A stretch of DNA of 64,000 bases. Source: Cercozoa sp. M6MM (Eukaryota > Protista > Endomyxa: Ascetosporea). Shown here piece after piece: positions 1 to 64,000 of the stretch; position 1 is the first letter of the stretch; each line of letters starts with the position of its first letter. The stretch lies in assembly GCA_040357565.1 (NCBI GenBank), contig JBDODJ010000033.1, one strand, 5' to 3'. The notes beneath the pieces were generated by a model, which was not told the DNA's origin, made no database searches, and was given only the letters and a program-made list of their open reading frames with translations. Made by a program: the position numbers and the translations under genes.

Positions 1-506
1 CTTTATCCTCTTTGCCCCCCCCCCCCATTATCCTCTACCCACGGTGTACACAGCGAGCAAGACGAGCTGATCGGCAATCTGCTCAAGCCGTTGCTGGATG
101 AGGTGCGCACATTGTCCTTGCTGTGTGTCCGCGCGGATGTCCCACTTGTGTGCTCTGAACTGAAACGTGTGTGTGTGCAGTTGCTGGCGCTATACGGAAG
201 CGAGCACTGCACGCAGCATGGCGAGATCCGCAAGGCGCTGGCTGGCGTGTGTCGCACGCTCCGACTGCCGACGGTGCTGCGCGTGCTGCCGCTGCACGTG
301 CGACCTGGTGGGCTACCTTCCTGCACCACGTGTCTCGCTGTGCACGTGTGTGTGTGTGGCATTTGGCATGTGTATGTGCATGTACGCAGTGCTGGAGGCA
401 CCGGACGCGGCGTCGTTCGCGCAGGCACTCAAGCAGTGCAACGACTGGCTGCTCGACGTGATCGCCGACAACCCACGTGCGCGCCAGTCGCTGCTATTCT
501 GGACCG

Positions 507-547
<41 letters not shown>

Positions 548-2518
548 ATCGTTCACTCACTCAGTGTCGCTGTGACCACCCTGACTGGTCACGTGGTCCG
601 CGTGTCTGTAGGAACATGCTGCCGCTCGCAACGGGTCTGCAGGAGCTCGCGCAGCGTGTCGACAACCAGTGTAGGTCGCAGTTATGCCCCCTCCCCCCTA
701 TCCCCTACCTGTTACCCCTTACTCCCTACCCAGCGGCTGCTCGCTCTGCGTCGGGTCTGTCGCGCAAGGTGTGGCGCACGCTGACGGCCGTGGCCGAGGC
801 GCCCGTCGGTATCTCCGAGGCGCTACCGACGCTGCTGCCGGCCTTGACCAGTGTACACGTGGCCACACTCCTGTGTGACTGGAGTGATCACGAGTCACTC
901 GAATGATCACTCAAGGCACATGAGTGCAAAAAGTACCTGTTGTATGACTCGGCGTGGACAGGCACTGGAGGTTCCGAGTGCACGTGGCAGTGTGTGCCAG
1001 TTCCTGGCATCGTTCGGTGACCACGCCGTCGCCTACAACTCCATCGGCGAGGGCAGTCTTGAGGGCGTGCTGCCTGTGGGCAAGGTGCTTTACCCCCCCC
1101 CCCCCCGTTACCCTCATCTACCCCCCTGCCCATGTGAAATAGGTGGTCCTTCCGGCGCTGTTTGCTGTTCTTGGCACTGGTACTTTTTGGCATGTAATCA
1201 CTGGCATGCGGTCACTGGCGCGTGCTCACTAACTGTGTGGCCACTCACGGTGTGCATGTGCGCAGTCTCGCAGAACGACGGTGCCGCGCGGCAGCCGCTG
1301 CTGCACGCTGTGCAGTACTACGTCCTTTTTGCCCCCCCCCACCCCAGTTACCCCTCGTTACCTCAGGCAAATGGCACTGGCTTGTCGCAAAGCCGTCGAT
1401 GCGAGCACAGAGTCGGGTACTGCATTTACCTTTCCCCGTACCCCTATACCCATACCCTATATTCCCTTTACCCCCCTCCCCCCGATGCAGTGGACGATGT
1501 GGTGTCAACGCTGTTTCGCGCTGCCGCCACCAAGCAGCTGCGTGAACAGCGTGACCTGCCGCAGGTACTGCTCCCTTATTCAAGTTAAAATATGCCCTCG
1601 TAACTGACAGCAGCACCCTTAACTGAGTTCCCTTAATCAATACTCATGATGTAGCAACTGTCAAGTGCGCGATCGCCGGCCGAGAAGAGCTGGCGTCACA
1701 AGCAGGTAGACTAACGTTGCCCATTTACCCACCCTTACCCCTTACCCCTTACCCCTTACCCCTTCCCCGGACAGCACCTGGCCCGTGTGCACGTGCTGAT
1801 GGACGTGTGCGCTCACTTGGCGCCTGCGCTGACTGCTGCAGACGCCGATCTGCTCTGGCGTGTGGTAGCCCTCACTTGCACTTTAGCCCCCTCCTTGCCC
1901 CCTTTACCCTCCCCCTCCCCGCATAGGTGGCACCGGCGCTGCAGCGGAGTGAGGACGGCGGCGAGGAGGTTGAGCTGCGGCACGCGGGCGACGTGTGTCA
2001 GAAGAAGGCGCTGGTGACACTGCGCGCACTCTGCATCGCCGGCGACGGCTTTGTGCAGCGACACAAGAGTACACGCTGCTTCCTCTCCTCCGCCTATATC
2101 CTTCCTATCGTTTTTGTCTGTTCTTTTTGTGTTATATGTCTTGTGTGTGCAGCCGAGGTGGCACAGGCACTCGAGTCCACTGCGGTAGATCACTTTTTCC
2201 CCCCCCCCCCCCCCCCTCTCCCCTCCTTCACCTTGTTGCCTCAGGCATCGACTGCGCCGACGGCCAAGAAACAGCGCTTCCGTGCGCTGCGTGCCTTCTT
2301 GGTGAGCGCTGCTTTCGCCCCCACCCTCTCATTTACCCCTTTACCCCCCTCCACACACAACACCACACACACACACACACACACAGGCCAGTCTCGACAT
2401 GAGCGAGATCGCCGACGAGACGTTGTTGCTGCGTTTCTTGGGTACCACGTGTCACCTGACTGATCTACACACTAGTGTTCCCACTGAGTGACTGACCGAG
2501 CGGTGTGACTGACTGACG

Positions 2519-2566
<48 letters not shown>

Positions 2567-2576
2567 NNNNNNNNNN

Positions 2577-2624
<48 letters not shown>

Positions 2625-3033
2625 CCACTTAGGCGAGCTGCTGATCGCGCGACGTGAGCAGTCCAAGGCGACGCGTGCCAACGCCGCCGACGCACTTTTG
2701 GTAGTTTCGTCTTCCGCGCGGAGGTGCACATGAACAGGTACGATGTACGTGGGCAGGTCGTGGCTGAGAATGCGTACAACTCGGGCCGCATCGTGCAGCT
2801 TCTGCAGGTAGGCAGGAGTTTCTTCCTTTAGAGAAGGGGCCGTCCGCGCGGACGGTTTAATCTATGTGTGTGTGCTGTGTGGTGACAGGCCATGTCGGCC
2901 GGTCTGGCCGGCGCGTCCACGCTGATGCAGGCTGCCACGGTGGACGCTCTCGGCGACGTTTTCGTCTCGTGTGACGGCGTCATTGACGCGTACACACTTT
3001 CCTCTTAACCCCCTCTGACCCCCCTCCCCCAAC

Positions 3034-3087
<54 letters not shown>

Positions 3088-4582
3088 AGTGAGGTGCAAG
3101 TGGCGCTGCTCAAGACGGTGTTTGCCAAGATGCGTCAGACGTCGCGTGATGTAGTCACTTTGTACAGATACACCTGTGGAGTGTATATGTCGTGTACATA
3201 TATCTTGGGGTACAGGTGGTGACGTCGACGATGGACTTTGCCAAGAAGGTGGTGCGACTGGTCGACAAGACACAGGTGCTGCTGCCGGTGCTGCCGGACC
3301 TGCTGCAGGGCATGCTCTTCTGGTGCGACGAGGCCGACAATCCCTTCCGTTTGCCGCTGCGCAATCTGTACCCTCCCCTTTAGCCCTTGCCCCTACCTTA
3401 CTCTTACCCCCTTACCTCGACCCGTCAGACTGGCCAAGCTGATGCGCATCGTGGGCGACGAAGAGATCGCGCGCACCTGGCCGGAGCGACATTCGCGACT
3501 GTAGAATTTCTTGCCCCCATTGGGCCCCCCCCCCCCGCGCGCATCCCCTGTATGATAGACTGCGCTACGTGCGCAAGGAAGAGTCACGACGTCGCAAAAC
3601 TCGCGCCGACGAAGAGGCAGCCAAGAAGTCGTCGTCGAAGGGTACTCACTCTTAATAATACCCCTCCCCACACCCTTTACTCTCCACCCGCAGAGGCTCA
3701 GACTTTTGAGGACATCTTGCATGCCGACTCGGACGACGAGGAGGTACCCCCTCCCGTGTACCTCTTGTCCCTGTCTCACCTGCCTATCTTTCACAGAACG
3801 AAGATATGCGGGTTGTGCTCGATGACGAGGCCGAGGTATCGTGTCGCGCTTATCCTTCCTTTTATTTCCTCCTCATACTTCTTGATGATACACAGACGGA
3901 TCTGCAAGACGGCGGTCTCAGAGTGTTCAAGTCGAGCTCTGCCGTGGGTCAGAAGCGTCGGCGACAGGCGCTACCGACCGTGCAGGGCAAGCTGCTCGTG
4001 TCCGAAAGTATCCTGCCCTGTGTTTGTTGTTGTACCCCCCCCCCCCTACCTGTCCCTGTTTGTGTGCTCAGACACATCTCAGTCAGTGCTGGGACGCCGT
4101 TCGCGAGAGGACGAAACGCCTGACCCGGAGCAGAACGTCCGACCGGCGCTCGGTCACGAGGAGGACGCACTGCGCGCACGCAAGAGAGTACTTGTCCCTA
4201 TCTTTCTCTATATCTATCTCTCTATCTATCTCTGTCTGTCTGTATATTTTATATACAACCACATGCACACCTGTGCTCCCGTAGGCACGCACCACGGCGC
4301 GACAGCAGCGTCGCCAGCAGAAGCAGACACCGGGCGATGGCAGCGCCCTGCACATTACGGCCGTGGCGCCCTCGATTATGAACAAGCGACACCGCCGCGA
4401 GGCCAAGTCGCGCTTCGGCGGCCTCGTGCGTGCCGCCCAGAAGGTGCCCTCTTTTTCTGCGCTCTGTGCCTCCTCCTTTTTCATGCTGCGTCTTGGTACC
4501 GTTATTGCACACATACATACACACACAGGGTGCCTTGCAAGGCCGTCGTGCCGGTGTGCGCGATCGCGTTAAGAGACGGTAG
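1..4582 (+). CDS. RRP12: RRP12-like nucleolar HEAT-repeat ribosome biogenesis protein (5' end outside window; many introns)
   Basis: GT-AG spliced exons give VLRVLPLH..., FWTENMLPLA..., KVWRTLTAVAEAP..., VCQKKALVTL and an acidic TFEDILHADSDDE tract. The C-terminus IMNKRHRREAKSRFGGLVRAAQK|GALQGRRAGVRDRVKRR* (TAG 4580-4582) resembles the RRP12 tail (LN.R....QFKGLVKAA..G). Confidence 0.8.
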
Positions 4583-4794
4583 TTTCACCTGACCATTCTC
4601 AAGCTCCGCTCAAGAAAGCTTGCGTTGACCCGGACGGACGGGAGTTGAGGCATGACCCAAACCATCTGTTTAGTCGTGCTGTAGCCTCGCCTGAGTTTCT
4701 TTCTAGTTGCACATTCAATTCACTTTTTTGCTTCATTTGCATCGAGCTCTGTCCAGTCGTCGCGTTCGGTTGCATGTCTGCACGTTAAGTCTGT

Positions 4795-5066
4795 TTGTTT
4801 AAAATGCACCACCGATTGCTGGAATGCAAAGTAACGGAAGCTATCAGAAACAACACAAATGCGGCTCAGTGGCGCACAATTGAAGACATACTGGCCAACC
4901 CTGAGAACCTAGCAACACTCAACAGAATGCACCAAGGCACCAAGATCTCCTGGGACGAAGAAGCAACTGTCGAAGGACAACCAGCCTCCCAGCAGGCAAT
5001 GGACCGAGAGGTCCCCGACATAGACTAGGCCACCACTCACAGCAGTGGTGGCCCTAAGTCTATGTC
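4795..5066 (+). mobile_element. 5'-truncated non-LTR retrotransposon (LINE) 3' remnant with terminal hairpin
   Basis: The intronless, A-rich ORF HHRLLECKVTEAIR...TIEDILANPENLATLNR resembles the segment after the CCHC knuckle at the C-terminus of LINE ORF2 (H.LLEC....R...L.DIL). A near-perfect inverted repeat at 5017-5066 overlaps the stop codon. Confidence 0.5.
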
Positions 5067-5146
5067 TGATTGCTTGCTTCGTTATCGAGTGGAGAGACGG
5101 GAGGAGGACGACGGGACGACCGACACCGCCTGCGACGCCTCTCTAC

Positions 5147-5328
5147 TTGTAGCCCGCTACCTGCACCAACCATGAAGTCGACTTCGGTGTCTGGGGAACG
5201 TCAAAAGGGGAGTTGTATGGTCCTACCCTAAGCGGGCGGTAGACACGGCCATGCTCTTGTGACCCATCTCAGACTGGTGCAGGGGAACTACATAGTTGGT
5301 TTCCTAGAAGACTCAACTAACTAACTAA
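5147..5328 (+). mobile_element. Dispersed repeat copy A (LINE/SINE-like 3' end with (CTAA)n tail)
   Basis: Aligns by eye with 52050-52220 and 63140-63299: AAAGGGGAGTTG.ATGG.CC.ACCCTAAGCGG.CGGT.GA..ACGGCCATGC.CTTGTGACCCA...GACTGGT...AACTACATAGTT.GTTTC.TAG.AGACT...CTAACTAA. Confidence 0.7.
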
Positions 5329-5567
5329 GTCAGTTGTTTACGGAACTCAGTATCTAACGCGCGCGACGACGGAACGAGGTGGTGGTCGAATGAAAGCGCA
5401 CTCTGCAAGTGTGCAAATGTTTGCACAGGACCGACCGGACACAATAGCCAGCATCCATCCGAAAAAGTCAAATTACAGAGGTGAATCGCTGCGTGCGATC
5501 TGCCAAGGCCGCAGCAGCTGCAGTCGCTCGTCATCCCTGCGACACATGACAGTGACCGTAGCATGCT

Positions 5568-7538
5568 TTACACGCCCAGACTCGGTACGATAGAACCATC
5601 TCTGGTGAACAAATCAGGGTACACAATGGCAAAGTCGTCAAACGCGTCATCACCGGCGCCAATGCCCCAGGTGTCCACAGGTGTGCCACTCACGCCATCT
5701 GATTGCAAACACTTTTTGTTCCCCACTGGAAAATCAAAAAAAAAAAAAAAATCGTACAGTCCGTCTCGCCGATGAGAACGTACTCCAGCACAGACGGGAA
5801 TGCGCGAATGGTGCGGGACAAGTCCAAGCCTGAATATAAGTACGCTCAATTTTATAATACAGTATGAATAGACTAAGAGAAAGACCCATCGGCATCCACG
5901 AAAGCAGCACGATTTGTGCCGGCACGTGCGTCAGTGCCTCCTGTGCATCCCATGGTTGCACACTGCCGCTGCTGGATGGCGCCAGATCGGAGGCAACGAA
6001 TGTCACACTCAACGACAAAGCACACTGCTGCAACTTGACACTCACTGCACGCTCAAGAAAGTGCGTCAGTCGACCGTCACCGGCTGGGCAAAAAGCAGAG
6101 AGTTCGTGTTCTGCACATACATAACCGTGCAGACAAAAGGGTTTACGTACCTGCAATTTCAAGTATTTGGATTGAGTTTCGCCTGAGTAACACATGCAAT
6201 ACCAGGTCTAAGCTTCACAGCATCAATATAAAGAGCGCAAGCGAGAAACCGTACCTGCACTGTGACACAGGAGAGGCGAAGTTCGCATCCACAAAGGGAA
6301 GGTTGAGACAGGTGTCTTTGACAAAAGTGTCGTTGTTGTACTCGAGTGCCCTGGTGATTACGTAGTTCGCTAGTGCGTCGATGTACTCGAGCGTCCAAAC
6401 TTCACACAGACGCGACTCGCGGTTCGTTGCGTAGTACAGGAACGATTGCGGCTGCACACAGTGAAGCACCACAACTTTAAACGAACAAAAGAGTGTTATG
6501 AGTCATGTTATACAGTAATGTAGCGCCTCGGCACGTCTGCGAACGAAAGAGCCCGCGCAACTGTGCTTCTGTCCTCGAGTGGAATGTTGGTGACCAGATA
6601 CGGCCATCTTGGGTCCAGGAAGGGAAACACCCTTATCAAAGTCATGTGTCTGAAGTATAGAACGTGAAAGCAACAGATCTGCACATCGATTTAAATAGAA
6701 CAGAGTACGAAGGCAAGTATGCCGGCTGCATCAGCAAGTGGACTTCGTAGTCAGACGTATCTTTTTCCAGAGCTGGTGCGAACAAGCTCACTTCATCGAC
6801 TTCTTCCGTTTCGCCGCTCTGAGTGATAAGAATTACTTAAGGAAATCCAACGCGTTACCCATCCAAAGGAACACGAGAGGCTCCCTACATAAAGAAGATT
6901 TTCTAGCTCGGCCAGCAGTCGGCTTCCGGCGACATAATTGCGCAGGTAGCCTTGCTCTTGTACTCTACACGCGCGCATTTCTAGTTGAACCACTCATTCA
7001 CAAGCGAGCACAGACCTTGATGGGTGCGCTTTGACTTGTTGCTTCCATTCCCGTTTCGTTGATATCCGCGAGGCTGAATCAAGCCAATGCATGGGTTTAT
7101 GAAGCGGTTAGTTGTGACCTACATTTTGCTTGTTTCGAGAGCTCTTTGAAGAGATCGACTCGACCGTCGGCTAAAGTTTCTTGCAACTTTACCTCAGGTG
7201 CTGCAACAAGTGCGTACAATGCATCAGCACGGTCTTTCACCTGCAGTTACGTATGTGCTATGTTGAAAGTCGAAATCGCAGGCCTGCTTTTCTGTTACCT
7301 CTCGCTGCGCACGGAGTACGAGCGACTCGCCTTCGTGACTAAACTTGTCTCCTTCGCTGGGAATGACAAGCGAAGGTGCGTTGCGTTCTGCGGTTCAGTT
7401 ACGACAGTGCGGAACAAATGACACACACGAGCGTTGTGACACTGCACCTTTGTTGGCAAAACGAAGAGCCTCTTCGCGCGATCGCACACTAGCTTGCACG
7501 GGCGAAAGCACGCATAACAATAACAACACGAGAGCCAT
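5568..7538 (-). CDS. Hypothetical multi-exon protein with predicted signal peptide
   Basis: Starts MALVLLLLCVLSPVQA-SVRSREE. Several GT-AG-bounded exons with coding-like composition follow (e.g. VVLHCVQPQSFLYYATNRESRLCEVWTLEYIDALANYVITRALEY). No family recognised and the 3' end is uncertain. Confidence 0.45.
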
Positions 7539-7874
7539 CCTGATCTGTGCCAAAAGCCAAGCGAAATCACAGGAAGCAGCTTTTATCAAGTATCGAATTC
7601 GCATGGCTTTTGGTTTGTTTTCGCAGTGATGCATTTTTGCGTTTTCTACTTGTCGCACCACCTGTATGGTCAGCCCACACTCTCGCTCACCCACGTGTGT
7701 GCATCGGGGAGCGCGTTTTTAGCGAGCGGATCGAATCGTTTTTTTTTGTCGGGTGGTTGCGATTTTTTGCTTATGTCTTACATTTGTGTTGTTGATTCGC
7801 AGCGAGTGCAATTGTACCAACAGTGTCATTGATATCTAACAAGCTTCTTTTCGATTTATAACAACTCTCCGACG

Positions 7875-8908
7875 ATGGTCGCACGTGTTTTGGATGGTCG
7901 TGCGTTGGCATCAACGCTTCTGGTATGGGCATTTTTACTTTTGGCTTGCAGCTGTGCCGAAGATTTGAGTTTGACTATAGTCGACGCTCAAACCAAAAGT
8001 GAGCTCGTTTGCGCAGCAGTTCGCACGACAGCCCACTCTGTCTGTAAGTCCGGCACTTTTTCATATCTCGGTCGTGCGCATGGTGTTTCTGTAGGTAATA
8101 CTGGTGGGCGACGACGCTGCCAGTGCGCGCTACGTGATGCGAAAGGAAGAGGTGCGTTTTATTCTACATGTCTGTGTCTATCGTATCTACCTAACAACCT
8201 ACTGTTGGCAGGCTGCAGAGTCACTAGGTGTCCGTTCTCGTGTCGTTCGTTTGCATGCCTCTGCCACGCAGGTATCACCATGCTTGTCGGTTGGTTTCTG
8301 TGCTTTTTTAAGAGTCATTTATATGCAGGAGGAGATCCTATCGGCCATCCACAACGAGAACGAAAACAGGGAGGTGGACGCGCTGCTGGTGCAGTGCCCG
8401 CTACCTGCGCACGTCGACACGCGCAAGGTCGTGCAGGCGATCGACCCGGAGAAGGATGTGGACGGTTTCCATCCTTCCAATTTGGGCAAGCTGGCCACAC
8501 TGCCGCCTGCTACATTCGATAACACGTACGGCATTTGCCTCTTTTGGCTGTTGTTGCAACCTCTGACATGTGTGATGTTTGATGTCTGCAGAGTGGACTT
8601 TGTGCACGCGCTGCACCAAACGGCGCAATTACCTTGCGCCGCGCAAGCCGTTTTTCGCATGCTGGTACGTTTGACCTTGTTCTACTGATGATGATTTAAC
8701 TCGGATGTTGGGCTGTACAGGTTGAGGCAGGCCACAAAGACTTGCGCGGCAAGAACGTTGTCGTGCTCGGCCGCAGTTTTCTTGTTGGAAGTACCGTTGG
8801 ATCCTTCGCTGCTGTTACTGCTGTGTGTCTGTGTCTGTGTCTGTGTCTGTGTCTGTGTCTGTGTCTGTGTCTGTGTCTTTGTCTGTGTCTGTGTCTGTGT
8901 CTGTGTCT

Positions 8909-8981
<73 letters not shown>

Positions 8982-9671
8982 GAGACTAAAACTTGAACGA
9001 CAGTGCCGGTGATGATGCTGCTGCTGCGTGCGGGTGCCAGTGTGACCAACCTCTCGCGCTTTGACGACATCGAGGTCGCCATACCTACGCTGCTGTGTTT
9101 TATCGTACTTTTCTGTACCTTTCTTGATGTGAGCAGACCCAGAAACAAGCAGTTCAAAAGGCGGAAATAGTGGTACTGAAGTCATCTGCTGCTACAGTGT
9201 TTGTATTATCCATGTCGTGCCCATAGATTTGCGCCATCGGCAAGGCCTGTCACATCGGCGCCGATTGGATAGATCCCGCCAAGCAATGTACGATCATCGA
9301 TGTCGGCACCAACGTACTTAAGCCTTTGCTGGTCCATTTATCTGTTTTGTTCATACTCATATGTATTTGAGAAGGTTAGTGACGAAAGAGACGCCGATGG
9401 GCGTCGAGTTCTCGTGGGTGACGTCAACCCTGAAGGTACCTTTCTCACCCCCCCCTCGTAGAATAAATATAGGTGCTAATGTACTTAGCCGCGAATAATG
9501 CGGCTGCAATGACGCCTGTGCCCGGTGGTGTCGGTCCCTTGACTGGTATGTCATTTATTCTTTTGATCGACTGTTGTTCTTTATGTTCCTACATGCGCAG
9601 TCGCGTGCCTGTTGCGAAATTGCATTCATATCGCGTGTCATCGCGAGAATGCTTCCTTTCAGGCACTTTGA
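7875..9671 (+). CDS. folD: Bifunctional methylenetetrahydrofolate dehydrogenase/cyclohydrolase (FolD/MTHFD)
   Basis: Spliced motifs VLDGRALA, ILVGDDAASARYVMRK (YxxxK), LVQCPLP, IDPEKDVDGFHPSNLG, GKNVVVLGRSFLVG, IIDVGTN, LVGDV and MTPVPGGVGPLTVACLLRN; stop TGA at 9669-9671. Confidence 0.93.
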
Positions 9672-9883
9672 CGTTTGTGATTGAAGGTAGTCATGTGCAG
9701 TTATTTTCCTGGGCCGGCTAGCCCTAGTCACAAGCATCCGTCATGACCCCAGCCAAGTCGAGCGACCGCATCCAGTCTCCGCCTTCGCTTCGCTTACTGA
9801 CTACGTTAGATTGACCAACGTAGTGGACGGGTACAAGTCTGATAGTACTGTATAAGCTAACCGTCCCGAGCTCGGCCGGCGGG

Positions 9884-10975
9884 TTACAAAAAGGCGAAGA
9901 CGGCGGAGACGTTGTCGGCCGTGCCGAGTTGCAGTGCTGCCGACACTAGGGAGCGGCAGATTTGCTTGCCCGAACTACAGCAGCACGTCGGGATAGATAG
10001 ATACTACATGCGTTGCGTGTAGAGTGCAGAGGGTGGGTGAGCACCTGTGCTGTGCTATACAGAGACGACACGTCGCAGAGGCGCGCACGTTGCTCATGAC
10101 GTCCCAGAGACCGTCGCACGCCACCAGGACACCTAACGGTAGTCCAGTAATAGTACAGAAATACGAATGGGAGCGAGGGCAAGAGTGGTACCAATGTCCT
10201 CGTCAGGGTCGACATCGTGCACCTCGATCTCGGGATCGGCCGGGATCAACTCGCCAAAGTCGTGGTCGCCTTTGTAAGTGCAGGTGTATGCGTTGACAGT
10301 GTGTATCACCCAGTGTCAGTGAAAAGAAACGCAAAATGTACCGATGGCACGCGAGACAGCGAGCACGCCGTTTACCCTGCCATCCATTACAGTGCCTGCC
10401 AAATGGTGTCCATATGCACGAGTACACAGAGACAGAAAGATCTGGCAGAAGAGCTGGGCACCGTTGAGACTGCGTATCCGATTTCGTTCGTCTGGTCGCG
10501 TGGGTTTATGGTCACGGGACAGCGCGATCGGCGCCTCGTTCTTGCGAATCAGAATGGCGCGACAGTCGCCCGCATTGGCCTGTAAAAAACCGCGCTGAAC
10601 TCGCCTGGACAGGGAGAGGAGACAGCCCTAAACGTACAACCCAGAGTCGCCTCAGAGTGTGGTTCATAAGGGCGAAGCATGCCTGCACAAGAGGGCATAC
10701 ACCGACATGGTATATACGAGGACACTCAGCGCACCGTTGCTCCGGCTTGTGAGTGTGGAAACTGGCGTCGGAACTCGCTGTCTACCGTAACGAACGCCTG
10801 CGACACCGAACACATCTGATAACAAGGCAAAAGGTGCGCCCAGTGCAAATAAAAAGAGTACCCAGTGCAGTGCCTCGGCAGGTTCTACATATGCCGTCAA
10901 CTGTTGACGCAGCAACTCGGGCATCCGCCGTTTGATGAACTACAGGGACAGCAAGGTCAGGGACAAGAGTCGGCG

Positions 10976-11028
<53 letters not shown>

Positions 11029-12377
11029 AATACCTTGGCAGCCTCGTTGCCGCAGTGTCCGTCGGCGACACCAACAAGCGACCAGGCACCGGCGTGGACG
11101 CTGCGTTGAGGTGCGCCGGAAGTGTCGTCGCTGGCACTGTCGTTGTTGTTGTTGTTGTTGTTGTTGTCTCCTAAGTGTGTGTCAGTGGCACCGCCACTGC
11201 GTCGTTCATGCTCGCTGCCGTCGCTGTGCTTGTCGGTGTCGTTGTTACAATTCGGGCTGCACGCTTCTAAGTCGGTCTGACACCACATGCGCACACATAG
11301 CAACTGCAGAGACAAGGTTCAAGATACGACAGGTACAATGAAGGGTGACAGAGGCGTGCCAGCGTCGTCGCTAGTGTCTGACATCTGCTTGCTTACTGCA
11401 CACAAGACGAACACGGGTGATCTGGGTTCAACTGGGGGTGCAGAGTAAGAGAGGGTACAAACTGGAGCATGGTTGACACTGTTAGTGTCTTCCGGTTCCG
11501 GCGATTCAAGTGGGTTCTATTTCGACACAACCCATACGTTAAAAACAGGCACGGTGCAACAGAGGGGGAGGAATGGCGGTACATACCACGTAGGGTGGCA
11601 CCCAGAGCGACAGGTAACGATGACACACGACGACCTCATCCTCCATGTAGGGCCGCTGGCCTTGCTCCTTGTGGAAACCGCCACGTCGTACTCGTGCCTG
11701 ACTCAGGTGCAGGAGCCAGGTGGTGTAGGTGCCTCGTGTTGGTGCCAGCACCCTACGGCATGTCCAGGTGCAACTCCGACAGAAAGGCAGGTAGAGCAGC
11801 ACAAGAAGTCACCAGACTCGCGACGCGGTTTCCAAAAAGAGCAGACCGACGTCGCTCTGCGCAGGCCCAGCACAGGAAGCTCGACAGACACAGCACGGAG
11901 GGGGGGAAAGCTCGGGTACGCCATCGGGAGGAACGACATGCGGCAGCGCCGGGTGCGAACACTCGCGAATGCGCCGAACGTCGCATACGTCAATGTGCCC
12001 GATCACTTTGGGCTCCAGCTAGACACAAGTGTGCGTGCGTGGCGTGTGTGTGTGCGTGTGTTGTGTCACAGGCACCATATGCGCTTCAGAAATCTGGAAG
12101 AAAGTACCTTTGACTTGTAGTAGGCGAGTTGACCGTTGGAGTACAAGCGGAAGAAACGACGCTTCCTGCAACCATGCAAAACACAAACGTGTGCTCGCGC
12201 ATAAAAATGCCTGTGCCGATGTTGGAGTACCAACTCTTTCGAATCTTGCCTCGTTTTGTCATCCTGTACGAATGCACACACACACACAAATACACAGCTT
12301 ACGTCGACCACAAAAGGACCGAGGAGAACAGAGCACCAGCCATTGAAGATCTCGGTGACGTCGGCATCACTTGACAT
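9884..12377 (-). CDS. PH-domain-containing PP2C (PPM) family protein phosphatase
   Basis: N-terminal PH motif EIFNGW|MTKRGKIRKSW|KRRFFRLYSNGQLAYYKSK. PP2C motifs QGQRPYMED, GVADGHCG, ANAGDCRAIL, LSRDHKP...ERNRI, GRVNGVLAVSRAIG, VACDGLWDVMSN and LGTADNVSAVF*. An (AAC)n run encodes a poly-Asn tract. Confidence 0.85.
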
Positions 12378-14229
12378 GTTTGTGGCGCGCGTCTTGCGGC
12401 TGCTGCCTATCAGATGCCGCGCAGCTGGTCAACACACGCGTTGTTCTGGGTTCGTAGAAACGTATGGTGTGGCGTGACTTTGAAACACTCCTGCGGTTGA
12501 ACACAGTCACAAAACAGCGCCCAACAATCTGGATGCAGAGCGCGACTGGGCCTTGCAGCACCGAGCAGCAGCACACGAGAACAATACTGGGACAGTGCAC
12601 TCGTGGTCCCAGTGTGAGCTGTTGCCGGCCTAGTGTCCAGAACGTACTTTCCGTCCAGTGCACTTCTCACGGTGTGTGACAAGTTCACTTGACGGATTTC
12701 AACACCTGGACGAGTATGATGTTAGACGTGCCTCATTGTTGCAAGCAACCACGTACATGCTGCTTGTTTCATGCATGTTGCCCGCCGACCGATGAATCAT
12801 CTTTTGCAACGGCATCAACTCGTGATTATTATTTGTCTGTTTCGATCGCCTTTTGTCTGCCGCAGGCGGCTGTCAACACCTATGCTGTATGCGGCAGTCA
12901 GTGGAAAACCTTTATGAGACCGACGTGCTAAAACACCGTAGGTCGAGTGACGCAGCTCCTGATCGGTTTTGCAATCAAAGTGGTCCATGCCCCTGCTGAT
13001 ACTGCTGCTTCTATTTCTTGTCGGAGGTACGCTTTATCCTCTTGCCAGTGCTTTAACAACTTAGTTCTGCTTTCCCGTAGTGTGCGATTCGTTTGCGATG
13101 AGCGACTTTGATACCAGGGTGGGTTTCCCGTCACGTCGGTTGACCCCTGGGAGAAAGATGCTTCATTGTTGTGGCAGGAGAAAGATGCTGTCGAGAGCGA
13201 AATTGCGCAAATTGAGGCACTGCAGGGTATTTTACAACAGCGTTTGCAATCCTTGCATGCGTTCAACAAGCCGCGGCACCCTGACCGTCCTGCTGAAGAA
13301 GGTGTCGACTTGATTCATTTTGCCTTTGATCCTGCGTATTTTCATTGGTTGGAAGGCAGAGGTGGCCTACTAAATGTTTGTGGGTTCCTTAGCTCTGTCG
13401 CAGGTGCTACGACAGAACAGTGTGCGAACTCGCTTGCTTCCTGTTGAATTCTTCCTCGTATGCGCTCAACATTTTAAGAGGCGCTATGCAGTACCCGGAT
13501 TGACCCTGATATTTCTAGTCGGCTCACGCGCTCTATGAAGGCCTCTGTGGACTGTTCGGACGACACCCAAACGTTGCTGCGCAATACGAGGAGTTTCTAC
13601 GCCGCCTTAAGAGTTCGAAAGTGAAGCTGTATCATTACCTTTCAGGATTAGTGTTTGCTTTATAAATGATGCTGCAGAACTGCCACCGAGTACCTTCGAA
13701 TCGCACGACTTGGAAATAAGAGTGGCGTCATTCGAGAAGGCAGAGTCGCTGTCACCGATGAGGTCCGTTTTTCCAAGGAACTGATGACAATCTAAGTCAT
13801 CAGTTTGAATCCTGGGCACAGTACGCGGCACTGACCGTTTTGATAGAGAGGAACAAATTTCCGTACCAAACTGAGGGTACAAAATATTCAAATTGATACC
13901 TGAAGATCTGTCGATGATTGAACTGCGAGTACAGGATCACACTACTGGCTACTCATGTCGGAGCAACTGGACCGCGGCACCATCGCGCAACTCCTTGATG
14001 CCAAGTTTCCGTCTTGTGACTACGCGTAAGCGCACCTTTTACCGACTATACAGGATGTGGACATATTGGCGAGGAACACAATTTTAGTGTGCGAATAACA
14101 ATTGAGTGTATTCGTCCAGTATATAAAATTATATAGTATATATTACTAAATAGTATATATAGCTGATACATGTAAGAAATATGTATATACAGTACCATAA
14201 ATATACATCGACTGTTCTGTTTTTGTTGC

Positions 14230-14690
14230 AGCTGGTGGCAGAATTTCTACCCAGACAAGTTGTAAGTCACATTTTAGCATTCGTTCTGGCGGGCTTTGAA
14301 AGCCATTTCCATCTTGGGTGCCTATTCAGCAAACCCGACCCAGACGCAGAATACATAAACTGCGCCTCGATACCGCAGATACCTCATGCACAAATCCTCG
14401 TGGCTAACAGGAAGCACTGCGGGGGGCGTGGAACCTTGGCGGTACTTAGCCTGCGGGTCTGAGCGTGCTGGAGCATAACACCACCAGTCTAATCTAATTA
14501 CTTTATGCGTTTCGTTTATAGACAACGCGAGTGGAGCTTCCCCTGCTGTTTGGCGAAATTGTAAAACACTTTCCACTTGGGGGGGGGGCATCCTGGCATT
14601 GTTCGTTGGTGCTTAGGTCATGTCGCGCGACTGGCGTACCATCGATGCACCTGTAGTTGCAATCTCGTCGATGCCCGAAACACTGGAGTG

Positions 14691-14729
<39 letters not shown>

Positions 14730-15356
14730 NNNNNNNNNNNNNNNNNNNNNNNNNNNNNNNNNNNNNNNNNNNNNNNNNNNNNNNNNNNNNNNNNNNNNNN
14801 NNNNNNNNNNNNNNNNNNNNNNNNNNNNNCACACACACACACACACACACACAGACACACACACACACACACCGCGTTCTTCGGCATAAAAATGTGGCAG
14901 GTACACCAAGACGTTGCTACCGCATATTCCTCCAAAAGCAGAGAAAGAGGAAGCCAAGTCAGGCACTCCGCCGCATGATGTCAGTTTCTTTGATTTGCAC
15001 TAGGGGATCATTAATTCAATCCAGACTGGCATTACCCCCTGGGCAACTGAGCAGACACTTTCGTCCGAAGTAGAGCGGCTCGTCAACGCAAATCATGATA
15101 GTTAGTATCCGTCGTTACCGTACAGCAAATGCTCAGTTTCGTTGACTGTCGTTTGCGCTCGTTCCGCTCGCGTCGCCGTGGGGCCAGTCAGGTCTTGGGA
15201 ACCCAGGTATTGGATGGGATGAAGCCACTCGCCGCCCGCCGCGGGGCAAACGACATGATGAAAGAAATCCGAGATCCGCCAACGTTCGATAATGAATATT
15301 ATAAAATAATACAAATGCAAGACGTTTTTCGTGGACATGTACGCCCAGTAGCGTAG
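14230..15356 (+). CDS. Possible hypothetical multi-exon gene (fragmentary; spans a gap)
   Basis: Open coding-like segments bounded by AG/GT (LVAEFLPRQVVSHILAF...; GIINSIQTGITPW...; MLSFVDCRLRS...RPVA*). The exon chain could not be fully resolved and may extend upstream to about 13000. Confidence 0.25.
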
Positions 15357-15410
15357 TTCACGTTAGCTAGTTTCCCGGCGTTCCGTTTGTTTCATGCGTC
15401 GGTTGCACGT

Positions 15411-16937
15411 TTACTCAGTCGTAGTTAGCAACAGAGGACCGTCAGGGGTCGCAAGCACCTGTGACGCAACACAATTCAGCAGATTGTAGTACTTATGGTG
15501 TGTCTATATACCATTTCTTCGTGCTGCGCCGACCAGGAGCCATCCTTCGAGATAGCTGCCCAGCCATCGGGCCAGGTGTCATACTGAGGGTAGCCTGCGC
15601 AAGGTACTGACATGCAAACAGACTGAGTACTCATAATTTCAATGTACCCTCAAGGACAACCGGCTCAATGGTGAAACACATGAATGGGAAGATCTTAAAG
15701 TGCGTCCAGGAATCGTCTGTTTAATCAAGGTTTGGTCACCAAAGCACAAACAAACCAGAGGCCGCAAAACAAAAATGAACAAGTACCCTGCCCTTCAAGG
15801 CCGCGCAGCGAGTGGTTCACAAACGGCATGCTGTGGAAGGCAGCGCCGACACCATGTCCACAAAAGGCACTGTCGACACTGTAGCCTACGCACACCACAC
15901 GGATTACGAGACTTTAACTACGACATCGCAGGCACAGAAACACACGTACCATGCTCTTCGCAAAAGGGTTCGATGGCACGGGCAATGTCGCCCAGCGGTT
16001 GTCCCACCTGCGCCTGGTCGAAACCACGTCGCACCGCCTCTACCCCCAACAGAGAGGTCAGTGATGACAGAGGTAACACACGAATCATAAAAGGTACCCT
16101 TGGTGACGCGGATGAGTTTGAGCGCATCCTCGTCGACATTGCCGACTGGCACCGTCGTGCAGCAGTCGCCTGAAAAGGACGGGTGCAACAATGACGTACA
16201 TGCAAAGCAGACAGAATGCGCGGAGGGTACCGTAGAAACCGTCGATCAGCATGGAGACGTCCAGTGTGACAATGTCACCGTCGCGCAGCTCGCGCGTGTC
16301 CGGAATACCGTGAAGCATCATCTCGTTGAGGCCTGGACAGTAAGCGATATGCCACAGGTTGGTAGCACACTCCGCATTTGTGAAAGTACCAACGCCAACC
16401 GTTTTGGGAAAGCCGTGGAAATTGCACGGAGCAGGGCACGCGCCATGTCGCACAATGTACTCATGCACTTTGCGGTCAATGTCTTCAAGCGACACGCCCG
16501 GCTTGGCCAACGAGCCTGCGTACTCGCGCGTCTCTGCTGCAAACTTGCCGGCAACGCGAACACCTTTGATGTACCGCTTGAGCGACTCCTCGTTCTTAAA
16601 GTGATCGTTCAGGATACTGAAAGGCTGCATGCTGCCCTGGCCTATACGGACACAAGACAAATCTACTGAAGTAGATTGCGGTCGAGTGGCCGATACCCGA
16701 CACAAACCAAGGCGTCTTTGGCACTTCGTCTGGTACGTTAAAGCCGCGCGAGGTTACGATGCCGTCTTCACGGCGCAGCGGTGGTGGTCGACCTGAACAC
16801 AGCGTGCTGGTTTGAAACAACCGCAATACAAGAAGACGGAAACACAAGGCACCAAGAAGCTTGTGTCGCGCGGCGACTTGCGCACGCCGCTCAACCAGCG
16901 TCGCAGCGGCTCGCACTGCATCGTGGCGCCCACTCAT
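15411..16937 (-). CDS. Methionine aminopeptidase type I (MAP1D-like, probably organellar)
   Basis: Motifs GFPKTV...NEMMLHGIPDTRELRDGDIVTLDVS, GFYG|DCCTT, FCGHGVG..FH, FTIEPV, WPDGWAAISKDGSWSAQHE and VLATPDGPLLLT; all five metal ligands (D, D, H, E, E) are visible. Confidence 0.9.
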
Positions 16938-17103
16938 CTCACTAAAATTGTAGTAGCACCGGTGCTCGCACAGTATTGCGCGTCGGTGATCTACTCTGAT
17001 CACTTTTCGGTTTTTGGGATTGCCGTTTGGTGGGTACTTGTCGGTTCCACAAGCGGTATGACTCAACTACTAGCACTTGAACAATGTAACAATGTGAGAT
17101 AAA

Positions 17104-17883
17104 TTAGTAGTCGTCGTCACTGTCGTCATCATCGCTGTCGGAAGCAGCGACGACGTTCTGCGCAGCCGCATTGGCGAACGCCTGCTTAACCTCATCGTTG
17201 CGAGCGACGAGCAGTGCCGTGTTGTGCTCCTTGTTCGGCATGGTGCTGTTGGCGCCGGCTGCCAGCAGCGCCGCCACGCTGCAAGCACAAGGGATACATG
17301 ATTAATCGACATATCTCTAAAAGGCAAGGTACGCATCGGGATGACCGCGCCACGAGGCTACGTGCAGAGGCGTATCGTAGATGTCGTTGTACACGTCAAG
17401 CTGGGCGCCATACTGCACCAGCAGATTGATCACATCGACATGACCACCGGCAGCAGCACGGTGGATCGGCAAGTCGCCCCTGCACCCAGAGTAGATTTTT
17501 CAATGGTGGTAACAGGTAAGCAGCAAAGCTACAGATCGCCTTGAACGTTGACCAAGTGAGCAGCCCTCTGGAGAACCTTGGTGACTCCGTCGTAGTTTCC
17601 GACCTCGCAGAAAGCAAGAAGTCGCTACAGCACAAGGTACCTATGTTCACAGAAACAAGCCCCATTGAGTTAAAGAAAAAACACCTGCATATCAGTAGGT
17701 TGCGAAGCGCTGGCTTGCACCGTCTGTAAACAGCAAAAAAGTGCAAGCCAAACTATAGATGACAAAGAGATCAGCTACTTCTCGGCCGGCCCAGTCATTA
17801 CTGCTCTGAAACAACAAACAAAGATTATGAATCGCCAACGAACCGACAAGCACTGCAGTCACAGGTACCTCAAATGACGCCAT
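17104..17883 (-). CDS. Small ankyrin-repeat protein with acidic tail
   Basis: GDLPIHRAAAGGHVDVINLLVQYGAQLD, DTPLHVASWRGHPDA|VAALLAAGAN, NTALLVA; ends SDSDDDSDDDY*. Confidence 0.8.
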
Positions 17884-18162
17884 CTGCTCTCACAATACTA
17901 TAGCACACGTATTGCACGGAGAGATGCACTTGTTTGCTCGGGTTGGGCTTTGGGCACGTGTCGTCTCAACTTCCTTGCATTCCGATTTTGGTCAATCGAT
18001 CAACTGGACGTAGCCCGTCGTTCGTAAACAGTAAAATAGTAGCGTGCTACTGCTTTACGTGAGAGCTAGTAACTGTATATCGTTCAGTTAACCCTTAATG
18101 CAACATCAAACACTGCGACCCCGGGTCTCGAGGACATCGCGTGTACTACTAGGACCGTCGTG

Positions 18163-19030
18163 TCACCGCGCGTACTTCAGTAGGTACTTGACGGCTTTAT
18201 CAATGTTGGTTCCATTCTTGGCCGACAGAGGGACCACCATCCACGCGTTTTCGCTGATGTAGTCGAGGTTCAGTGCACGGATGAGCTCGTCCTCAGGAAC
18301 ACACGTCGGTAGGTCAATCTCTGGGCGCAATGTGTATTTGTAACAGTCACAAAGCAGCAATTTTATGAACAATGGTACTGTTCGCAAGCACGAGCAATGG
18401 CATTCCAGCCAGTTCTCTGTCATCAAGAAGCTTGTGCAACTCGTGTCTGCAGATATATGAAGTGTGCGAGACAGCCGTTGCAAGTGAGTTGATACCTCGC
18501 ATCGTCTAATCTTTCGACATCAGCAGCGTCGACCAGGAAAATGATGACATCACAGCCTCTAGTGTATCTGGGCCATTCCGACCTGTACTGGCGCTGACCA
18601 CCAATGTCCCACACTTTGAACTGCACGCCTTCTTTCTGCACCCAAACTGATGGTCAAAGGAGCACGCAGTTACAAAGTGCGCGCGTGTACCTTCATGATC
18701 CGGACGTTTAATCCAACTGTTGGCGGCTCTTCTATGTCGTTAGGACCAAACGCCATCTGGTTACAGAACGTAGACTTGCCAGCTGTCAACATGCACAGTA
18801 AGTACAGGAACAAAAAAACAACTTATGTCTGTGGATTGTACCGTTCTCCAGACCAACGAGACAGACTTCGATGTGTTTTTCGAAAAACAGCGACATCAAC
18901 TGCAAAACACAAAGGCATCAAGCATAAGATAGTCTTTCAAGGCTACGCGGTTCCCTGCTAAAGTTCTACGACCGGCAGAAGAATAATACTACTCGTATAA
19001 AATACACACCTTACTAATCAGGCCGCCCAT
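18163..19030 (-). CDS. ARF-family small GTPase, Arl8-related (probably Arl18)
   Basis: MGGLISK|LMSLFFEKHIEVCLVGLENAGKST (G1), PTVGLN (G2), KVWDIGGQRQYRSEWPRYTRGCD (G3), LVLANKID (G4), LSAKNG (G5). N-terminal MG myristoylation site. Confidence 0.88.
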
Positions 19031-19364
19031 GGCTCCTATGCGCAAATATACAGGCTGCGCACACACAAGTGCACCTTTGCAGATCACAACTACAGCAGTT
19101 TCAGAAAAATGAATTGAGCATCGCAGTTGGTTGATCGTTGTTGAACAGCCAAAATCAAGAAAACCGGTGGCGAAAAATCGACTATTTTCGGGGCTAAATG
19201 CGCATTGTCATGCAACTATTGTATTTTAATTGTATTTAAGGGCGGCAGACTGGTACTTCTTTTCCTGAAATACATGTACTGACCTTATATTCTGCTCAAC
19301 TTCCAAAGATGTACCAGTCTGCCTATTCTTAGACCCCGCTAAAGCCATCACGTTATATCCAAAG

Positions 19365-20180
19365 ATGGCCTCGCGTGTTGTGCGCGCCGCCCAGCGTGCG
19401 CTGTTCTCGATGACGCCTGCAGTGCAGCGCCAGGCTGTGCTGCGGGTGCCTCGTGTGGCGCTCAACTCGCGTTTTGCCTCCATCGGTGCGTCTGACGCCA
19501 TCTCTGCTGATTGGGAGGCCCGTCTTGCTCGCCCCGCCAAGGTTAATTTCCATATTTGTGCCTCGCCCCGATGCGTGCTCAAGTTTTGTTGTTTGTTGGC
19601 AGGATGCGCTCAACGTTGACACGGCCGGTATCAAGTCGCGCACCATCATCAACAAGCACAAGATGCAGGCACTCGTGCGCTGGTTGAGCAACAAGGTGCG
19701 TCGCGTTATTTATATATATATATATATATATGTATATACACATCTATGTGTTGTGTGTATGTGTATGTGTATGTGTGTGTATGTGTATGTGTGTGTGTGT
19801 GTGTGTATGTGTGTGTGCCGCGGTTTGGTGCAGGTCTCAGTGGCGCAGCAGCACGGTCTCCTTCCGGTGGGCCAGGCGCCTTCAATTGCCGTTCATGTCA
19901 ACGATGACATCACGGCCGATGACGTGAGCTTTGCGCTCTCCAAGCTGCCATACGATTACGAGGTGAGGAAATCCATCCTTCTCCTGCAGAGCTGTCATGC
20001 TTGCTTATTTGGCTTGAACAGGTCCTTGTGGGTGACGAAGAGGTCGCTTCGGCAAAGACGGACATCTGCGTCAACTTTGACACGCCGGCTTTTGACGAAA
20101 TTACCGCCAATGAGGTTATGGCCAAGCGTGCTGACCAAATCGGCAGCGAAGAGCACAAGGTGCACACGCTCTGAATAAAA

Positions 20181-20213
<33 letters not shown>

Positions 20214-21189
20214 TTCTCAGTTTTTGATGTTGACAGGGCATCATGCTTTCGCTATTCGAGAGCGGTTCAATCGTCTCTTTCATGCGCGAGAAGATCGAGA
20301 AGGTGCTTGCTGTTCACGTGACGCGAGCCGTTGTCTTTTGTACACTTCCCATGTTGTGAACAGGGCGATGAGAAAACAAAGGAAGCCGTCGCTCAGACGC
20401 TCAGCACGCTCGGTCTCGAGGTACCGCTTCTCTTATGTGTGTGTCTGTGTGTGTTTGTGTGTGTATTTTTGGTGTATGTCGCGCAGGACGACCTGTCGAG
20501 CATCGACCACGCCGCTGCTATTCGCGCCGAAGCTGCTAGACTCACGCGTGCCGAGGTGTGTTGTACTCCCTCGGCTGTTCACTCGGCTGTTTATGCCTAC
20601 TTTGCCCCGCAGGTGTTTGAGCGCCTGCGTGAGCTCGACTTCGGTCCACTCAACGCGCGCGGTGACATGCGCCACCCGACTGTCCCGCCGACGGTAAAAA
20701 CTGATTCTACAAGTGCATATGTCCCCTTACTTCTCTGGCCCTGGCTTATGGCTTCGCGTGTCGACAGCGCGAGGAGATGAAAAACTCCATGGAAGCATTG
20801 ATCGATCACTTCAAGTACTACAGTGAGGGTATCCATGTGCCGCCTGGCACTACTTACGCCGCCGTTGAGGCGCCCAAGGTACCTTTCCTCAGTGTGCTTT
20901 TTTTTTTGACTGGGTGCTAATGTACTGATGCACACGTGTGCCAGGGCGAGTTTGGCGTGATGATGAACGTGCACCCGGAGCAGCCAACGCGACCGTACCG
21001 ATGCAAGATCCGTGCTCCCGGTTTCTTCCACTTGGCCGCACTCAAGGATATCGCTCGTGGCACGATGCTTGCCGATTTCGTTGGTACTGCCGGTGCATAG
21101 GCCAAAATGATTGCACGCTCGGATGTTTCTCGCTCTGTGCAGTTCTGATCGGTACGTGCGATCTTGTGTTCGGTGAGGTCGATCGCTAA
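19365..21189 (+). CDS. Mitochondrion-targeted protein carrying only the C-terminal ~110-120 aa of complex I 49-kDa subunit (Nad7/NDUFS2); 11 exons, ~368 aa
   Basis: Arg/Ala-rich, acid-free presequence [16 protein letters not shown]...NSRFAS. Ten GT-AG introns splice in frame. The last exons give [46 protein letters not shown]...[18 protein letters not shown]...[21 protein letters not shown], the diagnostic NDUFS2 C-terminus. Confidence 0.9.
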
Positions 21190-21607
21190 TTCGACGGCTT
21201 TATCTCAATTTTCGACTCGCAGCGACTGGAAACTTCAGTTTGAATTCCTTTTTAGTATATCTCCACTGTACCTGCTGTTGTACGGCCACGAACGAACGAC
21301 GGAACCAACGGACGAGCCTGGATCGAGGTTTCAGCTGCTCGATCCTCGATCGCTTGCTGGCGTGTTCAGGCTAACTACTACACTTTCCGTTCAGTCGTCG
21401 CGTGTTCCGTTGCGGTGCGGCCGTGAGGTCTAACTGTAACAACTTTCAACAGGAATCCATCCCAGACGGACACTCTGTGACGTGGCTGTGGCGCTCCAAA
21501 CTTCCAACATGCAGGAATCCATCCCAGACGACTGACTTTCGTTGCTAGTTTTTAGTGCTGCCGAGCTCGAGGTTTCCGGACGAGCACAGTACGGCTATAG
21601 CTATAGT

Positions 21608-22362
21608 ATGCACCTTTTGTTCGCTCTGTGTGCCGGCGGCCTCACACGCACGGCCGTTGCGGCCGCTGCGGCGACTCCGGCTAAAGTAAGCGCACCACAT
21701 AGCTCATCAGAACTGTATTTGATGATGCTGCGAAATGAGTGCAAGTTCAGGCACAGGTGGTGTCGTCTTCAGCACTCCTAACGGCGATACCTCCCGGTGT
21801 TAGTGGGGCTGACAGGTAAAACATGTTAACAGTGTCAAGATCCGACCTGCACTGAACTGAATACGAACTGCGTAGCGCTCAGCATCTACTGACGTACAAT
21901 CTGGGTACGGATTTGCGCTTAGAGCGACTCGAACCGGGTAATATTGGTTTAGCTCGAAAGCATGCAGGAAAACCGAAACAGGTTTGTGTTTTTGTACCGC
22001 GCGGTCGGTGCGCAGGGTTCAGCTTTCATTGGCACTCTCACCCGCACAGCGACGAGGTTTTCGTGGTGGTGTCGAGTGAACTGGAGTCGCAAAAACCGCG
22101 GCTGCAAATCTTGTTGATGCCCGAAGTAAAATTGTTTGCAGTATTTAGTTGCTCTTGACTTAAACTGTGTATTTAGACAGCGATGGAAAGTGAGAAGTGC
22201 ACACACGCAGCGTCCCTTCAGTATTGTCTATTTGTTTACCCTTTCTTAATCTAAACTGGATCAACTCTGCTGAAACAGAGGCGTAAACGTGGAAGTACAC
22301 AGCCTGCATGCTGGCGACTTGTTCAAGGTGTTTCACCTCGCTTTTTTTCGCGCGCGCGCGCG

Positions 22363-22428
<66 letters not shown>

Positions 22429-22586
22429 GTGTGTGTGTGTGTGTGTCATCTTGTCAAACCACACACACACGCACGTTGCAGGTACCGGCTGGCTACTGCC
22501 ACCGCGCTGTAAGTGACTCGGGCACCGACGTTTTCATTATGATCTCTCGAGAGTACACATCACATCGTCTGACTGGTCTGTCGTGA
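21608..22586 (+). CDS. Cupin-domain protein (several micro-exons)
   Basis: Cupin motif 1 FHWHSHPHSDEVFVVVS and motif 2 LHAGDLFK|VPAGYCHRA; the 5' exon structure is uncertain. Confidence 0.7.
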
Positions 22587-23459
22587 TCAACTACTGTGCT
22601 GTAGCATTGATTTCGTCACAGTATACTAAATACAGGCAGTAGATTGCAGACTAGTAGTAGTGTAGACGGAAGACGCAACTGCAGTAGTACTCCGCATACA
22701 GATTAAACCTAGCAAAACAAATCGATATCCGGCCATGCCCTAGATCGCTTGAAACTAGCTGAGACAATATAGAACACAGTTTTCAGTGTCATAGATGCCT
22801 AGCGCGGCGTAACTCGGCCTGTAGCTCTCAAACACTTTGACTTCTGCTTTACTTCTTTGCATTAAGCTGAGTTTCACTCTGTTGTTTCGCGCAGCGATGC
22901 TGGCCGAATACCGCAGCCTCGCCTGTGAACTGCCGCTCTGCGACCCTGTGACGACCTTGCCGAGGAGCTCGTGCGCGTGCAACTGGAGCTGCTTAGTCTC
23001 AAGCACTGAGACTCCCTCAACTCTCGAACCGGAAAGTACTTCCCCCTGAAAAACGATGTACTAAATCAGCGGACAGCCTCTGTTTGGCGCTTTTTTGCTT
23101 TTGCATTGGCGCTTTTAAATTGAATTAACCAACTGTGTACAGCGTTCTTCTTAGGTTTGACCCGGTGTTTACGGAAACTGAACCGACTTGAAACCGCAGC
23201 TGGACGATGCTCAATTGCAACGTCAATGAGCAAACCGACCGAAGGCGAGGTACGTCGCAGCGCGATACCGTACCGTGCGGCGTGACTGTGGTTGCTGAGG
23301 ACACTCGCTGAGGACTACGTTTAAATCTGGTCTGATGTGCGGTGGATGGGCACCGTATAGATATACGCTGTGCCATACATGCCACACACACAGTGGATAT
23401 CGATAAAGATAAAAATCGACGCGAGTGCGGTGGCATGGCCTGCGCTGCAAAGGCGCACG

Positions 23460-23824
23460 CTACGTCTCATAATGAATGCCGAACACTCGTGTCATATCGG
23501 CGGCCACCTCCTATTGTGGAGCGCACATAACTGGAACGAAACAACACAATAGACACAAACACAGTAGATCGATACCTTTGACGCCGGAGAAGCGTGCTGT
23601 GCCGACACTGCGGCCTGCTGGCGAATCCGCGAGCACAGCGTCTCGTCTTGCAGCATGGCGTCCTTGATTCGCGGCGACACAACACCCTGCGCAGATACGA
23701 GGTTTGTCTGGTAGCACGTGGGGTGCGTGGACAGAACTACCACGGTGCCGACAGTGACGAGCCAGAAGAAGCGAGTGCGAGCAGCAAAATGACCACCCTA
23801 CAGACGCGTTTCTTTCTTGTGTGT

Positions 23825-23878
<54 letters not shown>

Positions 23879-24892
23879 CAGAAAACAGGAAAAACGCACC
23901 AGAGCAACCGCAACGTCGCGCAACAGAGTGACGCACGCAGTCCACACGGCATCGTACTGCGCGTCTTCCTGTACCCGAGGTGGCACACATATACCCTTCC
24001 CTCCCCCACTCGCGACACACACACACACACACACAGACACACACACACACACACAGAACAACATACCGAACGACCCTCTCGCAGCAGACCAAACCACCTT
24101 GTGGTGTTGTGCACGGCAGCCACAACCGAGGCGGCAGCAGCGGCATGTCCCTGCGCACCCACCGCAGTCAGCATCATCTATGCCTACCACCCGCCTCAGA
24201 CATATGCAGTGTGTGCCTGTACCTTGCCTTGGCAGCGTGGCAGCATAGCACACATGTGCTGTAGGAGGGTAACGCAGAACTGCAGTAACTCAGCAGGCGG
24301 CACGCCCTTCAAATACTTGGTTTATCCATGCAAATATCCGATATGAGAGGAGGTAAGACCTGCTGTCGCTCCTGTGGCGTACGCTGCCGCTTGGCGAGCA
24401 GGTTGGCGAGTGTCTTGGCCACAAGTGACAGGGCAGCGAAAGGCTGCACACCCTGCGCTGTGGACCTAGTGGTCGCCTCCTGCAGCAAGCTGATCTGTCG
24501 AGACAATGACAGGTTGCAGTCGTCGCGGCACAGCATAACTCGCACCTGTTGGCACATACCCTCGTTGCAAATGCAAGAGACACCGATGCATGCACAGTGT
24601 ATTGGGAGGTACCATGTCCAGCACAGGCAGCGTGCCAATGGTCAGGACAGGCGCAGCAGCAGCGACGGCAGCGTCGACAGTCTCGGCATCCTTGCAGACG
24701 TGGTAGCTGCCCTACGCAGGGGCAGACCACCGATCGCTCATGTGTATGGCTGTGTTGCCCATCATGATGGGTGCTGAGAGAACACACCTGCGCAGCGACG
24801 AGCGACAGCAGCGAGGCGATCGCTTGCTGCACCTGCGGCTTGTCTTCGCCCTGGTAGGCATCGGCGACGCCAGTGACTGCGCGTTCCATGGC

Positions 24893-24961
<69 letters not shown>

Positions 24962-25218
24962 GTACAACAGACACAGACATAGGAGTCATGTGAGTACCGA
25001 TCCTGGCGGCAGCGAAGATGTCGTAGTTGCCGACCTTCCATGCCGGCAGCTGCAGTGTGAAAGGACTAGTCTCAAGTCTTCTTGTAAACAGTACGACATT
25101 AGAATTAACCCATACACACACACATACCTGTCGCGGCATCTGTGCGCGTTGCAGTTGCTGCTGCTGCAGGTGCTGCTGTCGTGCCGCTGGGTCGGCGAAC
25201 TGCGACAGGTGCGCCGCA

Positions 25219-25269
<51 letters not shown>

Positions 25270-25279
25270 NNNNNNNNNN

Positions 25280-25378
<99 letters not shown>

Positions 25379-27506
25379 TACACAATGGACATAGTTAGTC
25401 AACGAATCACCTCGCCAACAGAGCCGACGTCGATGTGCGGATGTTGTGCCACAAAGGCACGTGCCACGGCGAGAGGATCCTCGTGTTTGTTGAACCCAAG
25501 GGGAACCTGCTTGTCACCCAGCTGGACTTGCACCACGTGGTCGTACTGTAGCACCACTTAGTGCGTCGATACCTCCAATACACTCAAAAACTAACAACGG
25601 TACCTCCATGCCGTCGAGCACATTGCCAGCGTTGCCACGTGACTTCCCCAAGGCACTGCCCAGGTGCTGCCACTGACCTTGCGACCATTGGTACACCTGG
25701 AGACCGCCCTGTGACGGGTCGTTGATGACACGTGTCTCACCCTCCTTCGTTCCGGCTTGTGACAGTGCTTCCACACCCGGAAATTCCGAGGCGTCGAGTG
25801 CTTCCATGCCGCCTTGTTCTGCAATTCAACAACAGGTTGGAACTAAGTCGTACTGGTCGTACACGAGGAGATTGGCACCTTTGCCAGCGTGACACGCGTC
25901 GACGATTTCGTTGAATGCAGCGATTTCCTCTGCACTGGCTGCGCACAAAATGTGGCAAGAAGGGTGTACGGGATGGGATAGACTGTTGGAAGGGAAGCGA
26001 GATACCAGCATCAGCAGTGCGGCGAGTGAAGACGCGACAGACGCCGTCAGTACAGGCCGTGACCAAGTCACCGTTGGGCAGCGTGCACATGTTGCGAACA
26101 GCGCCGGGGTGCTTGATCTCCTGCACGCACTGCCACGAGGTCGTGTCCCACACGCGCACCGTGCTGTCCTCGCCGGCACTGGCCACTGTCAACACATCCA
26201 AGTTGCAACAGGGCAAAAGGGCACAAGGGAAAAAGAAACCGAGATAAAGAGCAGGCACACATACCCAGCTGATCCGATAGGAAGACAGCGGCGTAGACGA
26301 ATGGCGGTGTGTCACCGACTGCGGCATGAGCCACGGTTTCGCCCTTGAGTTGACACGTGCGCGTGGCTGGGTTGACTTGCCACTGCACAAAGAAACGCGT
26401 GCACGGACAAGTGCGGACCGACGCAATGTTAAGCGTGAACCAGTTTAAGCGCGCCGTCGTTGGCACATGAGACGAAACAATGTGCGTCCTGCGGGTGCAC
26501 CGCGATGGCACGGATCACGTGCGCGTGCGCGTTTTTTTCCGTGTGCACGCACTTGCCTTGCTGACTGCCCACAAACACACGGAGATGTGGTACAGACACA
26601 GATGGGTATATGCAGGCACGTACTCCCACAGGTGCAGGTGCTTCTCGGAGGCAGTGACGATGAGCGCAGAGTCACCGCTGCCGACAAGGGCGACTTCGAC
26701 GCCGTACCGGTGGCCGCCCAGTGTAGCAGCAACGCGAGTGCCCGCAAACACGCGTGCCTGCAAGTTCGTTCAAGTGCAATAAAGAGAGCATACGCACGCT
26801 GAGTGAACGTACCGATCCGTCAAAGGAACCAGTCACCACGTGTTCGGAATCGATCGGAAACACTGCACATGGTTTGGCATGATATATGTATATATAGGTA
26901 CTACAAGGGACGAAGGTCACCTGAGTTGACAGCACCACCGTGCCCTTGCAGCAGGCCAAGTGACTGTGCTGTCATGGCCTTCCACACTCGCGCGTACTGG
27001 TCAGTGCCTCCTACACAAATACACACACACACACACACACACACGGCAGTACAAGAACAGGTAGATGTGTTTGTTGTTCATGTCCTACCGCTGATGAAGG
27101 TGTCTTCAGTGCCTGGCACGGCACGCAACGACAACAGCAGTTTCTGGGCACTGCAGTTTGTGCAATGATGCTTCAGATAGAAACGTAGGCGTGCAGAGCT
27201 GTACCCATGCAGACACGCCGGGAAAATGCGCTGTGCGACCCACTTGCCTTCGTCCGACTGCAAAATGGGCCTCGCTTATGCACCCTTACAGTGCTACCAG
27301 AACAAGTACCTGGATGGCACGGTAGAGATGGCCGTGCTGTTCACCGAATACAATTATCTTCCCCTCTGGATTGGCCGCCACCACACGAAGCTGCAAACAC
27401 ACACACGCACACCATGCCTGCCGACCAACTGCCAGAAAGATCGACGTACGGGACCCTCTGTAGCGAGTTGTGCGGAAAGCACAAACTCCTGAGACTGCTG
27501 AGACAT
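23460..27506 (-). CDS. DOA1: PLAA/Doa1/Ufd3 (WD40-PFU-PUL ubiquitin/Cdc48 cofactor)
   Basis: MSQQSQEFVLSAQL start. WD40 repeats (VVTGSFDG, FVSCANDG, ASAGEDSTVRVWD, LPNGDLVTACTDGVCRVFT). PFU segment VYQWSQGQWQHLG...YDHVVQVQLGDKQVPLGFNKHEDPLAVARAF. PUL end RFFWLVTVGTVV...KEVAADMTRVFGIHYET*. Confidence 0.88.
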
Positions 27507-27749
27507 TAAGCACACCTCTGCACACTGTTATTAGCAAAAAATGTCAATCTGAACAAAGCCAGTGCAGAGTGCCTTCCGTGAAAGCGAAAAACGCTACTTT
27601 CGTGATCGCGCGCGTGTGGTTGGGGTCGAGCCCCGAGCTGTGCGCTTCTAGCGTGCGGCAAAAGTTCCTCTTTTGGTTTAGGAACGAATTTTAGGCGATA
27701 ATGTTGGGCGAAAGCGCCCCCAACCCAGCGAAAACGACAGAAATCGCTG

Positions 27750-29268
27750 ATGCCAAGGAGACGACCTTCACTGACTCAGAAGTAAGCTTTTTCGCTGGAT
27801 GCTTGTTGATCTTCACTGCATCGACCTTATCTCAAAAATTTGGCACTTAGAACACGACCGCCGAGAAGGGTAATCTCAGCAACGATGGTCGGCCCGACGC
27901 GACTATAAAAGCTGACTCTGAGAAAGAAGAGGAAGTCACTGTAGCGCCTCTCATCCCAGCTGAATCCCTCACTCCGGTCGCTCTCGAACGAAACTCAGGG
28001 TTAGTCTTCATGAAACTTCACGACGTGCTTGATTTCGTTTTTCCTTGCAATGAAATACATCCGCGCACTGCTGCGCGTCTTTTCTTGTTTGGTACAGTGC
28101 TGATCTGAGTTATTTGACTATCACTCTGCAACAAGCAACGTGTGATGTTCTTGTCCAAACAGCTGAGTATGGCCCAGTCAAGAGATCGCACTGCATTTCT
28201 TCGGGTTGTTTCTGTCGGGCATGCTCTGACAAAATTCGACGTTGCAGAACAGCTTCCCTGATCGCACGACAGCTTGCCGACGAGGTGCATGTGACGTCGG
28301 GTACCACTATTTTAAGTAGTGCGCTTGGTTTGTTATGCTCTTAAAATGGAACAGGTTCCTCTGGCTTTAGCGGTGGAGAAAGTGCCGATATCGATACCTC
28401 GTCAGCAGTATCTATATCCGACGCGAAAGAAGTTCTGTGTAGTCGATGCGTTCAGCACTGCCAAGAGGTAACTTTTCCCGGATCTTTTTCGTTGTCTTGG
28501 TGCCCCTACTACTTTACCAACTGAAAGGTCACACATATCTTTGGCGGTATTCGTGGATCGAACGTTGTGGCACGACATGAACTCTCAATGCTTATCTCTT
28601 CGTTCTACAAAGATGAACTGACGACGGCGTACGGCGTGCCCATAAGCACCTCCATCGCAGAGCGAGAAGCTTTTTTCTCGAAACTGCCTCAAAAGGCACG
28701 TATTCCGCAGGACTACAATCGCGTCGAAGTGTGCAAGCTTCTGCTCCCGAAAGAGCGACGTGCGTGGCTTGACACCCTCACAGCAATTCGGAGTGGCACT
28801 CACGCGCAATCGACAACAATGTCACGCGTCGATCTGGAGAACACCTTTTGTAAACTCACATGCTACGTTGATCATGCTTGCAGTTTGGGCGCAGATGAAA
28901 ACTGCTACGGTAGGGGAAGAATTAGAACGAAACACGACGCTGGAGTTCCATGAAGTCAGTCGTCGTCTGCGCAAACATTTTGCTGCTCGCGTTCGACGAC
29001 TCAAACAACTGATCGACTCCGAGTTTGGCGTAATTTTGCACATCAACTCATGTGCTCGGGCCAAAGAGCTTTTTGTGCACAGAGTAAAACGACAAAGTAT
29101 GGCCCTCGCCTGCCTATCGTCCAGCAAACGCGCGCACAACGACTTCGGGCACTTCAAGGAGTCACGCACTTCATGGAAACGCGTCGCACAATGTCCTTGA
29201 TGCATGCACATGCCTTTCAGCTGGCACGAGGTATCGATAGCACCGGCGTCTACATGCTCCGAGAATGA
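27750..29268 (+). CDS. Hypothetical multi-exon protein
   Basis: MPRRRPSLTQK|... followed by GT-AG-bounded open exons (ELSMLISSFYKDELTTAYG..., VWAQMKTATVGEELERN..., ...GIDSTGVYMLRE*). No recognisable family. Confidence 0.5.
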
Positions 29269-29534
29269 CGAAACTTTCCGTCGAAAATCGCAACCGAGCT
29301 AACTTAAAAGAACTGTAGCTTAGTTTAGGCGCACTGCGCTGTCGTGTACGTCTGAGGTGACCTCATGATGCGACGGTTGCCGCGAATTGGTAGTGATGAG
29401 CGGTGGAATACGATGGCGTCAGCAAAGATACAAAACCTAGCCGGCGGCTCCGCCCGAAGTTCATCCGATCATTTGAATCATCCGATCACGTAACGCAACC
29501 TGCGCAATCTAGACGCCGCGTCTCGAATTTCATT

Positions 29535-30072
29535 TTAATTAACAAACTCACGCAATGGCGTCAGCGACTGCGTCCAGTGGTTTGTGTCCCCAGGCCGTTC
29601 GTTTTCGTAGCTGTCGTCCTGTGCGGCAGCCGTGGCGCGGGTGTTCTTGCCCTTCTTGCTCTTGAGCAAGTAGGAGGCTCCGGCCAGGGAGCACAGGTCG
29701 AAGCGTCGCTGCTGCGAGTCATCGTGGGCAAAGCGATGCTCGCACAGGGGCAATTCCTGGGGGTATGGAAAGTGAGACTCTGACACGTATGGTATACATG
29801 AGTAAGTACCTGACAGTAGGACAGACAGAGACACTCGGTGTGACTTGACTTGCGCTCTCTTTTCTTCTGTTTTTGAGTCTGTGCACAAAGCAGCATTCGG
29901 TACACTCTTACAATGGGCAGCACATAGATACAAACGTACCTCCTGAGGTGTCTCAGCCAAAGCTAGCAGGAGCTCGACCAGACCGCGGTACTCGTCCTTG
30001 TTCTTGTCCGACGGGCACATCGACTCCACCAAGTCGAGTTCCTCCAGGTCGCTCTTCTGTGTCACAACGAGT

Positions 30073-30120
<48 letters not shown>

Positions 30121-30130
30121 NNNNNNNNNN

Positions 30131-30182
<52 letters not shown>

Positions 30183-31308
30183 AGACACAGACACAGACAC
30201 AGACACAGACACAGACACACACAAAAGGGAAAGGAAAAGGACAAGAGTACCGCATCATCGCACTGCAGCAATGTCGCCACACGACACAGGTGTCGCCGCA
30301 ACTCTGATACACACACACACATACACACACACACATACACACACACATACACACACACACATACACATACACACACACAATAATATACATATGAAATATG
30401 AACATAAAAGCAGATTATAATACATATGTTTAAGGATATCCAAAGACTCACCGAGAAGCAGGACAGAGCGCAGTTCGCACTGCGACCGGTTGATCGGACA
30501 CTCGCGTTGCGAGATATGACTATTGACACACAAGGAGGCAGTAGAGCAGGAGGGCAAGGTAGCAGGAAAATACAGGAAAGAAGGACCCGCACGGGTGCAT
30601 GGCCAGTCGTCTGGCGTGCAACGTCAGCATGCGCAGCAACAACGTGGCGTTCTCAAGTGTCTTGTACTATTGGCAGAGAAAGTTGTGCATACACAACTAC
30701 ATACCGCGTACAGATACCGAGTAGTCCGGAACAGTATCGTCAAAGTCGAGATTTTCCCTCAGAGTGTCATCGTAGACACAGCCGACTGAGACACTCCAAG
30801 TACAAAAGGACATTCAGTCCGTACTGAATTGTACAAAGTGTACCACGTTCGGTGGCATCTCGCAGGGCACGGAACCGCCGGCACAGGTCCATAGCGGCGT
30901 ACCAGTGCACGCGCCCGTGGTTCGGGTAGCAGAAGCGCGGCGCCAGTTCTGCAGCGGATACCAGTCGTACCGTACAACGCATTAACCCCTTAGGACAAGC
31001 AGAGCAGATGAACGGGCTTGTACCTGTCTCGGCCTCGATGAGAACTGACAGCATGTGCGGTCGCAGCGAGTACATGTGCAGAAAGTTTCCGCCAAAGACC
31101 ACCGAGTCCTCCAGCGTGTACCTGTGTCGGTACATATGGACGGTCCAGTCAGCAACACACGGCAGTCAGCGACACACGTGACAGTTATGGGGACATCGGT
31201 ACACTGCGTGAGGCCAGGCGCCCGGTAGCAGCAGCGTCTGTCCGGGCAGCAGTCGCACCACCATGGGCCGGTCACGTGGGTCGCCACTGCGCACGTGTAC
31301 AAGTGTGA

Positions 31309-31359
<51 letters not shown>

Positions 31360-31369
31360 NNNNNNNNNN

Positions 31370-31417
<48 letters not shown>

Positions 31418-33958
31418 TCACAGAACCGCCACTCAATCACTCAGTCACTCAGTCACTCAGTCACTCAGTCACTCAGTCACAGAGAGGGAAGGTGTAGCGC
31501 ACGTGTTCAGTGCCTGCGTGCCCAGGAAGGTCGATGCATCGCCGAGACCTCTGGACTCCTTGTTCTGGTAGAGCGACAGGTTCCTCTGGGTTGGCTACAG
31601 AACACAAGTGACCACATAGTGATCAGGCATCCAGAGAGGAAAATTACCGGCAAGACGACGAAGAGTTTCTCGCCCGTCACGATGTGGTACCTACGTGTGA
31701 ACAGGCTCGTTCGTACACCCCTAAACTTGTGCAGCCGGTTGTACCAGACCGACGTACCGCCAAAGTCGGTGTGGAAGTCGGTGAACGATCCCTACAGGGA
31801 GGACAAAAAGAAATATACACACACAACAAATAGGAGTAAAAGACAGGGTATGGGTAGGGGAATATGAGCAGGATGCATAGGGCAGGGGGCAGGAGGCAGG
31901 GGGTAGAGGAGCGATCCACCTTGCAGGACAGCAGCGAGAACTTGGTCGAGTGAATCATGTTGTTGGCACAGTGCGCCGACTCCTGCGGCCACGCGATGTG
32001 TGACCAGTCCAGTTGTCGCACCTTTAAGTACACAAGTAGACACACACAGCATTGTGACCACTCACTTAAGGGAGACACAGGTACCAGGTCAGGCACGCGA
32101 AAGAGGTGCCGCAGATTGTGCCGCGAGAATTCGAGCGACAGCGAATTCAGCAGTCGCGAGCGCTCCTCGGGAGGCTGCACCACGCACAACACACGGGAGG
32201 GAGTAAGGGGTAAGGGTAAGGGGTAAGGGGTAAGGGGTAAGGGGTAAGGGAGGGAGGCGAGCTGTGCAACCTGCTCGAGCACGGCCACCAGGTCGCAGAA
32301 GAGCAATTTCTCGTCCAGCTGCCGCTCGACGTCGATCACACTGAGTTCGCCTTGCATACCGGCTCCACACAGGTACACATGAACGTATGGACATGGGGAC
32401 ATACGTAGGGACACTAGGACCAGTAGATACATGTGTGCTGGGCGATAAAGCGCGCGTCAATGCGGCTAAATGTGGAACGGTCGATGCACACACACGCACA
32501 CGCACAAGTGCACAACGAAAGGGAGGAGGCACCCTGGCGGCAGTTGCAAGCCGAGTCGCTCGTGCTCTCCGCACGGAAACACCATGGGACGGTCCAGTGA
32601 CTGTGTGTACACACACACGTGGCCAATGAGAGAGTGGTTTCACAGACACACATGTTTATGCACACACAAGGACTACCGTCGTGAAGAAACGCCCAGTGTT
32701 CCAGGGCTTGCTCTCGAGAGAGGCGTACAGTTCAAGGTGCTCGCGACAGAAGTCGAGGAACTTGCGCACACGTGGCATCTGTCAGTGTCACACAGAGTCA
32801 CACCGATACACATACACAGAGTCACACCGAGACAGTTTATCACTTGTCAGTTTGATCGCATGCACAGACACTGGGCCAGGTGAGGAGACGGTGGGATCAA
32901 GTGACACCTGGGTCGAGTCGAAGCGTTCGGCAGGCGGCAGCGCGAGCAGCTCGGCCACGTGCCAGTACTGATCGTTCACGGTGGCCACCAGACCGTCGGT
33001 CGCCGTCAGAGTGACGGTGTTGACCTCGTCGCTCACCGTCACTTGCTGCGCCAGGACTTCCCTCCTGTCACGTGGCAACAGCACAATGAGACAGGGGCAC
33101 AGTAGGGTCAAAAGGGATAGGGTTGGGTAAGAGGTAGGAGGGTAGGGTAGGTGTGGGTATGGTAGGAGGTACCACACGTCCCAGGCCACGATGCGGTGCA
33201 GGGCCTTCTCGTCCCACTTGAGCAGCTTGTGCAAGATCGGCTTGGACACCGCCTTGTCTGCGTAGACACAAGGGACCGTACGAGATTGAATCAGTCCGAC
33301 AGAGAGCAGAGGGTGAGAAAGCTACTCTTGACAAGCAGCTCGATCTGAGAAAACGTGTCTTGTCGCTCCACCACAATCTAAGGGACACAAACAAACTTGT
33401 ACAAATACAGACACAAACACAGACACAGACACAGACACAGAGACAGAACATACGAAATTGAACGTGAGTAGTACCTTGGCAGGGGTGTGTTTCGGTGTCC
33501 AGCACAGTGCTGTGAGAAACACTGGACGCAGCGACTGGGCCAGCTCGCTCACGCTGGCGCCTTTCTTTGTTCTGACAGCATCAATGTCAGTGCCACCTTC
33601 GTCGTCGTCGTTGTCGACTGGACTGCCTTGGAGTGGCCGGCGACGCGGTCGAATGATCGCTGGCTGCGGCGCCGACTCAGGCGCCGCCGTGCAGCTGTCG
33701 GTAGTGTCGCGCATCGAGGCCTCCAAGCGAGTCACATGCCTCTCCAGTCTGTGCCAGTGACAGGGAGCAAGCAAGCTCAGTCGGATGGAAAGAAGGGAAG
33801 GCAAAGACAAAGATAAATGAGAGAGTACAGACGACTCTTCTTGTTGGACAGCAGCGCGTGCGGCAGTGCCCGCGCGATCGCCAGGACGGTGGCGTCATTG
33901 CACAGCACGCCAGCCAGCGTCTCCTGCGACAGCGGCGACGGCAGTGCGAACAGGTAGT

Positions 33959-33960
<2 letters not shown>
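29535..33960 (-). CDS. JmjC-domain histone demethylase, KDM2/KDM7 (JHDM1/PHF8)-like; 5' end lost in gap
   Basis: VIDVERQ, LNSLSLEFS, VRQLDW...WP, GSFTDFHTDFGGTSVWY (HxD), GEKLF, PGAWPHAVYTLEDSVVFGGNFLH (distal His), RFCYPNHGRVHWYAA. The 3' end is approximate. Confidence 0.85.
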
Positions 33961-34024
<64 letters not shown>

Positions 34025-34124
34025 NNNNNNNNNNNNNNNNNNNNNNNNNNNNNNNNNNNNNNNNNNNNNNNNNNNNNNNNNNNNNNNNNNNNNNNNNNNN
34101 NNNNNNNNNNNNNNNNNNNNNNNN

Positions 34125-34610
34125 TTTTTTTGTGTCCTTGTCACTCCTGTAAATGTACTCGAAACAGCTGGCTGAGGAACTCGACTGCGGTCTCAGTGAG
34201 GTGCTTTGCCTGTCCCGTACCAAAAATTCTTTGTACGTGTATGTGTGCTTGTGTTTTTGTTTGTGCAGTTGACGCTGTCGCAGCTGCAGAACATCGACGC
34301 CCTCTTCGCAGACGACGTCGTTGACGTGTTCCAGTTCGACAAGGCTGTGGTATTCCTGTTCTTGTTGTGCTTGGACAGCTTCTCCGCTGAACGCGTTTTG
34401 TGCCCGAAACAGGACACGTACGATGCGGAAGGCGGCACTTCGCTGCGATGCGTGCAGGTACGACACTTGCTCTGTATTCTGTGTCGGTATGCTGTATGCA
34501 TGTTGTGTTGTGTGCTACTTGTGTATGGTACGTAGGTGCAACTCGATGCCATGTACGAATGGCTCAATAGCGATGCTTGTCCGTTCGCATCGACCATGTT
34601 CGATGCCTGA
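34125..34610 (+). CDS. 3' fragment of a hypothetical gene (5' part in gap)
   Basis: Short GT-AG exons LTLSQLQNIDALFADDVVDVFQFDK, DTYDAEGGTSLRCVQ and VQLDAMYEWLNSDACPFASTMFDA*. Confidence 0.4.
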
Positions 34611-34801
34611 GTTTGCTCCGCTTACGGTTAAGCTTTGTGTTGTCAGTACAGTAGTACTGTACCCATATAATTAGTTGCGTATGGTTTCGCTAATTGCTAC
34701 GCCTAAACACTACAGAACAGTCGATATCAGTGTCGATGCCCAGGGCAGACTGGGAGAGGAGGCGCAGGTAGATACGGTGCAGCGTATCTCCTCAAGAAAC
34801 A

Positions 34802-35618
34802 AGCAAAAACGAAAGCGACAAGAACGTCAGCAATGCCCGAGTTGTGGGGTGGGCAAGATTGTCAGCACGACCCATCTCAGTCTGGAGCGGCACAGTTGTA
34901 ATCCTCACTCTGATGAAATCTGCGAACTGAGCAGAAGCCGCAATCTCACGGAGAGCCAACCGATACCAGCCACTCATGGGCCAACCTCCTACCTCGTTGG
35001 CGGACTTGTCCCTTGCCCCGTTTGATCCCATCCAGACAGCACAGTATCACAGCTGTCTCTAGACTGTAAAGGTACTGTGCAAACAACATCCGGAGTGAGG
35101 CTCAACAAGTTCGTTCAAGTCCAGCTGCTGCGCCGCTCTCGGCCTTTTTAGTCTATCTGTTTGCTTTGGCGTTGGTTGTGCTTGGTTAAGCACGATGCAC
35201 TGAGTCGAAACCTGCGCACGTTCGGCCTTGGGATGGGCCTGGCCGTGTACACGCGCTGAAGAAACAACACGACGTCTCTTGTCGCGCGGCAGGCTTCATC
35301 TTCTCACGGAGCGTCGCACAACACGGCACTGCTCGCCCGACTCCAAGCGTTCTGAAACAAAAACGCTTGTAGAATACCTTTACAGTCTAGTGATAACTGT
35401 GATACTGTGCTGTACGGATGTGAGGAGGTTGGCCCATGAGTGGCTGGTTTCGGTTGGTTCCCCGTGAGATTGCGGCTTCTGCTCAGTTCACAGATTTCAT
35501 CAGAGTGAGGATTACAACTGTGCCGCTCCAGACTGAGATGGGTCGTGCTGACAATCTTGCCCACCCCACAACTCGGGCATTGCTGACGTTCTTGTCGCTT
35601 TCGTTTTTCGTTTTTGCT
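34802..35618. repeat. Long inverted repeat (arms 34802-35074 and 35375-35618; ~300-bp spacer)
   Basis: The right arm is the reverse complement of the left, with scattered substitutions and a ~35-bp insertion in the left arm. The ORF track shows the same peptide GKIVSTTHLSLERHSCNPHSDEICELSRSRNLT on both strands. Confidence 0.92.
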
Positions 35619-36328
35619 GTGAGCTGTACCACGCGCACACGCACACGCACAGAACGCAATTCAGATACCATGGGCGCGGGCTTTACAGTGTTCGTGGGCA
35701 CAGATGTTCCGAAATCTAGCGGCCAAAAACTCTAAAAATCTCAGAAACCTCGAGCTTTGTCAGTTTTTTCCGTCGTTGTGGGGTTTCGTCTTCAGTTTTG
35801 CTTTGGACCTTTCTCTTTTACCGTCCCGGCATTGACAGTTGTGGATGACAACTATCGATTCCAGAGCACACCTAGACGTTGGGCATTCCAGAGCACACAC
35901 CTAGATGTTGGGCGTATATTCCCCGGGTGCATTGTGATGTGCATGTCTTTCGTCAGTTCCCTCAACTGAGCATCAACATCAGGTTCTGCCTTTTGTGGTG
36001 TTGTGAGATGGAGAATGGTGCCCTGGTTGTCTACCCAGTAGAGCTGTCTGTGTCACTCCTTGTTCTTTTGCGTGTTTGATGCGCCGCCAGATCGCAGCTC
36101 TTTCGATGCATAAGGTGCAGGATGGGAATTGTGTATCTAATGCGCCGTATCTGAACGAAAGCACGGCAACTGAACCACTGGCAAGCAACTGAAAGTAACA
36201 TTGGTGAATTTAAGGACACATCACAAGCAACTGAACTAGAAATAATACAATGATCAAATGATGGATACGACAAGCTGAAGTCGAATTGTCGAAATTCTAA
36301 GTGTAAGGATTGGCGTCGATACGATACG

Positions 36329-39300
36329 TTATGACATGGCCAGTAGCGCGCGCAGCTCCGGCAGCGTCTCCAGAACGCTCTGGATGAAGTGCATTTGTTT
36401 GACTCCGTCACTCTCGTACAGCCACCGACACAACTCAACGCAAGCAAAAGTAAAACTGTACCTCATCGCTGCCAAGTTGCTTGCGCAGCCGCAGGTAGTA
36501 GACCAGACGACCGGCAGCCTCACCTGACAGGAACCAAAACCTCACGATGACTGGACAGGGTAAAATAGTATAATACCAATGTTCTGCGAGCGGTATCCCC
36601 ACTCGTCCCAGAAGTCGCAGTACCGCCATCGCATGCGGCCCTCCACGACATGACTGCGACAGCACATGACCCGCTTCGTATCAAGTCACAGAGCTTTTCA
36701 CAGATCATGTGTTACCGTTGCTGACCGCCGCGAAAGATGAAGGCAAAGTCAGCGTCATTCAGCGCATTGAAGCGCGGCCACGTGGTGCCACCTGAAATGC
36801 AGACGTACTATTCCGTCCGCTGATACAAACACCGTGCAATGTGACGATACCAACATCCGCGCATCGACCTTCCATCTTGCTGCGTACGCACAGACATATG
36901 CATGTCCGATATGTTGAGACGCTGGCAGGTATAATGCTCTACCAGTTGGGATTGCCGGTGGCTGCGATGTTGGCGAATGCGTCCGACATCTCCGTGGCCA
37001 GTTGTTCCTCGGCCGGCGTAAACTGAGACAGCGACAAAAATGTAACTGATTGACTGGTGCATGCAGTGGATAACGAGTAGATTCTACCTTGAGACCAGCC
37101 TTGTTTCCGGCCCGATCGAACACAAACGGCAGCTCACTCGCGTGACACACTGCATTATTTAAAAAGGAGTATGGAGGGTCACCTACACAAAAGATGACCG
37201 TTAGAACACTGATTGAAGTTACCGTGACCCTCGCAGCCATGATGCGGACTCCAAGCACCCTCGAACGACCAAACTAAGGATCACAGTCAATTCGTATTTC
37301 AAACATGAAGTGGAGTCTGAAAAAGAATAAAATTACCGTAGTCAAAGTCGTACGAGAAAACGTCACGTGCCTCGTCGTGCGCAAAGCCGCGAGCCGCTGG
37401 TGCGAAACAGTTATATCACGCGCACAAACAGGTAGGGGCGGGACCAAGTCTACCAACACGGTCGGGACAGTGGAAGATGTAGTCAGTGGCGATCAGCGCC
37501 ATCTTGTCCGAGTAGTCACAGTTGTACCAGCAATCTTCAGAATGGCGAGTAAAACAATAACAAATGCAACAAACAGAAGAATCCAAGGTATACCAATGCG
37601 GTAGTCGTCCATCTTGATTATCGCATTGTAACCCTTGAGACCAAAGGCGAACACAAGTGCTATGTTTAACATGCACAGACATAAATTTACTCAAAACACT
37701 TTCAAGACAAACAAGTGTCGATGTGCTACCAGCACGGTAAGCTGCCTGAGTCATCTTGCCTTGTCCTACTTGCAGTATGTGCTTTATAAATTGTCTTTCT
37801 ACGATGCAATGACCAGGCAACAGACCAAAAATGGCGTCGGTGAACAGCAGACCTTCCTCGCGGACGTGCCCAACAACAAAAGTCGGCACCTTGTCCTACC
37901 CAGGCAAGCCAGTATGACACAACTCAAAACCGAAAAGGTGTGGTCGTCTGGGATAAGCCTTACTGAGTCAACAAGCTGGCCTTGCTTCCAGGCTCGCAAC
38001 GGGTGCATCGGCAGTCTGAGATAGTACAGACTCTCCTTCACTCAAAGTGCATCATTTTGAGTGAAAGTACTCGTCGCCGTCAACAGTCGGCGACCACGGC
38101 ATCGGGACATGCCAACTGAACACGATTGTGCTTTTACACTACACCTTCTCCCTCTTTGGTCAGAGTGAAAGAGAGGTACAAATCGCCCTTGTCAAAGGCG
38201 CGGAGATGGTTTTGTTGTTTCTTAACGATCGTGGCGACATCGACACTCTGCAGACACTCCAGGTCAAGTCCTGCTTGGCACAGTCACGCAGATTTAAAGT
38301 TCCACATAGCATGTGATGCTGCTGACTCACCCTTCTTGTTGCATCCGAGCGAGTCGGACAGCGAGGCACCTAAAGGCACGCCAGAGAGAGCTCAAAGAAA
38401 GAACAGTTTCAAAACAGTCCAATGTGTAAATTTGACATACCAAAAGCAGCGCCGTTTTTGGCCTTGAAAAGAGGCAGGCCGGCCGGGTTGCTCATCATGA
38501 TGGCACGCTTGAACAGACCGTGCGAGCGCGGTGCAGTCAGATGGGTCGCCACTGCGCAAACTCAACGACATTATGGGGGAGGAAGTACAAATTTAGGACG
38601 GGATCCAAGCTTGTTAAAGGTTGGAGTACCAGAGGAACCTCCAGCAGATTCGCCAAAGATGGTGATTTCATCTACAAAAGCAGTTGCACACGCAGAAAGT
38701 GCGTCAACAAACAGATGATTGGACACCCTTATCACCGCCGAAGAACACAATGTTATCGCGCACCCACTTGAGCGCCCTACAGACACGGTGGATCGTAAAT
38801 TTACACATGGAGTCTCCGTGTGTTATAAAATTACAAGCGCTGATCACGAATGCCTTGGTTTCCTCTGCGTGCACACACAAAATAATACATAAAAAACATA
38901 AGAGGGATAAATCAGACAACACGACCCCCCTCGTACCGAATCAGAGGATGCTCGGTGCGTAAGAAGCCGAGTGCTCCCAGGCGGTAGTTGGTGCTCACCA
39001 ACACGACGTCTCCTCGTCGACGCACGTAGTCAGCAGCATCGTACAGGTCGCCTGCGCCGTGTCTGCAGAGGAACATCAACGGCGAATGTGTGCACGGACA
39101 ACAAGAGAGGGAGGCAAAGGATACCCTTGGTCAAAGTTGCCGCCATGAATGAAGAACATCTAAAGAAAGGCAAACGAGCATATCGACGAAAGGGCAAATG
39201 TCAGCAAAGCATACAACAGGAAGGTTGGAGGTAGACGTCGCATCGGCCGGCACAAACACGTTGAGATACAGGCAGTCTTCAGAGGTCTTGGAGGGACAGG

Positions 39301-39729
39301 TGGCTTCCATCACAGGTAAAAGGCACTCCTGTGGACAACCCGGTTTCTCTTCCACTGCATGCATGTGCAAGTGTCCAAGTCGAAGGCACTTGTGCGCTCT
39401 GATACAGGAGTACCTGCGCGGTAGACGCCATGCCACGGACTCTTTGGCGCCGGGTCCATGAAGCGCCGGTCGCCCACTACACAATTGGGCCGAATGAGCG
39501 ATAAAGGGAAGACAAACACTTGAGACACGTACCAGGAGGCTCAGCAAACGGAACGCCAAGGTACGTATGCACGCCATTCTGATCTACGCCTTCCAGCGCA
39601 CCTGTCGAGGTGCGAACCTGCCATCCAAGGAAATGCTGGGACAAGGTATCAAATAATACATTTAGTGAATCGAACCACGGGTGTCGCAGCCACCGCAGAC
39701 ACCAGCAAGGCACTCAGCAGTAGCAGCAT
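36329..39729 (-). CDS. Secreted type-B carboxylesterase/cholinesterase family protein
   Basis: Signal peptide MLLLLSALLVSAVAA; YLGVPFAEPP|VGDRRF, SEDCLYLNVFVP, FIHGGNF, ITIFGESAGG (nucleophile elbow), GLFKRAIMMS, CHASELPFVF (catalytic His), TGNPN, YCDFWD. Confidence 0.92.
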
Positions 39730-40053
39730 CCGGGAACTAAATTGACAAAAGGCATCAGAAGACAGCACTGCACGATACAAGCACAGTAGTAAAAGCCTTG
39801 TGTTACAACAGTTGCTAAATCAGAGCAGTTGCTGACTAGGTTCTATACTTGTACTGCCCACTCCCACTCTTGTTGTCAAAAGTCACACACAAGGTTTCCA
39901 GAATAGCACCCTCTGATCGCCTCCGGCACGTCTTTGAAAACGATCAAGCTGATCGAGTAAGTGTGTTCCAGAGTCGCGCACTGACGCAGGTTATTGCGTG
40001 CAGCTACAGCTGCCTGTACTCCTAAATTAAATAGCGGGAAGTCAATCTCCTCG

Positions 40054-42344
40054 CTAAGCAGCCTCAGCAGGCAACGGAAACTTGCGTTCAATCTCGTCGT
40101 CAAGCGCTTTCTTGGCGGTGCTGTTCCACTTGCCTAACGTAGAGAGAGTTGATATCTCAGGACAGCAAATGTGAGGGAGGTACCCTTCTGGCGCAAGTGT
40201 TGCACTCTCTGACGGCGGTAGAGCGCGCGTTGGCGATTGACGTCGACTGCACGCTGTCGTGTGTGCTGCGCGTATTCCTCCTGTCCCAGAGAGCGAGAGG
40301 TCAGGCCGTAACATACACAGACATAAACACAGACATAAACACAGACACAAACACAGACACAAAAAAGCAAAAACTTGGTACACTCAGCGTCGCCAGATCA
40401 AAGTTCGGTCGGTGTTTTCGGCCGGAAAAGTCTCGTTGGATGACCTGCGCAGACACAGGAGAACAGGAGTAACACAAGAGAGGCTTGTCTTGGATGGTAA
40501 AGAGAGTGAGGGGTATGTACCGCCTTGGCAAGCTCCTTGGCGATCTCACTGTCGGCGGCAGTAACACGGATGCCTGCCACTGAGTGCGCACTCGGCCTGC
40601 CGGAAGGCGGCAAAGTGAAATCACACACTTGGGAACTAGGAGTAGAAGGATTGGTAGCGAGACATACTCGTCAGGAGAGGCAGCAGCGGCAGTGCCAAAG
40701 AAGGCGTTTCTTCCGCTGGATGACCGACTGCATTTCTTCTTGTGTTGTTGTTGCAGCTGTTGCCGTTGCTGCTGCTCTACTTGACGAATCACCTGCTCTC
40801 ACATACAGTGAAGTACGGACAAAGAAGACACAGGTCTAAGGTACCCGATCAGGAGAACGTGGCTGCCACCTGTCGCAGTTCGCGTTGTGTTGTGTGACGT
40901 ACCTAAAAAACAGAGGGGGGTCAGAAGAGACAAAACAGAAAGAAACTGGGACTATACCGTCTCAGCAGTGCTTCATTGAGTGTTCTTGATGACTTACTCT
41001 ACAGAGGAAGGAGTACAGAGAAAACAAGACAGGGCTATGGGACACACTACCCTGGCCGGTGTGAGACCGAGCTTCTTGAGGTACTTGCGCAACTCGGCAT
41101 CTTTCATGACCTGCAACGAAAAGGATGAGACAGAAGCAACGGGGTGGAGGTGGGTGGGGGTAAAGATTGAAGTACACTCAGCAAAGGCAGTCTCGCGTAC
41201 TTCGGCCGCACGTGCAACTCGACGTCTGCTGGCTGCGAGAAGATACCCCAGTCACGCGCACTGACAGGCACTCTGCGAACAAAACGGTATACCCTCAGGT
41301 CGGCGAGGGAGAAGGCAGACGCGGCACCAGCCACGTGTTGATCCTTGTGGTTACTATGATCAGTTTGGTCACTCTCGTGATCACTATCCTGGTGGTCACC
41401 CTCGTGACCAGTGTCGAGTGTCTGCAGAGCCTCAGGCGTGTAGTCACTGTCGACGTCGTTGCTCTCCTCGTCGCTGTAGTTAGGTGGTTCACGGAACTAA
41501 AGTATAATACGGGGGTATGTACAAGTCGTAGTACCTGCTGAGGATAACGATGGCATCGGCGGCGTTGCACGTGTTGGCATGCTGCTGCAGCTTCGATGCC
41601 GGGAAGTGCTGCTTGCATACCTGTACACACACAGGGGGTTAGTCAAACTACAATAAAGAAGGCATGTACCGGACAAGGCAGAGTGGTGACTTTGCGTCGC
41701 TTTCGCGCCGGTTCTTGTTTGGACCGATCGAGCAGTCGGCGACTCTGTCGGCGCTGCTCTCGACGCCGACTGTCTTTGCTGTCCTTGTCTCTGTTTTTGT
41801 CATCTGCGTCTTTGTCGGTCATGGAGGTCTCTGTCTTCGTTGCCGGTGTTGCAGACATTGTTGCACCGCCTGCTGTGCTGTTCAGTGACGGCAGCAGTGG
41901 TCGCAGCAACGACGCCAATCGCTCCAGTCGCCAGGCGTTCTTCAGGTCGCCCAGTGTGAGCTTCTCCTCGTTTCCTGGGGTGTGGAGCGAGAGGTAGGGG
42001 TGAATACTTAGTAAAGAGAGACAAAGTACCTCCAGAGGAAGGCCGGCCACCCTGCGCGCACGTAGGACACGTCGCCCGCCGCTGCCGTAGCTGCGCTCGA
42101 ATGCATGCCGAGCAGAACACGTGTCCGCACGGTAGTGACACTTCATTCAAAACAAAGCCACATGTGCGAAGCTGTATCGCCAAAAGGTTTCTTGTACCTG
42201 CGCCGTCCAGCAACCCATAACAGATCGTGCATGTCACGGCTTCACGCAGTCGAAACCACGTCTCTTCGCCCACTGTCAGCAGAACAGCATTTGCGTTTGC
42301 AGCTGCGCCGGCAAAAGATCAGTTCCAATCAAGGTACCAGACAT
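40054..42344 (-). CDS. RAD18: RAD18-like E3 ubiquitin ligase (C3HC4 RING + SAP)
   Basis: RING: CTICYGLLDGA|VSLPCGHVFCSACIR...CPTC. SAP-like: YARLPLL..VMKDAELRKYLKKLGL. Followed by YVTQHNANCDRWQPRSPD..VIRQVE, as in the RAD18 NAxCD motif. Confidence 0.7.
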
Positions 42345-42618
42345 GACGAAGCACCGTGAGCGGATGTACCGGTGTGCACAGCACAAGTCAAATATGTTGC
42401 AGCCCCCTATCGCGCGCCGTTTGCTTGTTTCATTTTTTTAAATAAACTGTGAAGATGTCAAGTGACTGACATCTGGGCACACGATATCGCGCGCACAACG
42501 TGTGCGGACGTGGTTTCGAGTGTGTGCTACAGGTGTAGAGTGGGTAGGCTGACTGATCAAGTGGTCTGGTTCAAAAGGCCGTGCACCCGGCCAGTATCAG
42601 TGAGTGACACGCGGAAAA

Positions 42619-45600
42619 ATGCCGCACAAGCCGAAGCGTCGATCATTTTTCCGGCGAGGCAGTCGAATTCCACAATCCGAAAGTCACATCAAGGACGGTT
42701 CTGATGTCGGCGCCGCCGATCGACGCGATTCGGCCTTCGTGCCGTCTGTCAGTCTGCGGAGGTTCCCTGCCTCATCTGCTCCGCATATCCGTGATCCTTT
42801 CTCCCCCATTTCACCATTTGACCTCTCTGTAGAATGTCACGTCGTCGAAGTTCCCGGCTGTCGACGATCTCGGCATCCATGAAGTCTGCGCAGGAGGAAG
42901 CACCTTCGCATGGTGCATTCATTGATGGGGAGGGGGAGTGGGTAATTCGTGTGTTTGACAGATCAAGATGCGTGGCTGCGCCAGAACTTTGGCGTTGATT
43001 ACACCGAGGTAAACCTCTATTAAGTGTGTTATCTCACCGCCTTCTTTTTCTGACCGTGGTGTCTTGTCGGAAGGGCTCGCCACGTCGCATTGAGACTTTG
43101 CTTAGTGAGGCGAGCGACGACGTCCTTGTAGAGTATGTTCCCTCCGCCCTCTTGTTGTTCTCTTCATACCCTGTTTTCTTCCGTAAAGAGAGGATATCGA
43201 TGATACGGAAGCGGTCGAGTTTGTCGAACTCGCCGATGACAGTGCTGATGTACACATGCGTGCACCGAATTTCATGCGTCGGATCAACATTAAATTACCC
43301 TACTGCTGTGTGCAAACAGATGGAGGCGCTGTACGGCGAGTTGTTTGGTCGTTTGCACAGCAAGCTTGGTCTCCGTGCAATGTGTCGATTCGCACGTTGG
43401 GGTACGACTGTGCTGTTGGTGTCTTCTCTGTGCCGAGACAGATGGTGTGTTCTTACATAGGCGACACTGTGCTCATGGTGTTTGGATCGTTAGCCGCCAT
43501 TGTCGGAGGCTTGGCTTGTATTGCTTAGTCGATTCACCTCTTGTTCTCATCTTCTACTTTATCCGTTTGGTCCATGTGCAGACCAAATGGTCTTCTACCA
43601 GGCCGCCCAGATCTTCACGGATTTTGAGATACTGCCAGGAGTCAGCACGGGCGAGACCTCGGTATTGGATGCCGTTAAGGACGACGTCATGTGGATGGCC
43701 ATCTACTCGGGTGTGGTCGGTGCAGCCTCGTGGTATCCATCTGGTCCTTTGCCCCTCCCTTAAAGCGCTCCTGTACCCCGTTTCCCAGGGTGGGTTTGTC
43801 GGCGTGGCTCTTCACAACAGAGCGACAGGTCCGAGCAGCTCGTTCGGCAGCTTTTTTGTCCGCGCTGCGGCAGGAGAAGGTGACACATGACCGGATTCTT
43901 GCCTTTGAGCTTCCCGATAACTTTGTGTTGCAGGAGTGGCACGACGCGCAACCTTCTCCGTCGGCGACTGTCGCTGCTCTGCGGCGCTTGGGCGATGCCT
44001 TGCAGCAGGTAGCTTCGTTGACTTTGCGCCCCTTGTATCCCGGTACTCGTTGCCTGACAGGGCTCTGGTGACAAAGTGTTCACGCTGATTTTCAACGCCT
44101 CGGTCATTGCGAGCGGCCTCTTCATCTCCTTGTAGCTACCGCAGTTTCTCCCTGCATTATCGCTCCTTGTGTGTATCCTGTCCGTGTAGTTGGAAAGGCG
44201 GCTGGCAACTCGCGCTTGTCATGCTCGCGTGGGTGGCCGGACTGTCTATTTGCGTCGGCGGCTTTCAATGGTGCCTCTTGTATTCGGACACGTTGTCTTG
44301 TGCCTCGCTCATTCTCCGTTGTAGGCTTCACAAGCAGGCGGATTCCAAGGCACGCGAGGCCTATGCAAATGCGGATACTGTCGTGCGCGAGAGTGTGGAC
44401 CTGGTGCGCTCCAGAATCTATACCTCCTCAAGAATGCCTCGACTGAATTCCGTTTGTTCCACAGGTGAGAGACGTGGCGGCTCTGCAATTGCAGCGCGAC
44501 TGTGTATCGCGCTATGACGCGCGTTTGCAGACTGCAGGTACCCAGTTTACCCCCCCCCCCCTACCCGTCTCTTTCTCAGTCTATTTAATATACACCACAG
44601 AAAAACTCGGCGTGCGTAGCGGTGTGGCGTTTGGTGGCTTTGTGTCGGTGTCGATGCTCGTCATGTTTTGCAGTACATGCTCTTTCACCTTGTTGCTTCA
44701 TTCATCTACCTCAATAACCGGACTTTGCTGACAGTGCACGGACACGTGATGTGGTATGGCGCCAAACTCATCCGCGAAGGCATCTCGCCTGCTGAAGGAG
44801 AGGTGCGTGTCTTTGTCCATTGTGGGTTGTGGTTTGGACGCGTATTTGCAGGTGTACGACGCTTCACGTGTCATGACGGCGATTTGGGTGCTTTTGAACG
44901 GCGCTGTCGTTCTTGGGCAGGTAAAAAGTGACTCAAAAAACAGTGTTTCATTAACGATTAACGCTAAGTGTGTTTTGTGCAGAGTGGCAACACTCTTGTC
45001 GCTTTCGGTCGAGCAAGAACTGCTGCCGCTGCTCTGTACGTCGTTGTTGTCTTCTTCCTTTTGCTTTTTGTACAGTTTTGCTGCACCAGGTGGGCGCTTG
45101 TTGACCGGCGTTCGACGATTGATCCGCTCCCCGAATTGGAAGGTAACCGGTCGCCTAGTCATATCCCGGTCTGTGTTATGCTCATTCTATGAATTCTTAG
45201 ACGACAGGCAAGTGGCAAAACACCTGCAGTCCACTTGCGTACCCTCTGCCTGTTTTTTGTTCGAAACAACCGCTAGAGAAAGGGTTCTCACAAAGGTCAA
45301 AGACGCGGCTGCGCCTGCCGAGATCGAGCTGCAGGACGTCTCCTCGGATGAAATCAAGAGCGTTCCGAAAGGCGAATTCCGTGGCCACATCCGTCTGAAC
45401 AATCTATGTACACAGCTTGCCTTTATCTCTTGTATTGTACCTCCACCTGTTTGCTTCTGTGCTATAGCTTTCAACTACCGCGCCGGCGGCAAGCAGGTGC
45501 TGCGCAACGTGACGATCGAGTGCCGTCCGGGCGAACGCGTCGCTCTCGTCGGCAGCTCTGGCAGCGGCAAATCCACCGTGCTCAAGCTGGTAGCCACTTA

Positions 45601-48600
45601 GTCCTTTACCTCCTCACCTGTTCTGACCTGGGTGTGTGTGTGTGTGTGAGCAGCTTCAGCGTATGTACGAACCGAGCGGCGGCGCGATCACTGTGGACGG
45701 ACGCGACCTTAGATCGCTGGTGTGCTCAGCTTCCGTATTCTTGATCACGTGTGTTTAAATATGTTGTTGCTTTTGGGGGAGGGTCAGGATGCACGCTGGT
45801 GGCGCCGTCAGATCGGCGTCGTGTACGCCTCTTTTACGCTGCTACTTTACCCTCCAGCCAGCCTCCTTTTGCACCTCCCGATTCGTAGGTCTCAGGATGC
45901 CTCGTTGTTCGCGACGTCCGTTGCTGACAACATCGTCATGGGCGATAGCTGTATGACATACCTTTGTACCTTTACCCCCTGTGGTACTGTCCCACACTTC
46001 TAATAGCCACGCCGGATCTCGCGGACGCCAGCGACGCCGTGTCCGTGCTGAGACGTGTAGCTTTGGTACTTTCCGTGTCTTTAGATGCATTGACAACTAT
46101 ACCTCCTCCCCCCCCCCCCCCGCGCCCTGTATGCGAGATGCGAGAACAGGCAGCGCAAGACGCCAACTGCGCCGAATTCGTGGCGCCGTTGCCGCGCAAA
46201 CTTCTGCAGAATGTCGGTGCTCGCGGAGGCGATCTCTCCGGTACATTGTCTTACCTTACATCCCATATCCTCCGGTTACCCCATTGGACACTTCGATAGG
46301 AGGTCAGCGGCAGCGTGTGGCCATTGCACGCGCGCTGTTCGGCGATCCGCGCGTTCTCATTCTGGTACCGACTGCTGATTCGTGCCCCTTCCCATCCCTC
46401 ATTGTCCCTGATGAGACCTTGGGTCTGTAGGACGAGGCAACGTCGGCACTGGACAATACGAGCGAACGCTTGGTGCAACGTGTACTCGACGACGTCGCTG
46501 CTGCTGCCGATCGTGCCACGTATGCCTGTGTTACCCTACCCTTGCCCCCGGCCTGACCTTCTTTTTTAATGCAGTTTCGTGGTGGCACACCGTTTGTCGA
46601 CGGTGCGAAACGCCGACAGAATCTACGTGCTGGAGCAGGGAGAGGTCGTCGAGGTCGGCTCTCACGAGGAACTGATGCGACGCGACGGTGTCTACGCCGC
46701 GCTGGTCGCGTGCGGCGACGGTTTAGGTACACTCAGACATACGCATGTGCCAACTACTGACTGACTTTTTGACTGAGACTGAGACTGAGAGTGTGACAGG
46801 TGATGATGGCGAGGTCAAGGGCGAGCAGGCCAACTGGGACGTCGTTGACCTCGGCGGCGCCGACTACGTGCGGCAGCAGGTTTGCTTCCCTCTTCGCCCT
46901 TACCTGTGACCCCCTTATTACCCCTCTTACCCCTCTTACCCTATCACAGACAAAGAAACCCCTGAAGCTGAACATTGATGCGTATGATGAGGAGGTAAGT
47001 CAGTTTCCCTCTTTTGAACAAGGTGGCCCTGTGTGGTGACCTTGAGTGTTTCGTCAGACTCGTGCCATCAGTCGTCGCAACTCACTGGTGTGTTGTTACC
47101 TTTACCCCAGCTTTTAACCCCCCCCCCTATACATCATGGTGTGCTGCAGGTGGCAGCATCGCGCTCGCTCACGATGCTCGAGATCGGCGACGAGTCGCTG
47201 GTGCACCTGTCTTACCCCGCTGTTACCCCCTGTTACCCCGTTATTCATAGGCCCACAAGATTTCGACGGTGTTCAAGTCGGCGTTCGCGTCGCCGCGCAC
47301 AACGCTCAACGAGGACGACCTGGACAACACGACCTTCTCGCAGCGACTGCAGGACGGTCTCAAAGGTGGTCGCTCTGGCGATCACTCGGGTGATCACTCG
47401 GGTGGTCGGTCTGATGATCAGTCCAAGGACCACGTGACTGCTGTCGAGGCTGAAGCACCCGCGTCACCCACTCGCTCTGGTAACGGGGAGGGAGGAGGGG
47501 AGGGGGTAAAGGGGTATACAGGGTATACACGTCATGTGTGTGTGTGTGTGTGTTAACAGAGACCTACGGCAGCGCGGGCGAACACTCGATTCAGATCTAC
47601 ACGCAGCTGTCGCGCGATCGGTATCATCTTACCCCCCCCCCCCCCTCTTACCCACTTTACCCCTTCCCTCCCTACTGGCATACAGTGCGGACACCTATGG
47701 CAGCACTGCCTTCATCGATGATACTGAAACCACGTTGGACCTCAACGATCTGTACATGCCGTTTTGTCTCTCTACCTCCTTACCTCCTTACCCCTTACCC
47801 CTTACCCCTTACCCCTTACCCCTTACCCCTTACCCCTTACCCCCTCCCCCCGTAGGCACACGCGCAGTGGCACGGCGACACCGATGAGACGCGCCAGCGA
47901 GATCGCTGATCTGCGGCTCTGGTATAATTACCCGTTTTACCCCTCCCCCCCCCCCCCCCACCCGACCCTCCATTGTGTCCTGTAGGCTGTGCGACGCCGA
48001 CATGATTGCGCTGGCCGGCAGGGAGGGCGCCGTCGGCGACACGAGTGCAGTGGCACTGCTGTCGTCGGAGGGAGACGAAGACTCGACCGAGCACCGCCCG
48101 GAGACTGCGACACAGGCGCCGGTGTCTCTGCGACGCATCTGGCGCATGCAGCGACAGGACTGGGTACACTCTGTCCACTCTGTACATGCACATGTACATC
48201 TGACCTGTCCATGTGTATCTGTCCATGTATCTGTCCATGTGTACCTGTCCATGTGTACCTGTCAATGTGTACCTGTCCATGTGTACCTGTCCGTGTCATG
48301 CAGTCGCTTCTGCTGCCAGGTGCGCTGTGCGCCTTTGTTTCCGGAGGCAGTGTGCCGCTTTTTGGCGTGTTCTTTGGCGACTTGGTAAGTTCATACACCC
48401 TTTACCCCTTTACTCATTTACCCCTACCCCCCCCCCCGACTGTCCAGGCGGCCATGCTGCTGCGCGGTTCGTTCCAAGGCGACGAGGCGGCCTACAAGAA
48501 ACATGAGGAGGACTCTCTACGGGTACGTTGTGTTGTGCCTGCTGTGGGGCTAAGGGAAGGCGTATGTGAGGTCAAGTGCGAGTCGGTGTGGACAGGCCAT

Positions 48601-48934
48601 GGTGCTGTTCTGTGCCGCTGGTGGTGCGGTCTTTGTCGCCTCCATGCTGCGCGAGGTAGCTTCTTGTCCCCATTTACCTCTTATACCTCTTACCCCTTAC
48701 CCCCCCCCCCCCGCACAGTTGCTGTTTGGTGTGGCGGGAGAGAAACTCACGCGGCGACTGCGACTCAGTGCGTTTAGCAACACGCTGCGCTTCGAGCAGG
48801 TAGGTTCTGTACCTTCCCCCTCCCCTACTCTATTACACCCCTCCCTCTCTCGTAGGACTGGTTCGACAAGCCGGACAACTCGAGTGCGCAGGTGTCGACG
48901 GCATTGTCGGACGATGCGGCTGCTGTGCAGGTGT

Positions 48935-48999
<65 letters not shown>

Positions 49000-50925
49000 A
49001 CTCTCTGTCCTTCCCTACCCCCACCTGAGCAGGGACTATCGTCGCGAAGATTGGCGCAAGTGGCCGAGTTGGTAGCTGAGTATTAGGGGGGTAAAAGAAG
49101 GGGTATAAATCCTGAGTGTGCGTAGATTGCGCTGTGCGGCGTCGGACTCGGCATTGGTTTCTACGAGAGTTGGCACTTGTCTCTCACGCAGATTGTGGTA
49201 CTACCTGTTACCCCCCCCCCCCCTCACCCACCCCTGTTTACCCTCCTTATACCCCCAGGTGATGCCACTGCTGGTGCTCAGCATGCACCGCTGGGTGTCG
49301 GCGATGCAGGGCAGCGCACTCGCTGGCGACAAGCAGGCCATTGCTCAGTGAGTCGTATTTACCCCCCCCCCCCCCCTACTGATCTTATATCCCCTTCCCC
49401 GTAGAGCACAGCAGGTGATGTACGAGTCGCTCACGCAGCGCGATGCCGTCGCCGCGTGCTGCGCCGAAACGCGTCTGGCGCAGCGTTATTGGTGTGTCTG
49501 TCGTTACCCCCTCTTTACCCCCTTTACCTCTCATACCCCCCTGTTTACTCTCCCGTTTACCCCCCTTTCTCCCCGTTTTCCCCCCCCCCCCCCCCCCGAC
49601 AGGAAGGCGCTGTCAGTGCAGGCGCGATCGATGCGAAAAGCGGCGATTGTGGCCGGTTTCAATTTCGGCGTGGCGCAGTTCATCACTACCGGTAGCACTT
49701 GTCGCTTGGGACGGGGGTAGACGGGGGTTAGAGGGGGGTATGTTTGCAGCGAGCTTCTGCGTGTACTTCTTGGCTGGTGCCTGGCTCTTCGACAATGGTA
49801 GCTCTTTGTGTCTCCCCGGATGTATGTGCATGTAGGTATGTATGCGTGTGTGTGTGTGTAGACTACGTCGACTTTGAGCGCATGCAGAGCGCCGTGTTTG
49901 CGCTGCGTGCTGTTGCTTTCGGTCTCGGCATGCTCAGCGAGGTGCCTCTTTGATCCCCATTACCCCCTCCCCCCCCCCCCCATTACCCTGAGTGTATGTG
50001 AGACAGTTGGCACCCGACATGCAGAAGGCGGCGCAGGCCACTGCCGGCGTGTTTGCACTGATCGATCGGTAGACATTCTCTTTACCCCCTACCCCTTTAC
50101 CCCCTACCCTCGGGCAGGCAATCGCTGATCGACCCTCTGTCGGACGAGGGCAAGCGACCGACGCTCGGTGTGCGACGTCCCGACAGCGACGAAGACTCCA
50201 GTTCGGTAATGTTTGTTCGTGTGTACAAGCATGCGCCCATGTGTAAGTGGAGTGCGTTTGTACAAACACAGGACGAGGAGGACGGTTACGTTGGCTTCTT
50301 TGGCATGGGCGCCGACGGCACGCCGGACGAGTCGATGCCGGCCAAGATGACGGCTATGGAGGTGGCCTGATATCTCTTTGCCCCTTACCCCACCCCTTTA
50401 CCCCTCTGCCCCACCCCCGTGTCTCTGTGCAGGCACGTGCCTGGCGCGAGGAGCAGCAGGAGAAACGACGTGCGCGACTGGCTGCTGTAAGGCGTGCTTT
50501 GCCCCCCCCCCCGCCCCGTGCCCCTGTCAGTTTTACCCCCATATTCTTAGAAACGCAAGAAGAAGAAAGAGCGCATGTCGTGGCGCAACATTCTTAGCGA
50601 CTTTGCCGAGGGCGAGGCCATGGTTTGGAGTGCCTGTTCTTACCCCTCCCCCATTACCCCCTATGGGGGCGCCCCCCGCCCCGGAGGTCGAACTGCGCAA
50701 CGTCAATTTCGCGTACTCTGCGAGGCCAGAGGTAGTCTCTCCTCCTCCTTCCCCCTATCCCCATGCCTTACTGACATGCTTTGTTTTTGACAGCTTCGTG
50801 CACTGTCGCGAACCTCGCTGCGACTGCAGCCGGGTCAATCGCTGGCTCTGGTATGGTCCAACTTCCCTGTACTGTCCTGTCCTGTCCTTTCCTTTCCTGT
50901 CCTCCCTGTCTATGTGTACCTGTAT

Positions 50926-50967
<42 letters not shown>

Positions 50968-52025
50968 CGTATGTACCAACACAGGTCGGCGGCAGTGGCA
51001 GCGGTAAGTCTACGGTGGCCAAGCTGCTGCTGCGTTTCTACGACGTGCAGTCCGGCTGCGTGCGCATTGGTAGCTTTACCCCGCCCCCCCCACCTCCCTT
51101 TTACCCCTCCCCCCTGCTACCTCGGCGACGTAGAGCATACGGACGTGCGCGAGTGGAACCTGGGTTACCTGCGGCGACACATCGGTTACGTACCGCAGGA
51201 GCCGCCGCTGTTCGACATGTCGCTCATGGAGAACGTGCGACTCGGCCGGCCCGATGCCACTGACGACGAGGTAATCCTCCTCCCCTCCTTCCTTCCTTAC
51301 CAGAATGCACTTACCAGTACGCACGTTGATGCAGGTCATTGCGGCTGGTCGGGACGCGAATCTGTTGCCTGTGGTGGCGCAGCTGGAAGGTAGCATGCAT
51401 ACACCGAAACGCATATATGTATATCTATATATCTGGTTGGCCAGGTGGTTGGCATGCGCCGTGTGGCGAGCGTGGCAGTCGACTCAGCGGCGGCCAGCGT
51501 CAGCGCGTTGCCATCGCGCGCGCCTTCTTGCGGAACCCCAAGCTGCTCGTGCTGGTGTCTTCTCTTGCCCCCGCCGCCTACCTTTTGCTTTTTGTTTTGT
51601 ATTCTGTGCTGTGCTGTGGCTTGGCAGGACGAGGCCACGTCGGCGCTGGACAACGAGAGCGAGCGACGCGTGCAGCTCGCCATCGAACGACGACTGTTTC
51701 GCGAGGAGTGCAGTGTCGTCACTGTGGCACACCGACTAAGCACGGTAGACAGCAGCGTGAGGGGTGGGGGGGGTCGACCAACACTTCCTGCAAGTGTGTG
51801 TGTGTGTGTGTGTGTGGATAGGTACGTAATGCCGACAAGATCGTCGTGATGGAGCGTGGTGCCGTCGTGGAGATCGGCAACCACGAGGAACTGGTGAAGC
51901 GACGCGGCGCCTACTTCCAACTTGTACAGAGCAGTCGCGGAGGAGGCCAAGGCAAGAAGACACCGCACTCGCCTCGCTCGCCGCGCGCGCGCCCGGTGTC
52001 GCCGCGTCCGGCAATTTCGGTTTAA
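42619..52025 (+). CDS. Full-size ABCB (MDR/P-glycoprotein-type) ABC transporter, TMD-NBD-TMD-NBD, dozens of introns
   Basis: NBD1: [47 protein letters not shown]2: [61 protein letters not shown] motifs [13 protein letters not shown] and WFDKPDNS. Stop TAA at 52023-52025. Confidence 0.93.
47788..47843 (+). repeat. (TTACCCC)8 intronic heptamer tandem repeat
   Basis: Eight perfect copies in an ABCB intron. Related arrays occur at ~1730-1765 and 32203-32250 (the latter as GGGGTAA on + inside a minus-strand gene). Confidence 0.9.
48203..48291 (+). repeat. 14-bp intronic minisatellite (CTGTCCATGTGTAC)n
   Basis: About six imperfect tandem copies inside an ABCB intron. Confidence 0.85.
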
Positions 52026-52049
52026 TCTTCGCTCTCTCAGCGAGCACTG

Positions 52050-52220
52050 TAGTAGTACGCTACTTGAACAAAACGACGCGTACCAACCTCGAACTTCTAA
52101 AGGGAGTTGGATGGCCCCACCCTAAGCGGACGGTGGATTACGGCCATGCGCTTGTGACCCACCCCAGGACTGGTACCGGAAAACTACATAGTTAGTTTCT
52201 TAGTAGACTGGGCTAACTAA
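52050..52220 (+). mobile_element. Dispersed repeat copy B (LINE/SINE-like 3' end)
   Basis: Homologous to 5147-5328 and 63140-63299. Begins ~25 bp after the ABCB stop and ends ...GCTAACTAA. Confidence 0.7.
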
Positions 52221-53024
52221 ATGTTACCGCAGCCCTCTCAGATAGGGATCAGGCCTTAGTAAATTGCGGGTACTTTGCCAGTGATACAAAAAACTAAGGA
52301 ACGTAAGAAAGTCTGATCTTGGAGGGAGAGTGGCCCAAGGTTCAGCTGGGCGACAAAGCACTGGTGGACGGGAAAGTCACCTATCAGATGTTTTTGCTGT
52401 AGAAAGGACAGTCAGTTACAGAATTCTTGAGACGGAAAGGCAACCGAGTAGTGAGGGTTCAGAAGTACTTTAGTTTGCGTGGAGTAAGAAGAGGAAAGAA
52501 GAAGGGGCTCTGGAAAGACAGAGACGGGTAGAAGCGGAGACAACTGGTCCTGGAGAGATCAGATTACCTGGCGATAGGGAGCCCTTCTTTGAGCTTGCTC
52601 AAGGCTTCTCTACTCACAATAAAACTTAGGTCAGGATACCAGCGAACATCAAATCTCTTTTGAGGTTTTTTGTACTTCTTAAAATGGCTTCCGCCGCGGA
52701 TACTGTCGTGTAGATCACGAAACATAAATAAAACGACGCACATCGCCCGTTCAGTTCACGCCGGTCGTCGCGTCAAAACTAAAACAACTGACGCGAAATG
52801 CCTGTGTTGGTCAAAAACCTGAAAACGCAACACAACCGACTACGGCAACCGAACCGAACTCCTTCGCGTCGCGTAGCGTTACGTGCGTCGATGTCGGTTG
52901 CGTTGCTAGCGTTTGCTGGCGTGACAATCCGGTTGGTTTGAAAAAGATCGTATCGTCGCTTCCGTTCGAAAAGACGGGAGCGCGAGGGGGCGTCTTTGAT
53001 ACATCGATACCGGGAGTAAGCTTG

Positions 53025-54117
53025 CTAGTGGACGCCGAGGAACTCGAGGAAGGTGGCATTCGACGCGATCCGTCGCACACGCAGCATGCAGCGCAGGTAG
53101 GCCTCCAGCAATGCCCTCCTCCTGCAGACAGAACACATGCAAGAGAGGGAGAGGGGATCGAGGAAGGGAAGTGTACTGCTCGATGAACTCAGAGTCCATG
53201 TGGTCGCTGAGCATCTTGGGTCGTCGCGGCGGCAGCTGCGGCATCGTCTGCAGGAATTCCTGCACACGCACATATACACATAAATATTCACACACACAGA
53301 CACAGACACAGACACAGACACAGACACAGACACAGACACAGACACAGACACAGACACAGACACACAAGTACAGCAGGGTTGGTACCACGTCGAGACGGAA
53401 GTCGGCGCGGAGCTTCTCGTCCATGGCGAAGAACTGCGTGTAGCGCTTCAGCACGGTCCACTGGCCAAAGCTCTGCCGCTTGTTGGCGTTGCTGACGTCG
53501 ATGCGGTAGATGACGTGATCGCCCACGTGTCGCACCGATGGAATGCGCACGTCCGTGATCTCCTGTGCACACCATTAGTGTGTCAGTGTGTGCAGAGAAG
53601 GAAAAGGGAGGGGAGGAGTGCAACATGGCGTGGATGCAGGCTACCTGCGTTTTGGGGAACTCGATCGGACGCTCCAGCGGCGGCAGGTGCGCGTCGGCCT
53701 CCTCGTTCTCGAGGAGCTCGCCACCGTCGGTCAGGAAGGCCGTGAAGGCAGGCAGCGACTTGAGCGTCGGCATCGCCAGCGATCGCGTGATCTACACATA
53801 TGCAAATACACACAGACACACAGACACACAGCAGCGAAGACAAGGGCAAACACACAAAGTTGTCGAGCAGCACGAGTCGCTCCTGCAACAGGTGCGGCGA
53901 GTCTGCGGGTGTGCACATAGGCATAGACATAGACCGGAGACACAGACGCATACAGGCATAGACACAAACCATATGCACATACATAGACGTAGACACAGAG
54001 ATAGAAACATAGACGTCGACATTACCATGCGCGACGAGGAGCTTTGGCGTCTTGGGCGGCAGTCTCGGCACTCGCACGTTCGGCGAGTGCTGCTTGAGTG
54101 TCTGTGCACACACACAT

Positions 54118-54154
<37 letters not shown>

Positions 54155-54488
54155 AATAAATACACACACAGACAATGAGAGAGGCACCTGTCGCAGAGAC
54201 TCAAAGGCGCTGTAGCGACGCCAGACGCGCCAGGCAGATCCGTCCTGCAAGACAACCACGTACAGCCCAATGCTCCATTCCCCACATTGGTTAGTCTACG
54301 AGAGTCTTGCTCCTAGAGTATTGCTACCTCGCCAATCATGACAATCGAGTATGTGATCACTTCGTCTCCCGCCGCCCGTGACTCCACCTGCAGAAGGCGA
54401 CAAGATGCCACGTTCCTCATGCGAAGTATCAAAACTCAACAACAAATGCTACCACACGGGCACTCTGAATTGTGCGAGGCGCAGACAT
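53025..54488 (-). CDS. Tandem double-PX-domain protein (sorting-nexin-like)
   Basis: PX1: ITYSIV...WRVWRRYSAFESLRQ|TLK...PRLPPK...LQERLVLLDNF...AFL. PX2: VIYRIDV...WTVLKRYTQFFAMDEKL...PQLPPRRPK...EFIEQ|RRALLEAYL...FLEFLGVH*. Confidence 0.85.
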
Positions 54489-56353
54489 TGTTTTTTCTGC
54501 CCTTTCTGCCCCTCGTGACCACTTGTGCGGAGCGTGCTCTATTGGCGTGCACGCGAAACTAAAAACTAAAGTGCACACACGCTGGCACACTCAGCACAGG
54601 CGGTACCCGGAGTTTGATCGCGTGGGCCTGGACTCGCACTGTGAGCTTTAACGACACGTGCAACCTAATACACGTGTGCGCACACTCGTTGAGTACACAG
54701 CAGCTTGATGCGAGCACTTTGGCGCTCAATCGTGCAAGTCCAAAAAAATAATAAGAGTGCAGTTATTCCTGGCACAGCCGAGGTTTAAGGTCGTAGCATG
54801 CTACGGTGTAACAGACAATGTCTTACAACCAGCTGGACGCTCATAACCTGCTTACTGTCAGTCTGGGTCAAAAACGCGTTTTGGGTCAATTTCTGACTGG
54901 GGAGTTTCTGCCTCCGGGCTTTAGGCGCCGTTTCCGCGACCCCAGTGTTGTGCGGTGTCGACTTGCTGCACAAGAAATGAAACCTGATTTGGCAAACATC
55001 TAGGTCGACAAAGTAGTAACACGCCCGTGCTCCACACGCGAACTTACTTCGCACGTTTGGGCGAAGGTTCACCACGACGAGATGTATAGATAAAGAAAAT
55101 CTCGGCTTCATTCACTAGAGTTCTAAATCGTCAACTCGCTTGCTTGCAGCACTACTGAAGGGTAGGTCAACCAATAGGCAGACACACCGAGTGTCTAAGA
55201 TCCCGTGAAGGTGGGCCCGTTTTGTGCTGGACCGTTAACGATTGAGTACTAAGGCACGCATAGTGGTCTATTCTCTGTGTGAGTCTGTGTGCAGCTTAAC
55301 GGGCAGGTTTTAACATTTGAACTATTATTTTGTCTGTCCTTTTTTTTTTGTTTTTTTTTTTTGTATGGTTATTGTTGATATAACTGTTTTGTTTTTTGAG
55401 TGAAGGAAAATGATTTCGGAGGCCACACAGACGACGTCTCCTTCCACCAAAACACAACGCGATGTCGCCATTCAGGTCGGCGCACCTGCCAACATGTTGA
55501 GCGCCAGCGTTGAGTCGCAAGGTACTGCAGACGACTGACTCTCTGTCCCCTCGCATCCTGCCAGCACTCTGTCATCTGCGCACACGTACTGTAGTTGCTC
55601 GCGTCTTGCTGCGCTTGAAGCACGAGAGAGTCCTGCACGAGACAGCGCAACGAGGCCAAGTCTTTGAAAAGTACCAGGTAGCACACTTCGTATGCATCCT
55701 GTATCTGCTTGTATATGATGATACTCAGGCTGGTTTTCTTTAGGGCCTCAATGCTCACGTCAAGGTGCATCGCAACGCCGAGCGTCGTGCACAGGAGGCT
55801 GCGGACGCTGCCGCTGTAAGAACTGTTGTCACCGCGGATACTCAATCGCAATAAGTCCAAGTCAAGTCGCTCTTCTCGGCTTTCGTCCCGTCATGCTTTC
55901 GTCCAAGTCTCCGTCCGCCTGTCGTCGTTGCAGCACTCGAGGCACCACCCACTCCCATTGTTTTATCAGAGCAAGCCACCCACAACTGTACAGCCGGCAT
56001 GCCCGATCGTCATTCATTGCTCACTCACTTTGCTTAGTCCCCTGATCTAATTTACTAACGTAAAACGACACCGTCTCTCTCTTTGAGTTATTTCAGTTCG
56101 ACTTTCAGTTTCAGTTCTTGTGCAGAATTTGATGTTTCAGCACAATGACAGGACACCATGATGGTCTTTGGCCGGTTTGACCAAACTTTGCAAAACAGTT
56201 CACTGCACTTCAGTCGCAGTTCTTTTTGGCATGACTGAGCTGAGATGTGTTTCGCGCGGAGCAAGTAGTCAGCCAAGTAGATTCATTGATGTTGACAATA
56301 ACACGACAGTGCGGTAGGTAGGCACTAAAGAAAGCAACTTGAAAATGCGTCGA

Positions 56354-57127
56354 TCAGCGAGGAGTGGGAGTGACGGCTCCGACTCGGATGCTGGTGTCGG
56401 CGCTGCCGAGGCCTTGCGCCTTCGTGTGCGCGTGCAGAGGGTGCTGTTGCAAGTGCTGCTGCACGCGCTGCTGCTGCGCACGGCGGTGCTGTAGCACGAC
56501 CTCGTGCAATGCGCGCTGCTCGGCCTGCGCGTGTGTCTACACCGGCAGTCATGCATTGACATTAATTGACACACAGACACCGACATGTACACACACACAC
56601 ATACACACAGACACAGAGAAAGAGAGTGCTGAGGGCGAAGGCTACCCTGGCAGCCCTCAACTGTTGCACGGTGTCGTCGGCCTCGGCAGCGATCTTGTGC
56701 GTCTGCGGTCAGGTCAGGCAGTGAGAGTTGACACAAGCTCTATGAGAGTGAGTGTATAGACACCAGTTGCGCCAGTCGGCACAAAATGTCCGTGTGCAAG
56801 TCCGTGGGCGCATCGGCGCTCACTGCAGCTATCTGCGAAGGTCGCGTGAAAGACTCCTTCTCAAAGTCTTTGAGATCCTGTCAACACAACAGTCTATCCT
56901 GCACAGGTAACTCGGGGCGGGGGGGGGGGGGGACCCGCAACAACTCCTCGGTGAGTGCGTCGACTTCGCCGGAAACATCGAGGAGTTGTACCAAAGGTGA
57001 CTCTTGCACTAACTGCAGAACAACAACAATTATGTCAATGCAGGCGAGCTGTGTCCAAGCCACATGGTCTCGAACGCACCTTGAACGCGTCGACTTTGTT
57101 GTCGCGTAATCTATTCAACATTTCCAT
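56354..57127 (-). CDS. Hypothetical coiled-coil protein
   Basis: GT-AG exons MLNRLRDNKVDAFK|, LLDVSGEVDALTEELLR, DLKDFEKESFTRP..., IAAEADDTVQQLRAAR| and QRALHEVVLQHRRAQQQ...PR*. Confidence 0.45.
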
Positions 57128-57357
57128 GTTTCAGCGATCCAGCGGATGTACACGTGAGTACACACCGTAGAGCAACATTCAATCACGCTGAAACGCTGAA
57201 ATGAAGTTGCTGTCTGACGCATGGGCTCATCGACTCTGGAAGTCGAGCCGACAGCAACAAAAGTGATCGAACATTCCACCTATACAGTTGTACTCAGCAT
57301 CTTCTTGCGTGTGTGGAGACTGCTTTTGTACTGTGGAACACAATAAAATAGCCTATC

Positions 57358-59018
<1,661 letters not shown>

Positions 59019-59611
59019 GATCCGAATCCCGATCCATCGCGTCACGTGCACGTCGGATCGGATTCGTCGCGTGCGATAAACCGAACGAAACGGACTTTGC
59101 TTCACACTGAAACGTGTATATGGCACCTACGATGGCTCACTGTGCGCATTAAAGTGCTGTCAGTTCACATCAAATGCGACCACACGTCGCGTCACGTCAG
59201 CTAACATTGGTGGTGAGTCCAGACTCCAGACCTCAGCTCGCATTGAAGTGACGCCAGTTCATATTGCCGTTAGATGTACCAGCTCACATTAGATGTGACG
59301 TAAGATCAAATAGAGTTTGAAGATTGATGCTACTTCGCTTCTGAAGTGATCGGATATCGTACGGTACGTACGGACGGTATCGTATGAACGTAGGTAATTG
59401 AACTCGTACGTAATGCAGTGCATACATCAGAATATAAGTGTACTGCGCTGTACGCGTGGGTATCATAGCGTAGCGTAGCCTGGACTGACAGATACACCTG
59501 TGACGTACTAGTCGAGTACCGTCTCGATCGGTACCGCGACATTCGATGACTCGACTGCCAAGAAATCGACGCGAAATCCTGGACGTACGCTCCATCGGAT
59601 GGCATTGAACA

Positions 59612-61207
59612 TTACTTCTTTTTGGACTTCTTGCCTTTCTTGCCCTTCTTGCCTTTCTTTTGAGATGCCCTGAAGGCCAAAACTACGGAAGAATAGCTAC
59701 GTTGACGCAGCACATGACTAATAAATACGGTGAACTTACACATTTGCGAAAGAACTTCAGATGCGACTTCGTTCTGATTCCGTTCGTTGCGGACCTGCTC
59801 TTCGTGCTCACGCTCGACCTTTTCTTCTGCCCAACGTCGCTCTTCAAGCTCGTCCTGCAACAAAGGGACACTTGTTGAGTAGTGTAAATGTCAGTGCGTG
59901 GCGTGAATAAGAGGGAATACCGCTAGTGCTTTCAGTTTCTCGTACTCGGAGCCGCTCACAGCAAGTTCTTCGTTCAACGCCCTTCTTTCATGCAGCAGTG
60001 ATAGCATTTTTTTATCGTAGTGTTGCATCAACTCTTGTAGCTGCTTTAGAGTGTCGTCGAGTTGCTTTTGCAAATCTGCTTCGATGCTATCGTGACGAGA
60101 AGCAGCTTGTCCCAGCTGCTCGGTCAACTGCTGCGTTGACGTCTGCAAGTGAGCGCCTTCTTGCTCGACTTGGTCGATTAGAGCTTGCTTTCGCCTTTGA
60201 ATGCTGTCGTCGATTTCTTGTCGCAGTTTCTCGTTCTCTTCAGTGACTCTGTCGAGCTCATTTTGCAGTCGTTTGGCATGGGCCTCGGAAGAGCTTTCAG
60301 TTCGCTTGAACAAGTTGTGGACCTTGTGCAGCTTCTGAGTGATGGCTCGCTCTTGCTCCTGCAGAGCGTTCCTTCGCGTGCGCAACTCAATTAGTTGTGC
60401 TTCAGGTGAACCGCTTTCGTCAATGGAATCTCCTCCGTCGTAGCTTTCAGTTTTTTCTGCGTCTGCTTCGATTTCTTCTTCACCTCGACTCTTCGTGATT
60501 CCGAGCGTTGCCGCCTGCAGCTTTTCTTCATTCACGTTGACGAAATCGATTAAGGTGGCAAAGGACTGCACCGGGTCGAAGCTAGCCTCCTTGATGGCAC
60601 TGGAAGCGGATGAATCCGAGTCGGAGTCCGATGCAGGTTCCGGTGCGTGTTGCTCTAACATGACTTCAAGTGTGTCTTTCAGTTTAGCGACATCCCTTAA
60701 GTCCGGCAGAACTCCTAGGACAGGAACGGCCCCAGGACTTTTTCCGGTGCGGTCTGTCAGAGTCGTCGGTGACACCGGAGCACACACTGCTTGTCGGCAA
60801 TGCCGCAAACATTCCGCTACCTCGCGCTGGATGTCAGAGTTGGCTCCTATGTCATCTCCACCTTTTCTGCCGAGTATGAGCACATCGGCTCTGCTGCTTT
60901 GAACTACTTCCTCTTTCGATCCTACGTTGGACCTTGGCTTTTTATCTAAGCGTTCATCTAGCGTCCGAAGCAATGCAATAGCTTCTTGCACCTCCGATGG
61001 CAGACGCTTCAGTTCGTCATCGGCGCGATACAGTTTCTCTGTCAAAAAGAGAGCGACACCAATCTCCTGTCGCGAGACATCAAGAATGTGTTGAAGCCAG
61101 TTCGAACTTGCTGGCGCTTCCCCGGCAGCTGGTTCGCCCACATCCTGAAACATATAACTCAGCAATATGCGAATTTAATAGTGAGCCACCTCTCCCAACG
61201 GCACCAT
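59612..61207 (-). CDS. DRC10: Dynein regulatory complex subunit 10 (IQCD)-like coiled-coil protein
   Basis: Long single exon rich in coiled coil, including LQELMQHYDKKM...EYEKLKAL|...ELEERRWAEE, a degenerate IQ-position segment and a basic tail KKGKKGKKGKKSKK*, as in DRC10. The start is uncertain. Confidence 0.6.
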
Positions 61208-61399
61208 ACCACCGCAGACTTGCGTTCAGGCATACTGACAGCCAAGGTGCCTCAATAACCGAAACAGAAACTACAGTAGAGGACTACGTCAGTTTCGAGT
61301 CCGCATAAATCGCTTTCTGTCAGTTCCGCGCGGCTTGAACCTGGCGAGACAAAATAAACTGCCAAAGATAGGTTTTGCATTTTAGACTGCAATACCAGA

Positions 61400-63061
61400 A
61401 TGCTAGCTCTTTGGGTGCTAGTGAGTTACCTGTTAGTCCTTCCGGGCGAGTCACTGGAGGAAACTGAAACACAGGGGGACGATGTCGATTTATTATTTGA
61501 GTCGCAGCGATATCGCTTCAAGCACGAGCACGTGTTGACGTTCGATAGGGCGGTCAGACGCTTTGGGCCTGGTGTTGTAGATAATACGCTCTCCGCAGAG
61601 GAACGCTTGTACAGCGCCGATGGCGTGATGGCAGGTGCTATCGCTCCGGCGACGGACATTGACCTGAGCATTGCCATTCGGCGGTACTTTAGACTGCAAG
61701 AGTCACGCAAAGCAACTCGCCGCATCAAGCGGCATGAACAGTGCGCAAGGCTACATGTGCATGAAGTCGAAGTAACTTCCTGGGTGCCACCTCATCGACT
61801 CGATCTACTGAGACGCCGACCGACGAAAGCGCTGCTCCTAGACGCACACCTTTTGCATTTGCTGGCAATGTTTGACCACTGGAACTCCACGAAAACGCTG
61901 CTGGAATTTTGCGGCAAAGAGACGAACTTTATGATGCAGAAAACGCACTTAATGACGGAGCGCGGCTTTGGCGCGGAGCATGGGACGACAACGGATCTGT
62001 CGGCGCTACACGTGAGTGCGATCTTTGGAGCAAGAAAGGTAGCAGCTGTGCTCGTGGAGGAGGAGGCACTCCTAGCCCAAACGGTAGCACAGCACGCGAG
62101 TGGACCGCATTCGCCGCTTTCGCTCGCTTTGCAGTGGAATGCGTGGCACCGATCGCCCAGTGCGGCGTTGCGCCTGCTGCGTATGTGCAGTGAGGCACGT
62201 GCAGCTGGCGACACCAAGCGAGACCGCGAGATCTGCGTGCGTGCCACGTCCATGGGACACGTGCCTGCCAAAGGACTGTCGGACGACGCCATTCTACACG
62301 GTGATCATCATGATGTGCATCCCGAGAGAGAGTTCGGCTCCCTGTACGACGGAGATTTTCAGCACCACCAAGAGCACAGACAGCTCGCGATGTTTCTGGC
62401 AGAGCATGAGGCCGTCGACGTCGACGATTCTCACATTCCGGCAACACATCGTGCACACCCGCCGCTGCACCTGGCCGCTGAAGTAGGAGGTACTCGCACA
62501 GTGTCACATGTGCTTGTTCACAGCGAGTCAAAGTGTTTGCACAGACCACGAAGTCGTCCATGCCCTCTTGAGGAGAGGTGCCACCCCAGATTTGTTATCA
62601 CACGGCGGCCACGGAGACAGCGCACTACACCGTGCTGCACGAGACGGGCATGCCCAAGTAGTTCATCTGCTACTTCGACATAAGGCTAGTTCGGAGGTGC
62701 TGTCGATAAGCGGAGAGACACCTGCCGATGTAGCGCATCGAGATGACCACACAGTCCGTACATTGATAAAGAACTGGCACTCGATTCAAAAGATGCGGCT
62801 TTACGTCACAGACGAGGTATCTTGCTTTCCTTGCCGATCCCTACTGCTCTGTGCCATATATAAGCTGGCCTCCTGTTACTTGTCTGCATAAATGTGTAGC
62901 TTAGTGATGGCATCATCACCCAGCCAGAGGAGGAACTGCAAGGCAGAGAACTCTACATTCACGAAAACGACAAGCAAGGTAGCAAGCAGCACGATCCTCA
63001 CCGGTGGCGACATGTGGACGATTCGGTTGATCCCCTGCAACAAGAGATACGCGGAAACTAA
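61400..63061 (+). CDS. Ankyrin-repeat protein with N-terminal signal peptide
   Basis: MLALWVLVSYLLVLPG; ankyrin motifs SALHVSAIFG, PPLHLAAE|.DHEVVHALLRRGA, DSALHRAARDGHAQVVHLLLRHKA, GETPADVA. Confidence 0.75.
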
Positions 63062-63139
63062 CTCGTCGCTTCCTTTAATTTGTGGAGGCAAGAGAAGCTC
63101 ATTCTTGACCCGCCGGTGACTACAGTTTGTGACCGTACG

Positions 63140-63299
63140 CGACTTTTCGAAAGGGGAGTTGGATGATGGCCCCACCCTAACGTACGCGGGCGGTGGACTA
63201 CGATCATGCGCTTTTGACCCACTCCAAGACTGGTACACGACAGGGGAACGACACAGTTTGTTTCTTAGTAGATTCCCACTAACCGAACTACTAACTAAT
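63140..63299 (+). mobile_element. Dispersed repeat copy C (LINE/SINE-like 3' end)
   Basis: Homologous to copies A and B with small insertions; ends ...ACTACTAACTAA. Confidence 0.65.
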
Positions 63300-63388
63300 C
63301 AAGCACACGCGCGACTGCACACGCGCGACTGCAGCGGAAAAAGTGACGCCGACGACTCTCGTCCGCCCGGTCAATCAGGCCGCACAAT

Positions 63389-63950
63389 CTACTTAAAGAA
63401 GAAGTCGTTCTGACCGAGGTCCTTCTTCATGATGGCAGCCACGGCAAGCTCAAAGTCCTCTTGCGTCACGTGCATACGTCGCTCACGCAGAGCAAACATG
63501 CCGGCTTCGGTACACACGGCCTTGGTCTACACAACAGAAACCAGCTACATATTCGATAAGAGTAAGCACGGGTTCGTACCTCTGCGCCGGAGCAACCGGT
63601 CATTTGCGCTGCGATCTTGCGCAAATTGACACCGCTGGGAACGAACATAATTTCAGTGCTCACGAAAGGACATCGGAATATAAGGGTACCGCATGAGGTT
63701 CATTTTGCGCGAGTGGATTTTGAGGATGTGCAAGCGCGCAGCCTGTGCAAAGTGACACAGTGCCCATTGCCAAAGCATGCCAAAAGCACAAAACAAACCT
63801 CGTTAGGATGCGGGAATTCGATCTTGCGATCAATGCGACCGGGTCGCAGCAGGGCCTGCAAACAGGGTTACACTCCACACGCACAGACAGACAGAAGAAA
63901 GGCAGTGGGTACCTCGTCAAGAATGTCGATTCGGTTCGTCGCCATAATCA
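63389..63950 (-). CDS. RPT6: 26S proteasome AAA-ATPase Rpt6/PSMC5, 3' part
   Basis: [12 protein letters not shown]|[28 protein letters not shown]|GVNLRKIA...SGAE|[28 protein letters not shown]. Confidence 0.95.
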
Positions 63951-63951
63951 A

Positions 63952-64000
<49 letters not shown>

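Follow-up and report, generated by a model that had tools for sequence, protein, structure and literature searches.

A nuclear gene for the C-terminal third of Nad7/NDUFS2 in the amoeba Lemnamoeba sinaloensis: a candidate split complex I core subunit

The MHM6MM_001918 gene and its surroundings

The window analysed here is a stretch of 64,000 nucleotides (C33:34734-98733) from the draft genome of M6MM, an amphizoic marine amoeba of the Apofilosa (Rhizaria) that was formally named Lemnamoeba sinaloensis in October 2026 (PMC13746701). The M6MM genome has been reported as 23.67 Mb in 2244 scaffolds with 52.8% GC (PMC11069148), and the draft searched in this work comprises 23.6 Mb in 2235 contigs. 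On the plus strand of the window, positions 19365-21189 hold the gene MHM6MM_001918, which was rebuilt from the raw sequence as 11 exons with a coding sequence of 1107 nt, giving a protein of 368 amino acids whose sole stop codon is the terminal one. All ten introns are of the GT..AG type, introns 1-9 lying in phase 0 and intron 10 in phase 1, and an in-frame TGA is found 33 codons 5' of the ATG. The intact 11-exon frame of about 368 residues with GT-AG introns throughout, as given in the preliminary description of this DNA, was thus recovered from the sequence. A local script comparison found the rebuilt translation to be identical, letter for letter, to NCBI record MES1909117.1 (P0001), entitled 'MAG: hypothetical protein MHM6MM_001918 [Cercozoa sp. 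M6MM]', a record that was also retrieved at 100% identity with exon 10 as the query and is the single such record in the database. The features of the gene are as follows.

19365-19541, 19603-19695, 19834-19962 and 20022-20159, plus strand: exons 1 to 4, from frame and splice sites
20237-20302, 20364-20420, 20487-20555 and 20613-20693, plus strand: exons 5 to 8, from frame and splice sites
20768-20878, 20945-21083 and 21143-21189, plus strand: exons 9 to 11, from frame and splice sites
19365-19484, plus strand: residues 1-40, putative mitochondrial-type presequence, judged by composition only
19485-20519, plus strand: residues 41-231, acidic orphan domain (remainder of exon 1, exons 2-6 and first half of exon 7)
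20520-21189, plus strand: residues 232-368, C-terminal third of Nad7/NDUFS2/NuoD (second half of exon 7 and exons 8-11)
20670, plus strand: start of the profile-supported Nad7 core at residue 263/264 (PF00346, TIGR01962)
19664-20104, plus strand: cover by a spliced contig of 244 nt from an independent run (end of exon 2, exon 3, start of exon 4)
19701-19823: (TA)n/(GT)n microsatellite filling intron 2
20172-20221 and 20428-20472: GT-rich runs in introns 4 and 6

Exons 1-9 measure 177, 93, 129, 138, 66, 57, 69, 81 and 111 nt, each a multiple of three, and the accompanying bias towards phase 0, seen in nine of the ten introns, is unusual. AC:GT repeats have been reported at contig ends by the genome paper (PMC13746701), and the repeats in introns 2, 4 and 6 each interrupt the Logan contigs of the source run.

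The gene is flanked by ordinary nuclear genes for an Arf-family GTPase, an M24 peptidase and a WD40 protein. The Arf/Arl-family GTPase gene (18163-19030, minus strand) stands head to head with MHM6MM_001918, its product beginning MGGLISKV... from an ATG at 19030. With start codons at 19030 and 19365, about 330 bp apart, the pair may be driven from one bidirectional promoter. Elsewhere in the draft, an isolated stretch of 234 nt (C11:9785-10018) matches positions 1229-1476 of eukaryotic SSU rRNA at 63 bits and is separate from the rDNA unit on C314.

Extent of Nad7 homology and the sequence in front of it

Nad7/NDUFS2 is the 49-kDa quinone-site subunit of complex I, which shapes the pocket for quinone as well as the surroundings of cluster N2 and ranks among the most conserved respiratory proteins. 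In MHM6MM_001918, exons 9 and 10 each match PF00346 when searched singly (together positions 176-256 of 271, E ~2e-9 each), and with the whole protein as the query residues 263-368 align to positions 168-271 of 271 in the same profile with an E value of 1.8e-33. TIGR01962 gives nearly the same limits, residues 264-368 corresponding to profile positions 284-386 of 386. The whole-protein scores of 119.3 bits on TIGR01962 and 115 on NF004739 fall below the respective cut-offs of 459.35 (equivalog) and 360. Pairwise methods extend the match further upstream: BLASTP against a full-length eukaryotic NDUFS2 (P0152) aligns residues 232-368 to 347-478 at 56% identity with an E value of 2e-47, and phmmer against PDB NDUFS2 chains (E ~1e-36) places residues 231-368 on positions 262-394 of the 394-residue plant Nad7. 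The Nad7 piece thus comprises the last 105-137 amino acids of the protein, depending on whether homology is taken to start at residue 231/232 (BLASTP, phmmer) or 263/264 (profiles), and its exact start, at residue 232 or 264, is uncertain. The homology had initially been assigned to exons 8-11; its identification as the C-terminal piece of the subunit stands, and its start is moved into exon 7 by BLASTP and phmmer. As this boundary falls within exon 7, away from any intron or microsatellite, it cannot have been created by an assembly join.

The C-terminal piece carries the EMKxSME, EAPKGEFG and VFGEVDR segments, together with a conserved 12-residue segment ahead of VFGEVDR, and the last ten residues of the protein are intact. 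Two candidate extensions of the homology were set aside. A MAFFT alignment pairing an 11-residue stretch of the protein with the FDxPxGxxGD motif needs a deletion of about 40 residues and was judged less parsimonious than the colinear BLASTP alignment, and a BLASTP extension to residue 160 with another protein (P0192) finds no support from the Nad7 profile.

Upstream of residue 231, no Pfam or PDB match was obtained, and the regions of the quinone-site loop, GLLHRGTEK and RLDY, as well as the four-helix bundle, are missing. When residues 1-231 were scored against an HMM of Nad7/NuoD built from 107 full-length proteins they reached -2.8 bits, compared with a mean of -2.3 and a maximum of 2.6 for the 133 reported shuffles, so that the possibility named at the outset, that exons 2-7 are simply divergent NDUFS2, is contradicted by a score no different from that of shuffled sequence. 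Residues 1-40 contain seven Arg/Lys and no Asp/Glu, have a pI of 12 and precede the first acidic residue at position 44; by this composition they look like a putative matrix presequence. Residues 41-231 are acidic (pI 4.8) and without a hydrophobic span. A region-limited search of residues 41-231 against 5.8 billion proteins returned only the protein itself, no paralogue was found in the draft genome, and a scan of JGI metagenomes gave ordinary NuoD/Nad7 C-termini only and no relative of the orphan domain. The sole Pfam signal in this domain is a match of residues 63-92 (19612-19695 and 19834-19839) to DUF3467, which at 12-15 bits (E 0.03-0.15) remains below the cut-off of 25 and is probably due to chance.

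Structure-based approaches to the orphan domain were also tried and discarded. AlphaFold2 run without an alignment gave a mean pLDDT of 38.9, too poor to be used for the fold, and an ESM Atlas model (pLDDT 0.53) had structural neighbours at TM 0.37-0.45, which is chance level. With Atlas features for residues 45-231, the nearest entries are Complex1_49kDa fragments at 0.80, a value that shuffled proteins reach in a third of cases.

Protein and metagenome searches gave no orthologue of the same architecture, an orphan domain followed by the C-terminal third of Nad7, in other organisms. Several library proteins that are Nad7-like in their C-termini only and have unrelated N-termini (nine from ENA and one, named subunit D, from JGI) were considered and rejected, being unnamed singletons on contigs of 1.1-1.7 kb that provide no evidence for other split forms.

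Across the 107 full-length proteins, 55 columns show conservation of at least 98%, and the C-terminal piece keeps 51 of these; two of the four changed columns lie in the ambiguously aligned start and two in a loop that reads VSDGSN in most proteins and VHPEQPT here. Its GC content of 0.59 and GC3 of 0.68 are the same as those of the rest of the gene, compared with 30.2% GC in the mitogenome of L. sinaloensis (PMC13746701), and four introns lie in it or just before it. The columns retained, the nuclear GC and GC3 and the introns together point to long nuclear residence of the C-terminal piece under purifying selection. The same piece diverges more than any other sequence in its alignment, with a mean identity of 65% against 80% among the others. 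In the tree it occupies a very long branch outside a 98%-supported bacterial clade, and given this branch length the tree is at most tentative evidence against a bacterial origin. A pseudogene or NUMT had been argued against from the conservation and the intact, intron-rich frame, an argument that is strengthened by the ten spliceosomal introns, the 51 of 55 columns and a GC content of 59% as against 30%.

Annotation in both genome papers was performed with funannotate using transcriptome reads (PMC11069148, PMC13746701). A contig of 244 nt from an independent run of a different study joins exons 2, 3 and 4 exactly, with introns 2 and 3 removed, in blocks of 19664-19693, 19832-19960 and 20020-20104, the joint between the last two skipping 59 nt with GT..AG ends; being spliced, it represents an RNA-derived molecule. 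The joining of exons in transcripts, which the preliminary description had raised for exons 1-7 and 8-11, is in this way documented for exons 2-3-4, the cover of the contig stopping before the exon 7/8 junction. The contig, at a depth of 2.2, shows one difference from the window, a T>C at 19863 in exon 3, indicating that the independent run derives from the same species or a near-identical strain.

The remainder of Nad7 and the mitochondrial genome

The N-terminal and central motifs of Nad7, initially reported as absent from the protein and the window, are likewise absent from the whole 23.6 Mb draft on searching. Queries with PF00346, TIGR01962 and a eukaryotic NDUFS2 recovered neither an N-terminal nor a full-length Nad7 from the draft, and each of these three whole-draft searches matches only exons 9-10 of MHM6MM_001918. 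A full-length nad7 elsewhere in the nuclear genome, which would have made the present gene a derived paralogue, is accordingly not seen in this draft, which is incomplete and without mtDNA. The draft lacks about 12% of the genome (23.7 Mb as against 27 Mb) and is fragmented at GT repeats, and exon-wise searches of the kind used here miss some exons of the known genes NDUFS7 and NDUFV1. Because cox1 and nad2/4/5 were not found in the draft either, the mitogenome has been removed from it or was not assembled. Nuclear genes for NDUFS7, NDUFV1 and Nad9 were found, the first two of which indicate that complex I is present.

The nuclear nad9/NDUFS3 (C1028:1-1790) is seen from profile position 76 on. 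Its contig begins within a lengthy (GT)n intron and carries a further one downstream, and the 5' part was not found in the draft. The gene fits the published move of nad9 to the nucleus and exemplifies how the draft breaks at microsatellites.

The mitogenome of L. sinaloensis measures 48,549 bp and encodes 11 protein genes, lacking nad9, atp8 and nad4L; the accompanying search for nuclear copies was limited to genes missing from the mtDNA, and targeted copies were reported of nad9, rps12 and rps4 (PMC13746701). In the text of that paper, nad7 is neither discussed, nor flagged as fragmented, nor listed among the transferred genes (PMC13746701). Since the nuclear piece is an easy BLASTP match and nad7 is nonetheless absent from the list of nuclear copies, a mitochondrial nad7 can be inferred; probably nad7 was annotated in the mtDNA of L. 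sinaloensis and the nuclear piece was overlooked. Full-length mitochondrial nad7 is present in relatives, namely the paradinids (1,209 bp) and Retaria, where nad7 is used as a phylogenetic marker, and any fission would therefore be specific to the lineage of L. sinaloensis.

A proposed two-piece Nad7 among known split subunits

An intact, intron-rich gene that encodes only the last third of Nad7 suggests that this subunit is probably assembled from the products of two genes. The most economical reading, held here with moderate confidence, is a mito-nuclear split of Nad7, as full amelioration, gained introns and retained invariant residues are not what one would expect of a redundant fragment. 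In its fuller form, which is favoured only a little above even, Nad7 would be a two-compartment protein composed of a mitochondrially encoded N-terminal two-thirds and an imported C-terminal third that bears the 190-residue orphan domain at the point of fission. Under this scheme, the 3' third of nad7 would have been copied from the mitochondrion to the nucleus, where it landed behind, or acquired, exons for a matrix-targeting presequence and an acidic domain of about 190 residues, and would then have gained spliceosomal introns and a nuclear base composition. The product would be imported and its presequence removed, after which residues ~232-368 may join an N-terminal Nad7 fragment of ~260-290 residues and make its fold whole; the gene for this truncated partner most likely remains in the mitogenome of 48.5 kb. 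The C-terminal strands and the terminal ...VFGEVDR segment, which in solved structures of complex I lies beside cluster N2 and the quinone cavity, would come from the imported piece. The orphan domain would remain attached where the fission occurred, being either an appendage peculiar to this lineage or a help in bringing the two fragments together.

It is also conceivable, if rather unlikely, that a full-length mitochondrial Nad7 has been retained and that the nuclear gene arose when a 3' fragment was captured and became joined to some unrelated mitochondrial protein; such a partial duplicate might represent a transitional stage of transfer with both copies usable, or might have taken on a different or accessory role. 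The full-length mitochondrial nad7 of close relatives would fit this, as would the silence of the mitogenome paper on any nad7 anomaly (PMC13746701), the restriction of the architecture to L. sinaloensis, and the long branch of a C-terminal piece more divergent than all the sequences compared. However, a redundant fragment is not expected to preserve 51 of 55 columns and the exact C-terminal motif, nor to undergo full amelioration from ~30% to 59% GC along with the gain of introns. An isolated C-terminal third of NDUFS2, moreover, has no known function, which likewise counts against a partial duplicate.

Should both halves be nuclear, as in SdhB, the N-terminal two-thirds would have to lie in the ~12% of the genome that the draft lacks. 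A draft fragmented at GT repeats, from which part of nuclear nad9 is missing, leaves some room for this, but none of the three whole-assembly searches found an N-terminal Nad7, and the nuclear search by the authors of the mitogenome yielded nad9, rps12 and rps4 only, implying that nad7 resides in the mtDNA; this arrangement is considered very unlikely. A shade less probable again is a non-functional or artefactual gene: it might be a pseudogene or NUMT, its model might have been joined wrongly, or exons 2-7 might encode a highly diverged N-terminus of NDUFS2. The poor AlphaFold2 and ESM models of the N-terminal domain and the Complex1_49kDa fragments among the nearest Atlas clusters, the latter at a chance-level score of 0.80, would be compatible with it. 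Against these stand the intact 11-exon frame with canonical splice sites, nuclear composition and conserved invariant residues, the position of the homology boundary inside exon 7 rather than at an intron or repeat, the spliced contig over exons 2-4, and the profile score of residues 1-231, which equals that of shuffles.

No published split or truncated nad7 was found in the literature searched, and a 2017 review of piecewise transfer, which covers cox2, rpl2, cox1, sdhB and the ciliate nad1 and nad2, does not include nad7 in its table (PMC5664110). The initial statement that no Nad7 split was known beforehand accordingly agrees with both the literature search and that table. If the mito-nuclear split proves true, Nad7/NDUFS2 would be seen divided for the first time, the break falling within a single fold beside the catalytic site, and a lineage-specific module would have been added to the Q-module. 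Piecewise gene transfer would then be tolerated even by the catalytic Q-module, and the question of why some genes and gene parts are retained in mtDNA would gain an example that is hydrophilic and on the matrix side. For structural biology the split would provide a naturally occurring NDUFS2 in two chains and with an extra domain, and it would correct the gene-content picture of the October 2026 mitogenome, in which the nuclear gene went unreported.

Compared with canonical Nad7/NDUFS2/NuoD, the protein described here has the last third aligned to the end, at 56-66% identity to animal, fungal and alphaproteobacterial proteins, whereas the N-terminal two-thirds are missing and replaced by unrelated sequence. 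Within the NuoD superfamily, the VhuA/VhuU [NiFeSe] hydrogenase of Methanococcus voltae has its extreme C-terminal segment encoded as a separate gene. Unlike MHM6MM_001918, VhuU is an archaeal, operon-encoded segment of ~25 residues and involves no inter-genome transfer.

Closer in logic are the eudicot rpl2 and the cox2a/cox2b of Sphaeropleales, in which the 5' part is encoded in mtDNA and the hydrophilic 3' part in the nucleus with a presequence or extension (PMC5664110). The same 5'-mitochondrial and 3'-nuclear division is proposed for MHM6MM_001918, but those cases concern different subunits and complexes, and the present gene, so far seen as the nuclear piece, carries an extension of ~190 residues without known relatives. 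The cox1-c gene, which encodes a C-terminal piece of Cox1 in the nucleus, and the SdhB-n/SdhB-c of Euglenozoa likewise illustrate core subunits of the respiratory chain that are put together from two products once their gene has undergone fission (PMC5664110); however, cox1-c encodes a short tail and both halves of sdhB are nuclear, while the break proposed here lies inside a single compact fold rather than between domains. Cox2 and SdhB, the precedents originally cited for a two-piece subunit, are both found in that review, but the original account had missed the precedent within complex I itself. This is provided by nad11, which has undergone fission in diatoms and dinotoms and whose molybdopterin-binding C-terminal domain is nuclear in Ectocarpus (PMC3423374). 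As proposed for Nad7, a complex I core subunit was transferred piecewise, with its C-terminal part moving to the nucleus, but the break in nad11 separates two recognised domains, of which the one relocated can be dispensed with for catalysis, in contrast to the quinone/N2 module concerned here. Piecewise transfer itself is therefore already known, and what would be unusual in L. sinaloensis is that a single fold has been cut at the catalytic module and has received a large orphan domain.
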